64,000 nucleotides of DNA from Patescibacteria group bacterium (GTDB taxonomy: Bacteria > Patescibacteriota > Minisyncoccia > UBA6257 > GWB1-50-10). Within the stretch, counting starts at the first letter, position 1. Each line of letters starts with the position of its first letter. Of the stretch, positions 1 through 64,000 are shown one piece after another. The notes below the pieces were generated by a model. The model did not search any database. It had not been told where the DNA came from and was given only the letters and a program-made list of their open reading frames with translations. The stretch is taken from NCBI GenBank assembly GCA_023474215.1, contig JAMCYI010000001.1, positions 2,836 through 66,835 of the forward strand, written 5' to 3'. Both the position numbers and the translations under genes were made by a program.

Positions 1-50
1 AAGGCGCGCGGGGGCAGGGCGAGAAAATCGTCGAGAACGTCAGGCGCGCC

Positions 51-605
51 GTGGAGGCGGAGAAGCTTCCGGGCGTCGCGGTCTCGATGCGTGAAGTCGA
101 AACGGAGAACGGCGAAAAGCGGCCATTCCTCTCGCTCGCCAACGGCAGGCTCAAGGGGTACGAGATGCTCGTCTCGGCCTCCGATTACGGCAACCGCCTC
201 GACGTCGGCTGGTATCTCGTCTTCGATTCTCCCTGGGCGCTCTTGAAGCGCCGAAGGGCGGCCGAGCAGCCGAAAAATCCGGAGAAGAGTCCCTCCATTT
301 CAGACTCGCTGATTTCGCTCGCGGGGCCGGGTGTGAAGATAGCTCAGGCGGTGGGGCGGGCGGGAGCCGCGTCGGCGGCGAAGGACAGAAAAGCGGATGA
401 AGAGGCGGCCTTCGCCATGGCGAGCGAAGGGCAGGGCTACCGCGATCCGGAAATGCTCACCATAGCCGAGAAGCGCGAGCTCCAGAATTACGTGGGCATC
501 GTGCACGGCATCCTGAAAAGCGAAGTGAAAGCGGCGATGGACGAACTCAAGCTCGATTTCTCCAAAGTGGACACAAAGTCGCAGGGATTCCTGAACGTCG
601 ACTGA
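51..605 (+). CDS. hypothetical protein (184 aa), first gene of 4-gene module; stop overlaps start of downstream ATPase (TGA 603-605 / ATG 607)
   Basis: ORF track; translational coupling with 607..1986; no recognisable motifs. Confidence 0.5.
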   Translation: MEAEKLPGVAVSMREVETENGEKRPFLSLANGRLKGYEMLVSASDYGNRLDVGWYLVFDSPWALLKRRRAAEQPKNPEKSPSISDSLISLAGPGVKIAQAVGRAGAASAAKDRKADEEAAFAMASEGQGYRDPEMLTIAEKRELQNYVGIVHGILKSEVKAAMDELKLDFSKVDTKSQGFLNVD

Positions 606-606
606 C

Positions 607-1986
607 ATGGACGAACCGCGCGTCTTCGGTGGCGAACCCTCGGAGGACATGCTCGCGCTCGGGTACGCCTGGGGCACGGACGAGAAGGGCGAGCTGTGGC
701 AGCTGAAAGCCGTCGCGCAGGAAGATCGCCTGCTCCATTTCCACGTGATCGGCGCTTCGGGCACTGGCAAGACGAAATTCCTAGAATACCTGATTGGGCA
801 GGACATCAAGAACGGATTCGGCTTCGGTGTGATCGATCCCCACGGCGACCTCATCAGGGACGTGAAAGAGTGGCTCGCCCTTGAGGATGGAGACCGCGGC
901 GAGCATGTTGTCCTCGTCGACCCCACCGACAAGAAGCGGACGGTCGCCTTCAATCCCCTCGAACTGGCTGACGGCACGGACGCGGCGCGGCAGGCACAGG
1001 AACTCGTCGTCGCCTTTAAAAAGATATACGAGGATTCGTGGGGGCAGCGGCTGGAAGGGATTTTGCGGAACACTTTGATCGCCCTCATCGAAAACCGCCT
1101 CACGCTCCTCGAACTACCCCTCTTCCTGAGGGACGCCGCGGTGCGCGCGAAGCTGCTCCGCAACGTGAAAAGCGAAACGTGCCGCGATTTCTTCGAAAAC
1201 GACTTCGAGAAATGGAGCGAGCGCACGAGGCCCGAATGGACCCAGTCGACGCTGAACAAGGTGGACGCGTTCCTCTCGGACAGCCGGATGCGGCAGATGT
1301 TCGCGCCGGCCAAGAGCTCGTTCAGCTTCAGGGATATCATGGACGGCAGGAAAATCCTGCTCGTGAACCTTTCTAAGGGAATCCTCGGCGAGGAGAGCAG
1401 CAAACTCCTGGGCTCCCTGCTCCTCGCGAAAATCCAGATGGCGGCCATGCAGCGGGCCGAAGTCAAGGAGGACGAACGGGTGCCTTTCTATTTATACATC
1501 GACGAGTTCCAGAACTTCGCCGAGGAGAGCTTCATGCGCATGCTGGACGAGACGAGAAAATACCGGCTCGCACTCACACTCGCCCACCAGCACCTGGAAC
1601 AGGTGTCGTTCAAACTCCGGCCGTCGCTCATGAACTGCGGGCTCCAGGCGTGCTTCCGCGTCGCCCCGGCGGACGCCGAGGTCCTCGCCAGAGGACTTTT
1701 CGCCGGATTGTACGCCAACATCAACGAGCGGGAGCAGTACGTCCAGCTCCTTCAATCGCTGGAGCCCCGCGCCTGCTTCGTGAGGAACAATGCAAGAGGC
1801 GGGATCATACAAATTTCCGTCCCTCCGCCTTTCAAGGGGCCGGAACGCGCCGGGCGGGAGGCGGACGATGACAGGATCGGCAGCCGCTACCTGCGGCGGC
1901 GCGAGGACATCGACAAGGAATACAGGGAAAGGCGCAGAACGCTCGTCGGTGGAGAGGACGAGGAGAATTTCTACGACTCTTTTTAA
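607..1986 (+). CDS. TrwB/TraD/VirD4-family (type IV coupling protein-like; FtsK/HerA superfamily) P-loop ATPase, soluble (no N-terminal TM)
   Basis: Walker A GASGTGKT followed by VIDPHGDL (cf. TrwB GATGTGKS...IVDPNGDM); Walker B YLYIDEFQNF; RKYRLALTLAHQ motif; paralog at 6804..8072. Confidence 0.7.
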   Translation: MDEPRVFGGEPSEDMLALGYAWGTDEKGELWQLKAVAQEDRLLHFHVIGASGTGKTKFLEYLIGQDIKNGFGFGVIDPHGDLIRDVKEWLALEDGDRGEHVVLVDPTDKKRTVAFNPLELADGTDAARQAQELVVAFKKIYEDSWGQRLEGILRNTLIALIENRLTLLELPLFLRDAAVRAKLLRNVKSETCRDFFENDFEKWSERTRPEWTQSTLNKVDAFLSDSRMRQMFAPAKSSFSFRDIMDGRKILLVNLSKGILGEESSKLLGSLLLAKIQMAAMQRAEVKEDERVPFYLYIDEFQNFAEESFMRMLDETRKYRLALTLAHQHLEQVSFKLRPSLMNCGLQACFRVAPADAEVLARGLFAGLYANINEREQYVQLLQSLEPRACFVRNNARGGIIQISVPPPFKGPERAGREADDDRIGSRYLRRREDIDKEYRERRRTLVGGEDEENFYDSF

Positions 1987-1989
1987 AAC

Positions 1990-2886
1990 ATGGGGATTGG
2001 TAAGGCGCATTTTATAAGGGAAGCCGAGGCGGCGCGCCGGAAGGCGCGCGAGGCGAAGGCGGAAGCCAAGACGGCGCGGCGGCAGTACGAGGAAACGGCC
2101 GCCGGACTCCAGCCGCGGATCGACGAACTGAGCCGCGAGGCGGACGAGCTGGCAGCGAAGTTTAAGCGGCTCTACGAAGAATCGCAGGAGCACTATGACG
2201 CGCGGGAAGGAGGCGCGGCGAAAGAATTAGCCGAGGAAGGCCACGAAGCGGAGGACCGTTGCCGTCGCCTGAACGCCGAAGCGAACGCTCTCCGGAGAGA
2301 GCTCAAGGGACTTTACGACAGATACGAAAACCTGAACAGGGAGGCGGCGCGGTTCGAGGAGGACGCCGAAACGGCCGAGGAGCAGGGGTGGCTCGTGCGG
2401 GAAACCGATGTGACGGGCTTCGGCGGGAGCGTCGCCAAGAGCAATTTCGCGGTCGAGGAATTCCTCGATACGTTCCCGCAGGGGTTGTTCCATAAGATAG
2501 AGCGCATCGAGTACCGCGCCGCGCACGAGGAGTACGAGAATGAAGGGGCGGAAGGGGTAACGAGCAGGCCGAACGAGTTCAGCCGCAAGAGGAAAATAAG
2601 AATATTCCCGCACGATGACGAGGCGCATTTCAAGAAAACCATAAGCCACGAAATAGGCCACGTCGCGTTTTACGAATTCCTGACATGGGAGGAAAAAGAC
2701 AGATGGGCGGCCCTGGCCAAAAAACTGGCGCTGGCCGGCAAGCGCATCAGTGGGTACGCTTGGAATTCCAACGAGCACTTCTGCGAATGTTTCTCCACGT
2801 TTAAAGTGGAGCCACAGGTACTAAAAAAATTCGACGAAGAGGTCTATACTTTTATGGAAGACACATTCAAATCATTGCCAAAATGA
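1990..2886 (+). CDS. coiled-coil protein with C-terminal zincin-like HExxH motif (putative metallopeptidase, SprT/WLM-like guess)
   Basis: N-terminal ~150 aa E/R/A-rich predicted coiled coil; SHEIGHVAFYEF HExxH motif with downstream NEHFCECF; ATG 4 nt after upstream stop. Confidence 0.5.
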   Translation: MGIGKAHFIREAEAARRKAREAKAEAKTARRQYEETAAGLQPRIDELSREADELAAKFKRLYEESQEHYDAREGGAAKELAEEGHEAEDRCRRLNAEANALRRELKGLYDRYENLNREAARFEEDAETAEEQGWLVRETDVTGFGGSVAKSNFAVEEFLDTFPQGLFHKIERIEYRAAHEEYENEGAEGVTSRPNEFSRKRKIRIFPHDDEAHFKKTISHEIGHVAFYEFLTWEEKDRWAALAKKLALAGKRISGYAWNSNEHFCECFSTFKVEPQVLKKFDEEVYTFMEDTFKSLPK

Positions 2887-3230
2887 AAAAACTGAAACTG
2901 TACGGGAAAAAAAGCGCATCGGACGAGATAGACCGCGAGAACGCCGTGGCGGTGATCTATGTTACCGGCAAGAAAGAGCTGATGGTTGAATCGGCGCATC
3001 CGGAGGTAAAGCGCGATATAGAAGAAGCCATTGTGGAGCTCATCAAAAAAGGCGGGCCGAAGGTAAGGCGGTGCGTTGAAAAAAATGGAGAAACAGTCAG
3101 AATCGCCACGCCACAGAAACTCGGCGATGCGGATTTTCTTGAAGCGCTGCGGGAAGAATATCCTTTCTGGTCAAGAGAGTTCAGCGGGTACGAGATAAAT
3201 CACTTGGTTTCAAGGGTGGCAGATGAATAG
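2883..3230 (+). CDS. hypothetical protein (115 aa), last gene of module (ATGA overlap with upstream gene)
   Basis: ORF track; 4-bp overlap coupling. Confidence 0.45.
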   Translation: MKKLKLYGKKSASDEIDRENAVAVIYVTGKKELMVESAHPEVKRDIEEAIVELIKKGGPKVRRCVEKNGETVRIATPQKLGDADFLEALREEYPFWSREFSGYEINHLVSRVADE

Positions 3231-3265
3231 AAGCCGCGGTTGCGGATTAAGAGCGCTTCTGCGTC

Positions 3266-4084
3266 TTACTGGCTCTTCGGCAGCACGACGTTCCCGAGGT
3301 CGATGTCGGCGTTGTCCATGGTGAACGACTTCTGCACCGTGCCGTAGCCGTCAGCCGAAAACTCGAACGTGTAGCTTCCGGCTGGAAATGATCCCAGACC
3401 GCCGTTTTGCAGAGCATTGGCCCAGAGAATGCCCATAGAACCGCAGAAGTCGCCGGCTCGCGAACTCGTTTTCAGGAACCACTCGTCCGAGATATTGCAG
3501 TTCACGGCACCCCACTTGATCCCGTCGAGCTTGGTGCCAACGGCGTTTACGACATTGACCCCGACACTGCCCCAGCGGGTGAAGACAATCTTTCCGAGAT
3601 CAATTCCTTGGGGCGGGAGATAAAATTTCTCCTCGACGGGGGTAAGCCCCGCAAGTCCTCCTTTCTCGGTATCGGGCACTTCCATCATGTACGTTCCGGG
3701 CGGGAGCGTCGTCGAAGGATCGCTCTCGCTCTTCGCCGTCATGGCGAGAACGCCGTCTTTTATCACGGCTCTCCCCGCATACTCGCCCAGAGAGTCGTAT
3801 ATCCGTACATCCGCGCCGTTATCCCACGGATCGGTGATGTCGTCATACGACTTGCCGTACTGGTCGACGACATACGCCGTGACCGTTCCCGGCTTGACCT
3901 GCGGAGCGACCACAGGTTTCGCGGCTGAGACGCTGCTTCCCGGTGCCGCCTGCTTCGGAACAATCGCGGATGGCTGGTTTCCGGCGGACTGGCTCGGGGC
4001 ACCGCTGAAGGGATGGGCGTAATAGACGGACGCGCCCGCGACCACCACGGCGACCGCTACGTAAAGAACTATTTTCGTTTTCAT
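3266..4084 (-). CDS. membrane-anchored/secreted hypothetical protein (272 aa)
   Basis: N-terminal hydrophobic helix MKTKIVLYVAVAVVVAGASVYY; G/S/T/P-rich extracellular region. Confidence 0.55.
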   Translation of the reverse strand: MKTKIVLYVAVAVVVAGASVYYAHPFSGAPSQSAGNQPSAIVPKQAAPGSSVSAAKPVVAPQVKPGTVTAYVVDQYGKSYDDITDPWDNGADVRIYDSLGEYAGRAVIKDGVLAMTAKSESDPSTTLPPGTYMMEVPDTEKGGLAGLTPVEEKFYLPPQGIDLGKIVFTRWGSVGVNVVNAVGTKLDGIKWGAVNCNISDEWFLKTSSRAGDFCGSMGILWANALQNGGLGSFPAGSYTFEFSADGYGTVQKSFTMDNADIDLGNVVLPKSQ

Positions 4085-4094
4085 ATATGTAGAA

Positions 4095-4505
4095 TTATTC
4101 CGACTTTTGCTTCTCCTCTTTCTCCTCCTCCTTTTTCGCCCTGTACGGAATCATAGCCGTGTTGATGCCCATCTTCGCCATCCTTCCCCCTCCGGAGAAA
4201 ATTAGGAAGACGAAGAGGTACTGGAGCAGGGCGTCGCCCAGCTTCTCGGCGTTTTGGCCGACGGCCGCGAGCAGTTCGACGCTGTTCGTCGCCCCGAAAC
4301 GGGCGCCGCTCTCCGTGGCTGCGCCCGGCGCGACGTTGATCTTCGCTTCGAGTATCGAGGGGATGTCGTTCCCGCGGAACACCTGATACCCGTACCAGAC
4401 GCCGAAGCCGACAACGACCGCTCCGGCCGCGATGAGGATCAGGCTCAAGATGGCGTAATATTTTTTCTCGTGTTTCATGTCATTGAGTGTTGCCGACGGT
4501 CTCAC
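4095..4505 (-). CDS. small membrane protein
   Basis: TM helix YYAILSLILIAAGAVVVGFGVWYGY; K/E-rich tail. Confidence 0.45.
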   Translation of the reverse strand: MRPSATLNDMKHEKKYYAILSLILIAAGAVVVGFGVWYGYQVFRGNDIPSILEAKINVAPGAATESGARFGATNSVELLAAVGQNAEKLGDALLQYLFVFLIFSGGGRMAKMGINTAMIPYRAKKEEEKEEKQKSE

Positions 4506-4683
4506 TGTTCAACTCCGAAAGGCACTTCTCGACTTCGCTCGCGGGAACGGTGAACGCGGCGTATGGCTTGTACTCCTTGAAAGCGCAGTCTTCGTAATTG
4601 GGCGCGGGAGCGCTTTTGAGAAAAAAGGCGACAGCGACGAGCGCAGCCACAGCTATCGCTATGAGCCAGATAAGGGATTTCAT
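4480..4683 (-). CDS. small secreted protein (67 aa, signal peptide)
   Basis: MKSLIWLIAIAVAALVAVAFF N-terminus; operon position. Confidence 0.35.
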   Translation of the reverse strand: MKSLIWLIAIAVAALVAVAFFLKSAPAPNYEDCAFKEYKPYAAFTVPASEVEKCLSELNSETVGNTQ

Positions 4684-4916
4684 GTTCTAGACTCCTCCTT
4701 TGTCCGCGCGAGCCGGTTGATCAGGAGGCACACCGCGAAGTACAGCCACAGGGCGTTCCAGAATATCGCGGGCGCTATGAATTTCCGCGGATTATCGGAC
4801 GACAGGAAAAAAATGAATACCCCAGCAATCAGAAAGACGGCGAACAGCACCCAGTACGTAATGTGACGCTTTTTGGAAAGCGGAACTCCGAAAACTAGAC
4901 GTAATACTTTGTTCAT
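4680..4916 (-). CDS. small membrane protein (2 TM)
   Basis: two hydrophobic helices; 4-bp overlap with downstream gene. Confidence 0.4.
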   Translation of the reverse strand: MNKVLRLVFGVPLSKKRHITYWVLFAVFLIAGVFIFFLSSDNPRKFIAPAIFWNALWLYFAVCLLINRLARTKEESRT

Positions 4917-5178
4917 GTGTTCCTAACAAATAAACCCGACCTTTTTCTCTGGCCGGGTTCGACAAACTGCTCTGTGTGAAAACACAAAGCTCCCAGCCAG
5001 TGATGCCTTGCGGCACCCATACAGGTTTCCCCGTATGACCAGTAACGGAGCTCTGACTAGGAGCTTTCTATTCGTTACTGGTTTTTTGAACCCTGCCGCA
5101 GGCTTCCCTACGGGTTAGGTCTCATGTTTAGTTGTATGGAGTCAATATTAACACACTGGACAAGGAGGGCAAGACAAC

Positions 5179-5207
5179 AAAACGGCTACCTAAATATAGC
5201 CGTTTTT
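5179..5207 (+). terminator. hairpin aaaacggcta-cctaaata-tagccgtttt followed by TGC; bidirectional-looking terminator
   Basis: perfect 10-bp stem with A/T tracts on both sides. Confidence 0.5.
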
Positions 5208-5385
5208 GCTTAAAACTCATCTCCTGCGGATGTATAGATAACCGACGAGCAGTCCTAACACAAAGCCGAGGAGGGAGAAATCTATCTTCTCCACGGTTAT
5301 AAAGGAACGCCTGATTCGCTGAAGCGACCAGGAATTCCTGATTGCACTTCAGCGACCTTTGGTTATTTATACAATGAAAACACGA

Positions 5386-6594
5386 TTATGTCAATTGCTG
5401 GAATATGCGACCCATCCTAACGGGGACCACTGCCCCATTCCTCCAAACGCGAAGAGTTACGGGGATATTATTGTTTTTGCGTAGAACGTCGATTAGATAT
5501 TTAAGGGAAAAATGCTGCTCATCAATAATATCCTCATTCACCCCGACAATGACATCCCCTGCTCTAAGTCCGAATTTCTCAGCGATTGATCCAGGTACAA
5601 CGGCGGGGTTTTTCTTGTTGTCCTGGAGGAGCGCACCATGGTCAATTGGTAAATTTCGCTCATTGGCGATACCCGCTGTCAGTGGAATATAGTGTATCCC
5701 GAGCTGTCGCTGGTGCAAATACTCTCTCTTCATCTCTCTAATCGCTTTAGACACTTCGTTCTTAGCTAGCTGTTTCTCGTACTTAGCTATCATCTGTTCC
5801 TCATCATACCCGAACATCTTATAAAACAATTCTTTGCATCCAAGTTTTATCCCTTCCCAAAATCCGACTTCCCGATAATATCCCCGGTGGTGTAACCGAT
5901 CGCCTATCTGTTTGAGAGACGTTTCTAGACGGTCTATAGACTCATCAATTAGTTCTTCTGAACGGTAAAAGGCAGTCCGTTCGTCGTATTCAACGTAGAT
6001 TTCTCTTTGCCATATCGTCTTATAAAGTTCACCTCTAATATTTTGACTCAGGTAGGAGTATCTTATTCGAAACGCCAAATCCTCGAGATGTTGAGACGAT
6101 TCCAGCGTTCTCCGGCCTCTCGACAGCTCAAGATATTCTTTCTCATCATCCGTAAGGGGATATTTCTTACGGAACAGTCCGTCTATTGGTCTACCGAGAT
6201 ACTTATAGTAAGAGCTGCGAGAGTTACCGAGCATTTTTTCCAATGGCTCAACGTAGCGATCAAAAAGGGTGTCTTCCTTGTCAACGTCCTCTCTGGAATC
6301 GTCGTCAAAAAACTCGGAGAGGCTAAGGAGCAAATCCATGACAGGATTGATAATCTCCCTAATAGTCTCCTTCCTTACCTCGCCTTTTTCTTGTAAATCC
6401 GCTGCAGCAGATTCCAATAGTTTCTTGTGTGCTTCTCTTAACTGCTGGATACCAGCGTTGACGATTTCGCTGTCTTTCTGCAGGAGGCGAACTTCGATGT
6501 CTCTTTTGGCGTTTCTCCAAACTACAATAACGCCGAGTACGCCAGCGAAAAATGCGATTACTATGTTAACGAGTAGGTTGAGTAAAGAACCCAC
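5386..6594 (-). CDS. membrane-anchored protein with C-terminal PDZ domain (402 aa), low-GC gene
   Basis: N-terminal TM LLVNIVIAFFAGVLGVIVVW; C-terminal GDVIVGVNEDII...VTLRVWRNG PDZ-like; AT-rich codon usage vs neighbours. Confidence 0.6.
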   Translation of the reverse strand: MGSLLNLLVNIVIAFFAGVLGVIVVWRNAKRDIEVRLLQKDSEIVNAGIQQLREAHKKLLESAAADLQEKGEVRKETIREIINPVMDLLLSLSEFFDDDSREDVDKEDTLFDRYVEPLEKMLGNSRSSYYKYLGRPIDGLFRKKYPLTDDEKEYLELSRGRRTLESSQHLEDLAFRIRYSYLSQNIRGELYKTIWQREIYVEYDERTAFYRSEELIDESIDRLETSLKQIGDRLHHRGYYREVGFWEGIKLGCKELFYKMFGYDEEQMIAKYEKQLAKNEVSKAIREMKREYLHQRQLGIHYIPLTAGIANERNLPIDHGALLQDNKKNPAVVPGSIAEKFGLRAGDVIVGVNEDIIDEQHFSLKYLIDVLRKNNNIPVTLRVWRNGAVVPVRMGRIFQQLT

Positions 6595-6778
6595 ATTCCT
6601 ATTGTATCACGCCTTCTTTGATTTTCTTCCTTGGAAAATGCTATCCTTCTCCTGTCATTACCCGGAATCTTCGGGCATCGCCCGGCTTTCCGGAGTGGGG
6701 CGTCGAGAGTCAACGCTTCGCTCTCCCCCGCGCGGCTTCTCTCAGGCCGCGCTGGGGATGGAATGAGCTGGTACAATG

Positions 6779-6803
6779 AAAGGGTCGTCAGCCCTTTTTT
6801 ATT
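6779..6803 (+). terminator. hairpin aaaggg-tcgtcag-cccttt plus T-run abutting TTG start of paralog ATPase; terminator/attenuator-like
   Basis: stem-loop followed by TTTTTTATTTT. Confidence 0.4.
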
Positions 6804-8072
6804 TTGGAAATCCTCTCCATCGGCAAAGCCGCCTCCCGCTCAGGAAGCGTCGAGTTCGGCATCAAATCTCCCGACCGGCGGCACCACATGTACCTCGTGG
6901 GCCAGACCGGCACCGGCAAGTCCACCTTCCTCAAGAATGCGGCGGTTCAAGACTTGCGGGCTGGGCGCGGCCTTGCGGTAATCGATCCTCATGGCGCGCT
7001 TGTCGAGGACATCCTGCGGTTCATTCCCAGGCGCCGGACGGGCGAGGTCGCGTATTTCAATCCGACTGACGCCGATCATCCCGTCGGCCTTAATATCCTC
7101 GAGGCGAGGAGCGAGAACGAGCGGAACCTGGTCGCCTCGTCCCTCATCTCGATTTTCAAATATCTCTGGAAGGACTTCTGGGGTCCTCGGCTGGAGCATG
7201 TTTTCCACAATGCAATCCTCGCCCTAATGGACACGCCGGATTCGACGCTCCTCAGCGTGTACCGGATGCTTGCCGACGACGCCTTCCGCGCGAAGGTCGT
7301 CGGGAGGGCGAAGGACCCGGTCGTGAGGTTCTTCTGGGAAGAGGATTTCGAGAAATATCCGGCGCGGTTCAAGAAGGAAGTGACGTCGCCGATCCAGAAC
7401 AAGATCGGGCAGCTCCTCACGAACAGCTGCATTCGGAACATCGTCGGGCAAGCCGAGAGCACGCTCGACCTGCGGTTCCTGATGGACAACCAGAGGATTC
7501 TCTTTGTAAATCTCGCCAAAGGCGTGATCGGCGAGGATAAGGCAAACCTCCTAGGATCGGTGCTCGTGACGAAACTGTACCTCGCGGCGCTCGAGAGGCA
7601 GACAGTGCCGGAGGACAAGCGCCGGGATTTCTACCTTTATATCGACGAATTCCAGAATTTTTCGACGGAAGCGTTTCCGTCGATGTTGTCCGAATCCCGC
7701 AAGTACCGGCTGAACCTGATTCTGGCGCACCAGTATCTCCGCCAGCTCCCGGAGAGCGTGCGCCACGCCGTCTTCGGGAACGTCGGGACGCTCTCCGCCT
7801 TCCGCGTCGGCGGGCTCGACGCAGAGGAGCTGGCCAAGGAATTCCAGCCGGACTTCGAGCGGGACGATCTCACCCATATCGAGAACTACCGCTTCTGCAC
7901 AAGGCTCATGATCGACGGCAAGCGGTCAAAGCCGTTCTCGGCTGAAACGCTCCCGCCTCCCCGCCTGCGGGGCGACGAGGCGGACGCCGAGACGGTCATA
8001 AGGATTTCTCAAGAGCGTTTTGCTTCAAAACGTGAAGACGTGGAACAAGCGGTCGAAAAATGGTTCGCCTGA
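6804..8072 (+). CDS. TrwB/TraD/VirD4-family P-loop ATPase, paralog of 607..1986 (apparent TTG start)
   Basis: GQTGTGKST...VIDPHGAL, YLYIDEFQNF, RKYRLNLILAHQ; roughly 40% identity to first copy by eye. Confidence 0.7.
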   Translation: MEILSIGKAASRSGSVEFGIKSPDRRHHMYLVGQTGTGKSTFLKNAAVQDLRAGRGLAVIDPHGALVEDILRFIPRRRTGEVAYFNPTDADHPVGLNILEARSENERNLVASSLISIFKYLWKDFWGPRLEHVFHNAILALMDTPDSTLLSVYRMLADDAFRAKVVGRAKDPVVRFFWEEDFEKYPARFKKEVTSPIQNKIGQLLTNSCIRNIVGQAESTLDLRFLMDNQRILFVNLAKGVIGEDKANLLGSVLVTKLYLAALERQTVPEDKRRDFYLYIDEFQNFSTEAFPSMLSESRKYRLNLILAHQYLRQLPESVRHAVFGNVGTLSAFRVGGLDAEELAKEFQPDFERDDLTHIENYRFCTRLMIDGKRSKPFSAETLPPPRLRGDEADAETVIRISQERFASKREDVEQAVEKWFA

Positions 8073-8418
8073 GGCGAATCCGTTTTTCGCGTCGCGATCT
8101 CGGCTGCGCGGCCTCGAGCTTTTTATTTTGCCTTCCCCCCACCGCGCGCAGCGAAAAGAGAAAAGCTCCGGCGAAGGAGAGCGGAGGCCCGAGGATGCCC
8201 CGAGCCCGAAGCGGAAGCGAGGGGTGAAGGGGCAATGAGGACATGTTGTCGGGGGCCGGAGCCGCAAGAACGGAGAGAAAATATTCCGTCGTTTGCGGGC
8301 GGATCCGCCTTCCGGAGGCAGTCGTTCCGGAACGACCCCTTGAACGACCCCTTTGCGAATCAGAAATTTCTGGTAAAATAGGTTCTGATACCGGCGCGTA
8401 AACTCACTAAACCAAAGG

Positions 8419-8446
8419 CCGGTGACTCTTGTCACCGGTTTTTGGT
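8419..8446 (+). terminator. rho-independent terminator ccggtgac-tctt-gtcaccgg + TTTTT
   Basis: perfect 8-bp GC stem and T-run; flanked by direct ggttctgat. Confidence 0.7.
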
Positions 8447-8632
8447 TCTGATGTTTTCAAGGAGAGGATAAGAACCTTTGAAAGGGGGTCGGGGAAGAGC
8501 GGAAGCGCTTCCCCGTGGAGGAATGAGTCCGCGAAAGCGGACGGACTCAAAACCGAGGGTTTTGAGGGAGCGAAGCGACAGGTTCCATATCCTTCCCTGC
8601 ACACACTTTGAAAAATCGGCCTTCTAAAACTC

Positions 8633-8660
8633 GACCAGCTCACTGCTGGTCTTGTTTTTT
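8633..8660 (+). terminator. terminator gaccagc-tcact-gctggtc + cTTGTTTTTT (overlaps copy 1 of 35-bp direct repeat)
   Basis: 7-bp stem + T-run. Confidence 0.6.
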
Positions 8661-8673
8661 GAAGATTCGAGCC
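8639..8673 (+). repeat. 35-bp exact direct repeat copy 1 (ctcactgctggtcttgttttttgaagattcgagcc)
   Basis: identical to 10314..10348. Confidence 0.9.
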
Positions 8674-9070
8674 AGGTCGACATTCAACCATAACCCTAGG
8701 CGATAAGAGCACTTCTAGGTGGTATAATAACAATGACTCAGGGGGGGTCAGTTTTGTTTATCGCGAAAACAAGATAGCTATGAAGTTACCAAAGAGGGTA
8801 GATGTAAAAAATTCAAAAGGTCGATATTATATTCTAACCTAACTCTCTTTTCACTACCATAAAGTGGGGGGGCGGCTAAGGTAAACATTATGAGTAAAGA
8901 AAACCCTCGAACGGAGCGGGAAAAGAAAAGAGCCCGTGAGGAAAAACAAATAAAAAAGACGGGGGACAAATTAAAGGCAAAGCGTCTCCAGCGGCATCAG
9001 CATCCGCTACCGCCACATTAAAGGTGTACATTGAAGAAATAAAAGCCGGATTAACTTGTTAACAAGTCAT

Positions 9071-9616
9071 ATGAGAAAAAAGATTGTTGTCGGCGCAATA
9101 ATTTTGGTGGCGATAGTCATAGCGTACATCGGTGTCAGAGTAGCGTATAACCAGTATGAATGGAATCATAGTAAAGCTACGATAGCTAGTCCTGCCGTAG
9201 TAAACCCAACTCTTACAGGTAGCGTTACCACTGTTGGAAACGGCATAAGCATTACAGCTGATGCCGTGCAATCATCCGGTGTTATTAGTCAGACTTCTGC
9301 TGGAGATAATTCCGTGCTCAACTTAGTCGGTCCGGCGTTAGTGAAAATAACGGTAAACACTTCAGGTAGTAACTGCGCACTGGCTAATGCGTTGGGCGGG
9401 AGCTTCATGTATGGTCAATTCAAAACGCCAATTAGCGGATCTGCCGAAAAAACAGTCAGTTTTCCAGCGGATGGGATAATGTTCATGAGCGGCGTGTGTA
9501 TGGATTCCAGCGGCAATCCTATTGGTTTACCCAATAGTTTGATCGTGGAAACCGTCTCTAAAGGTGAGACGTTGGATAACCACGGCGCTCTTCAGACGGT
9601 TAACATGCCATGGTGA
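9071..9616 (+). CDS. membrane-anchored extracellular protein, paralog A
   Basis: N-terminal TM KKIVVGAIILVAIVIAYIG; shares VQSSGVI / CMDSSGNP motifs with 9703..10296. Confidence 0.55.
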   Translation: MRKKIVVGAIILVAIVIAYIGVRVAYNQYEWNHSKATIASPAVVNPTLTGSVTTVGNGISITADAVQSSGVISQTSAGDNSVLNLVGPALVKITVNTSGSNCALANALGGSFMYGQFKTPISGSAEKTVSFPADGIMFMSGVCMDSSGNPIGLPNSLIVETVSKGETLDNHGALQTVNMPW

Positions 9617-9702
9617 ACACTGCCGAAATGTAAGGGTTTGCTCTAATTTTATCCTTCCCTTCCTACGGCACATTATCATTACCCCATACAAATAATTAGA
9701 TC

Positions 9703-10296
9703 ATGAACGAAAAACCGAGAAAGAAAATATGGAGACATTGGTGGTTCTGGACGTTGATAGCGGTTTGTATAATGGCCTTGGCGGTCGCAGTGGTGCGCCT
9801 GCGCAACCAGAACAAGGTGCATTTGCCCAGTGGTCTTCCACAGAAACCTGTCAGTATGCCGTTTACTGGTACGTATGCCGCCTCGTCAACCGGCTATGCC
9901 AGCATATCACTGAGTGTTTTACAGTCATCCGGCATCATCAAAGCCGGAAGTTATAACGGTAAGGTGGGTACGCCCATCGGAGTATCTGCGGAAATAATGG
10001 GGCCAGCCGAACTTGATGTGAGAATCGATTCGATGTCCCAGGTTTGTATAATCTCGCATTCACTAGATATTACAACCGGGAGGGGCACATCATTAACCCA
10101 TGCGGTTGAGGTAACGCTCAACGTGCCCCCAGGCGGATTCATTAACTACTACGTCTTGTGCAAGGATTCGAACGGCAGCTACCAACTTTCTGAGTTAACG
10201 GTTAATGTATGGAATCCTGCCACGTACGGTACGGAGGCGATGTCCAAAGAGGCATTGACGCAAATTAACCTACCTGGCCTTAACAGCGTTCCTTAA
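9703..10296 (+). CDS. membrane-anchored extracellular protein, paralog B
   Basis: N-terminal TM WWFWTLIAVCIMALAVAVV; LQSSGII, CKDSNGS motifs. Confidence 0.55.
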   Translation: MNEKPRKKIWRHWWFWTLIAVCIMALAVAVVRLRNQNKVHLPSGLPQKPVSMPFTGTYAASSTGYASISLSVLQSSGIIKAGSYNGKVGTPIGVSAEIMGPAELDVRIDSMSQVCIISHSLDITTGRGTSLTHAVEVTLNVPPGGFINYYVLCKDSNGSYQLSELTVNVWNPATYGTEAMSKEALTQINLPGLNSVP

Positions 10297-10313
10297 GGGC
10301 ACTAATATAAAGG

Positions 10314-10348
10314 CTCACTGCTGGTCTTGTTTTTTGAAGATTCGAGCC
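10314..10348 (+). repeat. 35-bp exact direct repeat copy 2
   Basis: identical to 8639..8673. Confidence 0.9.
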
Positions 10349-10508
10349 GGCAATTTTCGGCAATAGGGGAGAGAAGCCACTTTTTGGCGATGGCGAGCGA
10401 TTTCTCTTTTTGAATACTTAGCTTTTCACCCTCCGCCAAAAAGTTCGAGCCGAAACTGAATCTACACCTTGAAAGTCGCCTCAGTAGAGTATCTATCACT
10501 CATATTTA

Positions 10509-11024
10509 CTAGATATCGTCTTGCCCAATTCCCATTTCTTTTCTCATTTCTTTTTTGACGTCTGCTAAGGCGGCCAGTAATTTCGTAATATGTTCTTCCT
10601 TTTGCAAACCAGAAAGACCTTGAGATTTTCCGACTAATTGAGCAAAGACCCTCGCTTTTTCTTCTAGCTCTTCTTCACCAAATAAGTTGATGGGGGACAT
10701 TGCGTTGCGAGTTTCTTCGCTATCTTTATCTCTAGCCTCTTTCATTTCCTTGGCAAGCGTCTCAAGTTGTTCTTGGGAAAAATTAGAGGTATCTATTTCT
10801 TCTTCAATCTGGATATCCCTAATGGTCTTGATGAAGTGAGAAAGAGCGTTTACGTAGGCCGTCTTCTTCGCGTCGAAAAGCCTCTGCTTCCTTTGCTCTT
10901 CTTTCTGAAATTTGATTTGGATTTGCAGGCGTCTCTCCTCGGATTTGGTTTGTCTACTTGTTGCCCATGCGGCGATGATGCCTCCAGATATGGTCCCCAA
11001 GAGAGTGAAAATTGCTATAAGCAT
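10509..11024 (-). CDS. membrane-anchored coiled-coil protein (171 aa)
   Basis: N-terminal TM then K/E/Q-rich helical region. Confidence 0.45.
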   Translation of the reverse strand: MLIAIFTLLGTISGGIIAAWATSRQTKSEERRLQIQIKFQKEEQRKQRLFDAKKTAYVNALSHFIKTIRDIQIEEEIDTSNFSQEQLETLAKEMKEARDKDSEETRNAMSPINLFGEEELEEKARVFAQLVGKSQGLSGLQKEEHITKLLAALADVKKEMRKEMGIGQDDI

Positions 11025-11118
11025 ACCTTTTATCTCATTAATTCTCCGACTTTTAGTCGTGCCTGGAAGAGGGCACGGGATATGCTGTTATCTTAACATT
11101 TTTAGCTATAATGATGGC

Positions 11119-11703
11119 ATGGATCCACTTGAGTTTTTAAAGAGTAGGGTTAAAGAAGGGTCAGAGGAACAGCTTAATAATGTAATTGCTAAGGGTGTAT
11201 TGAAACTGGGCGACGAGCAGATTGCCACGGTCGCATTCGTTTTTTGGCTGGTCTATATGGCCGAAACTGAATTAAACGCCGCTACGAGCCAGTCGTGGGC
11301 CATCGTGGAGAAGTTCGCCCCTCAAGGTGTAAAAGAGATGGTAGCGGACAGGGTGCAAAAATTAGCAGGAGGACGCAAAAAGTTAGATCTCAAAAATCTT
11401 GAGTATTTCTCAGATAAGATTAGGGTCTACGAGGCACTACTCGGAGACAACAAACTAAAGAGACTTCTATGGAAATTGAACGATATAAGAAACGACCTGA
11501 GCCACAATCGCGTTAGCAATCTTAGCTACGATGGTGAGTCACTCTCATTAAGGAGCACCAAGGAAAAAATTTTGATTGATTATTTTGACGCTGTTTTGAA
11601 TAGCGATGTCACTACATCGGACACCTGGAACTCTCTTAGCGAAGATAACAAAAAGGTGGTGAAGTCGATTGCGCGAGAGGTCAAAAAACAGGGCCTCAGT
11701 TAA
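11119..11703 (+). CDS. hypothetical protein with HEPN-like R-N-x3-H motif (KLNDIRNDLSHNR)
   Basis: RNDLSH fits HEPN Rx4-6H with polar residue after R; TATAAT at 11106-11111; low-GC island. Confidence 0.4.
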   Translation: MDPLEFLKSRVKEGSEEQLNNVIAKGVLKLGDEQIATVAFVFWLVYMAETELNAATSQSWAIVEKFAPQGVKEMVADRVQKLAGGRKKLDLKNLEYFSDKIRVYEALLGDNKLKRLLWKLNDIRNDLSHNRVSNLSYDGESLSLRSTKEKILIDYFDAVLNSDVTTSDTWNSLSEDNKKVVKSIAREVKKQGLS

Positions 11704-12311
11704 ATCGGCATTATTCTAGCTCCGCGCCGGGCGAATTCTTTGGATATCCTTTCCAAACCATCTAGGTCAGCTTGCGTTGCAACACTGGCATCCTTGAATA
11801 CATCTGCATGCATAAGGGTAAAGCCATCTATAAAAAGCTTGATTAGTGTGTCGGGAGATATGAACGCAACAGTATGGCCGAGTTTTTTAAATTTCTCATC
11901 CCAGTCCCTTATAACGTCCGTGCTTTCGGAACCGTTAGGCATATTTATGGAAACTCCATTTTCTGGCTCTGGCAAACCGAATGCGTGGACGATTGCACAA
12001 CGGAATTTATACAAAAACTTTTCGTTGACCAGTTTAAGATAAGGGTGGGTTTTATAGGTCGCATTGCTTTCGATAACGCAATATTTTTTCATCCACTCTT
12101 CCAAGAGAGGACGGCCGCCCAGACTGCGGTTATAGAAAGCGTTGTATAAGTTACTGGCGATTTCCAAAAACGAAAATGCTACTAACGCCCTCACCCTAAC
12201 GAACTGCTGATCTTTTCTGAGAACTCCAATTGCGCCGGATATCTCCTCAACCATTTCCCCTAGTCTATCATCGACATCTTTTTTCACCTCCTCGTATCTC
12301 TTGATATCCAT
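11700..12311 (-). CDS. hypothetical protein (203 aa) convergent with and overlapping the HEPN-like gene by 4 bp
   Basis: ORF track; no recognised motif. Confidence 0.45.
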   Translation of the reverse strand: MDIKRYEEVKKDVDDRLGEMVEEISGAIGVLRKDQQFVRVRALVAFSFLEIASNLYNAFYNRSLGGRPLLEEWMKKYCVIESNATYKTHPYLKLVNEKFLYKFRCAIVHAFGLPEPENGVSINMPNGSESTDVIRDWDEKFKKLGHTVAFISPDTLIKLFIDGFTLMHADVFKDASVATQADLDGLERISKEFARRGARIMPI

Positions 12312-12549
12312 GTTGTATGTTTTTAATTCTAAACCACCTCGTAGCTAGAGGGTAGTGGGAAATCCTCCTGCCCGTGCGCGGGAGTGGCGGGGCAGAGGCA
12401 GAACCGCGCGGAGAATGAACCATGATGTGCTAAGGAGGGAAAAATGGCGGAAGGGAAATTTTCTCCCGCCTTATCTTGTGCGCATCTTTCTCTTAAGATA
12501 ATTTCATAACGCTCCCCGTACTGAATTCGGATGTGTTAGAATATATGCA

Positions 12550-12951
12550 ATGAGCGAGGGGGAGAAAATCATAAATTGGCTAGAGAGAAATTGGTTTAGA
12601 TTAGGTGTACTTCTAATTCTGATTGCGATCGGAGCCGCTATTGTCTATTACATTGCAATCTTCTTACCGGACAGGCAATCTCAACTGGATCAGGAGAAGA
12701 AGGATGCTGTTATAGCCAACACGGTGTCCAGAAATAAATGCCTAGCTAATGCGGCGAGTGATTATCGAGACCTTTTAAAAGAGAACACCTACAGTGATGG
12801 AACCTTCAAGAGTACAAACGCTGAGCAGTATGTAGAAAATAAGTATACAGATGAGAAAGACGAATGTTTCAAGGAATACCCAATTAACGCGGATATCCAA
12901 TTGCCCTACGCGGACCCAACGAACATCTTCTATAATTTGCTTAACAAATAG
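12550..12951 (+). CDS. small membrane-anchored protein
   Basis: TM WFRLGVLLILIAIGAAIVYYIAIFL. Confidence 0.5.
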   Translation: MSEGEKIINWLERNWFRLGVLLILIAIGAAIVYYIAIFLPDRQSQLDQEKKDAVIANTVSRNKCLANAASDYRDLLKENTYSDGTFKSTNAEQYVENKYTDEKDECFKEYPINADIQLPYADPTNIFYNLLNK

Positions 12952-13331
12952 ATAAATCTATTTTACAACGCTCTCGGAATGCTTTTTGAATTGCCTGCGA
13001 TACATGAAAAAGGTTCTAACGTCCTCGACTACCGCGCACATTAAACCCCCCGACCCCCGTCTGGGACACCCCCGGGTTTCTCATCAGCCGCACTTTGTGC
13101 GGCTCCTTCCAACACGGGGATTTAATTCTTCCTTCTGCTTTGCAGAAGGATTCTCGTTTTTGGAAGAGAGGATTCGAACAGGGAAGGGGTCGGGAAACCG
13201 GGAGGTTTCCCGTCGCGAAGCTCACGTCAACGCTCGGGTTCGTGGGAGCGAGTTGCTACAGAGCAACTCGCGACGTTTGACTCCTCTCCTGGGCACAAAG
13301 ATTTCATCAAATATCTGCTATAATCCAGATT

Positions 13332-13877
13332 ATGGAATATCTGGATGTCTTGGATGCTCGGGGCAACCCAACCGGACAAAAAAAGACCAAAGCGGAAATT
13401 CACGAAGCCGGGGACTGGCACAAAGCAGTCCATGTTTGGATTGTAAACTCCAAGGGAGAATTGCTAATTCAAAGACGTTCGCCGGAAAAGGACAGCCATC
13501 CCAATATGTGGGATATTTCCGGTGCGGGACATGTTTCATTCGGAGAAGCACCTATCACATCCGCGTTAAGGGAGGTTGAGGAAGAGTTGGGTATATCCTT
13601 CCCGAAGGAAAAATTCGAGCATCTTTTCGGCTTAACCCAGCAATCAATCCAAAAAAACGGCGCCTGGAAGAACAACGAATTCAACGACGTTTACCTGATC
13701 GAAGCGGACTTAGACGTCAATACCCTCAAACTCCAAGAGGAAGAGGTTGCTGAAGTGAAATTCATTCCCTACAAAGAACTCGAGAAAGAAATTTCTTCCG
13801 GAAACGATAAATACGTTCCTCATCCAGAAGAATACCGGCGACTTTTCGAGGAGCTTCATAGAAGATATGCAAACTAA
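13332..13877 (+). CDS. Nudix hydrolase
   Basis: Nudix box GHVSFGEAPITSALREVEEELGI. Confidence 0.85.
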   Translation: MEYLDVLDARGNPTGQKKTKAEIHEAGDWHKAVHVWIVNSKGELLIQRRSPEKDSHPNMWDISGAGHVSFGEAPITSALREVEEELGISFPKEKFEHLFGLTQQSIQKNGAWKNNEFNDVYLIEADLDVNTLKLQEEEVAEVKFIPYKELEKEISSGNDKYVPHPEEYRRLFEELHRRYAN

Positions 13878-14430
13878 GTTCATACTCCACGGCGGATTCA
13901 CCCCCAAGACAGTACAAGAAGATGATGTTTTCTTCAAGGAAATATTGAAGGATGCGCCGCAAAACCCGAAGGTCCTTTTGGTCTACTTCGCCAAAGAAGA
14001 GGACCGCGTGGCGAAAAACCGAGAAGAAGATATCGCTCAATTCGAGAAAAACAGCGGAGACAAAACAATCTCGTTTGAAATCGCAAATGAAAAAGAATTT
14101 TCCGATCAAATTGCCCGGTCGGACGTCATTTATCTCCATGGCGGAAGATCGGTAAAAATACTCGAAACGCTCTCGAAATTCCAAAACCTGGGACAGCTTT
14201 TCAAGGGGAAAACGATCGCAGGCGATTCAGCGGGAGCAAACGTCCTTTCGGTATGCTTCTACAGCCGAGCCAGTGATGGAATATTTGAAGGGCTCGGAAT
14301 TCTGCCAATAAAACTTATCCCTCATTACTCGGAAGATCAAAACGAAAAACTCCAGGAACTCAAAAAACGCCATCCAGATATGGAGACGGTGATACTCTCC
14401 GAATATCAAACAAGGATCTTTTATTTGTAA
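13867..14430 (+). CDS. peptidase S51 (PepE/cyanophycinase-like) family protein
   Basis: HGGRS...IAGDSAGANV catalytic Ser motif. Confidence 0.6.
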   Translation: MQTKFILHGGFTPKTVQEDDVFFKEILKDAPQNPKVLLVYFAKEEDRVAKNREEDIAQFEKNSGDKTISFEIANEKEFSDQIARSDVIYLHGGRSVKILETLSKFQNLGQLFKGKTIAGDSAGANVLSVCFYSRASDGIFEGLGILPIKLIPHYSEDQNEKLQELKKRHPDMETVILSEYQTRIFYL

Positions 14431-14527
14431 CCATCCATTGACGTGATGGCTAAAAATATTGCACAATATGCTCCAGTAATTGGGGGCTAAACCTTTTCAA
14501 TCAACAACAAAAAATACAGGAGTAAGA

Positions 14528-15184
14528 ATGGAACATCAGAAAACAGCGCTCGTTTCCGTCTATAACAAGGACGGGATAGTCGAGTTCGTTCGGGACCTCA
14601 TCGGCATGCAGTGGAGGGTCATTGCATCCGGCGGAACGGCAAAGGTCCTTATGGAAGCCGGGTTGCACGTTACCGACGTTGCAAGCCTTTCCGGGATGGG
14701 TCCCATCCTCGACCACCGGGTCGTAACGTTGGTACCCGAAATCCACGGCGGGTTGCTTGCCTTGCCAAAACACTTTGACGAGCTTGACAGCCTCGGCATT
14801 CCCTGGATAGACCTCGTGTGCGTGGATCTCTATCCGCTGGAAGAAGAGATCAAAAAACGGACATCGACGCGGGAATCCGTCATCGAAAAAACAGACATCG
14901 GCGGCCCAACCATGCTCCGATCCGGCGCCAAGGGACTGCGCATTGTCGTTTGCGATCCGAACGACAGACAAAGGATAGTCAAGTGGATCAAGAAGGGAGA
15001 ACCGAACAAAGAAGAGGTTGTCAGGTACCTCCAAGGGAAGGCGGAATCGGTGGTAGCCGAGTACTGCCTGCGTTCCGGCGTCTATCAGACGCGAGGGAAA
15101 AAAGATCTTCCCATGGAAATAGGAAGATACTTCCGGAATCTCGTGTCGGAAGCCGAGCATCAGATAATCAAACTCACCAGCTGA
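14528..15184 (+). CDS. purH: stand-alone IMP cyclohydrolase (PurH N-terminal MGS-like domain only)
   Basis: ALVSVYNKDGIVEF...ASGGTAKVL...DLVCVDLYPL...TDIGGPTMLRSGAKG matches PurH N-domain; RBS aggagt. Confidence 0.75.
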   Translation: MEHQKTALVSVYNKDGIVEFVRDLIGMQWRVIASGGTAKVLMEAGLHVTDVASLSGMGPILDHRVVTLVPEIHGGLLALPKHFDELDSLGIPWIDLVCVDLYPLEEEIKKRTSTRESVIEKTDIGGPTMLRSGAKGLRIVVCDPNDRQRIVKWIKKGEPNKEEVVRYLQGKAESVVAEYCLRSGVYQTRGKKDLPMEIGRYFRNLVSEAEHQIIKLTS

Positions 15185-15249
15185 TACCAATTTTTATTTG
15201 CCCGCTACAATGCCAATGTAGCGGGTCTTTCATTTGATATAATCAAGGA

Positions 15250-15834
15250 ATGAAAAACAAAGAGGGGTTTTCGAAAATAGCGACCCAACTCGCCGTACTC
15301 GTCGTCATCGTCGCCGCGGGAGGGATCTTATGGTATCTCACGTCGGGGACGCCGCAAGCAAACCTGCCAACGGAAATATCGTTGCCATCAACGACAACAT
15401 GGATGACATTCAACGATCCGGCATTCGGATTCACGTTCCAATATCCGAGCGAATGGGGAACACCGACGACCACGCTTCTTAGCACACGGAGAAGTATCTC
15501 TTTTTCGCACAATAACGACTTCATCGTGGAAGACGGGGGATACTACAATCAGCCGCTCGGCAGGATGCTGACGCTTCCGGAAATAGTGACCGGCTTGCAA
15601 GGCGAAGCGACTGGCTCGATGAGCGCCGCAATCACGTTCGGCGGCGAGCCGGCGACGGCGGTCGTCATGCCCCTCGAGAACGGCGGAGAGGAGGTGGACA
15701 TTTTTGCGAGCGACAAAACCTCAAAAATCAACATAATCCACATCGGGTATGCATTCGACGCAACTCAAGCTGCCGCCGCCCAAACCCTGCTCAATGAAAT
15801 ACTCTCCACGTTTAAATTCACACCGGCGAAATAA
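15250..15834 (+). CDS. secreted protein with pilin-like N-terminus (MKNKEGFSKIATQLAVLVVIV)
   Basis: class-III-signal-like N-terminus shared with 51891..53387. Confidence 0.5.
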   Translation: MKNKEGFSKIATQLAVLVVIVAAGGILWYLTSGTPQANLPTEISLPSTTTWMTFNDPAFGFTFQYPSEWGTPTTTLLSTRRSISFSHNNDFIVEDGGYYNQPLGRMLTLPEIVTGLQGEATGSMSAAITFGGEPATAVVMPLENGGEEVDIFASDKTSKINIIHIGYAFDATQAAAAQTLLNEILSTFKFTPAK

Positions 15835-15918
15835 AGGGGTTCCGGTCACCGCGCAATCTGAAAATAAACCAAAGCAGCCCGATTCTTCGGGCTGCCTTTT
15901 TAATCGATCTCTTGGGAG

Positions 15919-16176
15919 CTAACCTTGTCTCTTCGAAACGAAGAGGTTGTAAAGCCACACGAAGAGCGCACCGCCGATAAAGGCATCGACAAAACCCCAA
16001 ATGCCGCCGACGATCCCGCCGCCGAAACCCGGAGCGTAGCCGATGTAAAACTTTCCGACGGCCGAAACGAAACTCTCGCCATATCCGCTCGGAGCGATCC
16101 AACCGAAAAGGAGGACACTCGCTCCCCAAAGCACTCCACAGGCGAGGGCGAATGATTTTAAATGCAGTTTTCCCAT
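15919..16176 (-). CDS. GlsB/YeaQ/YmgE-family small membrane protein (glycine-zipper)
   Basis: GYAPGFGGGIVGGIWGFVDAFIGGALFVWL. Confidence 0.45.
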   Translation of the reverse strand: MGKLHLKSFALACGVLWGASVLLFGWIAPSGYGESFVSAVGKFYIGYAPGFGGGIVGGIWGFVDAFIGGALFVWLYNLFVSKRQG

Positions 16177-16199
16177 TTTTATTTTAAAGACAGCAACCT

Positions 16200-16481
16200 T
16201 TAAAAATCCGATTTCTTCAAAGCGTTCGCTTGTTCGGGATCGCGTTTCTTGATGTATTCGAAAAGGAGCGCGGCATGCTCTTTTTCTTCGTCGCGGTTAT
16301 GAACCAGAATCTTCCGGAGCTCGCCGTCTTTCGTCGCTTCTATCCGCTGGTTGTACCAGTTGATCGCCTCGAATTCCTCGACGAACGACTGCCTCGCCCT
16401 TTCCAAATCCTTCACTTGATCGGGAAGCTTATCCCAATTCTCTTGGTAGGTTGCCATACCATCATTATACCACACAATCAC
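16200..16481 (-). CDS. small ferritin-like (EncFtn/Flp-like) protein, last gene of znu operon
   Basis: EEFEAINWY and DEEKEH (ExxH) motifs; 4-bp overlap with znuB. Confidence 0.35.
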   Translation of the reverse strand: MIVWYNDGMATYQENWDKLPDQVKDLERARQSFVEEFEAINWYNQRIEATKDGELRKILVHNRDEEKEHAALLFEYIKKRDPEQANALKKSDF

Positions 16482-17338
16482 TTTCTCTCAGTCAAAGAAA
16501 AGTTGGTTATCTTTTGAAGACCGCGCGTGAGGAGATAAAGCAGGAAGACGGCGCTCGCGATGAAGAAACTTACTGGATACGGCTCATAGAACGAAACGAA
16601 AAGACCAAACCACGTGACGAGGAGTGCAATCGCGACCGAAATCATCATACCGCGGAAAGGTTTTTTGGAAAGCCTCATAGCGATCGCGGCGGGCGTCACC
16701 ATAAGCGCAAAAATTAAAAGAACGCCGACCACTTGGACGGCAATGGACGTTGCAACAGCGACGAGGAGCATAAATAAGATGCCAATCCAGATCATTGAAA
16801 GTCCCTTCGCTTCGGCGACATCCTCATCAAGCGATGAAAAGAGCAAAGGATGATAGATGAGAGAAACGGCAAGGAGAATAACAAGCCCGGCGACAAGTGT
16901 AATGGTAACGTTTGCAGAACTAATACCGAGAATTTCCCCAAAAAGAAGCGAGTAGGCTTCCGTAGCATAGCCGCTGTACAAACTAATAAAGAGAACACCG
17001 AGACCGAGCATGAAAGCAAGCACGGTGCCGATTTCGACGTCGCGGCTTGCCGCCTTTCTTTCCAAGAGAGCCATGATAATGCCGCCGCTGCTCGTGAAAA
17101 CCAAAAGCCCGAAGATAGGATTTACACCCATTAAGACCGCGCCGGCTGCTCCCGCAAAGCCGATGTGGGAAAGAGCATGGGCAGCAAAAGAGGATCTTCG
17201 AAGAACGACGAAATACCCCACGATGCCGGCAATGATTGCCACAATCGTGCCGGCTTCGAACGCGTGAAGCATGAAACCATACCCGAGCATAAGCTTGAGG
17301 TCCTGAATAATATTAAAGCTGAAAGTAATGGGATTCAT
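16478..17338 (-). CDS. znuB: metal (Zn/Mn) ABC transporter permease
   Basis: ABC-3 family multi-TM pattern; operon with ATPase and TroA-like SBP. Confidence 0.85.
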   Translation of the reverse strand: MNPITFSFNIIQDLKLMLGYGFMLHAFEAGTIVAIIAGIVGYFVVLRRSSFAAHALSHIGFAGAAGAVLMGVNPIFGLLVFTSSGGIIMALLERKAASRDVEIGTVLAFMLGLGVLFISLYSGYATEAYSLLFGEILGISSANVTITLVAGLVILLAVSLIYHPLLFSSLDEDVAEAKGLSMIWIGILFMLLVAVATSIAVQVVGVLLIFALMVTPAAIAMRLSKKPFRGMMISVAIALLVTWFGLFVSFYEPYPVSFFIASAVFLLYLLTRGLQKITNFSLTERK

Positions 17339-18147
17339 AGTTGGTGTTCGTGCGTATGAATATGGCCTATTTCTTCAACACCGAGAACGGCAATGCGACC
17401 TTGGGAATTTTTTAAAACTTCGACCGGCGTTTCATAGAGCGAAGTAAGAAAGTGAGAATTCAAGATTTCCTCCGGTTTCCCGATGGCAACCTTCCCGTTC
17501 GCAACATAGACGATGCGATCAAGGACGGGGAGGAGGGGATTGATGTCATGGGCAATAAGAAGCGCGGTGATATTCCGCGATTTTGTGACATTCCTGATGA
17601 GTTGGACAAGCTCACCCTGGCGGCGGATATCCAAGCTCGCCAACGGTTCATCAAGGAGGAGAAGATCGGGATCGGAAACAAGCGCCTCCGCGAGGAAAAC
17701 GCGCTGAAGCTCACCGCCCGAGAGAGACCCAAGGGATCGCTCGGAAAGATGTTCCGCACCGACATCCCGCATCATCATGCGGGCTTTTTCACATTCTCCT
17801 CGACAAGGGATGACGAATCCCCATTCGCCACCCGAAATCCCCAACTTAACGAGTTCGATTGCCTCTACGCTCATCTCATTATCGATAAGATGTTTTTGGG
17901 GAACGTACCCGACGCGAGGATTGCCGCGCTTCGGTGGCTCGTCGAGAATGGACAGCTCGCCCGCCGACGGCCGCTTGAGGCCGAGAAGTAATCGAAAGAG
18001 CGTCGTTTTGCCGGCGCCGTTCGGCCCCAAGACCGCCACAAATTCGCCGCGGCCGATCGAGAAATTCGCATCTTGCCAAATAATTTTCCCGTCATATGAG
18101 GCGGCGAGGCTCTTCGCCGTTATCATGCCTTCCGATGTTTTGTTCAT
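17335..18147 (-). CDS. znuC: metal ABC transporter ATP-binding protein
   Basis: GPNGAGKTTL, LSGGELQRV, LLLLDEP. Confidence 0.9.
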   Translation of the reverse strand: MNKTSEGMITAKSLAASYDGKIIWQDANFSIGRGEFVAVLGPNGAGKTTLFRLLLGLKRPSAGELSILDEPPKRGNPRVGYVPQKHLIDNEMSVEAIELVKLGISGGEWGFVIPCRGECEKARMMMRDVGAEHLSERSLGSLSGGELQRVFLAEALVSDPDLLLLDEPLASLDIRRQGELVQLIRNVTKSRNITALLIAHDINPLLPVLDRIVYVANGKVAIGKPEEILNSHFLTSLYETPVEVLKNSQGRIAVLGVEEIGHIHTHEHQL

Positions 18148-19067
18148 TGTGATTGCAAAGCGTTTTCAATCGATGTGATTTCGCCGTTCATCCAATCCTC
18201 GAACGAAAGAGTGGGCGGCTCGATGGTTTCGGTGATGGCAACGACGGGAATGCCCTCCGACGCAGCCAGTTTTTTCATGTTGTCCGTCAGTGGCGTTACC
18301 GTCTGTTTATTATAAACCAAAACTTTCACCGTGCCGCTTTTCAGTTGGTTTTCAAACTCGACAACCGCCGCCGGCGAAGGGCTGTTGCCTTCAGCGACGG
18401 CTTGGATGAATTCCGGCGGAGAGACCAAATCGAGTCCCGATGCTTGGGCAAGATATGAGAAGATATCCTCGGTCGCGGCGACTTCTGCCCCGGCAAATTT
18501 TGCCTTCATGTCGGCAATGTTCGATTGGTAAACCGCAAGCGACGACATGAGCCTCGCATAGTTTGCAGTATAATAAGAAGCATGCGCGGGATCGAGATAC
18601 GCGAGATCAGCTTCCATTTGCTTTGCCACCCTGTTTACGTACTCGGGATTGTACCAAAAGTGAGGATTGTCTCCCGACTTTTTACCGAGAAAACGGGCAA
18701 CATCCAAAACCACGCGACCCGGGTTGGATCCAGCGCCCACGAGTTTTCCCATCCAGCTGTCGTATCCGGCGCCGTTTTCAATCACGTAATTCGCCGTCGC
18801 GACCGCGCGCGCCGTTGAAGCATTGCTCTCATATTCATGCGGATCGGCATTCGGGTCCGAAACGATACTCAAAACATCCACCTGAGAACCGCCGATTTGG
18901 GAAACCAAACTGCCCCAAAAATTTTCTGCGGCAACGATTCGAAGAACGCCGTTTGATGCCGTCGGCGCCGGAGAAGTGGGATGTCGCATCGCGAGGACAT
19001 ACGCGATAGTCGCAATGATCACTACACCAACGAGGGGATACAGCACCTTAAAGAGATCTTTTGTCAT
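18144..19067 (-). CDS. znuA: metal ABC transporter substrate-binding protein (TroA/ZnuA family)
   Basis: N-terminal anchor; NPHFWYNP motif typical of cluster-9 SBPs. Confidence 0.85.
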   Translation of the reverse strand: MTKDLFKVLYPLVGVVIIATIAYVLAMRHPTSPAPTASNGVLRIVAAENFWGSLVSQIGGSQVDVLSIVSDPNADPHEYESNASTARAVATANYVIENGAGYDSWMGKLVGAGSNPGRVVLDVARFLGKKSGDNPHFWYNPEYVNRVAKQMEADLAYLDPAHASYYTANYARLMSSLAVYQSNIADMKAKFAGAEVAATEDIFSYLAQASGLDLVSPPEFIQAVAEGNSPSPAAVVEFENQLKSGTVKVLVYNKQTVTPLTDNMKKLAASEGIPVVAITETIEPPTLSFEDWMNGEITSIENALQSQ

Positions 19068-19102
19068 TATATTAATCCTAGCGGCCAGCTATCAAACCGT
19101 CA

Positions 19103-19120
19103 AATTATTTGCAAATAATT
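19103..19120. promoter_or_regulatory. 18-bp perfect palindrome AATTATTTGCAAATAATT between divergent zur and znuA; candidate Zur/Fur box overlapping TATAAT (19127-19132)
   Basis: perfect 9-0-9 inverted repeat, AT-rich, in divergent promoter region. Confidence 0.65.
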
Positions 19121-19168
19121 CGCATTTATAATACCATAACCGGGATGCGGAAAAAAGGGGACGACAAA

Positions 19169-19576
19169 ATGATGCTCCGAAAAAGCGGCTGTAAGGTGAC
19201 GCCGGCACGACTCGCGATTTTGAATGTCTTTAAAAAAGCAAAAAAACCCTTGAGCGCACAGGAGGTTATTGAAACGCTTCACGAGACCGACCAAGCGACC
19301 GTCTATCGGACGCTCAAATCGCTCGAAGAAAAAGGGATCCTCCGACACATCGATCTCCGGCACAACCACGCCCACTACGAGCTTGCCGACCTTGCCGAGC
19401 ACCACCATCTTGTCTGCCTCGAATGCGGGAAGATCGAGATCGTACATCATTGCGGCATGGAGGAAACGCAAAACCGCATCGTGAGGTCCTCGAAGCATTT
19501 TGCCGAGATCAAACAGCACGCACTCGAGTTCTACGGTATTTGCAAGTCCTGCGCCGCGCGGCAAAAAAAGTTATAA
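19169..19576 (+). CDS. zur: Fur-family metalloregulator, probably Zur
   Basis: TPARLAILNVF...ATVYRTLKSLEEKGIL...HHHLVCLECGK; divergent from znuACB. Confidence 0.8.
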   Translation: MMLRKSGCKVTPARLAILNVFKKAKKPLSAQEVIETLHETDQATVYRTLKSLEEKGILRHIDLRHNHAHYELADLAEHHHLVCLECGKIEIVHHCGMEETQNRIVRSSKHFAEIKQHALEFYGICKSCAARQKKL

Positions 19577-19587
19577 TAAGAACCGAT

Positions 19588-21366
19588 ATGATCCGGGGGA
19601 AACGAAAAAAAGCCCTTCACGGGCTTACCATCATTTTCAAATACGTTAAACCGTACCAGAAGGTCATTACGGTGATCTCCGTTTTGAGCATTGTTTCGGC
19701 GATCGCGAACACCGCCGTGCCGTACTTCGCCGGGCGGATCATCGACAGCATCGTGAGCCAAAATCAGACATTTGCCCTCTTTGGAAAAGTAATGCCTCTC
19801 GTCTTCCTTTTTCTCGGTATTTGGATCGTCATCAAGTTCATCGCCGACGCATCGAGCTGGCAGATTGAACTGAAGCAAGAAAAACTCCTTTCACTTGTCG
19901 AAGCGGACTACATTGTAAAAGGAATGAGCAGGCTCCTCGAGCTTCCGCTCTCGTTCCACAAGGAACACAAGATGGGCGATACCATGGATCGGATCAACCG
20001 CGCTTCGAGCTGGCTCCAAAACATTTTGGGGAACGTCTTGATCGGCCTTGCTCCGCAGATCTTGAGCGTCGCGGGGGCGCTTGCGGTAACCTTCGCCATC
20101 AAGCCGATCCTAACATCGTTGATCCTCGTCGCCGTCGTGATCTATGTCTTTATCCTTTTCAACGTGGCGCCGAAGCTTTCGGCGCTCCAGAGGAAGATGC
20201 ACCATGCTTACAACCAGGCCTACGGCGACGCGTATGACGCCGTCATGAACGCACAAGCCGTGAAGCAAGCGACCGCCGAAGAGTACGAGCATAAAAAATC
20301 GTACAAAAATTTCAACTTGAAGGCCGCCAAGTTTTGGCAGGAATTCATCGGTATTTGGCAAAACATCAGCTTTTCCCAGCGCGTCATCATCATCGTTTCC
20401 CAGATCATCATTTACGCTTACGCGATCAACTCGATCTGGCAGGGGAGAATGACAATCGGCGAACTTGTCATGTTCAACGGCTATGCGGCGATGTTCTTCG
20501 GGCCGTTCGTCATCCTCGCTCAAAACTGGCAAACGTTCAACAATGGTCTTGTTGCCCTCGAGCGGGCAGAAAAGATCCTGACGCAGCCGACGGAAGTTTA
20601 CGTACCTGAAGCGCCCGTGATCCTCGAAAAACTGAAGGGGGGCGTCGAGTTCAAGAATGTGAGCTTTACTTATAAGAACAACAAGACGCCGACTTTGTCC
20701 GACGTAAGTTTTTCGGTCCATTCCGGGGAAATCATCGCACTCGTCGGAGAATCGGGCGTCGGGAAAACGACGCTTGTCGATCTCATCTCGAATTACATCC
20801 AGCCGACGGCGGGGGAAATTTACCTGGACGGCCACGACATCCGGAACATCGACCTCAAATTTTTGAGGACACAGATCGCCGTCGTTCCGCAGGAGATCAC
20901 GCTCTTCAATGAAACGGTCAAGCAGAACATCCGCTACGGCAACTTCTCCGCATCCGACCGGAAGGTACTGGAAGCCGCAAAGCTTGCCCACGCCGATGAC
21001 TTCATCAATACATTCCCCAAGCGATACAATCAGGTCGTCGGCGAGCGGGGCATCAAGCTTTCGACCGGCCAAAAGCAGCGCATCGCGATAGCCCGGGCGA
21101 TCCTGAAGGACCCCACGATCCTCATTCTCGACGAGCCGACATCGAGCTTGGATGCCCAATCGGAAAAATTCGTCATGGAAGCGCTCGAGAAACTCATGGA
21201 AGGAAGGACGACCTTCATCATCGCGCACCGCTTGAGCACGGTGAAAAAGGCGGATCGCATTTTCTTCCTCCACCGGGGGCATGTCGCGGAAGAGGGGACG
21301 CACGAAGAACTGATCCGAAAATCCGGCGGCCTCTACAAGAAGTTCTACGAGCTCCAGCAGCTGTGA
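19588..21366 (+). CDS. ABC exporter, fused permease/ATPase (MsbA-like)
   Basis: 6-TM N-half; GESGVGKTT, LSTGQKQRIAIARA, ILILDEPTSSLD. Confidence 0.85.
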   Translation: MIRGKRKKALHGLTIIFKYVKPYQKVITVISVLSIVSAIANTAVPYFAGRIIDSIVSQNQTFALFGKVMPLVFLFLGIWIVIKFIADASSWQIELKQEKLLSLVEADYIVKGMSRLLELPLSFHKEHKMGDTMDRINRASSWLQNILGNVLIGLAPQILSVAGALAVTFAIKPILTSLILVAVVIYVFILFNVAPKLSALQRKMHHAYNQAYGDAYDAVMNAQAVKQATAEEYEHKKSYKNFNLKAAKFWQEFIGIWQNISFSQRVIIIVSQIIIYAYAINSIWQGRMTIGELVMFNGYAAMFFGPFVILAQNWQTFNNGLVALERAEKILTQPTEVYVPEAPVILEKLKGGVEFKNVSFTYKNNKTPTLSDVSFSVHSGEIIALVGESGVGKTTLVDLISNYIQPTAGEIYLDGHDIRNIDLKFLRTQIAVVPQEITLFNETVKQNIRYGNFSASDRKVLEAAKLAHADDFINTFPKRYNQVVGERGIKLSTGQKQRIAIARAILKDPTILILDEPTSSLDAQSEKFVMEALEKLMEGRTTFIIAHRLSTVKKADRIFFLHRGHVAEEGTHEELIRKSGGLYKKFYELQQL

Positions 21367-21378
21367 TATACTTTACAT

Positions 21379-21984
21379 ATGTTCGAACTACCCAAATTAC
21401 CATACTCCTACGACGCGCTCGAGCCCCATATCGACGCGAAAACGATGGAGATCCACTATACCAAGCACCATGCGGGGTATGTGGCGAAGCTGAACGATGC
21501 GCTCGCCGGTTTTCCGGAGCTGCAGAAGAAAACGGTGCGGGAATTGGTCGAAGAACTCCAAAACATGCCGGATTCGGTGAAGTCGGCGGTCAAAAACCAC
21601 GGCGGCGGCCATTTCAACCATTCGCTCTTTTGGGAACTTATGAAACCCCAAGGCGGAGGAACACCGACGGGGGAGCTTTCGAGCGCGATAACGGCGACCT
21701 TCGGCAGTTTCGAAAAGTTCCAAGAAGAGTTCACGAAAGCCGCCGCGGGCGTCTTCGGAAGCGGCTGGGCGTGGCTTGCCATGAGCGACAAGGAAGGATT
21801 GAAGGTCATCCAAACATCGAATCAGGAAAACCCGATATCGAGCGGGATGAGACCCATCCTTGCGATCGACGTGTGGGAGCATGCCTACTATTTGAAATAC
21901 CAGAACCGCCGGCCCGATTACATTACCGCTTGGTGGAACGTGGTGAATTGGGACCAGGCAAACTCGAATTTTACCGCGCATTAG
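21379..21984 (+). CDS. sodA: Fe/Mn superoxide dismutase
   Basis: [16 protein letters not shown]...HYTKHH; DVWEHAYY. Confidence 0.95.
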
Positions 21985-22050
21985 CTGGCAAAGACCTGCG
22001 TTTTGTGATACAATAGATCTTATAAGAGAGGTCAAAAGCCCTTATTTTTT

Positions 22051-24051
22051 ATGGTGAAAATACAAATAAACAAAGAGAAGGAAACGCCAAAAAAAGAGCC
22101 GAAACGAGAATCAAAAGAAGAGCCGAAGAAGGCCGAAAAGCCGAAAGAAAAGGAAGCTTCATACAGCGCGAAGAGCATTTATGTTTTGGAAGGCCTTGAA
22201 CCGGTCCGAAAGCGTCCGGGCATGTACATCGGCTCCACGGGCGTCGACGGCCTTCACCACTTGATCTGGGAGGTCGTCGACAACTCCATCGACGAAGCGA
22301 TGGTCGGCTACGCTAAAAATATCGTGGTCGAGCTCTTGAAGAACAACCGCGTCGCCGTCACCGACGACGGCCGCGGCATCCCCGTTGATATCCATCCGCA
22401 AACCAAGAAATCAGCCCTCGAAACGGTTTTAACGACGCTCCATGCCGGCGGCAAATTCGGCGGCGATTCGTACAAGGTTTCCGGCGGTCTTCACGGCGTC
22501 GGCGTCTCGGTCGTGAACGCTCTCTCGACGTGGCTCCGCGTCGAAGTTTACCGCGACAACACGGTCTACTTCCAGGAATACAAGCGGGGGAAACCCGAAT
22601 TCGCCGTGAAGAAGAACGGCAAATCGACCCACACGGGAACGAAGGTCATTTTTGACGCAGACCCGGAAATCTTTCAAAAAGTGGAATACGACCGGAAGCG
22701 GATCATCGATCACCTCCGTCAGCAGGCATATCTCACGAAAGGCGTCCGCATCACGGTCGTCGACGAGCGGGGGGACGAGCCATACCGCTATGGTTTCTAT
22801 TTTGACGGCGGATTGAAATCGTTTTTGAGCTACTTGGTGGACGGCGAAACGCCCATCCAAGACGAATTCTTTTACGTCCATAAAACATACCAGGACATCG
22901 AGGTGGAAGCGGCGATCACGTATATCGACGATCAAGAAGCGAGGGAATTGAGCTTCGCGAACAATATTTATACATCCGACGGCGGTATGCACTTGACCGG
23001 CCTTCGATCGGCCATGACGAGAAGTTTGAACGATTATGCAAAGAAAGAAGAATACATTAAGAACGGCGATGACGGCTTGACCGGCGACGATATTCGGGAA
23101 GGGGTCGTTTCGATCGTTTCCATCAAGATCCATGAACCGCAGTTCGAAGGACAAACGAAAGCGAGACTCGGCAATCCCGAAGCAAGGACGGTGGTCGAGT
23201 CGGTCGTGAACGAAGCCCTGAAAGAATTCTTGGAAAAGCATCCGCAGGACGCGAAAAAGATCATTGAAAAAAACCTGATCGCCGCGAAGGCCAGGAAAGC
23301 GGCGAAAGCGGCGAAGGACACGGTCCTCCGGAAGGGGGCGCTCGAAGGATTGACGCTGCCCGGCAAACTCGCCGACTGCTCGTCCCGGAAGGCCGAAGAA
23401 TCGGAACTTTTCATCGTCGAGGGAGATTCGGCCGGCGGCTCCGCCAAACAAGGACGCGACCGGAGATTCCAAGCGATCCTTCCGCTCCGCGGCAAGATCA
23501 TGAACGTGGAAAAATCGAGGATCGACAAAATGCTCGTCAACAAGGAGATCCGCTCGCTCGTGATCGCCCTCGGAACCGCCATTTCCGAAAATTTCGACAT
23601 CTCGAAACTCCGCTACCATAAGATCGTCATCATGACGGATGCCGATGTCGACGGTGCGCACATCCGGACGCTGCTTTTGACCCTCTTCTACCGCTACTTT
23701 CCGAAGATCATGGAAGACGGCTACATTTACATCGCCCAGCCGCCGCTTTTCCGCGTCCAAAAGGGGAAAGAATTCCAGTATGCCTACAGCGACGGTGAAC
23801 GCGACAAGCTCATCAAGAAGATGGGCGGCGACGGCGTTTCGATCCAGCGCTACAAGGGCCTCGGGGAAATGAACCCCGAACAGCTGTGGGAAACAACCAT
23901 GAATCCAGCGACGCGGCTCATGAAAAAGATAGCCATTGACGACGCCGTCGAAGCGAATCGCATGTTCGACATTTTAATGGGGGAGCTTGTCGAACCGCGC
24001 AAGAATTTCATCCAAGCGAACGCCGTTTACGCAAAAAACATCGATATTTAG
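22051..24051 (+). CDS. gyrB: DNA gyrase subunit B (K/E-rich N-terminal extension)
   Basis: YSAKSIYVLEGLEPVRKRPGMYIGST, HHLIWEVVDNSIDE, TOPRIM and C-terminal domains. Confidence 0.95.
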   Translation: MVKIQINKEKETPKKEPKRESKEEPKKAEKPKEKEASYSAKSIYVLEGLEPVRKRPGMYIGSTGVDGLHHLIWEVVDNSIDEAMVGYAKNIVVELLKNNRVAVTDDGRGIPVDIHPQTKKSALETVLTTLHAGGKFGGDSYKVSGGLHGVGVSVVNALSTWLRVEVYRDNTVYFQEYKRGKPEFAVKKNGKSTHTGTKVIFDADPEIFQKVEYDRKRIIDHLRQQAYLTKGVRITVVDERGDEPYRYGFYFDGGLKSFLSYLVDGETPIQDEFFYVHKTYQDIEVEAAITYIDDQEARELSFANNIYTSDGGMHLTGLRSAMTRSLNDYAKKEEYIKNGDDGLTGDDIREGVVSIVSIKIHEPQFEGQTKARLGNPEARTVVESVVNEALKEFLEKHPQDAKKIIEKNLIAAKARKAAKAAKDTVLRKGALEGLTLPGKLADCSSRKAEESELFIVEGDSAGGSAKQGRDRRFQAILPLRGKIMNVEKSRIDKMLVNKEIRSLVIALGTAISENFDISKLRYHKIVIMTDADVDGAHIRTLLLTLFYRYFPKIMEDGYIYIAQPPLFRVQKGKEFQYAYSDGERDKLIKKMGGDGVSIQRYKGLGEMNPEQLWETTMNPATRLMKKIAIDDAVEANRMFDILMGELVEPRKNFIQANAVYAKNIDI

Positions 24052-24052
24052 G

Positions 24053-24079
24053 AATTCCAAAATCCAAATTCCAAATCAA
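24053..24079. repeat. AAWTCCA heptamer tandem repeat (about 3.5 units) directly after gyrB stop, followed by hairpin ccaaatcaa/ttgatttgg
   Basis: direct reading. Confidence 0.7.
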
Positions 24080-24216
24080 TGAGGGTTGATTTGGTATTTG
24101 ACATTTGAGCTTCGACATTATAGTATTGAATTGTTCCGTAGATAGCAGGGGCCGCAAGGCTTAATCATCCTGCCGAGGAAGAAACTTCTGGGAAGTCGGT
24201 CGATTCTTCTTGAAAA

Positions 24217-24238
24217 CTGCGGAAACGCAGATTTTTTG
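24217..24238 (+). promoter_or_regulatory. rplJ leader hairpin ctgcg-gaaa-cgcag + TTTTTTG (attenuator/L10-leader-like)
   Basis: GNRA hairpin + T-run 5 nt upstream of rplJ ATG. Confidence 0.5.
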
Positions 24239-24242
24239 TTAT

Positions 24243-24740
24243 ATGAAAACAAAAGCGCAAAAAAAGGAACAAATCGAAACGGGAAAAGGGGAACTCGATA
24301 AAAGCGAAACCGTCGTCTTCACCGATTTCACCGGCCTCTCGGCGAATGATTTGAACGTGTTTCGAAAACTCGTCCGGGGACTCGGGGGCGTCATGGTCGT
24401 CATGAAAAAGCGGCTCTTGACCCTCGCGCTGAAAGAGAAAGGCATCGACTTCGATGCAAAAAAACTCGAAGGCCAAGTCGGCGTCGTGTTTTCGCCGAAA
24501 GATTCGGTCGAGACCGCAAACGTCGTCTATCAATTCGGCAAACCGTTCAGAGCAAAAAATATCTTCAATATTTTGGGCGGCTTCGAGGTCAAAGGGAAGC
24601 GGTTCATGGAAAAAGCGGAAGTCGAAACGCTCGGTCAGCTTCCGTCACGCGAAGTCCTCCTGGGACAGCTTGCGTTCATGCTCACCGTTCCGATCAAGAA
24701 AGTTCTTTTCGTTTTGAACGAAAAGGCAAAACAACAATAA
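24243..24740 (+). CDS. rplJ: 50S ribosomal protein L10
   Basis: [32 protein letters not shown]. Confidence 0.9.
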
Positions 24741-24762
24741 AGGTCAATTCATTCAAACTATC

Positions 24763-25128
24763 ATGGAAAAATTCAACGACATCATAGAAAAGATCGAGAA
24801 GCTCTCGGTCATCGAACTTTCCGAGCTCGTCAAAGCGCTCGAAGAGAAGTTCGGCGTCTCGGCTGCGGCAATGGCCGTCGCGGGACCGGCGAACGGGGGA
24901 GCAGCCGCGGAGGAAAAGACCTCCTGGGGTGTGATGCTCAAAGCCGCCGGCGATCAGAAGATCAACGTCATCAAGGTCATCCGCGAAGCGACTGGCTTGG
25001 GCCTCAAAGAGGCTAAGGACGTCGCAGACGGAGCCCCGAAGCTCGTCAAAGAGGGGTTGAAGAAAGAAGAAGCCGAAGAACTCAAGAAGAAGCTCGAGGA
25101 AGTCGGCGCAACCGCGGAGCTGCAATAA
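24763..25128 (+). CDS. rplL: 50S ribosomal protein L7/L12
   Basis: [25 protein letters not shown]...[16 protein letters not shown]. Confidence 0.95.
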
Positions 25129-25149
25129 AAGCAGTTCAGTATATATCTA

Positions 25150-25190
25150 CCCTCCCAAGTTTCACGTTGAAATTTGGGAGGGTTTGATTT
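25150..25190 (+). terminator. rplJL operon terminator (ccctcccaa...ttgggaggg + TTTGATTT)
   Basis: long perfect stem followed by T-rich run. Confidence 0.7.
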
Positions 25191-25324
25191 AACTTTAAGG
25201 GTATCGGGCGTTTAGCGAGGTGGGTTGAAAGCAAATGGTTTTGCTTTCAACGGGCGAATTCTTTTGCTCAAATATACAACACTTCGCCCAGGAAGATCGT
25301 TGCGCACGCCCCGCGCCAAAAATT

Positions 25325-25396
25325 GCACCCTTAGTTTAGTGGTAGAACGTCGCATTCACATTGCGAAGATCGCAGGTTCGATCCCTGCAGGGTGCA
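25325..25396 (+). tRNA. tRNA-Val (anticodon CAC)
   Basis: cloverleaf: acceptor gcaccct/agggtgc, anticodon loop ttCACat, T-arm gcagg-ttcgatc-cctgc. Confidence 0.8.
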
Positions 25397-25419
25397 CAGC
25401 AATTTTGGTGCGGGGCAGG

Positions 25420-25458
25420 TTGCAAAGATCGCTGGTTCGATCCCAGCAACGCCCACCA
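25420..25458 (+). pseudogene. tRNA 3' fragment (anticodon-stem 3' half + variable + T-arm + acceptor 3' + CCA), homologous to 3' part of tRNA-Val, abutting ATG of next gene
   Basis: ttgcaaagatcgctggttcgatcccagcaacgcccacca aligns to ttgcgaagatcgcaggttcgatccctgcagggtgca; no matching 5' half. Confidence 0.45.
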
Positions 25459-26082
25459 ATGGATAACCTTTGCACCATCTACCTCGTAAGGCACGGAGAA
25501 TCGGAAGGAAACATCGGCAAGGTCGTTGGAGGAAATCCTGCCCTCACGGAAAACGGCAAAAAACAGGCGGCCAAAACGGCACAAAAACTGAAAGACGTTC
25601 GCTTTGACGCCGTTTTTTCTTCGAACCTCCTGCGAGCAAAGCAAACGGCAGAGATCATAGCCCTCGAAAAGAAACTCGCCGTCGAAACGCGGGATATCAT
25701 CCGAGAGCGGAGTTACGGTTCACTCGACGGGACGGACGCCGATAAGTTCGGGGAACTCATCAGGGAAGCTCGAGCAAACCTCGGCAAGCTCGCCGGCGCG
25801 GTGAAGTTCCACAATACCTACCCCGAAGGCGTTGAAAACAACATCGATCTTGCAAGCCGCATGATAACTTTTCTTCGGGAGATCGCATCGGCATATGCGG
25901 GGAAAACGGTCCTTGTCGTGAGCCATGGCGGGATCATGCGCGCATTCCTCATTCACCTCGGCTTCGGCACCTATCAAAATTTCAAATCGATGGACATTGG
26001 AAACACTGCCTTCGTGAAGATCGCGACCGACGGCGTTGAATTCAAAATACTCGAAACGGACGGCATCAAAATCCCCGCATAA
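25459..26082 (+). CDS. histidine phosphatase (phosphoglycerate mutase-like) family protein
   Basis: IYLVRHGESEGN RHG motif; SHGG near C-terminus. Confidence 0.75.
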   Translation: MDNLCTIYLVRHGESEGNIGKVVGGNPALTENGKKQAAKTAQKLKDVRFDAVFSSNLLRAKQTAEIIALEKKLAVETRDIIRERSYGSLDGTDADKFGELIREARANLGKLAGAVKFHNTYPEGVENNIDLASRMITFLREIASAYAGKTVLVVSHGGIMRAFLIHLGFGTYQNFKSMDIGNTAFVKIATDGVEFKILETDGIKIPA

Positions 26083-26155
26083 AAATTTGACAGGGCATCG
26101 ATCTAGTTATATAACAACAAGCGAGTTTCCGAGAACATTTACAAAGGAGGCATCG

Positions 26156-26533
26156 ATGATCGACGTCATTAACAAATACGAAGCCGGGGTGAAAAACCGG
26201 GAAATGTTCGAACTCTTTCTGAAAGAGTTCGAAGCGAAGCAGATTGGCATCTTGAACAGCGAAGAATTGTCCGATCCGCTCGCGACTCCGAAATTCGGAG
26301 AAGCGAAGGACGGGCAATTCCTTGCCATCGAGAAAGACGGAAAGATATTTATCTTTCCGAATCCCGCCGTGAAGGTCGACCGCGTGACCGTTGCCGAGCA
26401 AGAGACGATCTTTTTCGTCGACGTTCGGGAGATACGGCACGGACAATCATTTCATGTCGTGAAACCCGGCATCCTAAAAAGGGTCGACGGCTCGTTCGAA
26501 AGAACAGAGCGCGGGAGACTCTGTGTATACTGA
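26156..26533 (+). CDS. hypothetical protein (~125 aa)
   Basis: ORF with RBS-like aaggagg upstream. Confidence 0.4.
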   Translation: MIDVINKYEAGVKNREMFELFLKEFEAKQIGILNSEELSDPLATPKFGEAKDGQFLAIEKDGKIFIFPNPAVKVDRVTVAEQETIFFVDVREIRHGQSFHVVKPGILKRVDGSFERTERGRLCVY

Positions 26534-26548
26534 CTTCGCATAACGTTA

Positions 26549-26590
26549 TCCCGGATCCTGCACTCGCTGCGGAATCCGGGATACTTTTTT
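26549..26590 (+). terminator. terminator tcccggat...atccggga + TACTTTTTT
   Basis: 8-bp stem, T-run. Confidence 0.6.
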
Positions 26591-26670
26591 CTACAATTTG
26601 AAAGTGGGGAATCCCCACAAGTCAACTGTTGATAACTCATCACGAGAAAGTAAGATAAAACCTAATGAAT

Positions 26671-26692
26671 CCGCCAATATGGCGGTTTTTTT
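26671..26692 (+). terminator. terminator ccgccaatatggcgg + TTTTTTT
   Basis: perfect hairpin + 7 T. Confidence 0.7.
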
Positions 26693-26723
26693 GTGTTGGG
26701 AGTGGTGGTATAATGGTACATAA

Positions 26724-26756
26724 GAGTGGTGAGAAGTGGATAAGTTTGTGGATAAC
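26724..26756 (+). promoter_or_regulatory. three GTGG(A) direct repeats at about 10-bp spacing upstream of mraZ; candidate MraZ operator, with TATAAT at 26709-26714
   Basis: gaGTGGtgag aaGTGGATAAg tttGTGGATAAc; resembles MraZ-box architecture. Confidence 0.55.
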
Positions 26757-26788
26757 TCGCCAATCTGGGGAAAACTGAGATTTTCAAC

Positions 26789-27220
26789 ATGATACTGGGA
26801 GAATACAAACACAGCTTAGATATTAAAGGTCGGGTGGCGGTACCGGCCAAATTCAGGGAAAAAATAGAGGCCGGTGCCATTATTACGAGGGGCTTGGACA
26901 AATGCTTGTTCATGTTCGGCGCAAAAGAGTGGGAAACGCTCGTTCAAAAATTGATGTCGCTGCCATTGGCTCAATCGAACTCTCGAGCGTTCGTGCGTTT
27001 GATGCTCGCAGGAGCATCGGACGTCACGTTCGATAATCAGGGGAGAATCTTGATCCCCGAATATTTGCGGAAATATGCCGGACTCAAAAAACAAGTCGTC
27101 TTGACCGGCCTCTTTAACAGAATTGAAATTTGGGACTCGGCCGAATGGGACACTTACAAAACAAAGACCGAGTCATCTTCAGATGAAATAGCCGAGAAGC
27201 TCGGGGAACTGGGAATATAG
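26789..27220 (+). CDS. mraZ: transcriptional regulator MraZ
   Basis: MILGEYKHSLDIKGRVAVPAKFRE; two MraZ repeats. Confidence 0.9.
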   Translation: MILGEYKHSLDIKGRVAVPAKFREKIEAGAIITRGLDKCLFMFGAKEWETLVQKLMSLPLAQSNSRAFVRLMLAGASDVTFDNQGRILIPEYLRKYAGLKKQVVLTGLFNRIEIWDSAEWDTYKTKTESSSDEIAEKLGELGI

Positions 27221-27222
27221 CC

Positions 27223-28107
27223 ATGTCCCACGTTCCCGTTCTTTTAAACGAAGCAATAGAGATCTTGGACCCGCAGAAAGGGGAATTCTTCATCGACGGC
27301 ACGTTCGGAGAAGGAGGCCACGCAAAAGAAATCTTGGAACGGCTGACGCCCGGAGGAACACTCCTCGGCATCGATTGGGATCGGGAGATCTTGGAACGAA
27401 ATGCCGATTTGCCGAATCGATGGCCGGAGAATACGGTCATTTTGGAAAACGGAAATTATGCCGATATCCCGCGCATATTGAAAGACCACTATCTCGCGAA
27501 AGCCGACGGTATGATCGTCGATCTTGGATTCTCTTCCTGGCACATCGACGAATCGAAAAGAGGATTCAGCTTTGCGAAGGACGAACCGCTCGACATGCGG
27601 TATAACCCGGAAAGGAACGACCGAACTGCTTACGAAGTCGTGAATTCGCTCCCCGAAGGCGAACTTGCCGATGTGATCTACCGATACGGCGAGGAGCGGA
27701 ATTCTCGGAGGATCGCGAAGCGGATCGTCGAAGAGCGGCGGAAGAAAAAGATCCAGACGGCTCACGAGCTTTCCGAGATCGTGAATTCGGTATTCCGTTT
27801 CAAGGGCGGAAAACTGAGCCCTGCGACCAAAACCTTCCAAGCGATCAGGATCTACGTGAATGGGGAATTCGAGAATATCCGGGAACTCCTTGGATCGCTC
27901 CCGGAGATCCTGAAACCCGGAGGGCGGCTGGGAGTCATCACCTTCCATTCCTTGGAAGACAAACTGGTCAAAGATGCATTCAAACTGCTTCATCAAAAGG
28001 GACAAATAGATTTTTTAAACAAGAAAGTAATAAAACCGGGACGCGAAGAGATCATAAAAAATCCCAAAAGCCGTTCCGCAAAGCTCAGAGGAATAAAAAT
28101 AAAATAA
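27223..28107 (+). CDS. rsmH: 16S rRNA (cytosine1402-N4)-methyltransferase RsmH
   Basis: HVPVLLNEAIEIL...DGTFGEGGHA. Confidence 0.9.
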   Translation: MSHVPVLLNEAIEILDPQKGEFFIDGTFGEGGHAKEILERLTPGGTLLGIDWDREILERNADLPNRWPENTVILENGNYADIPRILKDHYLAKADGMIVDLGFSSWHIDESKRGFSFAKDEPLDMRYNPERNDRTAYEVVNSLPEGELADVIYRYGEERNSRRIAKRIVEERRKKKIQTAHELSEIVNSVFRFKGGKLSPATKTFQAIRIYVNGEFENIRELLGSLPEILKPGGRLGVITFHSLEDKLVKDAFKLLHQKGQIDFLNKKVIKPGREEIIKNPKSRSAKLRGIKIK

Positions 28108-28111
28108 AAAC

Positions 28112-28423
28112 ATGACCATCGTAAGACCTTCACTTTATACACAGAACGCACGCTTCATAATCTTCCTGCTTTCCTTTATACTGATTGCAGGTATCTCGTA
28201 CATCTTCATGTACAACGCGCTCGTGAATGCGCGCTACCAAGTATCGAACTTGAAAAGCCAAATAGCAGATGCGGCAAGCGCCCAAAACGAACTGAAGAGC
28301 CAGCTCTTCAATGTGACGGCACCGCAAAATCTTGATTCACTCGCGACGAAGTATAATCTTGTCCTGGATACCAAACCGCAATATCTTACCGAACACCCAT
28401 GGGTGTCAGATTCATCCTTCTAA
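28112..28423 (+). CDS. ftsL: FtsL-like cell division protein
   Basis: single TM + coiled coil; position between rsmH and ftsI. Confidence 0.5.
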   Translation: MTIVRPSLYTQNARFIIFLLSFILIAGISYIFMYNALVNARYQVSNLKSQIADAASAQNELKSQLFNVTAPQNLDSLATKYNLVLDTKPQYLTEHPWVSDSSF

Positions 28424-30024
28424 CAACACTTTTCGGATTGATTTTTGGACTTCTCGGGTTCAACTTATATAGGATTCAAATAGACAAAGGGGGGTACTAC
28501 TTGGATAAAGTCCAAGCAAGGACCGCGAATGCCGCTGAGCTGGAACTTTCGAGAGGGGAATTGTTTTTAACCGACCGTTATGGCAACGCCATACCGGTCG
28601 CCGTCGATAAGGATTACCCCATCATTTACGCAGTCCCGCAGCAAATCAAAAATCCGGAGCAAGAAGCCGCCGCTCTTGCGCCGGCTTTGAATATAAGCTC
28701 GACGACCCTCGCGTCGATGCTCGACAATCCCAAGAGCCTCTTCCGGGCTCTCACCGAAAAAGCGACCCAAGATCAAGTCAACGCGGTCGATGGCCTCAAC
28801 CTCGATGGCATTTATACCGACACGAAACAGTACCGCTACTATCCGTTCGACACGCTGGCTTCCAACGTCATCGGTTTCGTCGGCGTGAACGGCCAAAACC
28901 CGCAGCCGACCGGACTCTACGGCGCCGAAAAGGAGTTCAATAACACGCTTGCGGCGGGAGATGACGTCCATCTCACCATCGACCGCGTTCTCCAAGCGCA
29001 AGCCGAAGAACTCATTCAAAATTTGGTGGCTGCCCAAAGCGCCGAGAGCGGGTCGGTCATCATCGAAGATCCGACGACCGGCGCCATCCTCACGATGGTA
29101 TCATACCCGACCTTCAATCCGAACAGTTATGCCAGTTCGTCGATCGCCCTGTACGCGAACCAAAACGTGCAGGACAATTACGAGCCGGGTTCCGTCTTCA
29201 AGCCGATCACAATGTCGATCGGCATCGATAACGGCATTTTCACTCCGACCTCGACCTACGACGACAAAGGCGTCGTCGTTTTGAACGGGAGCGTCATCAG
29301 AAACTGGAATTTGAAAGCGTACGGTCCTCATACGACCATGACCAAGGTGATCGAAGAATCATTGAACACCGGGGCGGTTTGGGCGGAAGAACAGATCGGC
29401 AACAAACTTTTCTACGCCGGCGTCAAAAAATTCGGCTTCGGAGACCCAAGCGGCATCGACTTGCCGAACGAAGCTTCCGGCAGCCTTGCAAACCTCGAGA
29501 AGAGGGATGCCCGCGCCGTCGATTACGGCACGGCTGCCTTCGGACAAGGCATATCGGTAACGCCGGTTCAAATGATCAACGCCTTCTCGGTCATCGCAAA
29601 CGGAGGACTCTTGATGCGGCCGTACGTGAATGCAAGCGATGCCCCGGAAGTGATCCGCCGCGTCATAAGCAGCTCGACCGCAGAAAAAGTTCGGGGCATG
29701 ATGATCGACGCCGTGAACAAGGCGGGCGTTGCGACGATCTCGCAATTCACCGTCGCGGGAAAAACGGGGACTGCACAAATCCCGGATCTTCAAAGCGGCG
29801 GATATTATCCCAACCAATACATCCACACCTTCATCGGCATGGTTCCGGCAACCAAACCCCAGTACGTTATCTTGATCAAACTGGTCCGCCCGAAATCGGA
29901 ACTCGCTGCCGTTTCGGTCGTTCCGGCATTCAAGCAAATGGCGTCGTTTGTTTTAAATTATGAAAATGTCGCTCCCGACAACATCGGCAACAAACTCGAT
30001 TCCTATTTCTACGCCAACCCATGA
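28399..30024 (+). CDS. ftsI: penicillin-binding protein 2/3 (peptidoglycan D,D-transpeptidase FtsI)
   Basis: SxxK (GSVFKP), SxN (SLNTG), KTG (KTGTA) motifs. Confidence 0.9.
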   Translation: MGVRFILLTTLFGLIFGLLGFNLYRIQIDKGGYYLDKVQARTANAAELELSRGELFLTDRYGNAIPVAVDKDYPIIYAVPQQIKNPEQEAAALAPALNISSTTLASMLDNPKSLFRALTEKATQDQVNAVDGLNLDGIYTDTKQYRYYPFDTLASNVIGFVGVNGQNPQPTGLYGAEKEFNNTLAAGDDVHLTIDRVLQAQAEELIQNLVAAQSAESGSVIIEDPTTGAILTMVSYPTFNPNSYASSSIALYANQNVQDNYEPGSVFKPITMSIGIDNGIFTPTSTYDDKGVVVLNGSVIRNWNLKAYGPHTTMTKVIEESLNTGAVWAEEQIGNKLFYAGVKKFGFGDPSGIDLPNEASGSLANLEKRDARAVDYGTAAFGQGISVTPVQMINAFSVIANGGLLMRPYVNASDAPEVIRRVISSSTAEKVRGMMIDAVNKAGVATISQFTVAGKTGTAQIPDLQSGGYYPNQYIHTFIGMVPATKPQYVILIKLVRPKSELAAVSVVPAFKQMASFVLNYENVAPDNIGNKLDSYFYANP

Positions 30025-31328
30025 AACACACGACTCTCAAAATACTTTCGCTTTTCTTGAAATGGATAGCGCACGCGACCATCGCCAAATACCGACCGAG
30101 TATCGTCGGCGTGACGGGCAATGTCGGTAAAACATCAACGAAAACCGCCATTGCACGGGTTCTTGCGGCAGAACGACGGGTGAGAACGGCCTCGAAGAAT
30201 TTCAACAATGAACTGGGGTTGCCCGTAACCATCATCGGTGATTTTAAAGACACCGGCGGTACTTTTTTTTGGATCACCGTCATCGCGAAGGGGATGTGGC
30301 AATTGATAAGAAGGAATAACACGTACCCGGAAATGCTGGTCCTTGAATACGGCGTAGACCGGCCCGGGGACATGAACTATCTTCTTGCCATTGCGCGGCC
30401 CGACGTCGGCATCATTACGGCCATCGGCGAAACACCGGTCCATATCGAATTTTTCGATGGTCCGGAAGGGATCGCAAAAGAAAAATCGAAACTCATCGCG
30501 CAGTTGCCATCGACGGGATTTGCCATTTTGAACGTGGACGATAAACACGCGGAATTTTTCAAGGAACAAACAAGGGGGCATGTCATAACGTACGGCTTCG
30601 GGAACAACGCCGACGTCCGCATCACCGCGTTTGGAAACGCGATACGCGAAGACAATGAAAACGGCTTTGTTTCATTCAAACTGAATTACGGCGGGAGCAT
30701 GATCCCGGTCAAGATCGAAGGAGTTCTCGGGAAATCGACCGCTTATGCGGCGGCTGCGGCAGCCGCAACGGGCCTCATCTTCGGCATGAATCTCTTGAAG
30801 ATCGCGGAAGCGCTCGGCGGATTCAAGAACCCACCGGGCCGGGAAAACGTCATTCCGGGGATCAAAAATTCCATCGTGATCGACGATTCGTATAACGCTT
30901 CACCGAAGGCGACCGAAGAAGCGCTCGCGACCTTAAAGAGCATTGAAGCTAAACGGAAAGTCGCCGTTTTGGGAGATATGCTTGAACTCGGCCGTTACAC
31001 GATGGAGGCGCATCAAAAAATAGGCAGGCTTGCCGCAAAATCGGCTGATATCCTCGTGACAGTTGGAACAAGGGCGAAATTCACCGCGGAAGAAGCAATA
31101 AAAGCAGGCATGCCGAAACGAAACGTCATGGCATTCGAAAATTTGAACGATGCATCGCGGGAGCTCAAAAATCTCGTGCGGCACGGGGATGTCGTCCTTG
31201 TAAAAGGGTCGCAATCGGTCCGCATGGAAAAGATCACGAAAGACATCATGCGCGACCCCTTGGAAGCCGAGAAACTTCTCGTCCGCCAATCTTCGGTTTG
31301 GCTTGCCAAACCCGGGCTCTATGAATAA
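30021..31328 (+). CDS. murF: Mur ligase, UDP-MurNAc-tripeptide--D-Ala-D-Ala ligase (MurF-like)
   Basis: VGVTGNVGKTSTK P-loop; IDDSYNASP motif. Confidence 0.75.
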   Translation: MKHTTLKILSLFLKWIAHATIAKYRPSIVGVTGNVGKTSTKTAIARVLAAERRVRTASKNFNNELGLPVTIIGDFKDTGGTFFWITVIAKGMWQLIRRNNTYPEMLVLEYGVDRPGDMNYLLAIARPDVGIITAIGETPVHIEFFDGPEGIAKEKSKLIAQLPSTGFAILNVDDKHAEFFKEQTRGHVITYGFGNNADVRITAFGNAIREDNENGFVSFKLNYGGSMIPVKIEGVLGKSTAYAAAAAAATGLIFGMNLLKIAEALGGFKNPPGRENVIPGIKNSIVIDDSYNASPKATEEALATLKSIEAKRKVAVLGDMLELGRYTMEAHQKIGRLAAKSADILVTVGTRAKFTAEEAIKAGMPKRNVMAFENLNDASRELKNLVRHGDVVLVKGSQSVRMEKITKDIMRDPLEAEKLLVRQSSVWLAKPGLYE

Positions 31329-31340
31329 ACTAGGGGGTAA

Positions 31341-31415
31341 GGCCTCGTCGTCTAGCCTGGTCCAGGACACATGGTTCTCATCCATGTAACATGGGTTCGA
31401 ATCCCGTCGAGGCTA
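31341..31415 (+). tRNA. tRNA-Glu (anticodon CUC)
   Basis: close match to bacterial tRNA-Glu (TCGTCTAG...CAGGACAC); anticodon loop ttCTCat; T-loop ttcgaat. Confidence 0.8.
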
Positions 31416-31552
31416 CTAAATATTTGACATAATCTTTATATTATGTTAAAACAAACACGCTTCCAAGGCGGAAGAAGAGTGATCTTTGAAAGTTGAATAA
31501 AACCGGTCAAGCGATCACTACATTTAGTAACACAATAGAAAGGAGTTGGGTC

Positions 31553-31963
31553 ATGCCCACATGGTTTGATATCGTCAAAGCGGAAGTTGATTCCGTCGAT
31601 GAAAAAAATTTATTTGAACCACTAGCCGAGATAGAAGACGGCGACCACGAAATCGGCGAAGCTGATATGGACTTAAAAAGGCTGTACAGTCTTGCCATAA
31701 AATGGCAAAAATCTTCGATGGAGCTTATGGTTGCGGCGCAGTACGTCAACAATCGCGAAGACCAAGAATATAAGATCAAAAAAGCGAAGGAGCTTGGTCA
31801 AAAATCAAAACTTCTCGTGGAAATCTTTTGGACTTCCATAAAAGAGATGTACAATGTCTGGCACAAGCCTTCCATTGGCATCAGAAAAGGGTGGAAAATC
31901 GTCTGGAGCGAACCAGTAGAACCGCCCATCCCGGGGTTTCTCAAGGATCTTTTCGGTTTTTAG
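31553..31963 (+). CDS. hypothetical protein
   Basis: ORF; TTGACA-containing promoter at 31428. Confidence 0.4.
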   Translation: MPTWFDIVKAEVDSVDEKNLFEPLAEIEDGDHEIGEADMDLKRLYSLAIKWQKSSMELMVAAQYVNNREDQEYKIKKAKELGQKSKLLVEIFWTSIKEMYNVWHKPSIGIRKGWKIVWSEPVEPPIPGFLKDLFGF

Positions 31964-32036
31964 ATCACACTTCACCTCCGGCTACCGCGACAAAAGCCGT
32001 AAGAACAGTTTTTATCCCGGTAACCATGCAGGAAAA

Positions 32037-32062
32037 ACAAAAAGCCCAATATGTTTGGGCTT
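32037..32062 (+). terminator. terminator aagcccaa-tatg-tttgggctt + TTTATTTT
   Basis: hairpin + T-run. Confidence 0.65.
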
Positions 32063-32122
32063 TTTATTTTAGGCAATTGCTGCTCTTGGCGCGCAGGTGG
32101 TAAACCGCTAAAATAAGAAGGT

Positions 32123-32452
32123 ATGTTCAAGAAAAAGTCCATTCTTTTGCTCCTCGGAATGAGCGCTTTGTTCCTTCTGATAACGATCGGGCTCGTGATC
32201 CCCAAGATCGGGGGGCTCACGTACCCCTCCATCATCCACTTCGATAAATGGAACGGCGTGAATTTTCTGGGCGATCAAGCGGATTTTCTGGGAGTACTTT
32301 TTACCGGCATCGTTCTTGTCGCCTTGAACGTGCTTTTGAGCTCCCGGCTCTTCCATAAAGAACGGTTCGTGGCGTACCTGTTCCTCACCGCGAACGTCCT
32401 CATTTCGATACTTCTCTTGGTTTTTTCGGCAACCGTCGTAGGGAACAACTAA
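32123..32452 (+). CDS. membrane protein (3 TM)
   Basis: hydrophobic profile. Confidence 0.45.
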   Translation: MFKKKSILLLLGMSALFLLITIGLVIPKIGGLTYPSIIHFDKWNGVNFLGDQADFLGVLFTGIVLVALNVLLSSRLFHKERFVAYLFLTANVLISILLLVFSATVVGNN

Positions 32453-32453
32453 C

Positions 32454-33506
32454 ATGGTAACCATCCTCCTCATCATCCTCATCGTTCTTACCGTCGGCCT
32501 TTTGACGGCGACCATCCTTCTTGCACGCAAATTCGAGAAACCAAAAGAAAACGGAGAAGGCCTCACGTTCCTTCAAAATCAAATGAACGAGATCACGCGG
32601 ACGCTCGACTCGAAACTTACCGAATCGAACCGCGTTCTTCAAACCCAGTTCGGCGAAAGCGCAAAGATCATCCGCGACGTGACGGAACGCTTGACCAAGC
32701 TCGACGAAACGAACAAGCAGGTCGTGAATTTCGCCGACCAGCTCCAATCCCTGCAAGACATCCTGAAAAACCCGAAGCAGCGGGGAGTTCTCGGCGAATA
32801 CTATCTCGAAACGCTCCTCAAAAATGTCTTGCCGCCGGAAATCTATCAAATGCAGTACCCGTTCAAGAACGGCGAGATCGTGGACGCCGTCGTTTTCGTC
32901 GGCAAGAAACCCGACGAAAAGATCGTCCCGATCGACTCCAAATTTTCCCTCGAAAACTACAACCGGCTTACGGAAGCCAAGGACCCCGCCGAAAAAGAGC
33001 GGCTCGAAAAACTCTTCGTAAGCGACCTGAAGCAGCGGATCATCGAGACCTCGAAATATATCCGGCCGGAAGAAGGAACGACCGACTTTGCTTTCATGTT
33101 CATTCCCCACGAAGCCATTTACTACGATCTTTTGATCAACAAAGTAGGCGCCGTAACGGAAGATACGGAAAACTTGATCCAACGGGCGGCCGGTAAATAC
33201 AAGGTCGTCATCGTTTCGCCGACGTCATTTTTAGCATACCTCCAAACGGTCCTTCAAGGACTCCGCGCCATGAGGATCGAAGAATCGGCGAAGGAGATAC
33301 GAAAGCGAGTTGAAGAGCTGGGGAAGCATCTCGGAAACTATGAAACCTTCATGAAGAAACTGGGCAGCAACCTCGGCACAACGGTCAATATGTACAACAA
33401 TGCATACAAAGAGTTCGGAAAGATCGACAAGGACGTGCTCCGCATCACGGGCGAATCGATCAATGCGGAACCCGACCAATTAGAGCCTCCGGAAAACGGC
33501 GAATAA
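32454..33506 (+). CDS. rmuC: DNA recombination protein RmuC
   Basis: N-terminal TM + coiled coil, C-terminal DFAFMFIPHEAIYYDLL nuclease-like region typical of RmuC. Confidence 0.7.
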   Translation: MVTILLIILIVLTVGLLTATILLARKFEKPKENGEGLTFLQNQMNEITRTLDSKLTESNRVLQTQFGESAKIIRDVTERLTKLDETNKQVVNFADQLQSLQDILKNPKQRGVLGEYYLETLLKNVLPPEIYQMQYPFKNGEIVDAVVFVGKKPDEKIVPIDSKFSLENYNRLTEAKDPAEKERLEKLFVSDLKQRIIETSKYIRPEEGTTDFAFMFIPHEAIYYDLLINKVGAVTEDTENLIQRAAGKYKVVIVSPTSFLAYLQTVLQGLRAMRIEESAKEIRKRVEELGKHLGNYETFMKKLGSNLGTTVNMYNNAYKEFGKIDKDVLRITGESINAEPDQLEPPENGE

Positions 33507-33507
33507 G

Positions 33508-34149
33508 ATGGATCAAAAACTCCTCCTCGATCTCAAGTGGAAAAAACTGAGAAAACTCGCGAAATATTTCGCCTTCGTACCGTTTCTCGATTTCGTCGTG
33601 GTGACCGGATCGATGGCGGTGGGGAACGTGAAAGAAAATTCCGATTTCGATCTTCTGGTTTCGGTCAAAGAGGGGAGAATGTTTACTACGCGATACTGCA
33701 TCAATCTCATCTTTTCCCTCCTCGGAGAAAGGAGGCCGGACGATCTCGAGGAAACGAAGAGCGACAAGCTTTGCTTGAACCATTTCGTGACGGAAGCAAC
33801 GTGGAGCATAAAACCCATCAACGCATACAGCGCGGTCATTTACCAGAATTGGGTGCCGCTGTGGGGAGATGAGCAAAAAATAGAAAAGTTCCTGATCTTG
33901 AATTCCGGATACGATCCGAATGCAAAAACGCATTTGGAAGATCTGCGGTTCCGCAAAGGAAAGAAGAACGCCGTGGCACGGTCGCTTGAACGATCGCTCG
34001 GCGGTACGATCGGCGATCTCATCGAAAAAAATGTCGCGGGCGCCATCGCAAAGAGGAGGCTCTCCAAATATCTTGCAAGAAAAGAGGGGAGCGGGAGATT
34101 CATTTTAAACGAGCGGGAACTCGAGTTCCATTCAAACCCGAAAAAATAA
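33508..34149 (+). CDS. nucleotidyltransferase-domain protein
   Basis: TGSMAVGNVKENSDFDLLV (GS...DxD NTase motif). Confidence 0.55.
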   Translation: MDQKLLLDLKWKKLRKLAKYFAFVPFLDFVVVTGSMAVGNVKENSDFDLLVSVKEGRMFTTRYCINLIFSLLGERRPDDLEETKSDKLCLNHFVTEATWSIKPINAYSAVIYQNWVPLWGDEQKIEKFLILNSGYDPNAKTHLEDLRFRKGKKNAVARSLERSLGGTIGDLIEKNVAGAIAKRRLSKYLARKEGSGRFILNERELEFHSNPKK

Positions 34150-34153
34150 AACA

Positions 34154-34768
34154 ATGTTCGCACTCATATCGAATGTGGTCATCGAAACGATAAAATACCT
34201 CGGCTACCCGGGAATTTTCATCCTCATGACGCTCGAAAGCGTAAATATCCCCATCCCCTCGGAAGTCGTCATGCCGTTCTCGGGATTCCTCGCCCTTCAA
34301 GGGAATTTGGATTTTTGGCTTGTCGCGCTTATGGGTACGCTCGGAAATCTCGCCGGCTCTTTTTTGAATTATTTCCTCGCCGAGTGGATCCTCGGGATCA
34401 GGGAGAAATATAAGGTACTCCGCATCATCCTTTCGGAACGCCATCTCAAGAAGACCGACGAATGGTTCAAGAAATACGGATCGTACTCCATCTTCTTCGG
34501 GAGGGTTATTCCCGTGGTTCGAACGTTCATATCGCTGCCTGCCGGCATCGGAAAGATGAACATCGGAAAATTCACTTATCTGACCTTCTTCGGATCGTTC
34601 TTATGGGCGTGTTTTCTGACATACGTTGGATTCTTCCTCGGCAACAACTGGACCCTCATCCAGGATTACTTCAGGCAGATGGACTACATTATCCTCGCCG
34701 CCATCGCCGCCGCTTTGCTCTATTGGCTCCTCCGCCGCCGGAAGAGAAAGAAGGATTCCTTACATTAA
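34154..34768 (+). CDS. dedA: DedA-family membrane protein
   Basis: YPGIFILMTLESVNIPIPSEVVMPFSGFL. Confidence 0.75.
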   Translation: MFALISNVVIETIKYLGYPGIFILMTLESVNIPIPSEVVMPFSGFLALQGNLDFWLVALMGTLGNLAGSFLNYFLAEWILGIREKYKVLRIILSERHLKKTDEWFKKYGSYSIFFGRVIPVVRTFISLPAGIGKMNIGKFTYLTFFGSFLWACFLTYVGFFLGNNWTLIQDYFRQMDYIILAAIAAALLYWLLRRRKRKKDSLH

Positions 34769-34873
34769 TATGGGAGCGATGTCGCCTCCGAAGAAGCTTT
34801 TTCCTTGAGATATATAAATCCCGAGCGACGAGGAAGGAATGAACGAAATAGCGCCTGTATGAATCCCGAGTTG

Positions 34874-34905
34874 CCTCACTTTTTCACCATGGTGAAAAAG
34901 TGAGG
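34874..34905. repeat. 32-bp perfect palindrome cctcactttttcaccatggtgaaaaagtgagg
   Basis: self-reverse-complementary across CCATGG centre; no T-run on either side. Confidence 0.9.
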
Positions 34906-35007
34906 CATGAGGTTGAGTTCGATATTTCGTGGCTTAATTCCGACGAGGAGCGAGGAGGATTTATTCGAAAGGAAAACTTGCCGATGAGGAGACAACATCG
35001 CGACCCC

Positions 35008-35036
35008 TTGCATTTCAAGGAAAGATGTGCTATCAT
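35008..35036 (+). promoter_or_regulatory. sigma70-like promoter TTGCAT-17 bp-TATCAT upstream of secA leader
   Basis: near-consensus hexamers with 17-bp spacer. Confidence 0.55.
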
Positions 35037-35115
35037 ACTCGTGTGTGAGTGAAGCTTTCCTTGTCCTCAAGAGGCAACTCGCGAGGAAACCCAAGGAAAA
35101 ACCTTCAAAGTTCCG

Positions 35116-35143
35116 GAGTCCCGCAAGGGACTCTGGTTTTTTT
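35116..35143 (+). terminator. intrinsic terminator gagtccc-gcaa-gggactc + TGGTTTTTTT within secA leader
   Basis: GNRA-loop hairpin + 7 T. Confidence 0.7.
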
Positions 35144-35277
35144 ATGGAATACCCATTATTCTAAAAGGAGTGTCGGACCGCTCGTGCGGCTACGGTTGCG
35201 CACTCACACAACAATAAAAACTATTGGAGGTCACCACCGCAGCCGCACCAGCGGCCCGACTTATTTATCTTCATCCC

Positions 35278-37791
35278 ATGTCACTTTTAACCACGTTATT
35301 CAAAGACGGCAACCTCAAGCGATACGAACAAATCGTAAAAGAGATCAACTCTCTGGAATCCGAGATCCAGAAACTGACCTCTGAAAACATCAAAGGAGAG
35401 ATTGAAAAGCTCCGCGGGGAAGCAAAGAGCGGCAAAAGTCTCGATGAAATACTCCCGCGCTCTTTCGCCCTCACGCGAGAAGCGGCAAAACGCACCCTCC
35501 ACCAACGCCACTTCGACGTCCAGCTTATGGGCGGCATGGCGCTCCATGAAGGAAAGATCGCCGAAATGAGGACGGGAGAAGGAAAAACGCTCGCCGCGAC
35601 CCTTCCCACTGCGCTGAACGCACTGAAAGGTGACGGCGTTCACGTCATTACGGTCAACGACTATCTCGCAAAACGCGATGCTGTATGGATGGGACAAATT
35701 TACGACGCTTTGGGATTCAAAGTCGCGTGTATCGTCCACGACGCGGCGTACGCCTATGATCCATCGTTCGTCGGAGAAGAAAAATCCGACGAAGAACGTG
35801 ATGTGATTGGCGGGTTCAGGGTCGTCGAAAAATTTTTGCGCCCGATCTCGCGGAAAGAAGCATATGCAGCGGACATCGTCTACGGTACGAACCATGAATT
35901 CGGCTTCGACTATCTCCGCGACAATCTTTCCCTCCGTCTGGGGGAAAAAGTCCAGCGGGGCTTCCCGTACGTCATTATCGACGAGATCGACAGCATCTTG
36001 ATCGACGAGGCTCGGACACCGCTCATCATTGCCGGCCCCGATCAAGAATCGAGCGAATACTACAAGGTATTCGCCCGCATCGTCGGAAATTTGAACCAAG
36101 AAGAGGATTATGCGGTCGACGAAAAACTGAAGACCGTTTCCATCACCGAAGCCGGTATTGAGAAAGTTGAAAAGCTTTCCAACGTTCAAAATATCTACGC
36201 TCCGGAAAACCTCCGGCTCGTCCATTTCCTTCAAGAAAGCTTGAAGGCAAAAGCCCTCTTCAAACGCGACAAGGATTACATCGTGAAAAACGGCGAGGTC
36301 ATCATCGTCGACGAATTCACCGGCCGGATGCTTTTGGGGCGCAGATATTCCGGCGGGCTCCACCAAGCCATCGAGGCGAAGGAAGGGGTAAATGTCCGGC
36401 AAGAAGACCGAACATACGCTCAGATCACCATTCAAAATTATTTCCGCCTGTACACCAAGATCAGCGGCATGACGGGTACCGCACAAACTTCGGCTGAGGA
36501 GTTCCATAAGGTATACAAACTCGATGTCGTCACGATCCCGACGAACCGACCCATGATCCGAAGGGATTCTCCGGACGCCATCTATAAAACCAAAAAAGCA
36601 AAATACGAAGCGGCAGTCAAAGCCATCAAAGAAGAACGGGAAAAGGGGAGACCGATCCTCGTCGGCACGACTTCCATTGAGAACAACGAGATCATTTCCT
36701 CATACCTTTCGCGGGCAGGCATCCCCCACGAGGTCTTGAACGCGAAAAACCACGAGCGCGAAGGCGAGATCATCGCCCAAGCGGGGCGGTCCGGAACCGT
36801 TACGGTCGCGACCAATATGGCCGGACGCGGCGTCGACATCATCCTCGGCGGCAATCCGCCGGACGAAAAAGAAGCTGAAAAGATCAAAACGGCGGGCGGC
36901 CTTCTCGTCATCGGCACGGAACGGCATGAAGCGAGGCGGGTGGACAATCAGCTCCGCGGCCGCGCCGGTCGGCAGGGAGATCCCGGCTCGACGCAGTTTT
37001 TCCTTTCCCTCGAGGACGATCTCATGCGCATCTTCGGCGGCGATCGGATCAAGCGTCTCATGGAGACCTTGAACTATCCCGAAGACATGCCCATTCAATC
37101 GAAAACCGTCGTGAAGGCAATCAACCAAGCCCAAGTCAAAGTCGAAGGGGCGAACTTCGACATCCGAAAGCACCTCCTTGATTTTGACGATGTTTTGAAC
37201 AAACAGCGGAGTGCCGTCTACGGGAAAAGGGTGAAGATCCTCGAAGCCGGCGACAAAAACGAGATCATGCCGGTCGTGAAGGAAATGGTGGAACATTTCA
37301 CGGCAAATGCCGTGCAATCGCTCAAGGCTCAAATTGACCAGAAGCCGGAAGAGCGCGAGCAAATCGAAAAGCAAATCGAAGACCTCGAATCGAAGCCCGC
37401 AACGATACCGGATGCCGTCGATCAAATGAAATCGACCGTCATAGCCCAACAGATCGTAAGGATCATGGATACGCTCTGGGTAGACCACCTGGAACAACTC
37501 GACAGTCTCAGGGAATCGGTGAATATCAGAGCATATGGCCAGCACGATCCGCTGGTCGAATACCGCCGCGAAGCACATATTCTCTACCAACAGCTCATGG
37601 CCGCCGTGGAATCCCTTGTTACGAGCGTCATCTTCCAGATCCTCGCGATGGATTTCACAAAGACCGCGACGACGACCGCTCCGGTAAAACGGGAAACGCC
37701 CCCGCCGGAGTATAAAAACATCGGCAGGAACGACCCTTGCTGGTGTGGCAGCGGCCTGAAGTACAAAAAGTGCCATGGCAAAAACGCCTAA
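35278..37791 (+). CDS. secA: preprotein translocase ATPase SecA
   Basis: DEAD-like motifs, C-terminal CWCGSGLKYKKCHG zinc finger. Confidence 0.95.
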   Translation: MSLLTTLFKDGNLKRYEQIVKEINSLESEIQKLTSENIKGEIEKLRGEAKSGKSLDEILPRSFALTREAAKRTLHQRHFDVQLMGGMALHEGKIAEMRTGEGKTLAATLPTALNALKGDGVHVITVNDYLAKRDAVWMGQIYDALGFKVACIVHDAAYAYDPSFVGEEKSDEERDVIGGFRVVEKFLRPISRKEAYAADIVYGTNHEFGFDYLRDNLSLRLGEKVQRGFPYVIIDEIDSILIDEARTPLIIAGPDQESSEYYKVFARIVGNLNQEEDYAVDEKLKTVSITEAGIEKVEKLSNVQNIYAPENLRLVHFLQESLKAKALFKRDKDYIVKNGEVIIVDEFTGRMLLGRRYSGGLHQAIEAKEGVNVRQEDRTYAQITIQNYFRLYTKISGMTGTAQTSAEEFHKVYKLDVVTIPTNRPMIRRDSPDAIYKTKKAKYEAAVKAIKEEREKGRPILVGTTSIENNEIISSYLSRAGIPHEVLNAKNHEREGEIIAQAGRSGTVTVATNMAGRGVDIILGGNPPDEKEAEKIKTAGGLLVIGTERHEARRVDNQLRGRAGRQGDPGSTQFFLSLEDDLMRIFGGDRIKRLMETLNYPEDMPIQSKTVVKAINQAQVKVEGANFDIRKHLLDFDDVLNKQRSAVYGKRVKILEAGDKNEIMPVVKEMVEHFTANAVQSLKAQIDQKPEEREQIEKQIEDLESKPATIPDAVDQMKSTVIAQQIVRIMDTLWVDHLEQLDSLRESVNIRAYGQHDPLVEYRREAHILYQQLMAAVESLVTSVIFQILAMDFTKTATTTAPVKRETPPPEYKNIGRNDPCWCGSGLKYKKCHGKNA

Positions 37792-38617
37792 AAAGGAATA
37801 TTGCTATTTGAACGGAAAAATAATTCCCGTCAATGACGCAAAAATTCCGGTGATCGACATCGGCGTGCTCCGCGGCTATGGGATCTTCGATTCCGTTGCC
37901 GGCATCGATGACCGGATCGTTTTCTTCGACGAACACTACAAACGCTTCGAAACGTCCGCGAAGATCATGCGGCTCAAGATCCCCCTGAAGAAAGGGGAGA
38001 TAAAAAAGATCATAGAGGGCCTTTTGAAAAGGAACGGCTACCGCCTTTCAAAAATACGCCTTGTCCTCACGGGGGGAAAGACAATCGGCAGCCTGGACTT
38101 CGATCGACGTTCGGAAAATTTCTTCATCTTGGCAGAAAAAACGGAATTGCCCCCGAAGGATAGTTATACGAGGGGCGTAAAGCTCATCACCGCGGAATAC
38201 GAGCGCGAAATACCGAGAGCGAAGAGCAACGACTACGTAGCCGCGGTCTATCTCCAGCCGTCCCAGAAAAAAGCCGGAGCAACGGAGATCCTTTACACCT
38301 TCCGGGGAAATGTTCTTGAAGCTACGACATCCAATTTTTTCATCATAAAAGGCAACAAGCTCATAACGGCAAAGGACGGGATTTTATTCGGCATAACGCG
38401 GGACAAGGTCATCGGCCTTGCAAAAAGATCCATGGATGTTGAGGAACGCATCGTGAAAACAAGCGAATTCAAGGCGGCCGACGAAGCATTCATCACAAGC
38501 ACCTACAAAAAAGTGATGCCGGTCGTAAAAATAGACAATTTGATCATAGGCAACGGGAAAGTCGGCCCCAAAACAAGACTGCTCATGCAGAGATACAATG
38601 AGCTCGAACAAAAGTAA
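37775..38617 (+). CDS. class IV (branched-chain/D-amino acid) aminotransferase
   Basis: fold-type IV PLP enzyme N-terminal pattern YLNGKIIPVNDAKIPVIDIGVLRGYGIFD. Confidence 0.7.
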   Translation: MAKTPKKEYCYLNGKIIPVNDAKIPVIDIGVLRGYGIFDSVAGIDDRIVFFDEHYKRFETSAKIMRLKIPLKKGEIKKIIEGLLKRNGYRLSKIRLVLTGGKTIGSLDFDRRSENFFILAEKTELPPKDSYTRGVKLITAEYEREIPRAKSNDYVAAVYLQPSQKKAGATEILYTFRGNVLEATTSNFFIIKGNKLITAKDGILFGITRDKVIGLAKRSMDVEERIVKTSEFKAADEAFITSTYKKVMPVVKIDNLIIGNGKVGPKTRLLMQRYNELEQK

Positions 38618-39089
38618 GAAACTACTTACCTTGTGCCTCATCTACGAACATCCGAGGATACTCTTCGGCATGAAAAAGCGGGGATTCGGCGCGGGAAGAT
38701 GGAATGGCTTCGGCGGAAAACTGAACGAGGGCGAAACCGTGGAAAAGGGGGCAAAACGCGAACTCCAGGAAGAAGCTGGCGTCACGGCAACCGAAATGGA
38801 AAAACGGGGTATTTTAGAATTCGAGTTCCAAACGAACGGGGATATCTTCGAGGTGCATGTTTTTCGCGTGAAAAGCTTTACCGGAACGCCGACGGAAAGC
38901 GAAGAGATGAAACCGCAATGGTTCGATGTCGCCGACATCCCCTACGATGCGATGTGGCCGGACGACAGATTCTGGCTCCCGCTTTTTTTGAAGGACAAGA
39001 AGTTCAAAGGAAAATTCCTCTTCGGGGAAAACGATGCGATCGTGGAGCACGAACTCTCGGAAATTGAAAATCTCGAGGAAGGCGCCTAG
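38598..39089 (+). CDS. Nudix hydrolase (MutT-like)
   Basis: Nudix box GGKLNEGETVEKGAKRELQEEAGV. Confidence 0.8.
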   Translation: MSSNKSKKLLTLCLIYEHPRILFGMKKRGFGAGRWNGFGGKLNEGETVEKGAKRELQEEAGVTATEMEKRGILEFEFQTNGDIFEVHVFRVKSFTGTPTESEEMKPQWFDVADIPYDAMWPDDRFWLPLFLKDKKFKGKFLFGENDAIVEHELSEIENLEEGA

Positions 39090-39100
39090 AATGAAAAGTC

Positions 39101-39679
39101 ATGGAAGAAAAAGAAGTAAAATTCCTCAACGTTAACAAGGAGGAATTGGAGAACAAAATAGCGGGTCTGGGCGCTACGAAAGAAGGGGATTATTTTTACA
39201 AACGGGAAGTGTTCGATTATCCCGATTTTCGTTTGGACAAGAATGGCGCATGGCTCCGCTTGAGGGACGAGGGTAATCGGATAACGCTCTCGTATAAGCA
39301 GCGGCTCGGGATCAAATCGGAGGACGGAAGCATTTCCGATGAAAGCATGAAAGAAGTGGAGATCGTCGTGAACGACTTCGAAAAGACCGCCGTGCTCCTC
39401 AAGGAACTCGGCTTCATCGAAAAACACTATGCCGAAAACAAGCGAACCCGCTGGATAAAGGATGGCGTCGAATTCGATATCGATACGTGGCCGGCGCTCG
39501 AGCCGTACCTTGAAATAGAATCATCGACCTGGGAAAAGGTTGACGAGGCGATCGCCTGGCTTGGATTGGACCCGAAAGACAAAAAGATATTTTCCACCAA
39601 TCAGATCTATAAAATGAAAGGCATGGATATCATCGATTACATTCGCCTGACATTCGACGGGCTCGTGAAAAGGAAATGA
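39101..39679 (+). CDS. CYTH-domain protein (CyaB/thiamine triphosphatase-like)
   Basis: N-terminal EKEVKFL (ExExK) signature. Confidence 0.6.
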   Translation: MEEKEVKFLNVNKEELENKIAGLGATKEGDYFYKREVFDYPDFRLDKNGAWLRLRDEGNRITLSYKQRLGIKSEDGSISDESMKEVEIVVNDFEKTAVLLKELGFIEKHYAENKRTRWIKDGVEFDIDTWPALEPYLEIESSTWEKVDEAIAWLGLDPKDKKIFSTNQIYKMKGMDIIDYIRLTFDGLVKRK

Positions 39680-39912
39680 TGAGCGAGGAAGCGAAAAATC
39701 TGAAGCTGGGCGTCTACGAACATTTCAAGCCGGAACACCATCGCTACCGCGTTCTTGGCGTCGCTCGGCACAGCGAGACGTTGGAAGAAATGGTCGTCTA
39801 CCAAGCCCTCTACGGCGAAGGGGATATCTGGGTCCGCCCCTTGAACATGTTCCTTGGAGAAGCGGAGGTCGACGGCAAAAAAGTTCCCCGCTTCACGTAC
39901 ATCAGCGAATGA
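39676..39912 (+). CDS. DUF1653-like small protein
   Basis: GVYEHFKPEHHRYRVLGV...VVYQALYG pattern. Confidence 0.45.
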   Translation: MMSEEAKNLKLGVYEHFKPEHHRYRVLGVARHSETLEEMVVYQALYGEGDIWVRPLNMFLGEAEVDGKKVPRFTYISE

Positions 39913-40879
39913 AATGAAAAGGGCGCTCATCATAACAGGTGCCGCTATTCTCGTTTTGGGAGCGGCGTGTTATTTTCTCTTCGGTGCGCCGGGGGGAGCT
40001 CCGACGCCCGAACGCTTTATCGTATCCCTCGGCGAAACTCGCGCACAGGCGATACAAAATTTGGCGGATCAAGGATTTATTCGAAGCGGCTTCGGTTTTT
40101 CGATCGCCTCTACCCTCGAAGGGAACCAAGCCATCATCCCCGGCGGATACAAAATCAACGGGAGCATGAACGTTTTTCAGGTGGTTTCGGCCTTAAACCG
40201 ACCACCCTATATGAAATGGGTCGTGGTGCCGGAAGGATTGCGAAAAGAAGAAACAGCGAACCTTCTTCAAAAAGACCTTGGATGGACCGATGCGACGAAG
40301 AACCAATTCTTGAACGCCTATCAGACCCTCGGAGGCAACGATTACAAAGAAGGCGTCTATTTCCCGGACACGTATCTTTTACCCGTCGACGAAACGGGCA
40401 CCCAGATAGCCCAGAGATTCATAACGCAATTCAACGAGAGCTTTGCTCCGTATGCCAAGGAAGCTACGGCTCAAAACATCAAATGGACGACCGCTCTCAA
40501 AATCGCTTCGATCATCCAACGGGAAGCCGCTGGCACAAGCGACATGGCGCTCATTTCCGGGATCATTTGGAACCGACTCCTGAAGAATATGCCTCTCGAC
40601 ATCGATGCGACCATTCAATACGCCCGGGGCGACACGGGCAATGGTTTCTGGGCACCGCTTGCGGTAGCCGACCTGAAAATCGACTCACTATACAACACTT
40701 ACCTCCACAAGGGTTTGCCGCCGACGCCGATATCGAATCCGGGCCTCGCAGCGATCGACGCCGCCTTGAACCCGCAAACGACGACCTGCCTCTACTATAT
40801 CCATGATGCAAATCATATCATCCACTGCGCGGATACATATGCCGAGCAAGAATTAAATGTAAAGAAATATCTCCAATGA
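39912..40879 (+). CDS. mltG: endolytic murein transglycosylase MltG (YceG-like)
   Basis: N-terminal TM; GLPPTPISNPG motif. Confidence 0.8.
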
Positions 40880-41643
40880 AAAATACACTGACGCCATCAA
40901 AAAACGCAGAACGAATGGCAATTCAGTATCTTCAACACGAATTCAGGAAAATCTTGAACGGCATTCGGGACCCGAAGACTTGGAGATTAATAGACAGAGA
41001 AATCGCCAATTTCCCCAAAACACAGGGTGGGGCATCATTCTGGAATCTCGTTGCGGCTATATCGGAAGATTGGAAACTGAAATCGGTCTTCCGAATATTG
41101 TCGGACACGCGGGTCACTTGGACACTGCAAGAAATTTCCCTGAAGAGAATTGTCCTCACCGGGATGTCGCCGGAAATCGACCGCTACACAATAGCGCGAT
41201 GCGACGGGAGTCCGAAGCAGTTTCTTAAACTGTGGGAAGGTAATCGGAAAGCGCGGAGCGACATATTGAAAACAGGATTCTCAAAACACGGGGAGCGAGA
41301 TTACTATCCCATCTTCCTTTGGGAGGGACCGGATGGCCTCCACGTTTTTGATGGCATGCGGAGGATGCTCCTTGCGATCATCAATCGCAAAAAGACGATC
41401 AGGGCATGGGTCGGGAAACCTTCGAGGAAGAAGGGAGGACCACTCATTGCAAACGGTTTTGCTTATGCTCTGTCAGCGGTTTACCGGCATGCCGGCAAGA
41501 GAAATAATGCCCTTGATAATGCCATCATCGAAATCGTAAAAACGATAAAAAGAGATTATCGGAACGGCAAAGAGGTGACAGAAAAAAGAATCGCTGGCTG
41601 GTCGCGCGATGAAAAGATAAAAAAGATATTCGGTCAAAAATGA
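40876..41643 (+). CDS. hypothetical protein (255 aa)
   Basis: ORF, 4-bp overlap with mltG. Confidence 0.45.
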   Translation: MKNTLTPSKNAERMAIQYLQHEFRKILNGIRDPKTWRLIDREIANFPKTQGGASFWNLVAAISEDWKLKSVFRILSDTRVTWTLQEISLKRIVLTGMSPEIDRYTIARCDGSPKQFLKLWEGNRKARSDILKTGFSKHGERDYYPIFLWEGPDGLHVFDGMRRMLLAIINRKKTIRAWVGKPSRKKGGPLIANGFAYALSAVYRHAGKRNNALDNAIIEIVKTIKRDYRNGKEVTEKRIAGWSRDEKIKKIFGQK

Positions 41644-41764
41644 AAAATCGTGCTAAAATAGGCGGAAGGCCGGGCAATCCGGCATACCGAACGCCCGCAC
41701 GGTTGCGGGCAAATGTAAAGTTCAAAATACAAAAGTCAAAACTGAAATTAAAAACTAAAAAACA

Positions 41765-42439
41765 ATGAATGGAAAGTTATACGTCGTGGGAACACCCATC
41801 GGCAATCTGAAAGACATCACGGAAAGGGCAAAGGAGACGCTCACAAGCGTCGATTTGGTACTTGCGGAAGACACGCGGGTCACATCAAAACTCCTAAACC
41901 ATCTCGGCATTAAGAAGCCGATGTGGCGGTACGATGAATACGCAAAAAGCGATCTCTATGAACGGATCCTCGAGTTCCTCGGCGCAGGAAAGGAAATCGC
42001 GCTCGTAACGGACGCAGGAACGCCCTTGATTGCCGACCCCGGATCGAAACTCATTGCCTTCATACGAGAAAGGACGCCCGAAGTGAAGATCGTCCCGATC
42101 CCGGGACCATCGGCCATCGTAACCGCGCTTTCCGCGTCCGGCATGAACGCCGACCGATTCACATTCGCCGGATACCCGCCGCATAAGAAGGGGAGGCAAA
42201 CATTTTTCAAAACCTTGAAACAGATCGAAATGCGACCGGTCGTCATATATGAATCGCCGCACCGGCTTCAAAAAACGTTCAACGACATGGAAAAGATCTG
42301 CGGCATTGAACATCCGATAACCGTGGCAAAAGAATTGACGAAAATACACGAAGAGATTTGGAAGGGGACGCTCGAAGAAGCAAAAAGACATTTTCAAAAA
42401 GAAAAGGGGAAAGGTGAATTCGTCATCATCATACCGTAA
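41765..42439 (+). CDS. rsmI: 16S rRNA 2'-O-methyltransferase RsmI
   Basis: KLYVVGTPIGNLKDITERA...LAEDTR. Confidence 0.85.
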   Translation: MNGKLYVVGTPIGNLKDITERAKETLTSVDLVLAEDTRVTSKLLNHLGIKKPMWRYDEYAKSDLYERILEFLGAGKEIALVTDAGTPLIADPGSKLIAFIRERTPEVKIVPIPGPSAIVTALSASGMNADRFTFAGYPPHKKGRQTFFKTLKQIEMRPVVIYESPHRLQKTFNDMEKICGIEHPITVAKELTKIHEEIWKGTLEEAKRHFQKEKGKGEFVIIIP

Positions 42440-43038
42440 TGGCTTACCGGGGGAAAAGAATTTTAGATCTCGTGATCGCACTGCCGGCTTCACTTTTTAC
42501 CGTGTTCCTCACGCCTTTCGTGGGGCTTGCCGTGGCCCTCGAAGACGGCTTTCCGATATTCGTACGTCTTGAACGGATAAGCGACGGTAAAGTGATCCGC
42601 GTGTGGAAATTCCGTTCAATGATAAAGGGAGCACAAACGATGAAAAAAGAACTGGGGAGCTTGAACGAGCGGAAAGACGGCCCGCTTTTCAAGATCAAAA
42701 ACGATCCGCGCCTCACGAAGACCGGCAAGATACTCCGCAAATTCAGACTGGACGAGTTCCCGCAAGCATGGAATATCCTTTCGGGCGATATCTCTCTCGT
42801 CGGCCCGCGGCCGCACGAGCCCGGGGAAATCGGCCAATATCCTCCGGAATTCAAACGCCTGTCGCTCGCACAATCAGGCCTCACCGGCCTTTCTCAAGTT
42901 TCAGGCGCTTCAAAACTGCCGTTCAAAGAAGAAGTGGCGCTCGATGTTTACTACGTCGACCACGAATCATTCCTCATGGACATGAAGATCCTTTGGAAGA
43001 CCATCGCCATTTTTTTCTCCGACCCGACCGGAGTGTGA
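42439..43038 (+). CDS. bacterial sugar transferase (undecaprenyl-phosphate hexose-1-phosphate transferase, PglC/WbaP C-domain type)
   Basis: KFRSM, DGPLFK...DPR, DEFPQ...SLVGPRP motifs. Confidence 0.85.
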   Translation: MAYRGKRILDLVIALPASLFTVFLTPFVGLAVALEDGFPIFVRLERISDGKVIRVWKFRSMIKGAQTMKKELGSLNERKDGPLFKIKNDPRLTKTGKILRKFRLDEFPQAWNILSGDISLVGPRPHEPGEIGQYPPEFKRLSLAQSGLTGLSQVSGASKLPFKEEVALDVYYVDHESFLMDMKILWKTIAIFFSDPTGV

Positions 43039-43042
43039 GCGA

Positions 43043-43180
43043 GTGAGGGTATTTCTCTTCAAAACACGCTATCAAATTCCCCAGCGTGGAATTTGCGCTC
43101 GCTCTCGGCCTCGCTCTGCCCTTCGGGCAACCATGCCCGCGAGGCCTCCGAGACGGTTTCGAAAGAGAAATATCCTCACC
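43043..43180. repeat. palindrome-flanked element family A (TIR GTGAGGGTATTTCTCTT / AAGAGAAATATCCTCAC), 5 nt after stop
   Basis: 16/17 TIR; internal aaacacgct...cgctcgctctcgg...gagacggttt shared with 49488..49629. Confidence 0.6.
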
Positions 43181-43262
43181 CTTTGGTAAAGTTTTTATAT
43201 TCAAAAGAGGCACAGCTAAAAAGAATGGAAAATCATATAAAACCAGGGTAGAATGAGACCTA

Positions 43263-44360
43263 ATGAAGGTTGCCATTCTGCATGATTATTTGAACCAATT
43301 CGGCGGCGCGGAGCGCGTCGTGAAAGTCCTTCTCGAAATATTCCCGCAAGCGGACCTCTACACGCTTCTGTACGACAAACAAAAAACCAGCGGCCTCTTC
43401 GACCGGAACATAAAAAAGACCAGCTTCATGGACATCCCGTTCATTCGGAACCATCATCGAATGTTCATACCCTTCATGCCGTTCGCCGCAAAGTACCTTA
43501 CGTCGCCCGAAAAATACGATCTCGTCATTTCGTCGACGGCCGGTTACGGCAAGGGGATCAACGTCCGGGGGAAATATCACATAAGCTACTGCCACACGCC
43601 CTTACGGTATGCATGGGAAATCGACTACTTGAAAAACCTCTCCGCTTCGCCGCGGCCTCTTTCGAATGCCATCGCATACCCCATCGCACGAAGGCTCCGC
43701 GAATGGGATAAGCGCTCCGCCAGCCGAGTGAATCTTTTTATCGCCAACTCAACCTTCATCGCCGATAAAATAAAATCATACTACGGCAGAGATGCGGTGG
43801 TCGTGAATCCGCCGGTAAACTTGAAGATTTTTTTCCCAGAGCCGACCGCCGCAAAACGCGATTATTATCTCATGGCCGGGCGACTGTTGTACTACAAGGG
43901 CTTCGACCTCGGTATTGCGGCCTTTAATCAGCTCCAAAAGCCCCTGAAGATCGTGGGGCAGGGTCCCGAACTCGAGAAACTCATGAAGATGGCGAGATCT
44001 CAAAAAATAGAATTCATCACGAAAGCCGACGATCGCGAACTCCGAAAGCTCTATGCGAACGCGAAAGCGCTCTTATTCCCTCAAATCGAAGATTTCGGAC
44101 TCGTCGCCGCCGAAGCTCAAGCGTGCGGCACGCCGGTCATCGCTTACGAACGGGGCGGCATTCGGGATATTGTCATAAACAAAAAGACCGGCTTGTTCTT
44201 CAATGAGCAAACGCCGGCAGCCATCGTCGAGGCCGTAAAGGATTTCGAGAATATGTCCTTCTCGAGAAGTTCCATCGCGAAAGCCGCAGAACGTTTCTCC
44301 AAAGAAAATTTTATACGGGAATTTTTGGAGATTCTTCGGTCATACGGCCTGATGATATGA
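43263..44360 (+). CDS. glycosyltransferase family 4
   Basis: EDFGLVAAEAQACGTPVIAYERGGIRDIV. Confidence 0.85.
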   Translation: MKVAILHDYLNQFGGAERVVKVLLEIFPQADLYTLLYDKQKTSGLFDRNIKKTSFMDIPFIRNHHRMFIPFMPFAAKYLTSPEKYDLVISSTAGYGKGINVRGKYHISYCHTPLRYAWEIDYLKNLSASPRPLSNAIAYPIARRLREWDKRSASRVNLFIANSTFIADKIKSYYGRDAVVVNPPVNLKIFFPEPTAAKRDYYLMAGRLLYYKGFDLGIAAFNQLQKPLKIVGQGPELEKLMKMARSQKIEFITKADDRELRKLYANAKALLFPQIEDFGLVAAEAQACGTPVIAYERGGIRDIVINKKTGLFFNEQTPAAIVEAVKDFENMSFSRSSIAKAAERFSKENFIREFLEILRSYGLMI

Positions 44361-45481
44361 AGATCTTCATTGACGCACGGTCGCTCTATGCCCATATCAT
44401 TTCCGGCGTGCCGGAGTATACGCGTCTTGCCATAACTGCGATGGCAAGCCGGTTTCCAAGCGAAGAATTTTTATTCTTCGCCAATCGCTCGAAAATGAAG
44501 TCGAAAAAAAATCCGCTGGAAAACGAGGTAAAAGGGGAATGGCTGAACCTCGGAATATCCAACAAGATTTGGAGCGCTACAAATCGTCTCTTCGGCTTGC
44601 CGAAGATAGACAAGCTGGTTCGCGCCGACGTTTACTGGAGTCCTCACATCGACATCCTTTCTTTTAAGAATCCTGCGCGTCACGTCCTGACGATCCACGA
44701 CCTTTCCTTCGTCTTTTATCCGGAATTCTTCACATGGCAAAAAAACTTCTGGCACTGGCGGCAAAACTACGAACGGCAAATCAAGGAAGCGGGGCGCGTG
44801 ATCGCCGTTTCGGAGTTCACGCGGCGGACGATCATCGACCGGTTCCGCTTGGATGAAAGAAAAGTCGTCCGCATTTATCCGGGACTCGACGATTTCTATC
44901 GCGGCAAAACGGAGGGGAAGGAAACGGGTGAAAGGAAATATCCTTTTCTCCTCCACGTCGGAACTTTGGAGCCGCGGAAAAACGCAATCGGAGCCATCCG
45001 GGCTTTCAACCTCGTAAAACAAAACGGACGCTTCAAGGACCTCAAATTCATTCTTGTGGGCGCCCCGGGTTGGCTGTATCAAAAGATCCTCGTGGAAATC
45101 GATCGATCGCCGGCAAAAAACGACATTGTCGTTTGGGGGAAGGCGACCAGAGAAGACCTCCGGAGCCTCTACCGGCAAGCCGCGGCCTTTGTCTATCCTT
45201 CTTTTTTCGAAGGGTTTGCATTCCCATGCCTCGAAGCTCAAGCATCCGGAACCCCGGTCATAGCCTCCAATCGAGGCCCCCTCGAGGAAGTGTTAGGCAC
45301 AAGCGCCCTCCTCGTCGATCCTTGGAAAATCGGCGATCTCGCATTGGCAATAGAAAGCGTTTTGTTGGACAATAAAGTAAAAGAACATTTGATCGAGGCT
45401 GGCCGGAAGAATGCGGATCGATTCCAATGGCAAACGACAGCCGAGGAGCTTATGAAAACCTTCCGAGAAATACATGGCTAA
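44357..45481 (+). CDS. glycosyltransferase family 4
   Basis: EGFAFPCLEAQASGTPVIASNRGPLEEVLG. Confidence 0.85.
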   Translation: MKIFIDARSLYAHIISGVPEYTRLAITAMASRFPSEEFLFFANRSKMKSKKNPLENEVKGEWLNLGISNKIWSATNRLFGLPKIDKLVRADVYWSPHIDILSFKNPARHVLTIHDLSFVFYPEFFTWQKNFWHWRQNYERQIKEAGRVIAVSEFTRRTIIDRFRLDERKVVRIYPGLDDFYRGKTEGKETGERKYPFLLHVGTLEPRKNAIGAIRAFNLVKQNGRFKDLKFILVGAPGWLYQKILVEIDRSPAKNDIVVWGKATREDLRSLYRQAAAFVYPSFFEGFAFPCLEAQASGTPVIASNRGPLEEVLGTSALLVDPWKIGDLALAIESVLLDNKVKEHLIEAGRKNADRFQWQTTAEELMKTFREIHG

Positions 45482-47579
45482 AAGGAACGTCCCCAAAAAG
45501 AATATCGATCCCATTTTAGTTGACGTCAAGAAACCGAACTTCAACTACGACCATCTCCGAAAATTCGAGATCGTCAATCTCACGAAGATCCCCAAGCAGG
45601 AAAAGAGGAACGCGGTTTCGATCGCAAAAAGGGTCCTCCTTGCCGTTTTCATTGCGGGGATCGTGGGATTCGTTTCGTTCATCGGCATCACCTTCGCGAA
45701 TATCCGGCAAATGAAGGCGACCGTCGAGGAAAGTGGGGCGCAAATCATGCAGAATTTCAGTTCATCGGTCGGAGCCCTCAAAAACTTCGAGCCGTCGACC
45801 GCCGCAACGTATCTCGAGAACAACTCGAAATCGCTCGCTAACATCGACAACCTCGTGACAAAGGGGTTCGGCGAAAACATCGTGCAAACGGTGAGCAATT
45901 TCGTCCCCATCATCAAACAAGCGTTCGGTCTTGTAGGACAAGTGTCCAATTTGAACGGGGATCTTTTGGAACTTACCCAAACGATCGCCGATCTCCAAAA
46001 GAACGGATTTAAAGACTTCAAAAGCAACGGCCCCGCACTTATTGCAGACCTCGAAAAACTCCACACCCTCGTCCAAAATCTCAACAGCGAGGCGGGGGGC
46101 ATCAAGAATACCACTTCGTATCTCAAGAGCATGTCGAGCTTTTTCGGAGGATTGGACCAAAATGTCGGAAACGAATATTTGAAGTACAGTTCCGAGCTCT
46201 ACGGCTGGGATAACGTGCTGGTTCAACTGACCAACTTCCTGAACTCCCCGACACCGAAGCATATTGCCGTTCTCTTCCAAAATCCGGCAGAAATACGGCC
46301 CGGCGGGGGATTCATCGGAAGCTACGCGGATGTGAGCGTCCAAAACGGCCAAATGCAGGGCATGGACGTGCGAGACATTTACGATCCGGACGGCCAGCTT
46401 GCCATTAAGGTGATACCGCCCGAAGAATTGCAGGCGACGACTCCCAATTGGGGCGCCCGCGATTCCAACTGGTTCTTCGACTTTCCAACGTCGGCAAAAA
46501 CGACACTGAACTTCTTGAACGCTTCAAAAATGTACTCCGACAAGGGGATCCGCTTCGATGCGGCGATCGCCATCAACATCAACGTCGTAAACTCCCTCCT
46601 TGATGTTACGGGACCTATCACATCGCCCGGATATCCAACCGTCGATTCGTCGAATTTTCTCGAAGAAGTTCAGCGCGAGACGGAGCAGAGCGCGAACCAG
46701 CGAGCCGGGCAGCCGAAAAAAATCCTGCAAGTTCTGGCGCCGATCCTCATGGAAAAGTTGGATGCGCTCGACAGCGATCAATCGAAAGCGCTCATCGATG
46801 CCCTCAAAAATGACCTTCAAAAGAAGGATATCATGTTTTACTCCACCGATCCCACAATCGAGAATTTCCTCGACTCGAACGACGTGAATGGCGGCGTTTA
46901 CCAGCTCCCCGACGGCTTTTGGGGAAACTATCTCGCAGTCGTGAACGCCAACGTTGCCGGCGGCAAGAGCGATGCGTTCGTAAAGGAGGCGGTGAACGCT
47001 CATGTCGACATTGACACGAGCGGGAACACCTTTACGGATGTAACCGTCACGAGACAGCATACCGGCAACACTCAAACGGATCCATGGTGGCGCGCCACGA
47101 ACAATGATTTTCTACAGATCTTCACGGAACCGAACTCGAGCCTCGTCGACGTGACCGGCGAAAACACGCGAAAGAAATACTCAACGCTCGACTATGCCAA
47201 TTCCGACTACGCCGTGAATCCGGATCTCGCTGCCATTCAAGCGAACGAGGTGTTCCTTACCAATTTCAACACGTGGCAGCGATCCGAATTCGGCAAGAAC
47301 GTTTTCGGAACCTGGCTTTTCACAAAGGCGGGGACGACCTCCACGCTCACCATGCGTTACCAAACGAGCTATAACGGCATCAAGGTTTTGATGCCCGGCC
47401 AAAAATACACGTTCGTCTTCGAGCGGCAGTCGGGTGTCCAAAACTCACTCGATTTGACCATCAACGCTCCCTTCAAATATTATTGGGTAGAATCCAATTC
47501 GCCGGTCTATACGTATCACACAGACGACCCGGATAAGCGGATCATCATAACCCTCACGCTTGGGTATCAAAGTCAATAA
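45474..47579 (+). CDS. large membrane-anchored extracellular protein (701 aa), possibly DUF4012-like, in glycan cluster
   Basis: N-terminal TM; IRPGGGFIGSYADVSV motif; gene context. Confidence 0.45.
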   Translation: MAKRNVPKKNIDPILVDVKKPNFNYDHLRKFEIVNLTKIPKQEKRNAVSIAKRVLLAVFIAGIVGFVSFIGITFANIRQMKATVEESGAQIMQNFSSSVGALKNFEPSTAATYLENNSKSLANIDNLVTKGFGENIVQTVSNFVPIIKQAFGLVGQVSNLNGDLLELTQTIADLQKNGFKDFKSNGPALIADLEKLHTLVQNLNSEAGGIKNTTSYLKSMSSFFGGLDQNVGNEYLKYSSELYGWDNVLVQLTNFLNSPTPKHIAVLFQNPAEIRPGGGFIGSYADVSVQNGQMQGMDVRDIYDPDGQLAIKVIPPEELQATTPNWGARDSNWFFDFPTSAKTTLNFLNASKMYSDKGIRFDAAIAININVVNSLLDVTGPITSPGYPTVDSSNFLEEVQRETEQSANQRAGQPKKILQVLAPILMEKLDALDSDQSKALIDALKNDLQKKDIMFYSTDPTIENFLDSNDVNGGVYQLPDGFWGNYLAVVNANVAGGKSDAFVKEAVNAHVDIDTSGNTFTDVTVTRQHTGNTQTDPWWRATNNDFLQIFTEPNSSLVDVTGENTRKKYSTLDYANSDYAVNPDLAAIQANEVFLTNFNTWQRSEFGKNVFGTWLFTKAGTTSTLTMRYQTSYNGIKVLMPGQKYTFVFERQSGVQNSLDLTINAPFKYYWVESNSPVYTYHTDDPDKRIIITLTLGYQSQ

Positions 47580-49486
47580 TGGAAACCATTCGAAATTTTT
47601 GCATTATCGCTCATATCGATCACGGTAAGAGCACGCTTGCCGACCGCCTTCTCGAGATCACGGGGACGGTCGAATCGCGGCGCATGCATGCCCAGTATTT
47701 GGATCAACTCGATCTCGAGCAAGAGCGGGGGATCACCATCAAAATGGCCCCCGTCCGGATGGCATATCATCCGGAATTAGGAATTTCGAATTTCGAATTT
47801 CGAAACAAAGAAAACAATCCTGCTGCCGCTCAAAATTCAAAATTAAAAATTAAAAATTCAGGTTCAGAATATATTCTGAACCTCATAGATACTCCCGGCC
47901 ACTCCGATTTCGCGTACGAAGTATCGCGATCGTTGAACGCCGTCGAGGGCGGCATTCTTCTTGTCGACGCGACACAGGGGATCCAAGCCCAGACACTTTC
48001 CAATTTCAGAGCGGCAAAAGCGGCCGGCCTCACGCTCATCGGGGCGATCAATAAGATCGATCTTTTCAAGGATCGGAACGACCACGCACTTGCCGAACTC
48101 CGAAAGGAAGTGGCGGAACTCCTGGGGATAGGGCCGGAGGACGTTTTCATGGTTTCAGGGAAGACCGGCGAAGGTGTCGAGCAACTTTTGTCGGCTATTA
48201 TCGAAAAGGTTCCGCCGCCAAAAGTCGCAAATTCAAATTTCAAATTTCAAATTTCAAATTTGGGCCGCGCTCTTATCTTCGATTCGTTCTACGACGATCA
48301 TAAAGGCATCGTCGCTTCCGTTCGCGTTTTCGAGGGAGCTTTCGAACGCGAAGACCCGATCGTTCTTGCAGCAACGGGCACCGAAGTAAAGATCAAAGAG
48401 GTCGGTTACTTCTCGCCTCAGCCGAAAGCAGCTCAATCGATCAAGAAAGGCGAGATCGGCTACATTGCGACCGGCATCAAAGACACGAGCAAAGTAAAGA
48501 TCGGCGACACCGTTCTCATGATCCCCAAACCTTACACCATCGACCCTCAAACCCTCGCTCTTCCCGGTTACCGGGAGCCGAACCCCGTGGTTTTCGTTTC
48601 TTTTTATCCCGAAGATGCCGACGACTATGAAAATCTGAAGAGGGGACTTGAAAAACTCCATTTGAACGACTCATCGCTCCATATCGAGCCGGACCAGAAT
48701 GAGATTCTGGGGAGGGGATTCAAAGTCGGATTCCTCGGCAAGCTTCACTTTGAAATAACCGCGGAGCGCCTCGAGCGCGAGTTCGATGCGCGGGTCGTAA
48801 GCACGTTCCCATCCGTCGTCTACAAGATCGTCAATAAAGGAAAGGAAGAATTCATTACAAAACCGGAAGATCTGCCGAACGAATACGACGAGATTTGGGA
48901 ACCGCTCGTCCGCATCAATATCCTCGTTCCTTCGAATTACCTTGCAAGCGTCCTCTCGCTCCAGAATAAATTCCGGATCGAGGATCTGACGACGAAGACG
49001 GTCGTGAACTCCATCGATATCGAAGCGATCATGCCTCTTTCCGAACTCGTGAGCGATTTCGACGACCAACTGAAATCGGCAACGTCCGGCTATGCTTCGT
49101 TCAGCTACGAATTTTTGGACTATCGCAAGGCCGACGTCGTGAAAGTGGATAATTTCGTCGCGGGCGAGATCATTCCGGGCCTTTCGCGGTTCTTCCCTCG
49201 GGAAAGCGTGGAGCGTGAAGCGCGGAAGATGGTGGAAAAACTAAAAATTACCCTTCCGAAACAGCAGTTCCCGCAGGCGCTCCAAGCGAAGATCTCGGGG
49301 AAGGTCATCGCACGCGAGGATATTCCGGCCATGCGGAAGGAACTCGGCAATTTCGGCAAAAACGGCGGAGACCGGACGCGAAAAATGAAACTCTGGCAAA
49401 AGCAGAAAAGGGGGAAGGAAAAACTGAAAGCAATGGGAAAGGTGCGGATCGCGCCGGAGGTATTCAAGGAATTAATTAAGAAATAA
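47579..49486 (+). CDS. lepA: elongation factor 4 (LepA) with two in-frame repeat-derived insertions
   Basis: NFCIIAHIDHGKSTL, DTPGH; C-terminal LepA domain; insertions at about 47772-47884 and 48227-48262. Confidence 0.95.
   Translation: METIRNFCIIAHIDHGKSTLADRLLEITGTVESRRMHAQYLDQLDLEQERGITIKMAPVRMAYHPELGISNFEFRNKENNPAAAQNSKLKIKNSGSEYILNLIDTPGHSDFAYEVSRSLNAVEGGILLVDATQGIQAQTLSNFRAAKAAGLTLIGAINKIDLFKDRNDHALAELRKEVAELLGIGPEDVFMVSGKTGEGVEQLLSAIIEKVPPPKVANSNFKFQISNLGRALIFDSFYDDHKGIVASVRVFEGAFEREDPIVLAATGTEVKIKEVGYFSPQPKAAQSIKKGEIGYIATGIKDTSKVKIGDTVLMIPKPYTIDPQTLALPGYREPNPVVFVSFYPEDADDYENLKRGLEKLHLNDSSLHIEPDQNEILGRGFKVGFLGKLHFEITAERLEREFDARVVSTFPSVVYKIVNKGKEEFITKPEDLPNEYDEIWEPLVRINILVPSNYLASVLSLQNKFRIEDLTTKTVVNSIDIEAIMPLSELVSDFDDQLKSATSGYASFSYEFLDYRKADVVKVDNFVAGEIIPGLSRFFPRESVEREARKMVEKLKITLPKQQFPQALQAKISGKVIAREDIPAMRKELGNFGKNGGDRTRKMKLWQKQKRGKEKLKAMGKVRIAPEVFKELIKK
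47780..47884. repeat. (GAATTTC)3 - spacer - (AAAATTM)4 - 24-bp perfect palindrome ggttcagaatatattctgaacc, in-frame inside lepA
   Basis: direct reading; adds ~27 aa between G2 and G3 regions relative to E. coli LepA. Confidence 0.85.
48227..48262. repeat. (AAATTTC)n heptamer tandem repeat in-frame inside lepA
   Basis: aaattcaaatttcaaatttcaaatttcaaattt. Confidence 0.85.
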
Positions 49487-49487
49487 C

Positions 49488-49629
49488 GGCAACTCTCGAT
49501 CTCTTCCCAAACACGCTGTGCCAAACCCCGGCGAGGTTTGGCCGCTCGCTCTCGGGTTCGCTCTCTCGCTTCGCTCGAACCGTGCCCGTTCACCCTGCGA
49601 GACGGTTTTGTCAGAAATCGAGAGTTGCC
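49488..49629. repeat. palindrome-flanked element family A/B (13-bp perfect TIR GGCAACTCTCGAT), 1 nt after lepA stop
   Basis: perfect TIR; shared internal blocks with 43043..43180 and compensatory internal hairpins. Confidence 0.65.
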
Positions 49630-49677
49630 TAAATTTTGGGGTGGGTGTTTTTGACTCAAGGAAGGGGTGGTGTAAAA

Positions 49678-49988
49678 TGGAGGTAATGAAGTACTGGAAG
49701 GTGATCGTCTTTGTGGTGATCGCGGGAATCGTTGGGTGGGGGCTCTTGAGCCTCTACCAATCACGGAACGCGGCGGACAAGCAGGCAGCCGCACTGAAGG
49801 CCCAATACGACAAGCTCCAAGAGCAGAACCAAAACCTTTCCTCCGAAGTCCAGTATTTTCAAAACCCGGCGAATTTGGTAAAACAACTGAAGGCGCAAAC
49901 GAACTACAAAAATCCCGGGGAAGGGCTTATAATCGTGGTACCGGGATCGACCACGACGACAAGCACGGCAACCGGGACGCAGCAATAG
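49678..49988 (+). CDS. small TM + coiled-coil protein (FtsB/DivIC-like septum-formation-initiator guess)
   Basis: TM VIVFVVIAGIVGWGLLSL followed by Q/K-rich helix; T/S-rich tail. Confidence 0.4.
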
Positions 49989-49998
49989 GCGGATACAT

Positions 49999-50072
49999 GC
50001 GGGATTGGTTTAGTGGCAGAACGCGACCTTCCCAAGGTTGAGACACGAGTTCGATTCTCGTATCCCGCACCA
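49999..50072 (+). tRNA. tRNA-Gly (anticodon CCC), CCA encoded
   Basis: matches bacterial tRNA-Gly(CCC) pattern; anticodon loop ttCCCaa; T-arm acgag-ttcgatt-ctcgt. Confidence 0.8.
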
Positions 50073-50614
50073 AAAGCAGAGCGTCGACCTTCATGGCCGG
50101 CGTTTTGCTTTCTGACGCGAGAATAAGAGTGGGGTCGGGAGAACATTCGGTAGTTAACCCCCATTTCTGTTTTTGATAAACTCAATAAAAAGAAGAAAGG
50201 AACCCGAGAGGTTCCTTAATTTATGGGGGAGGGCAGAAACCCTTTCCGATTTTCAGTTGGTCCAATTCCTGGGATATATGAGGATCCCAGCAAAGACTGA
50301 AAATACGGAAAGGTTCGAGAATTATTTGATAAATAAGAAAGAAATAATAAAAAGATAATTCTCGAATTTGTAACTAGTACTGCCGCAACCTTGGTCCTTC
50401 GTATATAAAAGAGCACTAAGAACTCTCTCAGAAAAAATAATATTGTTATTCTTTCTAATCAAAATCATACTAGACAATTGATAAATTGTCAAGATGGCTT
50501 ATTCTAGTGGAATTGACGCACATCTATCTTATATGGCATAACCTTAGGAGCATTGGGGAGATTTAAAAAGCTATATCATAGAAACCCAAAAACAAAATAG
50601 AAAGGAAAAAGTTT

Positions 50615-51289
50615 ATGACAGGAGATGAAGTTCAAAATATCCTCGAGAACGCCGGGGTATTTTGGATCTACCAAGGCGAACCGAGACCGGAAGCTCCGCA
50701 CGCCCTTTTGACGAGCGGAAAACATTCCAACGGCTACGTAAACGTTGGAGAGGTCCTGAAGGCCTATCCCATCATCAGAAAAAAATTTGCGGAAGCTTTG
50801 CTCTCGACGCTCCCGCCGCTCTGGGAAGGCGTCTTCAACTGGGTCGTCGGATCCGATACCTCCGCGACCGATCTTGCCGAAGACGTTGCAAAATTGGCCG
50901 GTGTCGGTCATATCAAGATGGTAAAAGACAAAGAGGCTAAAAAGCAGATCTGGCACCCCGACAATAAGCGCATCCGCGAAGGGGACACCGTTCTTCACGT
51001 TGAAGAATTGATAACCGTCGGCGGATCTTCGCACTTGGTGCGGGAGGGAATACGGATCGCAAACGACGACATGGTGGAGATGGTCCGCTTCGCGCCTTTT
51101 CTTCCGGTGATCGTCGATCGATCGAGTCCGGGAGACAGAGTCGTTTTTGTGGAACGGTCAAGAGTGCTGCCGCTGCTCCAGCTTTCCATCGAGAATTATG
51201 AACCAGACCTTTGCCCGTACTGCAAAGCGGGGTCCGAGGCCATCAAGCCGAAATTCGGTGATAATTGGTCTCGCCTGACCGGCTCCTAA
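50615..51289 (+). CDS. phosphoribosyltransferase-fold protein
   Basis: VLHVEELITVGGSS PRPP-binding-like motif. Confidence 0.45.
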   Translation: MTGDEVQNILENAGVFWIYQGEPRPEAPHALLTSGKHSNGYVNVGEVLKAYPIIRKKFAEALLSTLPPLWEGVFNWVVGSDTSATDLAEDVAKLAGVGHIKMVKDKEAKKQIWHPDNKRIREGDTVLHVEELITVGGSSHLVREGIRIANDDMVEMVRFAPFLPVIVDRSSPGDRVVFVERSRVLPLLQLSIENYEPDLCPYCKAGSEAIKPKFGDNWSRLTGS

Positions 51290-51295
51290 CTTCAA

Positions 51296-51333
51296 TTGCC
51301 CTCGCTCCAGAGAAAACTCTAGGCGAGGGCTCG
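51296..51333. repeat. imperfect 34-38 bp palindrome gccctcgctccagag aaaa ctctaggcgagggc right after stop
   Basis: inverted arms with 2 mismatches. Confidence 0.6.
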
Positions 51334-51354
51334 TTTGTTCTATATAATCAACAT

Positions 51355-51891
51355 ATGAAAAAGATCGTCATTGCATCGAAGAATCCGGTGAAGATGAATG
51401 CGACCCTCGCGGGATTCAAAAAAATGTTCCCGGATGAGGAATTCGCGATCGAAGGCGTCTCCGTCCCTTCGGGTGTCTCAGACCAGCCAATGACCGATGC
51501 GGAGACCTTCCTTGGAGCAAAGAACCGGGCGGAAAACGCTTCAAAGGAACGGACCGATGCGGACTTTTTTGTCGGTATTGAAGGCGGCGTCGAGGAAAAG
51601 AACGGCGAAATGGAATCGTTCGCGTGGGTCGCGATAAAGGCGAAGGATAACGGCTTCGGCAAAGGAAGAACGGGAACGTTTTTTCTTCCTCCGCGGGTCG
51701 CGGAACTGATAAAACAAGGGAAGGAACTCGGCGAAGCGGATGATATCGTCTTCCAACGCACGAACTCGAAGCAGGAAAACGGCGCAATTGGCATCCTGAC
51801 CGGCAACGTCATCGACCGGACGACGTACTATACGGATGCCGTCGTGATCGCGCTCATTCCGTTCAAAAATAGGGAGCTCTACCTGCTATAA
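51355..51891 (+). CDS. inosine/xanthosine triphosphatase (YjjX-like non-canonical NTPase)
   Basis: MKKIVIASKNPVK N-terminus typical of YjjX/Maf/Ham1 fold. Confidence 0.55.
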   Translation: MKKIVIASKNPVKMNATLAGFKKMFPDEEFAIEGVSVPSGVSDQPMTDAETFLGAKNRAENASKERTDADFFVGIEGGVEEKNGEMESFAWVAIKAKDNGFGKGRTGTFFLPPRVAELIKQGKELGEADDIVFQRTNSKQENGAIGILTGNVIDRTTYYTDAVVIALIPFKNRELYLL

Positions 51892-53387
51892 TGAAACTGA
51901 TGAAAAATGAAGGGGGGTTTTCAAAAATAGTCACTCAGCTCATGGTACTGGGGGTTATCGTCATAGGAGGAGTGGTTTACTTCGCTTTTGAAATGCCGGC
52001 GACAAATCCGCAAGGATCGGCACCAACGGCACTAGGCCTTACTGCGAATCAAATAAAAACGGCGGAATATACGCTGCCTGATTTTGGTGGACCTTTCACG
52101 TTCGACGCAGACGATACCGCAACGACTTCGGCTGTCGAAGGGAAGGGGAGCGCCGGAGCGACTTTGACATATACCGCAACACTCATGAGCGATAAAACGG
52201 CTTTCGGCGATCTGAACGGCGACGGCGCGATCGATGCTGTCGTCCCGGCCGTCGAACAGCTGGGCGGCAGTGGGAGCTTTTACTATCTCGTCGCGTTCCT
52301 GAACGACAACGGAACACCCAAGGAAGCTGCTGCCGTACCCCTCGGCGATCGCATCATCGTGAATTCGATAACCATAAAGGACGGCGAGATTGCAGTCGCT
52401 ATGCTGGATCACGGCCCAAATGACGGCATGGCGCGGGCGACGCTGCCGGTCACAAAATATTTTGTCCTGCAGAACAGCAATCTCGTCGAATCCTCCAAAA
52501 CCCCGCAAATAAACACGACAACAACCGGAGAATCCTCGGCATGGAAAACGTACCTAAACAGCCAATATGGTTTCACTTTTCAATATCCTGAAGGCTGGCA
52601 AATTTCAGACACAAGCGAAATGAAGGACGGGAGAAAATGGCCGAGCGTCAATATAACAAGCCCGCTCCGCTATAACCTGCCCGGATACGACGGAGTGCCA
52701 ACCGAGTATCGAATACTCATCTTCTTCCCTACGGCAAGCGGCACTTCCCCTTCGACTCGGGATATGGAGCCGATAGCCGGCTTCGGGAGTCCGGATCCCC
52801 AATTCGGACATCAATCGGCCTGGAACATAGAAGTACCGCGGAATGTTCTTGAAGCATCAAGCGAATACCAAGACGGTCAGCAAATAATGTCTTCATTCAA
52901 GTTTATCCCTTCGCCGCCGCTTTCCGTCTATCCGTCTCCGAACGGCAAGATAGATGTTTATACCATAACTTCAACCACCCTCGAAAGCATCTTATCCGTA
53001 AACGACGCTTCGACGACCGGTATTCTTTCGAGATTAAATCTCACCTCGGAGGACGGAGAGCACGGCGCCATAGCCGACAAGTTACTATGGACGCCGGATT
53101 CAAAGTTTTTCATCTTAGCGACGCATCTTTCCGGAGGACATATGCCCTGGAGCGAACCCACGTATATCTACGTGGTATCAAAGAATATGTGGTACAGTCT
53201 CGATGATTTTCTCGGCAAGCAAAATCTGGCGGCCGCCGGCGACGTGAAGCTTGCAACCGACGACAAATTGATTTTGGAGCCTTGGATCACGGGTGGAGGA
53301 AGCGGGGAACCGACAACCACCATCATCGATATATCATCCTTGCCATTCAACGAAGTGCAGCCGGTTACTTCCACGCCCTACAGATAA
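51891..53387 (+). CDS. large secreted protein with pilin-like N-terminus (MKNEGGFSKIVTQLMVLGVIVIGG)
   Basis: N-terminus paralogous to 15250..15834. Confidence 0.5.
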   Translation: MKLMKNEGGFSKIVTQLMVLGVIVIGGVVYFAFEMPATNPQGSAPTALGLTANQIKTAEYTLPDFGGPFTFDADDTATTSAVEGKGSAGATLTYTATLMSDKTAFGDLNGDGAIDAVVPAVEQLGGSGSFYYLVAFLNDNGTPKEAAAVPLGDRIIVNSITIKDGEIAVAMLDHGPNDGMARATLPVTKYFVLQNSNLVESSKTPQINTTTTGESSAWKTYLNSQYGFTFQYPEGWQISDTSEMKDGRKWPSVNITSPLRYNLPGYDGVPTEYRILIFFPTASGTSPSTRDMEPIAGFGSPDPQFGHQSAWNIEVPRNVLEASSEYQDGQQIMSSFKFIPSPPLSVYPSPNGKIDVYTITSTTLESILSVNDASTTGILSRLNLTSEDGEHGAIADKLLWTPDSKFFILATHLSGGHMPWSEPTYIYVVSKNMWYSLDDFLGKQNLAAAGDVKLATDDKLILEPWITGGGSGEPTTTIIDISSLPFNEVQPVTSTPYR

Positions 53388-53439
53388 TTTCCCGGTAATC
53401 CACAATTAAATAAACTCCGGATATTCTATAATTATTTTT

Positions 53440-53994
53440 ATGGACAACCTCGTGCCGAAGAAGATGTTCTTTACGAAAGGCGTCGGCCGCCACAAGGAAT
53501 ATCTGCAATCGTTCGAAATGGCGCTCCGGGATGCCGGCATCGCCGAATACAACCTCGTGCAGGTGAGTTCGATCTTCCCGCCGAACTGCAAGCGGGTATC
53601 GAGGGAAGAAGGGAAGAAGCTCCTCCAGCCGGGACAGGTGGTCTTTTGCGTTATGGCCCGAAATGCGACGAACGAACCGAACCGCTTGATCGTCTCTTCC
53701 GTCGGCCTCGCACAACCGTCCGACCCGAACCAGCACGGCTATCTCTCCGAACACCACGCGTTCGGCGAAACGGAGGAGAAAGCGGGGGAGTATGCCGAAG
53801 ATCTCGCGGCAACCATGCTTGCTTCGATCCTCGGCCTCGAGTTCGACCCGAATGCCGCATGGGACGAGCGGGAGCAAGTATACAAATCATCCGGGAAGAT
53901 CTTCAAAACGACCAATATCACCCAATCGGCGGAGGGACACAAGGACGGCATCTGGACGACCGTCGTTGCCGCCGCCGTCCTCATATTCGAATAA
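53440..53994 (+). CDS. pdaD: pyruvoyl-dependent arginine decarboxylase (PdaD family)
   Basis: [12 protein letters not shown]...[13 protein letters not shown]...VQVSSIFPP (Ser-Ser self-cleavage site). Confidence 0.75.
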
Positions 53995-54030
53995 CCGACT
54001 CGCAAGGACGAGCGTCACAATTTACAAAAA

Positions 54031-54107
54031 GCGAGCCAAACACCCTCGCGAAGGCTAAGACTTGGGCGTCGCCCCGGAGACAGCCTGAGCGAGGGTGTTT
54101 GGCGAGC
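54031..54107. repeat. palindrome-enclosed element C1: 15-bp perfect arms GCCAAACACCCTCGC around 44-bp core
   Basis: core gcgaaggctaagacttgggcgtcgccccggagacagcctgagcg identical (inverted) to 56131..56175. Confidence 0.8.
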
Positions 54108-54149
54108 TCAGTTGCCTCAAGGAAAATAAAACTTGTATCATATTAATGT

Positions 54150-56111
<1,962 letters not shown>

Positions 56112-56118
56112 GAGCTCA

Positions 56119-56186
56119 CCGGACATCTCCCGCTCAGGCTGTCTCCGGGGCGACGCCCAAGTCTTAGCCTTCGCAGGAGATGTCCG
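56119..56186. repeat. palindrome-enclosed element C2: arms CCGGACATCTCC/GGAGATGTCCG around same 44-bp core in inverted orientation
   Basis: direct comparison with 54031..54107. Confidence 0.8.
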
Positions 56187-56214
56187 ATTCGCTGTGACTT
56201 GTTATAATTGATAT

Positions 56215-56541
56215 ATGAAGATCAACATAGAAAGCACCGGACTGGACTTAACTCCATCCATAAAGACGTACATCGAAACCAAACTTACGCCGCTCGGCCG
56301 GATCATCAAGCGATTCGAGACGAAGGGGGAAATAACCGCCTTCGTGGAGGTCGGCCGGTCCACCAAACATCACAAGCACGGCGACGTATTTCGGGCATCG
56401 ATCGACATCGAAGTACCGGGGAAGAAACTTTTTGCCGAGAATGAAAGCCCCGACCTCCGGACGGCGATCGATATGGTAAAAAACAAGATCAAAGACGATA
56501 TCCAAAAATACAAAGAAAAGTCAACGGACAAACGGAAGTAA
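56215..56541 (+). CDS. hpf: ribosome hibernation promoting factor (HPF/RaiA)
   Basis: MKINIESTGLDLTPSIKTYIETKL... Confidence 0.85.
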   Translation: MKINIESTGLDLTPSIKTYIETKLTPLGRIIKRFETKGEITAFVEVGRSTKHHKHGDVFRASIDIEVPGKKLFAENESPDLRTAIDMVKNKIKDDIQKYKEKSTDKRK

Positions 56542-56638
56542 AATTCGCCATTTGGAACTTGGCTTTGACTCTTGCGAAGTTTAATACTAAACTTCGCTTA
56601 TACTCCTAGGGGGACAAACCGAGGGGAACTTTGCGTGT

Positions 56639-59161
56639 ATGACCGACAAAATCATCATAAAAGGAGCGAGGGAACACAACCTCAAAAACATCAACCTCGA
56701 GATACCGAGGGATAAAATGATCGTCATGACGGGGCTTTCCGGCTCCGGCAAATCATCGTTGGCCTTCGACACCATCTTCGCCGAGGGGCAGCGCCGGTAT
56801 GTCGAGTCGCTCTCAGCCTATGCCCGGCAGTTTTTGGGGCGCCTCGACAAGCCCGACGTCGACGAGATCGAAGGGTTATCGCCCGCGATATCCATCGATC
56901 AAAAGCACCACAGCGCAAACCCGCGCTCGACCGTCGCGACCATCACGGAAATCTACGATTATCTCCGTGTTCTTTTCGCGCGCGTCGGCGTGCCGCACTG
57001 TCCCGTCTGCGGCCGCGAGATCAAAAAGATGACGCAGGAGGAAATTGTCGACATTGCGATCCAAATCTACAAAGAAACAAAAGAAAAAAGGAACATGGTG
57101 ATCTTGGCACCCGTGGTCCGCGGCCGAAAAGGAGAGTACTACCAAATGCTCTACGACTTCTTGAACGCCGGGTTCTCGGAAGTTCGGGTCGACGGCAAGC
57201 TCATGAACCTCCGGGAACGGATCGACCTCTCGCGGTATAAGCAGCATTCGATCGACCTTGTGATCGACCGGATTCCGGGTGGGCTCGATTTTCGGAACAA
57301 GGACAACCGCCTTCGCCTTGCGGAAAGCATCGAAAACGGCTTGAAATACGGCGCGGACGTCGTCACCATCATCACGGACAAAGAAATATCGCTCTCGGCG
57401 AAATATACCTGCCCCAACGACGGCTTTTCATTTCCCGAGATCGAGCCGCGCCTTTTTTCATTCAACAGTCCCTTTGGCGCTTGTGAAACATGCCACGGCT
57501 TGGGTGTTGAAAACCCCTGGTCGGAAAAGATCTGTCCGACCTGCCTCGGCAAGCGCCTTAAGGTGGAAAGTTTGAACGTTTTGATCGACGATAAAAACAT
57601 CGCGGAAGTTACCGCATTTTCCATCGCTCATTCCTTTGATTTTTTCACCAAGCTCGAAACAAAGCTCGAAAAGAACAAGAGCCTCATCGCCATTGCCGAA
57701 GTGCCGATGAAGGAAATCAAGAACCGCCTGAAATTCATGATCGACGTCGGCCTTGAATACCTGCAGCTCGACCGCAAAGCCGGAACGCTTTCGGGCGGGG
57801 AGTCGCAGCGGATCCGTCTGGCATCCCAGATCGGCTCGCGCCTCGTGGGCGCCCTGTACATCTTGGATGAACCGACCATCGGACTCCATCAAAAAGACAA
57901 CGCAAAACTCATTCAAACCCTCAAAAATCTCCGCGATCTCGGAAACACGATCGTTGTCGTGGAACACGACGAGGATACGATCCGCGAATCCGACTACCTG
58001 GTCGACATCGGCCCCGGTGCCGGCATTCACGGCGGGAAGGTCGTCGCGGAGGGACCGATCCCTGCGATCCTGAAAGACAAGACCCAGAAATCCCTGACGC
58101 TCGATTACCTCCGGGGCGAGGAGTTCATCGCCGTCCCCAAAACGAGGCGACCAGTCTCAAGGGCCCACGAACATTTGAAGGTACAAGGGGCGACGGAAAA
58201 CAATCTGCAAAACATCGACGTCGAATTCCCGCTTCGAAGGTTTTCCGTCGTGACCGGCGTTTCGGGGTCCGGCAAATCGACCTTGGTGTACGACGTTCTC
58301 TTTAAAAACCTCTCGAACAAATTCAATAAATCCCATTTCAAAGCGGGACAATGCAAAGGGATCATTGGAACCGAATACGTGAATCGCATTGTGAGCATTG
58401 ATCAGTCGCCGATCGGCCGGACGCCCAGATCGAACCCGGCGACCTACGTGGGCGCCTGGGGACCGATCCGCGATCTTTTCGCCTCAACACCGGACGCGCG
58501 GGTCCGCGGATACAAACCGGGGCGCTTCAGCTTCAACGTCCGGGGAGGGCGGTGCGAGAACTGCGAAGGACACGGCGTGATCGCGATCGAAATGCATTTC
58601 CTACCGACCGTTTACGTCACCTGCGACGTTTGCAAGGGCAAGCGCTTCGACCGGGAAACGCTCGAAGTCGAATACAAGGGAAAAAGCATCTTCGATGTTC
58701 TCGAAATGACCATCGAAGAAGCGACGAAATTCTTTAACGATATCCCGTGGATCGAAGACAAATTGAAGATCTTGAACGAGGTCGGCCTCGGATACCTGAA
58801 ACTCGGCCAATCGGCGACAACGCTTTCGGGCGGCGAAGCTCAGCGCATCAAGCTCGGCGCGGAGCTTGGCAAGCGGGACACGCGGCGCACGCTTTATCTC
58901 TTGGACGAGCCAACGACCGGCCTCCATTTCGCCGACGTCAAAAAGCTCATCGAAGTCCTTCAAAGGCTCGTCGAACGGGGAAATACCGTCGTCGTCATCG
59001 AACACAACTTGGATGTCATAAAAACCGCCGATTGGGTGATCGATCTCGGTCCGGAAGGAGGAGAAAACGGCGGCACACTCGTCGCCACAGGAACACCGGA
59101 AGCGATCTCAAAGAAAGCGGGCAGCTTCACTGGAGAGTACTTGAAGAAAGTTTTAAAATAA
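56639..59161 (+). CDS. uvrA: excinuclease ABC subunit A (840 aa, short)
   Basis: two ABC ATPase modules, zinc-finger CxxC motifs. Confidence 0.9.
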
Positions 59162-59165
59162 GTTC

Positions 59166-60023
59166 ATGAAATCGAAAACCATCGGCTTGGCGCTCGGGGG
59201 CGGGGGAGCGAAGGGTCTCGCTCATATCGGCGTTTTAAAAACCTTCCTCAGGGCGGGATTCAAGATCGATTACCTTGCCGGCACATCCATGGGCTCTCTT
59301 GTCGGGGGGCTTTACGCCGCAACCGAAGACATTGATTTCATAGAACGAACGTTCCTCGACATAGCCGAGAATTATTCCTTCCATCGAAAACATTTGAGAG
59401 GAAAAAAGAACCTGCTCTTTACGGACGAAGAGACGGTCGAAAAAATGCTTTCCCAAAAGATCGACGGACTCGACGTTAAAAATACCCGGATCCCGTTCAA
59501 AGCGATCGCAACCGATGTGAAAGACGGGGACGAAGTGGTCATCGACAAAGGAAGTTTGGTAAAAGCCATTCGGGCAAGCTCGGCCCTCCCCATTGCCTTC
59601 CCGCCCGTCGAGATCGACGGGAGACTCTTAATGGACGGCGGTTTCGTAAATCCCGTTCCCGTCGATATCGTGAAGAAAATGGGGGCCGAATACGTCATCG
59701 GCGTCGACGTCTCGAGCAAATGGCCCGACATCGAAGACGAACACTTTTCTCTTTCCGGGATCAAATCGACCATCGTCGATGCGTTTTCAGCGCTCGAATA
59801 TCAAGTCGCCAAAGAGAAGGTCAAGGACGCCGACTTCATGCTCCATCCGCCGGTTTTAAGCTTTCATTGGGACGACTTCCGGAATGCGAAGGACATCATT
59901 CAAATGGGCGTCAATGAAGCGACAAATAGCATTCGCGAGATCAGGGAACGAACGCATTATCCGAAACCGGTCAAAAAACCCCTCCAAAGCTTCATCGACT
60001 TCATTTCGGGAAACGACCTGTAG
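59166..60023 (+). CDS. patatin-like phospholipase (RssA-like)
   Basis: GGGAKG, GTSMG (GxSxG), DGG motif. Confidence 0.85.
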   Translation: MKSKTIGLALGGGGAKGLAHIGVLKTFLRAGFKIDYLAGTSMGSLVGGLYAATEDIDFIERTFLDIAENYSFHRKHLRGKKNLLFTDEETVEKMLSQKIDGLDVKNTRIPFKAIATDVKDGDEVVIDKGSLVKAIRASSALPIAFPPVEIDGRLLMDGGFVNPVPVDIVKKMGAEYVIGVDVSSKWPDIEDEHFSLSGIKSTIVDAFSALEYQVAKEKVKDADFMLHPPVLSFHWDDFRNAKDIIQMGVNEATNSIREIRERTHYPKPVKKPLQSFIDFISGNDL

Positions 60024-60028
60024 CGCCC

Positions 60029-60166
60029 GCGAGAATTCACTTCTCGGAACCGGGCGTTCTTTCGCTCCGGCGGCGAAAGCCGCCCTGCGTTCTCGGCGGA
60101 AAATCCGCCCCACGGGCGGAACCGAGCTTTTTCGCCTCCGAGAGCTTCCTCGAAGTGAATTCTCGC
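60029..60166. repeat. element D with 15-bp perfect TIR GCGAGAATTCACTTC, 5 nt after patatin stop
   Basis: perfect TIR; internal hairpins (ctttcgc...gcgaaag) and repeated cggaaccg. Confidence 0.7.
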
Positions 60167-60206
60167 AGGCTTGATTTTAATTGGGAAAAAGGAAAAATTA
60201 TAAACA

Positions 60207-61394
60207 ATGAATCTTTATTCGAAACTTCCGGAAACTCCGGGCGTCTACATCATGAAAGATGCGGCGGGGAAAATCCTCTATATCGGCAAGGCCGTCAATG
60301 TGCGGCGGCGGGTTTCGAGTTATTTCACGCGACCGCATGATGCGCGGATCGAAGGGCTCGTCCGGGAGATCAAAACGATCGATTTCAAGAAGACCGATAC
60401 GGGAATTGAAGCACTGATCCTTGAATCCGAGCTTATTAAAAAACATCAACCTCCCTTCAACATCAAGGAAAAGGACGACAAGAGCTTCTTATACGTCGAA
60501 ATGACGGGAGAAAGGTTCCCACGCATATTTTTAGCGAGAGGGAAGGACAAACCGAACGGCAAACGGTACGGTCCTTTTACATCGGCCTCAAGCATTCGCG
60601 AGGCGCTCCGGATCATAAGAAAAATTTTCCCCTACGCGACGCACCCCGAGCCGAAAAAACCGCAGGCGAGGGCCTGTTTCGACTACCAAATCGGTCTCTG
60701 CCCGGGAACGTGCATCGGTGCGATCTCAAGGAAGGACTATTTGAAAAACATCGAGAACATCGAACTCTTCTTCGGAGGCAAAAAGGAACGGATCATAAAA
60801 AACCTCGAGCGCGAGATGAAAACGGCAAGCAAGGCATTGAACTTCGAGCGGGCAGGAGAATTGAAGCGCCAGCTTTTTGCCCTCCAGCACATCCAAGACG
60901 TAGCAGTCATCTCTGATGATAAAATCCAAAATCCAAATGACAAATTCAAAAAAACGACGCGAATCGAAGGGTACGATATCTCAAATATCAGTGGAGCTTC
61001 TGCTGTTGGATCGATGGTCGTTTTCACGAACAACGAACCGGACAAAAAAGAGTATCGAAAATTCAAAATTAAAACGGTTTTTCAGCCGAACGATTTCGGC
61101 ATGCTTCAGGAGGTCCTGGAACGGCGCCTCAAAAATAACTGGCCGTTGCCCGACCTTTTCCTTATCGACGGCGGCAGGGGACAGGTGAGCGCCGTCCGCG
61201 GGATCCTTGGCAAAGCAGGGATCAAAATTCCGGTCATCGGCATCGTGAAGGGCCCGGAACGAAAGCGAAACGACATCATCGGAAAAATCCCGTCATTCAC
61301 CGATCTTCAGATCCTCATAAAAGTACGAGACGAAGCTCATCGCTTCGCCATTACGTACCATAAAAAGGTGAGAAGCCGCGAATTTATGAATTGA
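60207..61394 (+). CDS. uvrC: excinuclease ABC subunit C, short form (GIY-YIG + UVR + endonuclease; no C-terminal HhH)
   Basis: GVYIMKDAAGKILYIGKAVNVRRR GIY-YIG; UVR motif ERAGELKRQLFALQ. Confidence 0.8.
   Translation: MNLYSKLPETPGVYIMKDAAGKILYIGKAVNVRRRVSSYFTRPHDARIEGLVREIKTIDFKKTDTGIEALILESELIKKHQPPFNIKEKDDKSFLYVEMTGERFPRIFLARGKDKPNGKRYGPFTSASSIREALRIIRKIFPYATHPEPKKPQARACFDYQIGLCPGTCIGAISRKDYLKNIENIELFFGGKKERIIKNLEREMKTASKALNFERAGELKRQLFALQHIQDVAVISDDKIQNPNDKFKKTTRIEGYDISNISGASAVGSMVVFTNNEPDKKEYRKFKIKTVFQPNDFGMLQEVLERRLKNNWPLPDLFLIDGGRGQVSAVRGILGKAGIKIPVIGIVKGPERKRNDIIGKIPSFTDLQILIKVRDEAHRFAITYHKKVRSREFMN
60921..60955. repeat. heptamer-periodic A-rich repeat (AAAATCC AAAATCC AAATGAC AAATTCA) in-frame in uvrC
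   Basis: direct reading. Confidence 0.7.
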
Positions 61395-61764
61395 GGTATT
61401 TTTCGAGAGACTCGACGGCCTTGCTTTTCACCACATCGCTCTTTTCATCGGTCAATCCTTCACCCTTGAACGTAGCCGAATTCAACTTAAAGAGGATGTG
61501 CCGGGCCAACAGTTCGGCGTCTCCTTTCCGGTCCTCTTCCTCCAAGCTTTTCAGCTTCGTCATAACCCGGGCATCCAAATTATGCTGCAAGATGCCGACA
61601 TTCCCGGCATTCATATGCCCCAAGTTCTCTTCCTCCCCCGCGAACTCCTTGATAAGGTCTTCAGCGACCTCATCAGGGGAAAACATCTCCTCCTCAAACC
61701 CCTTGAATTGTTCCGACATAGTACGGACACTATACCACTTTTCCGATAATCCGGCAAGAATCAC
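61384..61764 (-). CDS. hypothetical protein (126 aa)
   Basis: ORF; acidic. Confidence 0.4.
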   Translation of the reverse strand: MILAGLSEKWYSVRTMSEQFKGFEEEMFSPDEVAEDLIKEFAGEEENLGHMNAGNVGILQHNLDARVMTKLKSLEEEDRKGDAELLARHILFKLNSATFKGEGLTDEKSDVVKSKAVESLEKYLNS

Positions 61765-61768
61765 CCGA

Positions 61769-62248
61769 TTACCGGTAAACCACTTCGATCGTCGAGTTCG
61801 GCAGGAGCGGCGTGTTTACAATATCGGCCTCTGATTCGCCATTCAAATAAACCGAAAGGGTATGGCCGTTACCCGCTTCATATGAATCAAATTGGGTCGC
61901 AGTGAATGTCTTGCGCCAGGCCTGAAAAAAATTCTGAAGCGTATAGGTTACATGATCATTCGTTTGGACGTATACGAGGCCGCTCGCATCTTCCGTATGG
62001 ACAACCCGCAGACAATTCCCCGGATCATGGCCGATATCGCCTGCAAGCGGATAATTCGATCCATTGATGCTGATCGAAATATGGAACGTGTAGTTTTGCG
62101 TAACGGATTCCGTCGGATTGAAGCAGGGCACCGTCGGGAGCCCCAAAAAACTCGACTGGGTCTCGGCATTCCTGAAAAACACGATAGCGAGAATAAAGAC
62201 GCCGGCGAGGGGCAAAACGATGAGCCAATGATGTTTTTGCACGTTCAT
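61769..62248 (-). CDS. secreted/membrane-anchored hypothetical protein
   Basis: N-terminal TM HHWLIVLPLAGVFILAIVFF. Confidence 0.5.
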   Translation of the reverse strand: MNVQKHHWLIVLPLAGVFILAIVFFRNAETQSSFLGLPTVPCFNPTESVTQNYTFHISISINGSNYPLAGDIGHDPGNCLRVVHTEDASGLVYVQTNDHVTYTLQNFFQAWRKTFTATQFDSYEAGNGHTLSVYLNGESEADIVNTPLLPNSTIEVVYR

Positions 62249-62252
62249 ATTT

Positions 62253-63326
62253 CTAATTTGCGGAAGCGGGAAGTTGCTTGCGTTTTAAAAGCCGCCTGAT
62301 CCGCGGAACGATCCTTGCGTCGAGCGTCCACCGGTCGCCCGAATTGATCAAGAGTGAAAAAGAAATTCCATAAAGCATGAGATGCGGCCACAAAAGCTCG
62401 CGGAAATAGAGGATGGAAAGCGTGATGAAGATGAGCGATATGATGACGGTCCATCGCATCGCAAAACCGAGAATGATGAAGAGACCGATCAGCATTTCCG
62501 CAACCCCCGCTCCGGCTGCAATATAGGCCGCCGTCGCATGGAAAAAGTTCACCAAGTGGTATTCGTTGTATACATCGACGGTGAGCTGTTGATGAAGGAA
62601 TTTGATCGTATAACCCGCGTAGAGGAGCGCCACCCCGTAGAGGATCCGCACGATCGGCGTCTCGAGCCATTTGAAACGTTCAAGTTTTTTCACCCAAAGG
62701 TCTTTTCCGAGGATCCAGCGGTCAAAGGAGAGGTACCGCGATCCGAAAAGCAAGAGGACAATGATCTCGCCGAAATAGTTGGCATACGTCGCCATATACA
62801 CCCCGAACGTGAACGTAACATAAACGAACATGGCGAGCGCGATCAAAGCCGCGAGCTCGATCAAGACGCCGAAGAGCACCATGAAGCCGACGAGGAAGAG
62901 GAGAAAACGGATGACGATGCCGTAAGGCACAAGCGAGAGCGAAAGTTCGGGCCCGAGGATCGCATTGCTCATGGCGGCGTAAATGAAAGAAGCGCTGATC
63001 GCCGTACGGATGATAAGAGGACCGGCCACCTTCGCTTTCCGCACGATCCGGTCGAGGATCTCGGCCGGCTTCGACGCCGACCACAAGAAAACGAGGATAT
63101 AAGAAACAAGGACCGCGAGCGCCGTCCAAAGGAACGTTTCGAGATGGGCGGGATCAACAAGGGGAGCAAAGGGGTTCTTCGCAAAAACATTGAGCCCCGC
63201 GTCGAACTGCCGCGCGGTCAAGACATATGCTTCGTGGGCCGAGGCGCCGGGTGCCATAAATAAAAAGAGCACCGTCATAAGCGCTGCCCCTCCCACCGCC
63301 AGAATCAATCGTCGTTTGATTCTCAT
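62253..63326 (-). CDS. polytopic membrane protein (HTTM/DoxX-like guess)
   Basis: at least 8 hydrophobic helices. Confidence 0.5.
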   Translation of the reverse strand: MRIKRRLILAVGGAALMTVLFLFMAPGASAHEAYVLTARQFDAGLNVFAKNPFAPLVDPAHLETFLWTALAVLVSYILVFLWSASKPAEILDRIVRKAKVAGPLIIRTAISASFIYAAMSNAILGPELSLSLVPYGIVIRFLLFLVGFMVLFGVLIELAALIALAMFVYVTFTFGVYMATYANYFGEIIVLLLFGSRYLSFDRWILGKDLWVKKLERFKWLETPIVRILYGVALLYAGYTIKFLHQQLTVDVYNEYHLVNFFHATAAYIAAGAGVAEMLIGLFIILGFAMRWTVIISLIFITLSILYFRELLWPHLMLYGISFSLLINSGDRWTLDARIVPRIRRLLKRKQLPASAN

Positions 63327-63364
63327 CTGTTTTTATTATACCATAAGGCGTCACGGACACCCAT

Positions 63365-64000
<636 letters not shown>

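Follow-up and report, generated by a model that had tools for sequence, protein, structure and literature searches.

Two Hairpin Elements Downstream of Stop Codons

In the window, the 64,000-nt stretch of Patescibacteria DNA analyzed here, the gap between a stop codon and the promoter-like site of the next gene is occupied by a hairpin element at several places. Element A (43043-43179) follows a PF02397 sugar transferase gene and element B (49488-49629) follows lepA, and the two are homologous. The adjacency to stop codons given in the preliminary description is confirmed: A starts 5 nt past the TGA of the sugar transferase (43036-43038), and B starts 2 nt past the TAA of lepA (49484-49486), with one base between them. 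A third element, C, starts 1 nt past the TAG of a patatin-like gene. Promoter-like sites lie at 43226-43254 after A and at 49651-49678 after B (TTGACT-16-TAAAAT). The features, with scores from the covariance model R1 (built from 41 copies), are as follows:

43043 to 43059, + strand: 5' arm of A (GTGAGGGTATTTCTCTT), its outer part locus-specific
43058 to 43163, + strand: core of A (R1 109.6 bits, E = 3.5e-23), comprising the closing helix AAAAC/GTTT, the P2 hairpin at 43073-43095 (loop CCAGCGT), UCUC/GAGA plus P3 GGCC/GGCC, the P4 hairpin at 43118-43128, and the internal loop AACCAUGCCCG
43163 to 43179, + strand: 3' arm of A (AAGAGAAATATCCTCAC)
43180 to 43225, + strand: T-rich spacer from A to the promoter of the next gene, swapped along with the element between strains
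49488 to 49504, + strand: 5' arm of B (GGCAACTCTCGATCTCT)
49505 to 49612, + strand: core of B (R1 108 bits, E = 8.3e-23), architecture as in A, with helices P2 GCCAAACC/GGTTTGGC and P3 GGGT/ACCC
49613 to 49629, + strand: 3' arm of B (AGAAATCGAGAGTTGCC)
49630 to 49650, + strand: variable T-rich spacer 3' of B, upstream of the promoter-like site
54111 to 54136, + strand: 3' arm left from an A-family copy (GTTGCCTCAAGGAAAATAAAACTTGT), a relic that follows the unrelated element D1
60025 to 60170, + strand: element C, a diverged relative in the same superfamily, with 25-bp arms and the helix order of the family core

R1 matches C at 60044-60151 (33 bits, E = 4e-8 for 401 bases searched). Folding z-scores are -7.1 for A, -4.6 for B and -7.1 for C. 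Plain long perfect palindromes are also present in the spacers of this genome, for example at 34872-34907.

The preliminary description gave both elements terminal inverted repeats, shared internal blocks and internal hairpins that differ in sequence. The pairing is real: in A, 43043-43059 and 43163-43179 are complementary at 16 of 17 positions, the lone exception being G·T, and in B, 49488-49500 and 49617-49629 are complementary at 13 of 13, reaching about 17-19 bp if two mismatches are allowed. The label does not fit, however, as the arms are locus-specific, are not conserved between copies and are not terminal inverted repeats of the transposon type. The blocks AAACACGCT, CGCTCGCTCTCGG, and GAGACGGTTT are all found in both elements, together with TCGCTCT and AACCRTGCCCG, and within the window exact CGCTCGCTCTCGG occurs in A and B only. 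The first internal hairpin is built from CAAATTCC/GGAATTTG in A and from GCCAAACC/GGTTTGGC in B, different in sequence with pairing kept.

A Covarying Core in Locus-Specific Arms

The core of about 105 nt is a three-way junction in which the junction strands vary little and P2, P3, P4, and the closing helix covary strongly. The low junction variation is partly by construction, because copies were first fetched by an exact pattern on two blocks (GCTCGCTCTCGG and GAGACGGTT); copies found by the model only, such as that in L060, do differ in these blocks. The suggestion that the helices covary holds in the larger alignment, where pairing holds in 93.7% of cells vs. 79% in shuffles, 186 cells are changed on both sides vs. 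49 in shuffles, and only 31-49% of cells pair in slid controls. A loop-to-internal-loop pair (columns 28/94) covaries without exception, as G:C in 37 copies and as C:G in 4. Coding potential is excluded by the covarying helices together with indels, seen as length changes in P4, that are not multiples of three.

Almost all pairs are Watson-Crick. Core helices contain 1293 Watson-Crick, 11 G·U, and 20 A·C cells, the arms 745 Watson-Crick, 9 G·T, and 24 A·C, and G·U pairs account for <1% of helix cells. Either strand could therefore form these helices. Read in the + orientation, transition mismatches are A·C in 42 cases vs. G·T in 18, with A·C favored in every gene-orientation class. An A·C mismatch is a wobble only on the opposite strand, and its excess over G·T counts against wobble tolerance on the + strand. 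Covariation proves a folded single strand or cruciform, but is silent on which strand folds and whether it is RNA or DNA.

The core is nested in a near-perfect inverted repeat of 15-25 bp. Only the inner ~11 nt of each arm, adjoining the core, are semi-conserved, and the inner ATTTCTCTT of the A 5' arm matches this pyrimidine-rich stretch. The outer ~10 bp hold no information across 42 copies, so that conservation falls from the core through the inner arm to zero in the outer arm. Cores at 96-97% identity are housed in arms at 30-40% identity; the core of B is 97% identical to one at L023:2546-2653 whose arms are unrelated. Cores and arms are uncoupled and evolve independently. Most combinations of P2 and P4 types occur, the modules being reshuffled. 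The core base has the consensus CGAAAAC…GTTTTCT, and its AAAC and GTTT are invariant in all pattern-retrieved copies; GTT belonged to the retrieval pattern and AAAC did not.

A Sporadic Family at Gene Ends

The exact pattern gave 59 matches, 43 of them further copies, in 24 Patescibacteria assemblies that span Jorgensen-, Wolfe-, Colwell-, and Azambacteria, Paceibacterota, and Minisyncoccia, several with more than one copy. The covariance model adds copies and diverged relatives beyond the pattern, including C at 60025-60170, and finds up to 4 copies in 8 kb. The family, proposed at the outset from two copies, is therefore a multi-copy one, with at least 50 copies in the 24 assemblies plus metagenome contigs. 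We estimate tens of copies per genome at most. Among 80 lepA-centered loci (1.06 Mb), 9 have a match (10 matches at E <= 1), and the family is thus sporadic. Nor is it specifically tied to lepA: the L024 copy follows a different ORF, and in 40 relatives the region 3' of lepA holds a spacer of 15-40 nt or one of numerous unrelated hairpin elements. A phage-borne element was considered and set aside, as viral contigs contain no match to the exact pattern. A known RNA family was likewise rejected, since none of the three elements matches Rfam (release 15) when the whole window is scanned at gathering thresholds, and the best E-value from permissive scanning of A was 2.6, for a spurious miRNA hairpin. 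No paper describing these repeats was found in the literature. A and B belong to an apparently undescribed, Patescibacteria-specific family of palindromic hairpin repeats of ~130-140 nt.

Adjacency to stop codons, first noticed at A and B, extends to the family: in 18 of 42 copies the 5' arm starts <=12 nt from the stop codon of an upstream ORF that has the same orientation, or overlaps the ORF end. Of the 27 copies that lie among co-directional genes, 19 run in the sense direction and 8 in antisense, and the model scores both groups equally. Both sense copies and 5' arms that adjoin a stop codon are over-represented. Between copies lie housekeeping genes such as lepA, uvrB, and those for glycosyltransferases, which keep their synteny in relatives at 81-99% identity, and the genes next to different copies are unrelated. 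At neither A nor B did scans report a terminator-like site on the + strand, and the sequence past the 3' arm is only mildly T-rich. On the - strand, no consistent -35/-10 pair is apparent by eye in the spacers and scans report none; no promoter was found inside or just upstream of the elements.

Turnover Between Strains

Strains whose flanks match at 92-99% differ in which element is present, in which core the homologous arms enclose, or in the direction of the core, and a relative at 81-85% identity has empty sites. At site A, strains with an identical upstream protein hold the unrelated element E, which replaces the segment from just past the stop codon to AATGGAAAATCAT. Behind lepA, close strains have B, another A-subfamily core, or a C-family element (C-type copies stand in for B in L153, L155, and L156), and L060 has nothing. 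L154 differs from B in homologous arms by three compensated double transitions, with no intermediates. In sister family D, the core is inverted within homologous arms in L159, and D2 is absent from the 98%-identical L004. Stop-to-promoter spacers are the most variable parts of the genome between strains, and they are filled by several nested-hairpin families, of which A/B is the most widespread and most elaborately structured.

In L060 the empty site reads CCCAAAC|GTTTTG, that is, the closing helix of B with core and both arms missing, a junction explained neither by simple insertion nor by simple deletion. Insertion into pre-existing long palindromes is not supported, as both L060 empty sites, at B and at D1, lack arms, although plain perfect palindromes such as 34872-34907 could offer sites of this kind. 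It was also considered that arms are copied from the target flank at insertion, an idea that arose because the 3' arm of L004 is present in the window without a core. This was rejected because 54111-54136 fits the inner-arm consensus GTTTTCTYARNRAAAT and is hence a relic: it corresponds to the 3' arm of an intact A-family copy in the 98%-identical strain WY2.bin70 (L004). Classical transposition was rejected in view of the lack of conserved termini and of any consistent target-site duplication, 5-7 nt direct repeats occurring at arm ends in 6 of 41 copies vs. ~1.6 expected from mismatched flanks. With neither conserved terminal repeats nor consistent duplications, no transposition mechanism is demonstrated. 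A trans-acting enzyme encoded in the window was discarded as well, since all that Pfam scans of 37 window ORFs and precomputed annotations reveal is housekeeping genes plus two TrwB-like ATPases. Neither the 64-kb window nor the surroundings of the copies contain a transposase, integrase, or reverse transcriptase.

What Maintains the Elements?

The preliminary description offered a structured RNA or MITE family. A genuine family with structural covariation stands, but a classical MITE does not, given outer arms that differ even at 96-97% core identity, no transposase in the window and no consistent target-site duplication. A + strand RNA found no positive support, with G·U at <1%, the mismatch ratio of 42 to 18, and 8 of 27 copies antisense and scoring as well as sense copies. 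The explanation we prefer, with roughly even confidence, is a structured intergenic repeat resembling REP, ERIC, and MITEs, which fills the dispensable stretch from a stop codon to the next promoter and is probably maintained at the DNA level, forming a hairpin at mRNA 3' ends; both its movement and its function are inferred from sequence. Gene conversion, or template switching, starting from the conserved blocks would let copies trade core sequence and so keep cores alike while arms drift. Quasi-palindrome correction of DNA, selection on the hairpin or cruciform, or both, could hold arms and inner helices at perfect complementarity, and arm-to-arm recombination would invert the core and give rise to both orientations. 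New sites might be colonized rarely, by a putative trans-acting enzyme reading the folded core or by illegitimate recombination. Transcribed from either strand, the element is predicted to close the upstream message at its 3' end with a hairpin (-58 to -72 kcal/mol) that would serve as 3' barrier, terminator, or insulator, and the host may tolerate the element there for that reason. Several observations pull against this repeat-like explanation. Junctions that vary little and a covarying tertiary pair across distant lineages are the signature expected of a functional RNA, and the sense bias (19:8) and stop abutment (18/42) are not predicted by purely DNA-level selfish behavior. The lack of a transposase, integrase, or reverse transcriptase in the window or beside copies also weighs against it, as do the lack of conserved ends and of consistent target-site duplications, the L060 junction, and the absence of a canonical U-tract terminator.

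In the main rival, which we regard as rather unlikely, the core would be a functional structured RNA, for example a catalytic RNA or a scaffold that binds protein. Read-through from the upstream gene would produce it, and RNase III-type cleavage of the long perfect arms would set it free, as rRNA is from its processing stalks. Arms would then need only to pair, which leaves their sequence free. With no promoter inside or just upstream, such an RNA could plausibly arise only by co-transcription, and it would form a new class since Rfam has no match. The three-way junction with its low-variation strands, covarying helices, and loop-to-internal-loop pair speaks for this RNA, as does a core 87% conserved between the window and L060 amid unalignable spacer, and likewise sense bias and stop abutment. 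However, G·U is nearly absent and A·C exceeds G·T whether the gene context is sense, antisense, or mixed, ~30% of the copies among co-directional genes run antisense and are equally intact, close strains lose a given copy and have an unrelated element or nothing instead, most Patescibacteria sampled do not have the family, and the genes beside different copies are unrelated.

More improbable still is a recombination or protein-binding site that acts as folded single-stranded DNA or an extruded cruciform, with an enzyme that cuts AAAC|…|GTTT and moves or exchanges cores, analogous to integron attC sites, IS200/IS605 ends, or REP-RAYT targets, or else a BIME-like site for gyrase or a nucleoid protein. 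Watson-Crick-only helices could fold on either strand, the AAAC/GTTT at the core base is invariant in pattern-retrieved copies, the L060 empty site joins CCCAAAC to GTTTTG exactly, the window relic starts exactly at GTT, cores are exchanged within retained arms, and the place right after stop codons recalls attC sites and REPs. On the other hand, neither the window nor the annotated flanks show an integrase, Y1/HUH transposase, or RAYT-like gene, the genes between copies are syntenic housekeeping genes and not cassettes, the attC R''/R' consensus (RYYYAAC/GTTRRRY) is absent and AAAC/GTTT lies inside the arms and not at their ends, and only one precise empty junction was found. Independently evolved ordinary terminators or chance palindromes, very improbable as an explanation, would suit the location between stop codon and next promoter, the T-rich sequence that follows and the plain palindromes such as 34872-34907, but are refuted as a sufficient explanation by the family alignment, in which a common non-palindromic core of ~100 nt (E ~1e-23) recurs across many assemblies with no canonical stem-plus-U-tract terminator detected.

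Few known bacterial genomes are as compact as those of Patescibacteria, whose non-coding DNA has been little described. It is conceivable, albeit doubtful, that the core is a new folded single-strand module, its three-way junction locked by the loop-to-internal-loop pair, for a dedicated, putative Patescibacteria enzyme that would cut AAAC|…|GTTT and shift or swap cores among palindromic arms, or a new RNA class excised from 3' UTRs via the arms. The former would make it a hairpin-resident mobile element that has neither terminal repeats nor target duplications. Should the core serve an enzyme as recognition module, or be a functional RNA, it would point to a novel mechanism of mobile DNA or of RNA within a major uncultured clade. 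If the family is “only” selfish DNA, it is still useful as a strain-typing marker, as a cause of broken assemblies and spurious ORFs in MAGs, and as a natural experiment on how long palindromes stay perfect.

Comparison With Known Repeats and Sites

By function, the closest counterparts of the A/B family are probably REP/BIME, ERIC, and MITE-type elements. ERIC (or IRU) sequences of Enterobacteriaceae and Vibrio are non-coding imperfect palindromes of ~127 bp that form one long imperfect hairpin. They lie in transcribed intergenic regions by gene ends in both orientations, and are conserved in sequence across genera, with occupied sites that differ between relatives and variants with internal insertions. 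To our knowledge, the mechanism of their spread is unknown. The A/B family is similar in size, non-coding, foldable into a long imperfect hairpin, intergenic by gene ends, present in both orientations, alike in sequence across genera and variable in site between relatives, and L059 and L094 are its internal-insertion variants. In contrast, there is no sequence similarity and the host clade is different, ERIC ends fall within the conserved unit whereas A/B outer arms are locus-specific, and ERIC is a simple hairpin where the A/B core is a three-way junction with a tertiary pair.

REP and BIME are extragenic palindromes just past stop codons, combined as mosaics of modules. They have been proposed as mRNA 3' stabilizers, terminators, and protein-binding sites, and are targets or substrates of single-strand (Y1) enzymes. 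The A/B family shares the location, the palindromes, and the mosaic modules. REPs, however, are 20-40 nt with a conserved GTAG head and hundreds of copies, and the A/B unit is ~130 nt with a branched core; its consensus has no GTAG head, and no Y1 transposase domain or RAYT gene occurs among the window proteins.

Integron attC sites, such as the Vibrio cholerae repeats, are also imperfect palindromes (57-141 bp) right after the ORF stop codon. Their recognition depends on the structure of the folded single strand; AAC…GTT forms the stem base and the sequence is otherwise free but paired. In the A/B family AAAC/GTTT is internal to the 15-25 bp arms and CGAAAAC…GTTTTCT does not fit RYYY/RRRY, the R''/R' boxes thus being absent from the consensus, so an attC site was rejected; the window and annotated flanks contain no intI gene and no cassette array. 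An intrinsic terminator, which has a short G+C-rich stem with a 3-8 nt loop and a U-tract right behind it, was rejected too, as scans of the + strand at A and B report no such site. MITEs (Correia/NEMIS, RUP, BOX) are, like the A/B family, small, non-autonomous, multi-copy, and intergenic, with hairpins in transcripts. The non-coding A/B repeats likewise show presence/absence polymorphism between strains, but lack the conserved terminal inverted repeats that define MITEs, and no parent insertion sequence or cognate transposase is found in the 64-kb window or annotated flanks.

Elements A and B and their fold

Element A (43043-43179) begins 5 nt after the TGA of the PF02397 sugar transferase gene, and a single base separates the lepA TAA from the start of element B (49488-49629), so the adjacency to stop codons given in the preliminary description holds. 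The inverted-repeat arms are likewise as claimed (16/17 positions complementary in A, 13/13 in B), the shared blocks AAACACGCT, CGCTCGCTCTCGG and GAGACGGTTT occur in both, and TCGCTCT and AACCRTGCCCG are additional common blocks. The sole exact matches to the 13-mer CGCTCGCTCTCGG in the window are those in A and B. The first internal hairpins differ in sequence and retain pairing, as was also noted. Both elements fold far above shuffled sequence on either strand (+ strand z: A -7.1, B -4.6). Neither site yields a canonical terminator call, and the promoter-like sites of the downstream genes (43226-43254 and 49651-49678) lie outside the elements.

The fold is a three-way junction core of about 105 nt flanked by the arms.

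Organization of an A/B copy, 5' to 3'
Outer arm, 5' side (counterpart on the 3' side): outermost, about 10 bp, locus-specific
Inner arm and small internal loop, 5' side: semi-conserved ATTTYNYTCG
Closing helix: AAAAC/GTTTT, then ACGCUAU
P2: hairpin of 8-9 bp, loop CCNGCGW
3' of P2: C-GCUCGC, then UCUC paired to GAGA
P3: GGNN paired to NNCC
P4: length-variable hairpin, preceded by UCGCUCU
3' of P4, before the return strands: AACCAUGCCCGCUCGG
Inner arm, 3' side: CTYARNRAAAT, then the outer arm

In this structure 93.7% of pairing cells are paired, against 79.2% in shuffles and 31-49% with slid partners. The structural covariation that had been predicted for a larger alignment is present: both sides have changed in 186 cells (49 in shuffles), and both partners are altered in 20 of 37 pairs. 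A candidate tertiary pair joins G28 of the P2 loop to C94 (AUG[C]CCG) of the internal loop; 37 copies have G:C at these positions and 4 have C:G, a form also seen in the copy of strain L154.

Size and distribution of the family

A and B belong to a repeat family. A search of one genome per species for an exact two-block pattern (GCTCGCTCTCGG and GAGACGGTT, in this order and 25-55 nt apart) returned 59 loci, including 43 clear copies in 24 Patescibacteria assemblies, so the further copies that had been anticipated exist. The remaining 16 are chance matches, mostly within high-GC sequence of unrelated phyla. Copies occur in Jorgensen-, Wolfe-, Colwell- and Azambacteria, Paceibacterota and Minisyncoccia, and a few copy-bearing MAGs are labeled Saccharibacteria or Saganbacteria. 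Searches of viral contigs gave no match, Rfam holds no family matching the element, and a literature search found no publication on these repeats.

A covariance model, R1, was made from 41 copies and gives A 109.6 bits and B 108 bits. The model also detects extra copies without the exact pattern (up to four within 8 kb of strain WY2.bin70) and diverged relatives at 25-41 bits, among them a third window element, C (60025-60170). As the first 41 copies were fetched through two of the "invariant" blocks, this invariance is partly by construction, and model-only copies such as that of strain L060 have 1-2 base differences within them. Among 80 lepA-centered loci (1.06 Mb, all relatives of the window lepA) only 9 have an R1 match, with 10 matches in total; the family is therefore sporadic.

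Some copies are variant. At L059 4413-4571 the P2 loop holds additional inserted hairpins, a copy after lepA in a distant relative (L094 10921-11070) has a 63-nt insertion in the P4 region, and L017 3118-3387 comprises two adjoining copies in opposite orientation.

Core, arms and turnover between strains

Core and arms are uncoupled. The cores of window B and L023:2546-2653 are 97% identical and their arms only 30-35%, and two copies from one MAG (L002 and L038) likewise combine near-identical cores with diverged arms. After lepA in L154, the arms are homologous to those of B, with three compensated double transitions and zero intermediates, and the core is of another subfamily, with P2, P3 and P4 all different and the C:G form of the tertiary pair. 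P2 and P4 types are found in most combinations. Information content declines from the core to about 11 nt of inner arm and to zero in the outer arm. This gradient and mosaicism would be consistent with copies exchanging sequence from starting points in the conserved core, while the arms drift but stay paired.

Copies also turn over between strains, as seen at the following sites.

Window 43039-43225, orthologous site in L141-L149 and L153-L156: element E, about 190 nt, arms AGAAGAACATATATCCC/GGGATACATGTTCTTCT
L060 11825-11858, orthologous to window 49487-49676: empty B site, 34 nt, TAG-CCCAAACGTTTTGAGAGGTGTAAAAT
Window 54030-54108 and 56106-56200: family D hairpin elements (D1, D2), in opposite orientations, flanking uvrB
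Window 54111-54136: relic A-family 3' arm, upstream of uvrB and 3' of the unrelated element D1

At site A, strains with an identical upstream protein have the unrelated hairpin element E instead, the replacement running from just past the stop codon up to the promoter of the next gene. L060 (81-85% nucleotide identity) has an A-family copy there with a core 87% identical, arms diverged yet perfect, and an unalignable spacer. After lepA, close strains have B, a different A-subfamily core, or a C-family element. The empty site of L060 starts CCCAAAC|GTTTTG, which is the B closing helix minus the core and both arms, a junction too exact for chance. In 40 relatives, what follows lepA is either a spacer of 15-40 nt that contains scarcely anything beyond a -10 box or a hairpin element, of which there are many unrelated kinds. 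Upstream of uvrB, the A copy is intact in WY2.bin70 (98% identity), L159 has the D core reversed within arms homologous to those of D1, and L060 has no element.

A separate hairpin family with conserved arms ATCCCGTTAGAG/CTCTAACGGGAT lies just after lepA in L072, L090 and L095, apparently at the start codon of the gene that follows (ATGAATCCCGTTAGAG…CTCTAACGGGATGAAG).

Other palindromes and features of the window

The two family D elements have a 44-nt core that is 100% identical (GCGAAGGCT…CCTGAGCG) and unrelated arms. D2 is missing from the 98%-identical strain L004 (WY2.bin70), and in L153 a third site is occupied by a D copy. In L153 and L155 a 104-nt segment with a D-family element substitutes for the nested-palindrome composite listed below. 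Short tandem motifs rich in AAAT/CAAAT (AATTCCAAAATCCAAAT…) are found repeatedly in spacers (window 24053-24076, 48222-48259 and 60922-60945; L060 20390-20500), and in L060 they occupy the site of element C.

34738-35000: nested-palindrome composite, 262 nt, between a VTT-domain gene and secA, including a perfect 36-nt palindrome (34872-34907)
5002-5121, - strand: full-length LOOT RNA (RF03000), 88.6 bits, E 1.8e-15
607-1986 and 6804-8072: two paralogous TrwB/VirD4-like coupling-protein ATPases (PF10412), 5 kb apart

A perfect 36-nt direct repeat (GCTCACTGCTGGTCTTGTTTTTTGAAGATTCGAGCC; 8638-8673 and 10313-10348) brackets 1.6 kb with two ORFs, for which a Pfam scan gave no match; the region may have arisen by duplication or by integration. 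Two extra genes of 255 and 42 aa (40884-41638), also without a match in a Pfam scan, are present in the window strain and L157 and absent from L153-L156. An in-frame low-complexity insertion within lepA (47767-47870; …HPELGISNFEFRNKENNPAAAQNSKLKIKNSGSE…) makes its product 635 aa long; in sister strains and L060 the protein has 607-609 aa.

Structured repeat or functional RNA?

Could the family be a functional RNA set free from 3' UTRs? This main rival draws support from the low variability of the junction strands, from the tertiary pair and from the excess of sense copies. Co-directional contexts account for 27 of the 42 copies examined (19 sense, 8 antisense), and in 18 of the 42 the 5' arm starts no more than 12 nt from the stop of the upstream ORF or overlaps its end. 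Against it, antisense copies exist, with model scores as good as those of sense copies, and individual copies are dispensable in close strains. The mismatches also argue against it. Core helices contain 1293 Watson-Crick pairs, 11 G·U or G·T, 20 A·C and 69 other, and the arms 745, 9, 24 and 8, respectively; the helices are almost entirely of Watson-Crick type and look like DNA palindromes rather than RNA stems. Over all 41 aligned copies together, A·C (42) exceeds G·T (18), whereas a + strand RNA that tolerates wobble pairs would show the reverse. The direction is the same throughout (A·C/G·T of 26/16 in sense, 8/1 in antisense and 8/1 in other copies), with mismatches spread across different copies and positions. 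Either the complementary strand is the folding one, or the excess reflects a mutational asymmetry. On balance a functional RNA seems rather unlikely. A single-strand recombination site served by a putative enzyme would best account for the AAAC|GTTT boundaries, and is improbable.

The preliminary description proposed a structured RNA or MITE family. Its multi-copy, covarying character stands, while the copies show no consistent target-site duplication and no sign of wobble tolerance on the + strand. No transposase, integrase or reverse transcriptase is found in the window or annotated flanks. In a structured intergenic repeat, helix complementarity would be maintained at the DNA level, cores would be homogenised and exchanged among copies, and recombination between the arms could invert the element. 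A very stable hairpin would form in the transcript, from dispensable 3' space, and the repeat would be tolerated because of that location. The most economical reading, to which we give about even odds, is that the A/B family is a structured intergenic repeat resembling REP, ERIC and MITE sequences.

Follow-up and report, generated by a model that had tools for sequence, protein, structure and literature searches.

Intervening sequences (IVS) of rRNA genes are extended hairpins lodged in conserved genes, and their loop may contain a small ORF. Quasipalindrome template switching, and the P nucleotides at hairpin-opened ends, give rise to insertions in which the neighboring sequence is repeated exactly in inverted orientation. 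The Rickettsia palindromic elements (RPEs) are palindromic repeats that lie in frame within housekeeping ORFs and are translated as tolerated extra peptides (PMC10969869). PD-(D/E)XK homing enzymes include I-Ssp6803I (PMC3424549). Here we analyze an insert in the lepA gene (elongation factor 4) of a Patescibacteria group bacterium, contained in a 64-kb stretch of DNA that we refer to as the window. On balance, and with slightly better than even confidence, we read this feature from sequence comparisons as the miniature form, lacking the nuclease, of a homing-like hairpin cassette that is specific to its site and spreads horizontally. A search of the literature on palindromic or in-frame elements of CPR/Patescibacteria, GxxExxY, PDDEXK_3 and lepA found no description of such a cassette, and the family is apparently undescribed.

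An inverted-repeat insert in the LepA G domain

Homologues of the lepA product carry the GTP_EFTU, EFG_III, EFG_C and LepA_C domains, and the product matches solved LepA/EF4 chains. Its reading frame is uninterrupted across the insert (Table 1), where 34 codons without a stop stand in place of the 4-6-residue turn that joins strands beta2 and beta3 in other bacteria. The net gain is about 28 residues, with query residues 66-93 unmatched in the solved LepA of Aquifex (2ywe). This agrees with the first-pass annotation, which had described an in-frame insert rich in inverted repeats in the G domain and estimated about 27 extra residues relative to E. coli LepA. AlphaFold gives a pLDDT below 50 over residues 67-95, flanked by strands at 58-63 and 98-104, and the insert is predicted to form a disordered surface loop. 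It is probably translated, and the loop presumably tolerated by LepA. Peptides expected from the translated gene include ISNFEFR and LKIKNSGSEYILNLIDTPGH.

Inside the insert, the (GAATTTC)3 repeats, 25-nt spacer, (AAAATTM)4 repeats and palindrome reported at first pass were all found in place by TRF or in the sequence itself. Together the heptamer arrays make up a single internal inverted repeat, hairpin B, whose 33-nt arms have decayed to 76% complementarity, with C.A mismatches falling one per heptamer unit. Two further hairpins span the junctions. Hairpin A, overlooked in the earlier reading, is formed by a left arm TCCGGATG (47754-47761) that is the conserved (V)RM coding sequence, a loop GCATAT, and a right arm CATCCGGA (47768-47775) that is the insert's opening codons (HPE). 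Hairpin C is the perfect palindrome; its length of 24 bp was given correctly, although the string printed with it was only the 22-bp core. It had also been taken as inserted DNA throughout, which holds for its left arm (47860-47871), the terminus of the insert (GSE), but not for its right arm (47872-47883), which is the native, conserved (Y)ILNL coding sequence. We summarize this anatomy as U-U'-B-D'-D, where U (..VRM) and D (YILNLID) are native. The insert begins with U' and ends with D', both of them reverse complements of the flank that they adjoin, which gives junction hairpins A and C.

Within the window the palindrome occurs once, against 0 matches expected from shuffles. Tandem RAATTTC heptamers are confined to lepA (6 matches versus 1.15 expected; 0 of 100 shuffles reach 6), and the search for further copies, proposed with the earlier reading, found no heptamer array or palindrome outside lepA in the 64 kb. 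A looser pattern, two RAAWTYC units in tandem, additionally matched an intergenic site, a site in uvrC and, probably by chance, a DedA-like gene.

The second, shorter heptamer insertion noted at first pass is also real. It lengthens the linker that joins the G domain to domain II by seven residues, that is 21 nt or three heptamers, over the modal 8-residue linker of relatives, and corresponds to a 7-residue gap in the Aquifex reference. Linker lengths among relatives have a second mode at 15 residues, with heptamer-type peptides. In a close strain (L003) the array is (CAAATTC)n, all units having changed in concert. LepA has two more variable loops with similar low-complexity inserts.

Table 1. 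Positions in the window of lepA, the parts of its insert and the second heptamer site.
Feature	Position	Strand	Basis
lepA (elongation factor 4) ORF, 635 aa, host of the cassette	47579-49486	+	ORF list
Hairpin A, left junction	47754-47775	+	Inverted-repeat search, 8-nt arms 100% complementary; RNAfold
Insert proper, codons H64-E97, HPELGISNFEFRNKENNPAAAQNSKLKIKNSGSE	47768-47869	+	Alignments with relatives and solved LepA
(GAATTTC)x3.4, T-rich left arm of hairpin B (arm 47771-47803)	47781-47804	+	TRF, 100% match; inverted-repeat search
Spacer, 25 nt, loop of hairpin B, AACAAAGAAAACAATCCTGCTGCCG	47805-47829	+	Sequence; 26 nt between arms in inverted-repeat search
(AAAATTC/A)x4 (AAAATTM), A-rich right arm of hairpin B	47830-47862 (repeat match 47830-47860)	+	TRF; inverted-repeat search
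Hairpin C, right junction, perfect 24-bp palindrome, AGGTTCAGAATA followed by TATTCTGAACCT	47860-47883	+	Inverted-repeat search
Second site (CAAATTT)x5, linker between G domain and domain II, ANSNFKFQISNL	48228-48261	+	TRF

Patchy occupancy of the lepA site and a nuclease within it

An insert lies exactly at the beta2-beta3 turn in 34 of the 121 closest LepA homologues, with very different contents. Scanning GTDB species genomes for the palindrome core yielded about 60 lepA loci with the core at this site, the named ones coming from many Patescibacteria groups, and among these genes the junction palindrome reaches 34 bp and is perfect. Because most loci were found with the core as bait, its invariance is ascertained by the search, and the unbiased sample is small (5/5 alleles selected by protein, about 2/3 metagenome alleles). 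The metagenome scan returned mostly lepA from outside Patescibacteria, with three to four informative insert-bearing loci, and was used as a negative control; other bacteria have a loop of 16-17 residues and no hairpins. We consider these loci, with just over even confidence in the reading as a whole, to be a family of nested-hairpin cassettes that sit precisely at the turn between strands beta2 and beta3 of the LepA G domain.

Comparison with relatives bears on how the insert came to be there. In L003, lepA is 98% identical and the cassette is missing; the insert is thus not a fixed, lineage-specific loop, as the first-pass annotation had allowed it might be. Conversely, in L004 lepA is only 69-74% identical (40% at third codon positions), yet the two inserts align without indels and agree at 100 of 104 positions (96%). 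Further pairs have insert versus lepA identities of 0.93 versus 0.68, 0.86 versus 0.63 and 0.89 versus 0.72. All such identities may be inflated in low-complexity DNA. At least 23 gains or losses of the insert were counted on a quick neighbor-joining LepA tree of 121 sequences. As is typical of homing, a single specific site in a conserved gene is found both occupied and empty, and the cassette is patchily distributed and more similar than its host gene. As far as sequence can tell, these comparisons show that the cassette spreads between lineages by replacing the turn region, and its behavior supports regarding the insert as horizontally transferred DNA.

The inserts share a conserved reading frame. 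Some 60 of 61 are in frame and stop-free, while alternative frames are stop-rich. Array differences between close relatives are whole in-frame blocks or concerted substitutions, and unit numbers (3-5 per array) never shift the frame. In-frame deletion derivatives occur in L002, where 36 nt comprising the A-rich right arm of hairpin B have been lost, and in L005. A phase-variable contingency locus was rejected on the constancy of frame among close relatives. Translational bypassing or programmed frameshifting, for which AAATTTC fits the X XXY YYZ pattern, was rejected, given an unbroken ORF and the uniform frame of the inserts. Excision exactly at the hairpin loops was considered as well, but the two beta strands would then lack a turn to connect them. 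In one genome (L082), a heptamer hairpin arm in the RNase P RNA gene matches the lepA insert of the same genome at 27 of 30 positions; judged by this match, the cassette is multicopy in at least one genome.

At exactly this lepA site, six homologues (P0010, P0015, P0027, P0063, P0117 and L040) encode a PF13366 GxxExxY domain with its PD..E(L/I)K motif intact. This nuclease is the sole ORF found inside the allelic full-length versions, and no transposase was found there. In the DNA of P0010 (L208) it lies between hairpins A and C; L040 has hairpin C only. The nuclease is 83% and 77% identical between hosts whose LepA proteins are 65% and 64% identical. A mini version also exists (P0028), with A and C hairpins and arm units as in the nuclease-bearing version. 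A 47-nt inverted repeat made of tandem units encloses a free-standing relative in its loop, and another free-standing copy adjoins lepA. The module further occurs in frame within RecG, GatB, AsnB, GT4 glycosyltransferases and other proteins. At a RecG insertion the left-junction hairpin is present and a right-junction hairpin is not clear. The U-U'...D'-D rule may hold for lepA alone.

The copy in the window has no endonuclease ORF inside, and no GxxExxY gene was found in the 64 kb or in the flanks of most loci. When the window and all loci were searched by tblastn with the nuclease, matches to the LepA portion of fusion proteins dominated; the nuclease domain by itself matched only L040, L208 and L061. 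With no GxxExxY gene near most loci, mobilization in trans, or transformation and recombination, must be assumed. The window's arms are AT-rich heptamers with no visible homology to the GC-richer arms of nuclease-bearing versions, and the heptamer and nuclease-bearing forms may be separate element classes that share a permissive or targeted site.

Origin and upkeep of the hairpins

RNAfold gave a mean z of -4.0 for insert-bearing alleles versus about 0 for empty ones, and the median stem of hairpin C is 12 bp versus 3 bp in insert-free genes. The arms of hairpin C covary across species (score 0.132 versus 0.082, reached by 0 of 500 shuffles), with double-sided changes in five pairs. Permuting an allele's own arm against those of other species gave p=2e-4 for hairpin C and p of about 0.003 for hairpin A, which is present as a flank-complementary hairpin in 20 of 57 insert-bearing lepA genes. 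In VEEY-type alleles the palindrome is kept with different codons (GTTGAGGAATA followed by TATCCTCAAC). Insert-free genes encode the YILNL peptide with many different codon choices. An excess of G.U, sought in the stem of hairpin C as a sign of selection at the RNA level, was not seen: its mismatches include 11 G.T and 14 A.C. The lack of an excess of G.T over A.C argues that the hairpin is maintained at the DNA rather than the RNA level.

Covariation and strongly negative folding scores are also what would be expected of a nucleic-acid structure selected in the lepA mRNA or DNA, whether for translational pausing during G-domain folding, transcript stabilization, protein binding, or termination on the antisense strand. 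The nucleotide conservation of TATATTCTGAA exceeds what the protein needs, and on the minus strand the palindrome is followed by a T-rich run, the pattern of an intrinsic terminator. That arrangement, however, exists only in the window's orientation and not in the commoner, opposite one. The cassette is moreover dispensable, being missing from the strain with 98% identical lepA and from many sister lineages; hairpin B is hypervariable, and decayed in the window's copy; and the mismatch counts and the lack of an Rfam family also count against such selection, which we judge improbable. A search of 47400-48500 against Rfam at a permissive E-value returned only two sub-threshold chance matches, MIR390 and AsrC. 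A promoter scan found no promoter inside the insert; it returned one minus-strand terminator-like match there, which we take as incidental. Rather harder to set aside, though still unlikely in our estimate, is an origin by endogenous mutation with no mobile element at all, in which a permissive loop expands by slippage of AT-rich heptamers in threes, intrastrand template switching (quasipalindrome conversion) makes inverted copies of the flanks and goes on correcting them, and patchiness reflects the frequent loss of unstable palindromes plus homologous recombination. The heptamer arrays behave as if prone to slippage: the second site has exactly three extra units, and between two strains 98% identical every unit has changed together. 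Also in its favor are the in-frame deletion derivatives L002 and L005 and the similar low-complexity inserts in two further variable loops. Templated copying would yield both junction arms that are exact reverse complements of the local flanks and mismatches without G.U bias, and the 64-kb window holds no second copy. What endogenous mutation leaves unexplained is an insert 96% identical between lineages that share only about 70% of lepA, with third positions saturated, and similar pairs elsewhere; the repeated presence at the exact site of an in-frame nuclease gene that is more conserved than its host; and the heptamer hairpin that L082 also carries inside RNase P RNA.

The first-pass annotation had likened the insert to a miniature inverted-repeat element. 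A classical MITE, that is, a non-autonomous transposon bounded by terminal inverted repeats that an IS transposase had mobilized and that landed in lepA in frame by chance, would account for its small size, AT-richness and internal inverted repeat (33-nt arms, 76%), and for its absence from a close relative. As regards terminal inverted repeats, the internal repeat is present and imperfect, and the actual termini of the cassette pair with the host flanks, as hairpins A and C, instead of with one another. We find this label very hard to sustain. There is no target-site duplication, the flanks being inverted rather than direct copies and only two native Tyr codons recurring. The element is single-copy in the 64 kb, one related genome having a second copy in its RNase P RNA gene; the family always lies at a single lepA codon position, in several named candidate phyla of Patescibacteria; and the associated ORF is a PD-(D/E)XK nuclease, with no transposase. 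Least credible of all is an artefact of assembly or binning, or a spliced element such as an intein or intron. AT-rich low-complexity repeats and palindromes are prone to misassembly, but the identical protein is found on two long contigs, and identical or near-identical cassettes recur in independent assemblies of other samples and lineages (P0003 on 14 contigs; also L002/L030 and L004/L107), which answers the concern about artefacts raised at first pass. As for splicing, the 34-residue insert (HPELG...NSGSE, then Y98) has no intein nucleophile or Hint blocks, no intron or ribozyme model in Rfam matches, and inserts are consistently in frame and stop-free.

We return to the homing-like cassette. 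The most likely driver would be break-induced gene conversion into the lepA turn, with the break started by the putative GxxExxY PD-(D/E)XK nuclease encoded in the hairpin B loop of full-length versions. Kept in frame, the cassette would persist as a low-complexity, disordered surface loop tolerated by LepA, and after arrival would decay as its heptamers slip and deletions remove parts of it in frame. Templated correction or regeneration at the DNA level, not selection on the mRNA, would keep the junction palindromes complementary.

More tentatively, and with clearly less than even confidence, we suggest that Patescibacteria harbor an unrecognized class of selfish hairpins with tandem-repeat arms and an optional GxxExxY nuclease, which home into surface loops of housekeeping genes and remain unspliced. 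The hosts would be LepA, RecG, GatB, AsnB, glycosyltransferases and RNase P RNA; such elements would undergo no splicing at the RNA or protein level and would survive by keeping the frame. On this reading, the pairing of element ends with host codons at lepA suggests an atypical integration step in which hairpins mediate joining or templating. If so, the elements would add to inteins and introns a third route by which selfish DNA driven by a nuclease inhabits essential conserved genes, and would give a testable role to the large GxxExxY/PDDEXK_3 family, whose function is currently unknown. They would also account for low-complexity segments in CPR proteins, such as 'EIRNSKFEIRN' and 'FEFRASNFEF', and for misannotations in CPR proteomes, such as GatB labeled 'GxxExxY protein'. 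Junction hairpins complementary to their flanks offer a handle on DNA joining or correction in organisms not yet culturable alone. In practice, the cassettes distort alignments of marker genes such as lepA, and could mark gene flow among CPR bacteria at strain level.

Comparison with known systems

The cassette resembles RPEs in kind, as a palindromic element that lies in frame within an ORF and is retained in the predicted protein. RPEs have been reported in RNA genes also, as is the heptamer hairpin of L082 in its RNase P RNA gene. The comparison is one of kind rather than sequence, and the phylum differs. Unlike RPEs, of which a genome has about 44 dispersed copies in genes unrelated to one another, the cassette family keeps to a single lepA codon position and a few other loops. 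The ends of the cassette are reverse-complementary to the host codons beside them, the arms consist of tandem heptamers, and the allelic full-length versions carry a nuclease ORF.

With homing endonuclease genes and their mini forms the cassette shares a precise site in a highly conserved gene, a patchy distribution, greater conservation than the host gene, and nuclease-bearing and nuclease-less versions at one site. It differs in having no splicing machinery, neither Hint domain nor intron RNA model, and in staying in the mature ORF. Its nuclease belongs to the GxxExxY/PDDEXK_3 family and sits in the loop of a repeat-armed hairpin, with a putative role in homing.

Like an IVS, the cassette is a hairpin in a conserved gene, and the RNase P RNA insertion of L082 looks IVS-like. 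However, IVS are cut out by RNase III and the RNA is left fragmented, whereas the host of the cassette is an mRNA whose frame is preserved through the element. MITEs and REP/BIME repeats are likewise small, noncoding-looking inverted-repeat DNA, sometimes intragenic and in frame, but the cassette lacks a target-site duplication, dispersed copies in the window, and a transposase or RAYT, and is strictly site-specific. Finally, the inverted copies at both junctions recall quasipalindrome template switching and P nucleotides. Known cases of these are one-off events of a few nucleotides, while the arms of the cassette are 8-17 nt long, flank a larger element, and recur in about 60 species.

The lepA cassette and its three hairpins

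All the repeat features that the first-pass annotation described are present at lepA, the gene for elongation factor 4 (see table). The 24-bp palindrome occurs once in the window, where chance predicts none, and within the window tandem heptamers of the lepA type are confined to this gene. We folded 64 lepA genes over the stretch VRM to TPGH, alongside a repeat search of the window. Hairpin A pairs the conserved (V)RM coding sequence with the first insert codons, HPE; hairpin B pairs the two heptamer arrays; hairpin C pairs the last insert codons, GSE, with the conserved (Y)ILNL coding sequence. By this layout the insert consists of the reverse complement of its upstream flank, a variable hairpin, and the reverse complement of its downstream flank. 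On the minus strand (47883-47860), the palindrome and the GAATTTTTAATTTTT that follows match an intrinsic-terminator pattern, a match confined to the window's orientation of the cassette.

Coordinates of lepA and its repeat features in the window
Feature	Position	Description
lepA (EF4) ORF	47579-49486	uninterrupted reading frame
Hairpin A	47754-47775	TCCGGATG-GCATAT-CATCCGGA
Hairpin B	arms 47771-47803 and 47830-47862	76% complementary
(GAATTTC)x3.4	47781-47804	left heptamer array
Spacer		25 nt, between the two arrays
(AAAATTC/A)x4	47830-47860	right heptamer array
Hairpin C	47860-47883	perfect 24-bp palindrome
(CAAATTT)x5	48228-48261	lepA site 2

Judged from sequence, the insert appears to be translated and not spliced. 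Of 61 inserts, about 60 keep the frame and have no stops, and the other two frames are stop-rich. The sole insert with an in-frame stop (L051, minus strand) has one TGA in a lepA frame otherwise free of TGA, which may reflect a pseudogene, a sequencing error or recoding. No intein signature was found in the insert, and intron and ribozyme models did not match its region. In alignment, residues 66-93 have no counterpart in the LepA of solved structure; in the AlphaFold model it lies between strands 58-63 and 98-104 at pLDDT below 50, as an elongated beta2-beta3 connection that is probably disordered.

One site across Patescibacteria

The exact LepA protein of the window is present on two long contigs, and related cassettes were found in independent assemblies. 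In the closest relative, L003 (protein P0002), whose lepA is 98% identical in DNA and 93% at third codon positions, a plain turn of 6 residues takes the place of the cassette, and about 20 nt on each side of the site differ as well. A far more distant lepA, L004 (P0003; 69-74% identical, 40% at third positions), carries a cassette that matches ours at 100 of 104 positions without an indel. A cassette-less near relative and a cassette-bearing distant one bear out the insertion proposed by the first-pass annotation: the cassette is neither an assembly artefact nor a fixed lineage loop. The same contrast in sequence identity points to recent horizontal transfer. Among other relatives, L002 is a derivative with an in-frame 36-nt deletion, and in L005 the A-rich arm is the only one present. 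Distribution is patchy, with at least 23 changes in insert presence on a LepA tree of 121 sequences, and in several further pairs the inserts are far more alike than the adjoining G-domain DNA.

Among the best 120 LepA homologues, all from Patescibacteria where source names are given, about 34 have an insert at exactly the window's position, adding 8-52 residues, or about 150 with a nuclease; their peptides are of low complexity and highly diverse. LepA from outside Patescibacteria has a loop of 16-17 residues. Scanning GTDB (one genome per species) with the 18-nt palindrome core matched at least 119 loci. About 60 of the matches listed are lepA at this site, their named hosts being Kaiser-, Sacchari-, Roizman-, Davies-, Levy-, Nomura-, Jorgensen-, Yanofsky-, Sungii-, Chisholm-, Vogel-, Zambryski- and Campbell-bacteria; the rest of those listed are scattered chance matches in other taxa. 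Alleles that this bait did not recover (L132, L128, L170) have the hairpins too.

The arms of the junction hairpins covary with their host flanks. Among the lepA matches listed, the junction palindrome extends to as many as 34 perfect base pairs (L099), and its outer positions vary yet stay complementary (CAAATTC/GAATTTG, CAGATTC/GAATCTG, CAAGTTC/GAACTTG, CAGGTTC/GAACCTG). Five pairs are changed on both sides, in 40 such cells, and the covariation score (0.132 versus 0.082) was reached by none of 500 shuffles. With insert arms set against their own species' flanks rather than those of other species, p was 2e-4 (hairpin C) and 0.003 (hairpin A). 'VEEY' alleles keep the palindrome with different codons (GTTGAGGAATA and TATCCTCAAC), and insert-less lepA genes encoding YILNLID lack hairpins and spell this peptide with many synonymous codons. 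Because G.T mismatches do not outnumber A.C mismatches (11 versus 14), complementarity looks like a DNA-level property and not a product of selection on the sense RNA.

Embedded nucleases and inserts at other sites

At exactly the cassette site, six alleles (P0010, P0015, P0027, P0063, P0117, L040) carry a domain of about 121 residues, a GxxExxY PD-(D/E)XK nuclease (PF13366) with PD...E(L/I)K intact. In L208, the DNA locus of P0010, a large hairpin B with tandem-repeat arms holds the nuclease ORF in its loop and is flanked by hairpins A and C; in L040 hairpin C is present and hairpin A is not clear. P0028 (L209) has a mini form in which A and C are the same and a short B is built of the same units. 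Two pairs of nucleases are 83% and 77% identical, versus 65% and 64% for their host LepA proteins.

P0125 (L210, 2453-3026), a free-standing relative with ligA and ribD on either side, occupies the loop of an inverted repeat (47 nt, 85% complementary) made of tandem units of about 8 nt. Another free-standing GxxExxY ORF (L061, 84-500; 138 aa) is directly upstream of a cassette-bearing lepA that also bears, at site 2, a long hairpin insert of GC type, in a locus that includes masked N runs. When a free-standing member was the query of a full HMMER scan, many of its closest relatives were internal domains of housekeeping proteins, in Patescibacteria where host genomes are named. In RecG the domain always lies between DEQHRFGVxQR and SMTATPIPRT, and the left junction (L211, 1501-4122) has a 9-bp hairpin, AACCAGCGC-CAA-GCGCTGGTT. 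It is likewise in frame in GatB, asparagine synthase, GT4 glycosyltransferases and LepA, and in RtcB-like and transketolase-like proteins (hits P0155-P0245). In all these hosts, RecG included, its flanking peptides are of one kind (..TQIDAD.. on the left, ..PRxSA.. on the right). NCBI labels one GatB fusion simply 'GxxExxY protein', and the function of PDDEXK_3 is listed as unknown (PMC3424549).

Heptamer inserts also occur elsewhere. In L082, a Zambryskibacteria MAG, the RNase P RNA gene (7402-7901) is 500 nt long versus a 367-nt model. Within it is a hairpin (7672-7768, about 100 nt) with heptamer arms, one of which matches the lepA insert of the same genome at 27 of 30 positions. Related inserts also occupy two further hot loops of LepA. 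Site 2, which links the G domain to domain II and is a 7-residue gap in the solved-structure reference, has a modal length of 8 aa and a second mode, which includes the window's LepA, of 15 aa (three more heptamers). All units of the site-2 array differ alike between the window (CAAATTT) and L003 (CAAATTC), so the repeat has evolved in concert. Just before this array, 40 nt (48190-48225) are 73-83% identical to L003, versus 97-100% elsewhere, which suggests a second small recombination patch. Site 3 is the loop before LPGY; L123 (about 4350), L099, L032 and L022 have heptamer-type TKLKTQNEKLKIQNEKLKIKE or GC-type ADSRGLHADQRG...PRESASS inserts there.

Elsewhere in the window, uvrC (60207-61394) has an AT-rich island (60909-60954) with (AAAATCC)x2.4 in frame, encoding DDKIQNPNDKFKK. 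It resembles IQNPN-type heptamer inserts in lepA of other lineages and is possibly the window's third heptamer insertion in frame. Between gyrB and rplJ, (AATTCCA)x3.4 (24053-24076), with a small hairpin after it, directly precedes an L10 leader (Rfam, 24118-24246). The minus strand at 5002-5121 strongly matches the LOOT RNA family (RF03000, 88.6 bits).

Origin of the cassette and known elements

The first-pass annotation read the insertion as a miniature inverted-repeat element. As a classical MITE this is not supported, since the lepA insert has no target-site duplication, the window has no dispersed copies and there is no transposase. The main rival is a purely endogenous origin, by slippage and template switching in a permissive loop, which accounts for both the repeat behaviour and the junction palindromes but leaves unexplained why inserts are more alike than their hosts, why a nuclease sits at the lepA site and why a second copy lies in an RNA gene. 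We instead propose that the cassette spreads through homing-like gene conversion, with the GxxExxY nuclease as its driver, and that the window's copy is a non-autonomous miniature. After spread, the heptamer arms would decay through slippage and deletion, the junction palindromes would be kept by templated DNA-level correction or regeneration, and the encoded loop may be tolerated rather than useful.

Our literature search found no description of the lepA cassette, its hairpins or the embedded GxxExxY nuclease, and there is a fair chance that the cassette represents a wider class of homing elements in CPR bacteria that do not splice and have so far gone unrecognised. Rickettsia palindromic elements are in-frame, translated palindromic repeats (PMC10969869), and the cassette, judged by its sequence, would resemble them in all three respects; in its way of working it is like the mini forms of homing-endonuclease elements. 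It is a member of neither family; what sets it apart is its strict site specificity, its junction hairpins built with host codons, its arms of tandem repeats and a PD-(D/E)XK nuclease of an uncharacterised family.
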